Positions 1-14,732 of a stretch of 14,732 nt of DNA are shown here, piece by piece. The notes beneath the pieces were generated by a model. The model saw nothing but the letters and a program-made list of their open reading frames with translations, had not been told where the DNA came from and ran no database searches. The stretch spans positions 1-14,732 of the forward strand of contig JAWOFX010000060.1 of NCBI GenBank assembly GCA_046497275.1, read 5' to 3'. Numbering within the stretch: the first letter of the stretch is position 1; each line of letters opens with the position of its first letter. This DNA is from Promethearchaeia archaeon. GTDB taxonomy: Archaea > Asgardarchaeota > Lokiarchaeia > Sigyniarchaeales > SOKP01. Position numbers and translations under genes: made by a program.

Positions 1-1013
1 TATTTCTCTTTGAACTTTTGAGTTAAATTTTCTAAACATTGATTTATAAAACTGTTTGTCTGATTCATTATCGCCAACACAGCAAAACCCAAATCATTAT
101 TATAATTCACAACGATTTCAGCATTTTTAGTTTGTAAAGAATCGATTTGGTCTTCTTTATTGATAAATTCAGATAATATATGATTTAAACCTATCAAAAT
201 ATTCCCCCATATGGCCGAATCGTTTTCTTGAGGTATCGATTTTTCAAATTTATAAGAATATAACAAGACTCCTGTCTTATGGTAAATATTGATAAAGAAA
301 ATTTTATTTGTTAGAGCAAGAAATAATTTTGGATAAACAATTGCTAAATAGCATATTATATTAACAGACATCCAATAGATCAAAATAAATAGAGTTCTTA
401 AAATAATAAGATTATAAAAAATATAGAAACAATATATAATAACTGAAACTGTTAGTATTGCTGTAAATAGAATTAGTTTATCACAAAAGTCTTTATTATT
501 TGAGATTTTATAGATTTCATGTAATTTATATAGACTATAGATCACTCCGGCCAAATTAATAAGAATAATTAGTAGTTTGAGAACTAGGTTAAATGAAAAA
601 TAAATTTGATCGTTGTTTATAAAATTAATATTAATAGATTGAGGTGAGAGTAAAGTTCCAGCAATTAAACTAAGGATAATATTAAATAATAAAAACAAAA
701 ATACGGGGGGATGACCATAACTTCTTAGAAAGCTAAAAACAAAGCAGTATATTAATAAGGAGATTGTTTCAAAAATAATAGTAAAATAAAATAATGTTAG
801 ATTAATTCTTTCGGTAAATATGATTTCAATTGAAAGATAATATATTAATGAGAATACTATTCCATTGAATAAAATAGAACTTGATAATAATGATGGGATT
901 GTTTTTAGTCCATATTTTTCTCGATTCTTAACTATAATAGGAATAGCAATCCCGCTAGTCAAAATAGAAATTATTAGACCAATAAATATTAATACCGAAA
1001 AAACGTCAGACAT
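1..1013 (-). CDS. 7TM membrane protein with C-terminal longin-like domain (3'-truncated by window edge; paralog of 1131..2234)
   Basis: Hand translation of the - strand: ATG at 1013..1011 and no stop down to the window edge (337 codons), MSDVFSVLIFIGLIISILTSGIAIPIIVKNREKYGL...LTNKIFFINIYHKTGVLLYSYKF...WGNILIGLNHILSEFINK...YNNDLGFAVLAI...KFKEK. Seven hydrophobic segments are followed by a soluble domain with 37/81 identities (hand alignment) to the neighbour's C-terminal domain. The longin fold is inferred from sequence pattern. Confidence 0.88.
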   Translation of the reverse strand, partial: MSDVFSVLIFIGLIISILTSGIAIPIIVKNREKYGLKTIPSLLSSSILFNGIVFSLIYYLSIEIIFTERINLTLFYFTIIFETISLLIYCFVFSFLRSYGHPPVFLFLLFNIILSLIAGTLLSPQSININFINNDQIYFSFNLVLKLLIILINLAGVIYSLYKLHEIYKISNNKDFCDKLILFTAILTVSVIIYCFYIFYNLIILRTLFILIYWMSVNIICYLAIVYPKLFLALTNKIFFINIYHKTGVLLYSYKFEKSIPQENDSAIWGNILIGLNHILSEFINKEDQIDSLQTKNAEIVVNYNNDLGFAVLAIMNQTNSFINQCLENLTQKFKEK

Positions 1014-1130
1014 GCTATTAAATATTGTAAAGAAGTTTATTATTTTTATACTTATAGAGGATTAATTTTCTCATTACATATTTATATTAATGATGCAACT
1101 CTGTTATTGTTTTTTGATTATTTCTAAAAA

Positions 1131-2234
1131 TTAAGATAGAAATGGTTTAAAATATTTTTTTATAATGTTCTTTGAATCTTTAAATTGTGAAACATCAATC
1201 AATTGAGCTTGTTGATTGATCTTATTTAAGATTTGATTATTTATTTGCGAAAAATCTTTCATAAACAGATGTACTGCTTTATCAATAATATTACTTCTAT
1301 GGCTAGCTATTAGCAAGATAGCATACCCATAATTGTTATCATATTCAAAAATAATATCCCGTTCTTTCATTTTGATTAGATTCAATTTACTTTTCTTATT
1401 TATAAAACTAGAAAGAATATGATTTATACCTATTAATATAGTACCTTTTAATAATGATTCTTCAATTTCTTTATTCTCTTCGAAATCATAAGAGAATAAT
1501 AACACACCAGAACGATGAAAAATTACGAAATTGTAGATCTTATTAGTTACCACAACAAATAATTCAAACTCCTTAATGGTAATGAAAACGGCTACACCTA
1601 GAAAACTCAAAAACACTATGGAATACAAGAATCTTAAGTAGGATGAAGGAAATGCCAGAAAAAGAGTATATAAAAATGTATTAAGTAATAGTAGAGATAA
1701 AATAATAATAAACAGGTTTGCGATATTTTCAAAACTGATATTTTTTGAACCTTTTAATTGAGCTAGAATTCCTATAATAATTACTAATATATTAAAAATT
1801 AAAATAAGGTTATAGAATAAAGAATTGTTTATAATAAAAAGATAGTTCCCTTCGTAAATTGAAATATTAAACGGGGTACCTAAAATTAAAAAACTCGCAA
1901 TTATGCCACCTAAAAAACCATAAATAAAAAAAGGGAGATAAGCAAAACGATTTTTAAATAAGATATAAACGTGAGTTGAGCTGAGTAGTGAAAGTTTAAA
2001 TACTCTCAACAAGAGGGATATTTTCCAAAAATTTTTTACAAAAAAAATGGGGAAAACAACCACAAAAGAAAGATTAAAAAAGAGAAAATAAATCGCCTCA
2101 ATAAAGAGATAAAGAGATATTAATATTTTCTCAGTTAAATCTATCACATATTTTTCTTTATTTCTGATAAGATACGCAATTCCAATTGTTGAGAAAATAT
2201 GTGCTAATGTAATTAAGATAATACTTTGAATCAT
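1131..2234 (-). CDS. 7TM membrane protein with C-terminal longin-like domain
   Basis: 367-aa ORF. About 225 N-terminal residues contain seven hydrophobic segments with a basic first loop (RNKEK). The C-terminal domain (TNKIYNFVIFHRSGVLLFSYDF...GTILIGINHILSSF...DIIFEYDNNYGYAILLI, then two helices) fits the longin beta-beta-alpha-beta-beta-beta-alpha-alpha pattern. Confidence 0.85.
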   Translation of the reverse strand: MIQSIILITLAHIFSTIGIAYLIRNKEKYVIDLTEKILISLYLFIEAIYFLFFNLSFVVVFPIFFVKNFWKISLLLRVFKLSLLSSTHVYILFKNRFAYLPFFIYGFLGGIIASFLILGTPFNISIYEGNYLFIINNSLFYNLILIFNILVIIIGILAQLKGSKNISFENIANLFIIILSLLLLNTFLYTLFLAFPSSYLRFLYSIVFLSFLGVAVFITIKEFELFVVVTNKIYNFVIFHRSGVLLFSYDFEENKEIEESLLKGTILIGINHILSSFINKKSKLNLIKMKERDIIFEYDNNYGYAILLIASHRSNIIDKAVHLFMKDFSQINNQILNKINQQAQLIDVSQFKDSKNIIKKYFKPFLS

Positions 2235-2527
2235 TGATAATATTGATGTTAATTATATTGAATTTCTAAAATAATACTCCTAAATAAAATTTATATATCT
2301 CTCTCTTATAAAAATTTCTTATTTATAAATACTATGAAATCAATATTTTATAAGCCTATCTTATTTTCTGAATATTTGCTGTTAATTTAATGTTTAATAT
2401 AAGGAATAATACAACTAATATTATTTAACAATAAATAGATTCTTTTTAATTGAATATTATCTATAATTATGATGATTTTAGAAATAAAATTGATAGAAAT
2501 ATTAATAATAATGAGTGATTTAGATAA

Positions 2528-4462
2528 ATGATGAGAATAGGCGATTGTATTGATTTTTTAGATGAAAAAAATATCATTGAAGAGAACTTCGCTCATTATA
2601 TTCAAAATTCTAATAGAAGCCAAATACAAATAAATAAGAAATTAATCAATAAAATTATTAGAAAATCAAGAAATTATTCTTTAGAACATGAAAATAGAGA
2701 AATTTTTGATGTCAGTAAGCTATACAAGAGAGAAGTACTTTATTCTAAAAGGAAAGAATTGGGGGAAATATATACTCCTCGAAAAATTGTAGAAAATATT
2801 CTTGATGGCTGTGAATATCAATCTCATAATGACTTGGATAATAAGAAATTAGTGGATTTGAGCTGTGGTGCGGGAAGTTTTTTAATTCCTTCAATCAAGA
2901 GATTAATTGAGTATTACTTGAGGATATTTAATAAAAAAAGAGTCTTGGATTTATTACCAGAAGAAGCACATATGATTATTGAAAGTATAAAAAACAATAT
3001 ATACGGTATAGATATAAATCCTATTGCTTGTATATTAGCGCAAATTAATTTTCATATCTACTTATATCCAATATACAAAATATTAGATATATCAACGAAT
3101 GATTTTAAACCTCCCTTATTCAATATTATTAATGAAAATAGCTTGAATTTGCTAAAATATGAAAATTCATTAGTTCCAGAAGAATTTGATTATGTTATTG
3201 GGAATCCTCCTTATTTATTCATTAGAAATATTCCCAAAAATCATAAGGAATTGATTGAATCTAAGAATCTTAAAACAAACACAGGTCAATATGATTATTA
3301 TCAAATATTCTTAGAATTAGGAAAAATTTTCTTAAAGGAGGGTGGAAAGTTAGGTTTTATCATTCCAGATTCATTATTGGCCTTATCTAATAGAAAAACT
3401 ATTAGAAAATACATTTTTGACAACACTAAAATATTAAATATTAGTGTTATGGGATCTCAATTTGAAAATAGTGTTGTTTCTAATATTATTTTAATATTAG
3501 AGAAAGAATCGGATAGATTGCAAAGAGAAAATAATGAGATTAAAATTTATTTCAATAATTCAAGAAGAAAAGGAATAAATACAATAGAACAAAAACAATT
3601 AAAAAATTGGAATTACCGCTTTTTAATTAATCTGTATAAAATAGATATTCAGATTTTAGATTATCTTAATAATAAATTTCCCACCTTGGGAGAATTAATT
3701 TTCAAAAAGGATTATAAAATCATACTAAATAGAGGTGTTGAACTTACTAAAGAAGGGAAAATATTTTATTGTCAACAATGTAAAAAATATTATCCAATAC
3801 CAAAAAAAAATAATGTATGTAGAATTTGTGGGACATCCTATGATAATGATTCTATTGAAAACATTATAGTTGAAAATTATCCTACCACATTTAAAAATTC
3901 AGATTATCTTCCCTATATTTATTCACTCCGACGTTATAACATTGGGAAATATAAGTATATAAACGTTAATAAACGCGGGATTAACTATAAAAATCTTAAT
4001 TCTTTCAAAAAAAGAATAATCATCCGCCAAATCAATCAAAATGGATTAATTTGCGCAAGTTACGATCAAAATATATCTTTAAGCTCCCAGAGTTTTTATA
4101 ATCTTAGGATTATTGATTCTCCCGTTCCAGAGTTTAATAATTTTTATCTTTTAGGGTTAATAAATTCATATCTTTTATCATATTATTTTATTAAATCATT
4201 TGGGTCCTATAAACAATTATTTCCAAGAATTCTTATAGAAAAGATTAAAACACTTCCGATAAAAATCCCTTATACTAAAAAAGAAAGATTATTAGCTCGT
4301 GATATCGAGGAAGAAGTAAAAAATATTTTAAATAACAATTATGAAAATGATACTTTTGTGGAAAAACAACAAGATTCTATTAATAAAAATGTCTTTCTTC
4401 TTTATAATTTAGAGGAGACTCAAGAAAACTATATAAAAAGATTTATTACAAAACAAAAATAG
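2528..4462 (+). CDS. N6-adenine DNA methyltransferase, gamma class (M.TaqI/Eco57I-like), with C-terminal target recognition region containing a C4 zinc ribbon
   Basis: Motif X (RKELGEIYTP), motif I DLSCGAGSF (2855..2881), GIDINP and motif IV NPPY (3203..3214) occur in gamma-class order. The C-terminal region resembles TaqI-C (RIIIRQI...SSQSFYNL...YLLGLINSYLL...IEKIKTLPI). CQQC-x12-CRIC lies at 3770..3829. Confidence 0.9.
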   Translation: MMRIGDCIDFLDEKNIIEENFAHYIQNSNRSQIQINKKLINKIIRKSRNYSLEHENREIFDVSKLYKREVLYSKRKELGEIYTPRKIVENILDGCEYQSHNDLDNKKLVDLSCGAGSFLIPSIKRLIEYYLRIFNKKRVLDLLPEEAHMIIESIKNNIYGIDINPIACILAQINFHIYLYPIYKILDISTNDFKPPLFNIINENSLNLLKYENSLVPEEFDYVIGNPPYLFIRNIPKNHKELIESKNLKTNTGQYDYYQIFLELGKIFLKEGGKLGFIIPDSLLALSNRKTIRKYIFDNTKILNISVMGSQFENSVVSNIILILEKESDRLQRENNEIKIYFNNSRRKGINTIEQKQLKNWNYRFLINLYKIDIQILDYLNNKFPTLGELIFKKDYKIILNRGVELTKEGKIFYCQQCKKYYPIPKKNNVCRICGTSYDNDSIENIIVENYPTTFKNSDYLPYIYSLRRYNIGKYKYINVNKRGINYKNLNSFKKRIIIRQINQNGLICASYDQNISLSSQSFYNLRIIDSPVPEFNNFYLLGLINSYLLSYYFIKSFGSYKQLFPRILIEKIKTLPIKIPYTKKERLLARDIEEEVKNILNNNYENDTFVEKQQDSINKNVFLLYNLEETQENYIKRFITKQK

Positions 4463-4547
4463 AAAAGGGAAGGACGAGATTAATTTTGGAAGAAGATATA
4501 TTTGATATTGAAGATATATATTATTGTTTAGAAAAGAGTTGGAAATT

Positions 4548-5675
4548 ATGAGTAAAACTGCTAAGGAAAGATTTTTGAATACCTTTTCAGGTAATAATCT
4601 CGATAAACTTGTTTTTAGTCCCAGAATCTATTACTGGTATAATGAAAATAAGCTTTTTTTAAAAAAAAAGCATAAGGAGGATTATAAAACTTATATACCT
4701 GAAAAATATGTGGGAAAAACTCAACATGAAATATATGAATTACTTAATGCTAGTCCGAGATATATCTTTGAAACCTACTATTTTTCCTTTTTTGAAACTA
4801 AAATCAATCCCGATTCAGGTATTGAGATAAAAAATAAAAAGGGGAAGGACAGAGATGAAATTATCAAAATATTTAAGACTCCAAAAGGGAATTTAATGAG
4901 CAGAACTAAGCATTCTCATATTCAAGAATATCCTATCAAAACTTTAGAAGATGTCGAAATAATGAAATTAATTTTGAATAATTCCAGCTTTCATTTTAAT
5001 TATGCTAATTATGAGAAAGCGAAAAATATGATTGGAGATAGAGGTATAGTAAGTGAATATATTCCAAGATCGCCTTATATGCGATTAATTATCGATTATA
5101 TGGGATTTGTCGGAACCATCTTATTTTTGAAGCGGTATCCAACCGAAATAGAAAATTTTATGAGTTTTATAAATTCGTGGAATGATCAAATATTTAACGA
5201 AGTCAATAAAAGTCCTTTAAAAATTATAAATTTTGGAGAAAATATCGATGCTAATCTCTCTCCCCCTCCATATTTTAAAAAATATTTGGTTCCCTATTAT
5301 AATAAAAGGGTTAAAGAGTTACATAAAGCCGGAAAATTTTGTCATATTCATATGGATGGTTCCTTAAAAGATCTTCTTCCATTTTTTAGGGATCTTCCTT
5401 TTGATGGATTGGAAGCCCTCACTGCCTATCCTCAAGGCGATGTCAGTCTCGAAGAGATTAAAAATTCTATTGGTTCAAAAATATTACTTGATGGTGTGCC
5501 CTCTATCCTTTTTTTGAACGAATATTCAGAAAAATATCTTCTAGACTATACCAAAAAAGTTATAGATTTATTTTCACCCAGACTAATATTAGGTGTCTCT
5601 GATGAGTTTCCTCCAAACGGAAACATCAATAAACTTGAACTTATATCAAAATTAGTTAATAATATTTCAATTTAA
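4548..5675 (+). CDS. Uroporphyrinogen decarboxylase / MtaA-CmuA superfamily TIM-barrel protein, function uncertain
   Basis: Family-typical segments: ERF near the N-terminus, KTPKG.L, EYPIKTLED, FKKYLVPYY.....ELHKAGK..HIHMDG, DGLE....PQGDVSLEEIK, ILGVSDEFPP. ATG 4548 preferred; the in-frame TTG at 4524 is the alternative start. Confidence 0.8.
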   Translation: MSKTAKERFLNTFSGNNLDKLVFSPRIYYWYNENKLFLKKKHKEDYKTYIPEKYVGKTQHEIYELLNASPRYIFETYYFSFFETKINPDSGIEIKNKKGKDRDEIIKIFKTPKGNLMSRTKHSHIQEYPIKTLEDVEIMKLILNNSSFHFNYANYEKAKNMIGDRGIVSEYIPRSPYMRLIIDYMGFVGTILFLKRYPTEIENFMSFINSWNDQIFNEVNKSPLKIINFGENIDANLSPPPYFKKYLVPYYNKRVKELHKAGKFCHIHMDGSLKDLLPFFRDLPFDGLEALTAYPQGDVSLEEIKNSIGSKILLDGVPSILFLNEYSEKYLLDYTKKVIDLFSPRLILGVSDEFPPNGNINKLELISKLVNNISI

Positions 5676-5712
5676 CTTAAAATTATTAAACATACTAAAA
5701 TCGATAAAAATG

Positions 5713-5728
5713 AAAAAGAATTATAAAT
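5713..5728 (+). promoter_or_regulatory. Putative BRE + TATA box (AAAAAGAA-TTATAAAT) upstream of hisB
   Basis: A purine-rich run is followed by TTATAAAT at 5721..5728, 26 nt before ATG 5747 and 41 nt before ATG 5762. This suggests hisB has its own promoter. Confidence 0.4.
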
Positions 5729-5746
5729 AGTGTAATTATTATTTTT

Positions 5747-6334
5747 ATGGACGAAGCTAAAATGGAAAGAACTGCTAAAATTAATAGAGAAACAACCGAA
5801 ACCAAAGTTTCTATTGAATTGAAGCTTGATGGTTCGGGTACAAGCGATATTGACACAGGATATAAATTCATGGATCATATGTTAACGCTATTAGCAAGAC
5901 ATTCCCAAATGGATCTTAATATTAAATCTTCTGGAGATCTTAAACATCACATAATTGAAGATATAGGAATTTGCTTGGGTGAAGGTATTCTTCAAGCATT
6001 AGGAAATAAGAAAGGGATTAATAGATATGGATCAGCATTTATTCCGATGGATGAATCTTTAGCACGTTGTGTAATAGATTTTTGTGGTCGAAAGGCTTTA
6101 GATTTAGATCTTCAATTAACTGAATGTGATATAGAGGATGTCGCTGTCGAGGATGTGTATCACTTTTTTAATTCATTTGCTGAGAATGCGAAAATGAATT
6201 TACATCTTCAAGTATTATATGGATTAGATCAACATCATATGGTAGAAGCAGCATTTAAATCTCTTGCAAGAGCTATAAAAGAAGCAAAACAGATCGTTTC
6301 AAATGAAATTCCTTCAACAAAAGGATTACTGTAA
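5747..6334 (+). CDS. hisB: Imidazoleglycerol-phosphate dehydratase
   Basis: R.A.I.RET.ET N-terminus, DHML, the two metal-binding motifs HHIIED and HHMVEAAFK, PMDESL and the C-terminal PSTKGLL. The true start may be the second ATG (5762). Confidence 0.96.
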   Translation: MDEAKMERTAKINRETTETKVSIELKLDGSGTSDIDTGYKFMDHMLTLLARHSQMDLNIKSSGDLKHHIIEDIGICLGEGILQALGNKKGINRYGSAFIPMDESLARCVIDFCGRKALDLDLQLTECDIEDVAVEDVYHFFNSFAENAKMNLHLQVLYGLDQHHMVEAAFKSLARAIKEAKQIVSNEIPSTKGLL

Positions 6335-6406
6335 ATTATTTTCTATTTTCTCAACTAAAATTCATAATAAATATCTTATTATTATCACTCAACGGAGCTT
6401 AATTTA

Positions 6407-9400
6407 ATGAATAAAATTGAACAACTAAAATTAACTTATATTCCTTCTAAATATTGGAATAATAGAAACAGCGATTTTAGTCTTTCAATAGATGAAAAAA
6501 GCATTCCTTCTAACGCAAGTTTCTTTTTACTTTGGCTGGGAGTATCTAACTCTGACAAAGATTTAGAGCAAAAAATTATTAATACTTTTCCAGAAATTCC
6601 TATACAAAAATTACTAAGTTGTGAAATTAATTTAGCTTTTCTAAAGCAACAAATTAAGAAAAATAATAAATTTAGAATAAGAAAGATAAAAGCAAAAATA
6701 CTCCCTTTAATTCCAGCTTCAAAACTTTTAAATCAATTAGAAATATTGGAAAGAGAAGGATCAAAATATATTTACTCTTATAGTAGTTCAATCGAAAGTT
6801 GGTCCTTCATAACTAAATTTATTTTTGAACTTCTAAATAGAGGAAATTTTGTCCCAATATTAGAAAAACAAAATGATAAGAGTTTTGAAGGTCATTGGCG
6901 ATTGATTTTAAAGGATAAATATGATTATGAGAGATTCCAAGAAATTCTACATAATACTCCATGGTTTGCATATAATATACCAGGTAGGCTCATAAATAAT
7001 GAATCTTGTGATGATGGAGAATTTTACTCTGACAGTTTGTGGCATCCCTCTTACATTTTATCCGATTATATCGATACTATAGGGGATATATTAATCCGTT
7101 ATATACTAAAGATAACTAAATTTCGAGCTCTTGACGATTTTTATAATGTGGATAAATTGAAAGAGAAAAGAAGAGAATTTAATCTTAGCTGGGATTACAA
7201 ATTTCTTAAATCTTTAACGAAAAGCGAAAAAATCTTTTCTATAACTCAATTTCATGAATCTATCATTCCAAAATTAATCAAAAATTGGGTTAATGTCGCT
7301 CAAACATCAACTTTAAAGCATGGTATTACAATTTCGTTAAAATTGGAATATCCTGAAAAAGATCAAATAGAATGGCCTTTAGAGGTATTATTATATTCTC
7401 AAGAGGGTGATAAAAACATTCCTCTAAAAGATTTATGGATTAAAAAAGAAAATATTGATATTGATATAATTCATACATTTCAAACAAAAGAAGAATTTCT
7501 TGAGATTATTTTAAGAAGTTTGGGGACAATTTCTAAAATTTATCCTCCTATGAGAGAAGCTTTAAAATCACCATATCCAAAAAAGCTCCTACTTAATTCT
7601 TCTGAAGTTATGAATTTCCTTGGATATCCTAAAGATTTATTAATCCAAAGCGGTTTTAATGTTATTCTACCAGAAGTCTTCAAGGTAGGCGGAAAACAGA
7701 GATTATCAGCAAAAATGGTAATAACTTCAAAAAATAAAAAAAAGATTAAAAACATCTCATCTCCGATCGCACCTATGTTTCAATTTAATGAATTTTTGCG
7801 ATATAAATGGGAAATCGAGGTAGGCGATAAAAAATTACAAAAAAGTGAATTAGAGGGATTATTAGAAACTAATCAGCCACTTATTAACTGGAGAGGAGAT
7901 TGGATTCTCTTAGAAAAACAAGATATAGAAAATATTAAAGAAATCTTTAAGGATTCTGAGAATAAGGCTTTATTTTCTGAGTCAGAAGGGAATATAAATT
8001 ATATTGATGCAATAAAATTAGGCTTAGCGGAAGAAATAAATTTAGAAGAAACAGGTCCAAGCTATGAAGTCATTATAGAGGGAGATTTCAATGAAATTGT
8101 CAAAAGAATAAAATCAATTGAAGAATTTGAAGAAATAGCAATTCCAAAAAAATTCAATGGAAAGCTTAGACCATATCAAGAAATTGGATTGAAATGGATG
8201 GCAAACATGTGTGGGCTAAATTTTGGCGTTTGCCTTGCAGATGATATGGGATTAGGTAAGACTATACAAGTTATTGCTCTTTTACTTCATTTTAAAGAAA
8301 AATTTTCAGAAGGATTAGGCAGCACTTTGGTAATTTGCCCAACATCTGTTTTATATAATTGGAAACGAGAAATTGAAAAGTTTGGTCCAAATCTTGAGAT
8401 TGAACTCCACCATGGTCCAGATCGTCTAAAGGATGCTTCCAACATATCCAGTTATTTAAAACCTCATAAAGTCATATTAACATCTTATGGAACAATAAGA
8501 AATGATATAGAGTTATTAAAAACTATTCCATTTAGCGGAGTTATTGTTGATGAGTCTCAAAACATGAAAAATTATGAAACTCAGCAAACTCAAGCAATTT
8601 ATCAATTACAGAGTCAATATAGAATTTGTCTAAGTGGAACACCTATAGAAAATCGTCTAATGGAATTATGGACGCTTTTTGAATTCTTGAACCCTGGATT
8701 ATTAGGAAATAGGAGTGAATTTCAAGAAGATTTTATAATACCAATTGAAAGATTTCATAATCAAGATGCAATAGAGAGATTAAAAAGCATTATTTCACCT
8801 TTCATTTTGCGAAGAGTTAAAACGGATAAATCAGTAATTCAGGATCTGCCAGAGAAAAATGAGATGAAAATATATGTAGAGCTAAGTGAAACACAAATAA
8901 GCCTATATAGGGAGCTGGTAACCAATGTACTAAAAGAATTTGAGAGTGATGGGGATAAGAAGCAAGGTAAAAATATCTTAATTTTAAGTATGTTAACAAA
9001 ACTTAAACAAATTTGCAACCATCCATATCAATATTTACATAAAAATCTTACAAATGACATTTTGGAGCATAATCTAAATGATTTCGTTTCTCAATCGCCA
9101 AAACTAGAACGATTACTTGAAATGCTTGATGAAGTTATTGAAAGAAATGAGAAGGCAATTATTTTTACTCAATTTACCCAAATGGGTGATATTTTAGAGA
9201 AAATTTTAAGTTTTAAATACAAATTTCCGATTTTGTATTTTCATGGGGGGGTTCCAGCAGAAAAGCGCAAGGATATTGTAGAACGATTTCAATCAGAAGA
9301 TTTTAATAGCCCTCCTGTCTTAATTCTATCATTAAGAGCTGGGGGAACGGGCCTTAACCTAACAGGAGCAAATACAGTGTTTCACTTTGATAGATGGTGG

Positions 9401-9625
9401 AATCCAGCAGTAGAAAAACAAGCCACAGACAGAGCTTATCGTATAGGACAGACTGAACCAGTAAATGTCTACAAATTCATAACTGTGGAAACAATTGAAG
9501 AAAAAATAGATGATTTAATTGAAGAGAAAAAAGAGCTAGCAGATACGATAATAACTAGTGGCGAATCTTGGATATCTGAATTAAATGATGAAAAAATTAA
9601 AGATTTAATATCTATAAAGGAATAA
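6407..9625 (+). CDS. SNF2/SWI2-family ATPase (YwqA/HelZ-like) with long N-terminal domain
   Basis: All motifs appear intact: LRPYQ..[12 protein letters not shown] (I), [11 protein letters not shown] (Ia), VDESQNMKN (II), [14 protein letters not shown] (III), LRRVK, IFTQF (IV), [11 protein letters not shown] (V), [21 protein letters not shown] (VI). Confidence 0.95.
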   Translation: [1072 protein letters not shown]

Positions 9626-9630
9626 AAATT

Positions 9631-9637
9631 GAGGAGG
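9631..9637 (+). promoter_or_regulatory. Shine-Dalgarno-like site (GAGGAGG) for the SWIM gene
   Basis: GGAGG ends 10 nt before TTG 9648, within the 22-nt gap after the SNF2 stop. This supports the TTG start and co-translation from one transcript. Confidence 0.55.
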
Positions 9638-9647
9638 AAAATTTTAA

Positions 9648-10568
9648 TTGAAAAATAGAAGAAATCTAAGAAGAACAAAAGATAATCATTATCCTATAGA
9701 TAAGAAAAAGAAACATGAAGAAGTAATGCAAATAAAAAGAGATTTAATTGATTTTGCAAGAACATCTTGGGGAAAAGAATGGATTCATTCTATTTTAAAA
9801 ATAGGAAGACCTTATAGAATGAGGAGAGGGATAAATTATGCAGAAGATGAGGAGCGTTTAAGTAATTTAAGAATACATAAAGGAGAAATATTTTCTTTAG
9901 TTCAAGGAACAGCACCAACTCCTTACCGTGTGAGAGTTAAATTCAAAATCATTCCAGAGGAAGGGTGGGAAAAAATAATTAATGAAATAGCTAACACGCT
10001 CTTAAATTTAATCATTTTACTAGAAGGAAAGCTTTCCGAAGATATAATCAAAATTTTTGAGAAATACAATTATTCCTTATTTCCTGACGTCTCAGAAGGA
10101 TTAAATGCTTCATGTTCCTGCCCTGATAAAGCTATTCCTTGTAAGCATATTGCAGCAACCATCTTATATATTTCACGAGTAGTTGACTATAATCCATTAA
10201 TCTTACTTAAAATAAGAGGTAAAACAAAAAAGGAATTACTATCAGAATTAAAATTGGGACAGAAAGTTGGAACTCTTGAAGTAGATATTGGATCTGGAAT
10301 AGAAAATAAAGAAAACCAAAATTGTTTATATTCGTTTGAGGTTCCAAAGATCTTACATCAAGAAATTAAAGATAAAGTTTTAGAAAGAAATGAATTGAAA
10401 GAAATTGATTTTCAATTTAAAAAATCAAGTAAAATTGTAGAAACGCTAGAAAATTTGGGTCTTCCTCCAAATTTAGAGTATCCAAAAGCCTTTTCCATTG
10501 TTTTAGAGAAAATATATGAAACAATTACGAAAGAGATATATCAAATGGCAATAGAAAAGTCTGAATAA
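9648..10568 (+). CDS. SWIM zinc-finger protein (YwqB/Rv2102-like partner of the SNF2 ATPase)
   Basis: SWIM signature CSCPD....CKHIAA (CxC...CxH), with family-typical WGKEW...RMRRG..YA and VQGTAPTPYRV segments, directly downstream of the SNF2 gene. Confidence 0.92.
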   Translation: MKNRRNLRRTKDNHYPIDKKKKHEEVMQIKRDLIDFARTSWGKEWIHSILKIGRPYRMRRGINYAEDEERLSNLRIHKGEIFSLVQGTAPTPYRVRVKFKIIPEEGWEKIINEIANTLLNLIILLEGKLSEDIIKIFEKYNYSLFPDVSEGLNASCSCPDKAIPCKHIAATILYISRVVDYNPLILLKIRGKTKKELLSELKLGQKVGTLEVDIGSGIENKENQNCLYSFEVPKILHQEIKDKVLERNELKEIDFQFKKSSKIVETLENLGLPPNLEYPKAFSIVLEKIYETITKEIYQMAIEKSE

Positions 10569-10585
10569 GTAAAAAATGATAAATA

Positions 10586-10747
10586 TTAATTTTTCTTTTT
10601 TGAACTTATTTTCATATAATAATTCTTTAAAATTCGATCCCATTTCTCTGCTAACTCATCATTGCCAACTCTTCTAAATAATATGATTGAACGGTCTAAA
10701 ATTTTCGCAATATTATCTTCATATTCCGTTGGAGTTGAATTAATCAT
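10586..10747 (-). CDS. Small hypothetical helical protein (53 aa)
   Basis: Hand translation: MINSTPTEYEDNIAKILDRSIILFRRVGNDELAEKWDRILKNYYMKISSKKKN*. It fills an otherwise empty gap, has amphipathic helix-like periodicity and converges on the SWIM stop with a 17-nt gap. It is shorter than any ORF in the supplied track. Confidence 0.6.
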   Translation of the reverse strand: MINSTPTEYEDNIAKILDRSIILFRRVGNDELAEKWDRILKNYYMKISSKKKN

Positions 10748-10967
10748 ATGTATAATTTAAACTTACTAAATAAAAAATGTTATATTATCACCATGATAAC
10801 TTTTTCAACGTCCTTTAATTTTATCTTTATTAGCTAAAATGATGTTTATTAATTCTGAGTTATATTTAATGGAATTAATTAAACCAAATTAAAAACCTAT
10901 ATTTATATTCCAATATTTTAATATTTAATTTATAATATAAGCTAGTTTAAAGAAATCTGTGATAAGA

Positions 10968-11924
10968 ATGGAACGACAACTCAATGCCTTATTAAATAAT
11001 TTTATGAATAATCTAAAAGGAGTCAAAGCCGTAGCGATCGTGGATAAAGATGGATTAATAATTTCTTCGGAAACAAGAGAGGAAGCGCAAGAAGATTCAG
11101 ATACTGTGATTGGTGTCCTCTCTGCTATTCTTGATGAATATATTGAAAGAGTAAAAAAAGAATTTGGAACTGAGAGTACTTTTTTTAATATCACAGTAAC
11201 TGGTGATAAAAAGCTTGCTTTCTGTTCTCGCGGGCCAAATACCATCTTAACTACTCTCGCAACACTAGAAACGGGAGATATAGAATTGAAAGTTCTATCG
11301 GAACATGTTGCTGGGAAGGTAGAATTATTAATCAAAGGAAAAGAGAACGTTTCACTCGAAATTCCTCAAATAATCAAAGTTCTTTCGCAAACTCGAAGTG
11401 GAAAACTTCCAAAAGGAGAATATTCAACTAAGTTGATTCTAACAGGAGATTGGAAAGTTGGAAAAACTTCATTGATAAGGAGGTTTGTAGAAAATAAATT
11501 TAAAGATGAATATATTTCTACTATTGGCGTTGATATAACCAAACATGTTATTGATTTAACCAAGGATACAAAAATAAATTTTATCATCTGGGATATTGGC
11601 GGGCAGAGCCTCGAACCATATAGAAAAAGATTCTATGATGGTGCAAATTGTGCAATGATTGTAGTTGATCGCACAAGAGAAGATACGTTATATAATATAA
11701 AAAATTGGATAAGAGACATTAAGGAATCTATAAGCCAGCCAATTCCTATCATAATAGTTGCAAATAAGAGCGACCTTGTTAATGAGATCGTTCTTAGTGA
11801 AGAGAAAATTAGAGAAGAAGCAGATCAATCTGGATATAATTATATAATTACTTCAGCTAAAACTGGAGAAAATGTTAATGATGCATTCCTATATATAGCG
11901 TATAAGTTTTTAGAAAAAATTTAA
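10968..11924 (+). CDS. Roadblock/LC7 (MglB-like) domain fused to a Rab-like small GTPase
   Basis: N-terminal ~120 aa has the Roadblock pattern (helix, GVKAVAIVDKDGLIISS, long helix, three strands, helix). GTPase motifs: G1 GDWKVGKTS, G2 STIGVD, G3 WDIGGQ, G4 NKSD, G5 TSAKTG. ATG 10968 preferred over GTG 10959. Confidence 0.93.
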   Translation: MERQLNALLNNFMNNLKGVKAVAIVDKDGLIISSETREEAQEDSDTVIGVLSAILDEYIERVKKEFGTESTFFNITVTGDKKLAFCSRGPNTILTTLATLETGDIELKVLSEHVAGKVELLIKGKENVSLEIPQIIKVLSQTRSGKLPKGEYSTKLILTGDWKVGKTSLIRRFVENKFKDEYISTIGVDITKHVIDLTKDTKINFIIWDIGGQSLEPYRKRFYDGANCAMIVVDRTREDTLYNIKNWIRDIKESISQPIPIIIVANKSDLVNEIVLSEEKIREEADQSGYNYIITSAKTGENVNDAFLYIAYKFLEKI

Positions 11925-12185
11925 CATGGTCTAATTTCTTAATTCATTTTATAGATATTGAATTTATCACATTTTATTAAAATCTTAGCAAAAACAGAGA
12001 TCTCTTCATTAAATTAATTAAAAGATTTTTTAGGTTATAAATTTTTGAGAATAAGATCAAGATTATTAATATAAATAAATATTTTATAATAATATAATAA
12101 TTCTTAAAGGAGGTTGAGATTAAAAATAGTTTTACGTGTATCTTTCAATGACGTGCTTGCGACTTGAAATACTTCTGGATATCTT

Positions 12186-13052
12186 ATGGGCTTTTCTCTG
12201 AAGGAATTAACCTATAAAGACAGAGAGATACTTTATCTCACAGAACAAGAATATGCAGGACCTTGGTTCAGCTTTAAAATGCATGGCAAGAAGGTAGGGA
12301 CAGTTCCTGTAATATTGAAAAATATTGAACCAACACCTATATATAAACTTGTAAATAGTAGAAAGGGTACTTATATCGATAGAATCACTCTGGATTTCGA
12401 TATTCAAGAATACTTAAAAGAACTAATTAAAAATGGTGAGCTAGTACCTGTGAAATTTAAAAAAGAAAACCCTTATATTCGATTGTATATTGATATCTTT
12501 TCTAAACCGAAAGTACCTTATATAAATACATTCTTTACATTCAAAAATATATCTGATTACAATCTTATAGATTTCAACATTTATTTTGTATTCGATTTCG
12601 ATATTAATGGTTTACAAGGATTTGATAATGATTTATCTGGATATGATAAAGAGAACGATATAATTTATCAATATGATAAAACGGGATTATATGCAGGTTT
12701 TTCTCCAATATCAAGATCTACTCATTATGAGACTACCCTCACTAAGAACTTTCATATTAACCAAAAGAAATTGAATTTATCTGATACCTTATACGATAAA
12801 CCAGGTGAGATACTTTCGGCTCTTCAAATCGAATTCAAAACTTTAGAACCACAACAAACCTTCCAAACAGCATTAAGCATTTCCGGGGGGCTAAACAAGG
12901 AAGAACTGTTTGATAATATTAATAAGGGTAAAAAAAGTGCTTACAAGTTTATAGTTCAAGTAAATAGAAATGTAAAATCTAAGTTTCGCAATAAACAAGA
13001 AGAAGCTTTTATTAAAATAAACGAACAAAAGTCCTTAGATTGTGGGAAATAA
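12186..13052 (+). CDS. Hypothetical beta-rich protein, possibly a stand-alone glycoside-hydrolase N-terminal-like beta-sandwich
   Basis: Clean 288-aa ORF with alternating aromatic/polar strands (INTFFTFKNISDYNLIDFNIYFVFDFDING..DNDLSGYD...IYQYD..YAGF). No signal peptide or TM segment. The fold assignment is from remembered pattern only. Confidence 0.7.
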   Translation: MGFSLKELTYKDREILYLTEQEYAGPWFSFKMHGKKVGTVPVILKNIEPTPIYKLVNSRKGTYIDRITLDFDIQEYLKELIKNGELVPVKFKKENPYIRLYIDIFSKPKVPYINTFFTFKNISDYNLIDFNIYFVFDFDINGLQGFDNDLSGYDKENDIIYQYDKTGLYAGFSPISRSTHYETTLTKNFHINQKKLNLSDTLYDKPGEILSALQIEFKTLEPQQTFQTALSISGGLNKEELFDNINKGKKSAYKFIVQVNRNVKSKFRNKQEEAFIKINEQKSLDCGK

Positions 13053-13169
13053 TTAAAATAATGATTCAAATAAGTAAACAATCTTCAAAATTATTTGATG
13101 AATGCCTTGCGCGGGTTTATGCTTTCCATTAGTATTTAGAATTATTACCAAGAATTTATTTATATTTAT

Positions 13170-13646
13170 TTAACTTCTTAAAGTACCAATAATAGCTTTC
13201 TCATCCTTCAAAAAATCTATTATATCCATAGGGTCTGTAAAAATTACATCTGAGTTTAAAAGACTTTTTGTTGTAGCTCCCTCTCTTCCAATTAAAAGAA
13301 TTCCGAAGAGTGCATTCTTAAGCATTAAAGAATCGTTATTCCCATTTCCAATAGCGATCGTTTCGTTTTTTCCCAATTTTTCCAACTCTTGGTTTTTTGC
13401 TTCAGCCTCAGAAACATCGGTTGGATTAATTTTTATGTATTTTACTCCGAGTTTTTCTGCTAATTCCTTCAAATTACCTCTTGTGTCAGCAGAAATTAAA
13501 TAAAGATTATATATCTCCTTAATTTCTTGAAACTTTTTAACAATTTCATCGGAAATTTTTCCTTGAAATTGAATTGTACCATTAATATCAAAGATAATAT
13601 TTTTTATTAGGATTTCTCCATAATGTGGAATATTAATTTTTTTCAT
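13170..13646 (-). CDS. HAD-superfamily hydrolase, soluble P-type ATPase-like (COG4087 type)
   Basis: Motif I IFDINGT, motif II ISADT, motif III Lys (KNQELEKL), motif IV AIGNGNND. 158 aa with little or no cap domain. Confidence 0.9.
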   Translation of the reverse strand: MKKINIPHYGEILIKNIIFDINGTIQFQGKISDEIVKKFQEIKEIYNLYLISADTRGNLKELAEKLGVKYIKINPTDVSEAEAKNQELEKLGKNETIAIGNGNNDSLMLKNALFGILLIGREGATTKSLLNSDVIFTDPMDIIDFLKDEKAIIGTLRS

Positions 13647-13667
13647 TCTTACTTACTAAAGTTATAA

Positions 13668-13674
13668 TATTTAA
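13668..13674 (-). promoter_or_regulatory. Putative archaeal TATA box (TTAAATA) for the HAD gene
   Basis: Begins 28 nt upstream of ATG 13646 on the - strand, consistent with a leaderless transcript. The AT-rich background limits specificity. Confidence 0.35.
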
Positions 13675-13864
13675 TTAAATTTTTAATTTCTTCTACTAAT
13701 CTCAGGTATAAGCTGTATAAGTCGTTCAAAATTTATTAAATAAGAGTATTTATAATTCAACTATTTCTAAAATAAGTTAAACCGTATCTATTTGGATTTT
13801 TAGTGAATTTAACTATTTATCATAATAATATTTTTTATTATCATAGAAAGCTTAATGGAAGTAA

Positions 13865-13872
13865 TTATAAAA
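13865..13872 (+). promoter_or_regulatory. Putative archaeal TATA box (TTATAAAA) for the phosphodiesterase gene
   Basis: Begins 29 nt upstream of ATG 13894, typical spacing for a leaderless archaeal mRNA. The AT-rich background limits specificity. Confidence 0.4.
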
Positions 13873-13893
13873 AACAAAATATTTTTATAACTC

Positions 13894-14732
13894 ATGGTAA
13901 AACAATCCAAACTAAATCAAATAATTCTACTTATAATGGATGATGTTAAATCATCTCAATTTTTTGAACTATTAGATAATGGTAAACTGCCTAATTTCAA
14001 GAATCTTACTGAAAATGGTCTCTATAGTAAGAATTGTATAACATCCTTTCCAAGCGTAACCTTTCCTTGTTATCCTAATATAGTTACGGGAGCTTATTCA
14101 GGTTATTTTCCTGAAGAGGGAAGTGGAATCCCTGCATATCATTGGATTTCTCGTACTGATCCACCTTCAGAGGGTAAAAAACCTCCATTTATTCGAAACT
14201 ATTCTATTGGAACCCATGTTTGGAAGATTGGAAAAGATCTTGGAAAAAATGTCAAAACCATTTTTGAGCAGGCAGGAGAAGGAAATTTCTTTAGTTCACT
14301 GAATATAATCTTTCGAGGTTCCTATTTTTCACCTCCGAGTAAGTTTAACACTGAAAATGTTTTCAAAAATATTCAAAATGCATTTAAAGAACCAAAAAAA
14401 TTCTTTTCGACTAAAGAACCCCCAATTATCACAGTGGGATATATTCCTAAAACAGACGAATTATTACATGAGAGAGGTTATGATCACCCAGAATATATAA
14501 AGGAAATCCTAAAATGTGATGAATATCTGGGAAATTTAGTGAAATTCTTAAAATCTGAAGGACATTATGATGATACTGCAATCGCAGTGATTTCTGATCA
14601 TGGGAACTATAAAGCGGAAAAATTATATGATTTAGAACCGTTTTTTAAATCCAATGGATTAATACCTTACGATCCTAAAAAAGGTAAAGGAGATTTTGAT
14701 GCTAATTTTGGATCTGTAGGTTCTTTCAACTT
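13894..14732 (+). CDS. Type I phosphodiesterase / nucleotide pyrophosphatase (alkaline phosphatase superfamily), 3'-truncated by window edge
   Basis: Hand translation, open to the edge (279 codons): MVKQSKLNQIILLIMDDV...GKLPNFKNL..NG...TSFPSVTFPCYPNIVTG...YIPKTDELLHERG...CDEYLGNL...AVISDHG. It has the metal ligands (D; D...H; DH) and the Thr nucleophile of the NPP family. Confidence 0.92.
   Translation, partial: MVKQSKLNQIILLIMDDVKSSQFFELLDNGKLPNFKNLTENGLYSKNCITSFPSVTFPCYPNIVTGAYSGYFPEEGSGIPAYHWISRTDPPSEGKKPPFIRNYSIGTHVWKIGKDLGKNVKTIFEQAGEGNFFSSLNIIFRGSYFSPPSKFNTENVFKNIQNAFKEPKKFFSTKEPPIITVGYIPKTDELLHERGYDHPEYIKEILKCDEYLGNLVKFLKSEGHYDDTAIAVISDHGNYKAEKLYDLEPFFKSNGLIPYDPKKGKGDFDANFGSVGSFN

Follow-up and report, generated by a model that had tools for sequence, protein, structure and literature searches.

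A seven-helix membrane domain joined to a cytoplasmic longin domain in Asgard archaea: a conserved gene pair and candidate membrane partner of small GTPases

We find that a conserved gene of an Asgard archaeon (gene A, positions 1131..2234, reverse strand, stop codon included) encodes a protein of 367 aa (P0001) in which seven transmembrane (TM) helices, with the N-terminus outside the cell and the C-terminus inside, are followed by a cytoplasmic C-terminal longin domain, a fold on which eukaryotes dock small GTPases; the architecture is confirmed by structural modelling. Each of the two parts is of a known kind, and what is new here is that a prokaryotic 7TM input module is joined to a longin platform. 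The combination of 7TM and longin in Asgard archaea is without description in the literature that we searched, and the family is entered in public databases as uncharacterised; in a 2026 preprint, the structural clusters shared between Asgard archaea and eukaryotes include, without details, '7TM proteins' and one cluster called 'class C GPCR'. We suggest that the family provides a concrete and testable candidate for the membrane end of an Asgard GTPase pathway.

The window, by which we mean the whole stretch of 14,732 nucleotides that was analysed, corresponds to an entire contig (C74, 14.7 kb) from a 98.9%-complete genome of 3.85 Mb and 24-31% G+C. Gene A is a real, conserved gene, beyond what could be expected by chance, given its 107 homologues (word-indexed search), the 95 family representatives at 50% identity that an exhaustive search with HMMER retrieved from 1.84 billion cluster representatives, and the outcome for 400 genomes scanned across the phylum, in which strong full-length matches occur in 123 of the 134 that belong to the window's GTDB family, as a rule two per genome. 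Its reading frame remains open over 367 aa in DNA of 24% G+C. The homologues are mostly 360-375 aa in length, nearly all 107 are labelled 'Lokiarchaeota' or 'Promethearchaeota', and none of the 107 carries a precomputed Pfam domain, while the finding of only 95 representatives among 1.84 billion indicates that the family is narrow. A search of P0001 itself against Pfam returned no longin, HisKA_7TM, 7tm, transporter or enzyme signature.

The membrane domain comprises residues 1-221 (1572..2234, reverse strand), as delimited by AF2 secondary structure, hydropathy, a positive-inside count and structural alignment with VIA-align. In the full-length AF2 model, which was built on 60 homologues (pLDDT 83, pTM 0.75), the helices span residues 2-24 (TM1), 33-55 (TM2), 63-92 (TM3), 96-118 (TM4), 138-165 (TM5), 169-194 (TM6) and 198-221 (TM7), and the hydropathy profile of P0001 displays six clear peaks plus one amphipathic helix. 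A preliminary description of this DNA, made from the letters alone, had proposed seven hydrophobic segments, a basic first loop (RNKEK) and an N-out/C-in orientation, noting that an even number of helices would leave the C-terminal domain outside the cell. The model agrees with this description, since the count is odd, which places the tail of P0001 inside, and the RNKEK loop is present. Counts of lysine plus arginine over 60 family members support the same orientation, with means of 1.97, 2.23 and 3.32 in loops 1, 3 and 5 and 2.35 after TM7, and of 0.02 at the N-terminus and 0.22, 0.83 and 0.08 in loops 2, 4 and 6; under the positive-inside rule, this distribution predicts that P0001 is N-out/C-in, with its tail cytoplasmic and the loop between TM4 and TM5 outside. 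That loop, which had been described as resembling a beta-hairpin, is indeed modelled as two strands (residues 122-127 and 130-135), and the extracellular hairpin as a whole covers residues 122-135 (1830..1871, reverse strand). The extracellular surface of the modelled protein is tiny. Within the membrane part, the family alignment shows near-invariance at S56, S73 and G110 only, and no conserved polar pocket or catalytic-type residues stand out.

Comparison of the membrane part with the HisKA_7TM and GPCR folds, a check proposed at the outset, uncovered a likeness of shape to both (by VIA-align, and by searches of AFDB and the ESM Atlas). All of the top 50 VIA-align matches to residues 1-224 are GPCRs (Z 16.6-14.1, rmsd 3.5-4.3), the best being to GABA-B (Z 16.6, 223 residues, 3.6 A), yet these values lie little above the Z of ~13-14 that helical bundles reach by arrangement alone. 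The seven helices of the gene A protein thus superpose on those of receptors such as GABA-B and GPR155 (Z 14.1) and share their N-out/C-in orientation, and the protein resembles many class A receptors in its beta-hairpin between TM4 and TM5. Unlike GPCRs, however, it shows 6-14% identity in the structural alignments, the DRY, CWxP and NPxxY motifs are absent from the translated protein, and a heterotrimeric G protein is not implied; on the strength of these models, we take the GPCR likeness to be one of shape only. A Foldseek search of the PDB with the full-length model returned weak GPCR rows only (E 3.8e-3 upward), and an adiponectin-receptor (PAQR) structure occurs among the weak matches.

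Among predicted structures (AFDB, ESM Atlas), the closest are Asgard proteins of the same architecture (TM 0.82, 0.72 and 0.69), and the next neighbours are bacterial HisKA_7TM proteins (TM 0.53-0.59 over ~250 residues), whose outputs are GGDEF, HD, GerE, PAS or kinase, indicating that a module of this sort normally precedes a signalling output. As in HisKA_7TM proteins (PF16927), seven N-terminal helices with minimal outside loops are followed directly by a cytoplasmic domain, and UniRef gives one family member a label of this kind. The gene A protein differs in having a longin domain as its output, where those proteins have an enzyme or a DNA-binding domain, and in that the Pfam model fails: HisKA_7TM (cut-off 28.6 bits) matched neither P0001 nor the 60 family members at E<=1, nor the whole genome in any frame at E<=10.

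The longin domain comprises residues 230-367 (1134..1547, reverse strand) and is separated from the seven-helix bundle by a linker of about 10 residues; it was delimited using a domain model, VIA-align, Foldseek and a profile match. In the domain-only model (residues 222-367, from a 52-row alignment with distant stand-alone relatives; pLDDT 81.6), the order of elements is b1-b2-a1-b3-b4-b5-a2-a3, which is the longin order, a meander of five strands flanked by a single helix on one side and by two C-terminal helices on the other (strands at model residues 12-19, 24-29, 65-67, 72-78 and 83-89; helices at 39-54, 94-121 and 133-144). The C-terminal longin fold had been predicted in the preliminary description, with a PAS or GAF fold as the type of result that would contradict it; the model topology and both structural searches show a longin fold, which excludes PAS and GAF. 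Longin domains occupy every one of the first 37 VIA-align ranks (Z 12.9-8.6, 112-134 residues aligned), including Fuzzy (Z 12.9, 125 residues, 2.6 A), the SRX domain of SR-alpha (12.4), a chain of the Mon1-Ccz1 complex (11.8), Bet5 (11.6), VAMP7 (11.5) and a Lokiarchaeal longin dimer (8yqg_B, 9.8), and the circularly permuted roadblock fold appears from rank 38 only (Z 8.4, 86-99 residues aligned). Foldseek returned 12 matches in the PDB at E<=1e-3, all of them longin, and its PDB and Swiss-Prot matches include AP sigma, Mon1/Ccz1, Fuzzy, Bet5/Trs23 and SR-alpha, the best in Swiss-Prot being SR-alpha SRX (E 2.2e-5, TM 0.67).

Sequence comparisons point in the same direction. A profile of the domain matched yeast Trs23 in the PDB over b1-b2-a1 (E 3.5e-4), and Sybindin (PF04099) gave weak matches in 6 of the 60 family members (best E 0.0095). 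Stand-alone relatives of the gene A longin domain exist, at ~140 aa; distant relatives of ~140-185 aa also touch Sybindin and Intu_longin_1 (PF19031), and one distant stand-alone relative scores 25.9 bits against Fuz_longin_1 (PF19036), for which the cut-off is 26.1. P0001 did not reach the gathering score of any curated longin Pfam family, and its relatives are likewise sub-threshold.

Conservation is unevenly distributed along the protein, with a majority fraction of 0.69 in the longin half versus 0.47 in the TM region. The least conserved element is the outside hairpin (0.39), and the best conserved is the alpha1 helix of the longin domain (0.92), which spans residues 260-277 (1404..1457, reverse strand) and contains seven residues that are invariant in the family alignment (G264, L267, I268, G269, H272, I273 and L274). 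Alpha1 is also the part of the full-length model in which AF2 is least confident (pLDDT ~50, and 60-70 in the domain-only model), as might be the case, at a guess, for a helix that depends on a partner. Known longin and roadblock platforms dimerise through alpha1 and beta3, and the GTPase binds the single-helix face (PMC3747258).

Gene A is accompanied by a tandem paralogue of the same architecture, gene B (3..1013, reverse strand; 30% identical to A, BLASTP E 2e-28), which runs past the end of the contig. When reverse-complemented, the window's initial 191 bases are identical to the initial 191 bases of a second contig (C72), such that the two contigs join head to head within gene B and the break is an artefact of assembly; gene B is consequently whole, with its last 37 residues on C72. 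The spacer between the genes (1014..1130, reverse strand) is 117 nt long, with an oligo-T run past the stop of A and a TATA-like stretch before the start of B, and spacers in other genomes measure about 60-360 nt, mostly ~200. In all fetched loci with sufficient flanking sequence, and in more than 40 listed genomes, gene B follows A on the same strand, and in the loci examined the first copy of the tandem is always of the A type. In a maximum-likelihood tree, A and B are recovered as one split each (99/99 and 94/90), and their inner topologies mirror each other, indicating that the duplication is older than the radiation of the family and that both copies have been kept in order; this long retention argues for a non-redundant, joint action of A and B. 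Proteins of 353-397 aa from other families and classes match nearly end to end (E 1e-15 to 1e-20), and one genome outside the GTDB family contains 11 matches; the A-B pair is thus a single branch within a broader superfamily of Asgard 7TM-longin proteins. A predicted complex between the A and B longin domains, using the natural pair from another locus (L064, the A protein of which is 90% identical to that of the window), scored 0.28, relative to a mark of 0.32, from 20-row alignments and without controls, and weighs neither for nor against their pairing.

The same longin subtype is reused in several other contexts within this genome, in which the gene A longin profile has 20 matches, A and B included. 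Four further multi-TM proteins carry it right behind their last helix, as does, at residues 630-759, a 761-aa protein with ~12 hydrophobic segments (C112:12134-14416, reverse strand). In three proteins, a single TM helix is immediately followed by the longin subtype (C98:55-4356, C109:6274-9033 and C56:1-2577; open frames of 1434, 920 and 859 aa, the last overrunning the contig end); none of these has a significant Pfam match, and in those on C98 and C109 an additional signal-like helix at the N-terminus points to large ectodomains. Soluble carriers also exist, a second tandem longin pair among them, formed by two adjacent soluble proteins (C44:83327-86053, forward strand; open frames of 448 and 433 aa) with the longin at their C-terminal ends, and in one protein the longin precedes the TM helices. 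Beyond this genome, an 'MFS transporter' in AFDB (A0A842TMA7) has a similar longin tail, and a search with the longin profile for longer fused forms returned one protein, which is weak evidence. When the family was compared, profile against profile, with the other multi-TM-longin proteins of the genome, only the longin part could be aligned, or nothing convincing. The longin subtype, recurring as it does at the juxtamembrane position behind unrelated membrane modules, behaves like a transmitter module, and the conservation of alpha1 together with this reuse behind membrane modules fits an output or partner-binding role.

A potential explanation for these patterns is that A and B form a receptor-like pair, in which a longin platform docks a GTPase under the control of the 7TM domains. 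We consider this quite possible, if somewhat short of an even chance, and rank it as most likely, ahead of a passive anchor, a longin role without GTPases and a regulated transporter; it is favoured by analogy of fold, pairing and conservation. Under this hypothesis, A and B would assemble, probably into a heterodimer in which the longin domains meet at their beta3/alpha1 edges in the manner of Mon1-Ccz1 or TRAPPC1-C4, so that a longin platform with two helices would come to lie on the inner side of the membrane. This platform may then dock a partner from the cytoplasm, for which the ~48 Ras-superfamily GTPases of the genome are the most probable source, and a ligand or membrane state could alter this docking by way of a change in the fast-evolving 7TM bundle. 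The preliminary description had similarly envisaged a sensor in which a 7TM input drives a longin output, and it is by analogy that we infer an output onto a small GTPase. A stricter version, in which A and B make up an obligate heterodimeric 7TM receptor with longin tails acting as a signal-gated platform of the GEF/GAP type for a specific Asgard Ras-superfamily GTPase, seems to us decidedly unlikely.

Alternatively, the seven helices may merely tether a constitutive longin platform that recruits a GTPase or trafficking-type machinery, with no sensing involved. Precedents for such anchoring include LAMTOR1, which tethers Ragulator, and SR-beta/SR-alpha at the ER. The very small extracellular surface of P0001, the lack of conserved pocket residues in its membrane part and the far better conservation of its longin domain than of its TM domain are all in keeping with a static anchor, as is the presence of SR-alpha SRX among the best structural matches. 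However, one helix would suffice for tethering, and seven receptor-shaped helices with an ordered hairpin, maintained family-wide in two diverged copies, would be a costly means to this end; moreover, the closest prokaryotic look-alikes of the membrane part are the input modules of signalling proteins. We regard a purely passive anchor as rather unlikely.

Whether a GTPase is the partner at all may also be questioned, and here the gene neighbourhood is of relevance. Small GTPases and longin/roadblock proteins number in the dozens in Asgard archaea, and their genes are rarely found in operons; to our knowledge, no organelles have been seen in cultured Asgard strains. This genome has 48 Ras-family matches, and Ras-like genes are not enriched near its 19 longin loci (P 0.12-0.49), which agrees with the remark that, in MK-D1, GTPase genes generally lie outside operons with roadblock, longin or TRAPPC3 genes (PMC10933270). 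The window does contain a 321-aa protein in which a Roadblock/LC7 domain (PF03259, 31.6 bits), at the N-terminus, is fused to a Ras/Rab-like GTPase (PF00071, 129 bits), at 10959-11924 on the forward strand, 9 kb from the A-B pair on the other strand and behind a methyltransferase gene, hisB and an SNF2/SWIM pair. Although gene order including this fusion is kept in the closest species, no Roadblock-GTPase occurs within 10 kb in an orthologous locus of 48% identity, and we reject the fusion and the A-B pair as one system, the synteny being confined to the closest relatives. Similarly, in the single tight adjacency of a GTPase gene and a TM-longin gene in the genome (C84:2197-4134; L067), a Rab-like GTPase of 195 aa is encoded 213 nt upstream of a multi-TM-longin paralogue of 378 aa, in the same orientation, and this adjacency was rejected as a conserved link, as it is absent from six orthologous loci. 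In the orthologous loci examined, the A-B pair has no conserved GTPase or regulator gene as a neighbour.

Longin domains are also able to act without GTPases, as in SNARE longins and AP sigma. The longin tails of A and B might accordingly serve as a dimerisation or autoinhibitory module, as an adaptor for peptide motifs, or as a relay to, for example, a transcription regulator. This would be consistent with the missing genomic link between longin loci and GTPases and with the structural comparisons, in which the longins of AP sigma, VAMP7 and Sec22b score equally to those of GEFs. Nevertheless, we consider it unlikely, given that the organism possesses ~48 Ras-superfamily genes with few known regulators, that the loci examined show no regulator gene conserved next to the A-B pair, and that most longin pairs in solved structures serve GTPases (PMC3747258). 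Finally, the membrane part could be a transporter, channel or lipid-handling enzyme with the longin domain as a cytoplasmic regulatory appendage, as the ~12-TM carrier in the same genome, the 'MFS transporter' of AFDB with such a tail and the weak PAQR match might suggest, but this is very improbable considering that the 50 best VIA-align matches include no transporter, that Pfam provides no transporter or enzyme signature, and that conserved catalytic-type residues are lacking from the membrane part.

Returning to the docking of a GTPase by a receptor-like pair, comparison with known systems clarifies both its appeal and its peculiarities. The longin domains of A and B have the same fold, and the same order of strands and helices, as those of Mon1-Ccz1 (acting on Rab7), TRAPPC1/Bet5-TRAPPC4/Trs23 (Rab1) and Fuzzy-Inturned, and A-B likewise consists of two paralogous longin proteins that are kept together and in which the alpha1 face is conserved. 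In contrast, the eukaryotic heterodimers are soluble, peripheral-membrane assemblies with extra subunits, whereas each A and B longin is covalently joined to its own seven-helix domain, and their heterodimer is a proposed one. In the SRP receptor, the SRX longin of SR-alpha is similarly held at the membrane beside a small GTPase, SR-beta; there, however, it is the GTPase that is anchored and the longin that is monomeric and soluble, whereas here the longin is anchored, and the A-B locus has no SRP-related gene context.

Soluble Asgard longins, such as the Lokiarchaeal dimer 8yqg (Z 9.8), belong to the same phylum and display the same fold, but soluble Asgard longin and roadblock proteins differ from A and B in being cytosolic or fused to the GTPase itself. 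Fusions of longin or roadblock domains to GTPases have been reported from Asgard genomes (Tran et al. 2024, PMC10933270), in a paper that makes no mention of membrane-embedded longin forms (the word 'transmembrane' occurs 0 times). Among GPCR-like proteins, LYCHOS (GPR155) offers a parallel, in that its GPCR-like domain contacts the longin-containing GATOR1. The A/B paralogue pair also recalls GABA-B1/B2, which are class C receptors and obligate dimers.

The family would show that 7TM modules and GTPase-platform folds were already paired before eukaryotes. Even with a partner other than a GTPase, the family would represent a new type of output for prokaryotic 7TM receptors. Should the stricter, heterodimeric receptor reading hold true, it would constitute a direct coupling from 7TM receptor to small G protein in a prokaryote, one that pre-dates, and conceptually bridges, GPCR signalling and the longin-based control of Rab and Rag at eukaryotic membranes.

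With regard to the remainder of the window, an N6 DNA methyltransferase gene of the Eco57I/MmeI type with a TaqI-like specificity domain (2528-4462, forward strand) is divergent from gene A and is the sole neighbour kept beside it in 5/5 loci (L026, L027, L063-L065), with no functional link to gene A being evident. An ORF of 288 aa (12186-13052, forward strand) has no Pfam match at E<=0.1. Between these, a 1072-aa helicase of the SNF2 family (6407-9625, forward strand), on the L026 orthologue of which DUF3670, SNF2-rel_dom and Helicase_C are named, is followed by a SWIM zinc-finger protein of 306 aa (9648-10568, forward strand), and the same pair is also found in L026.
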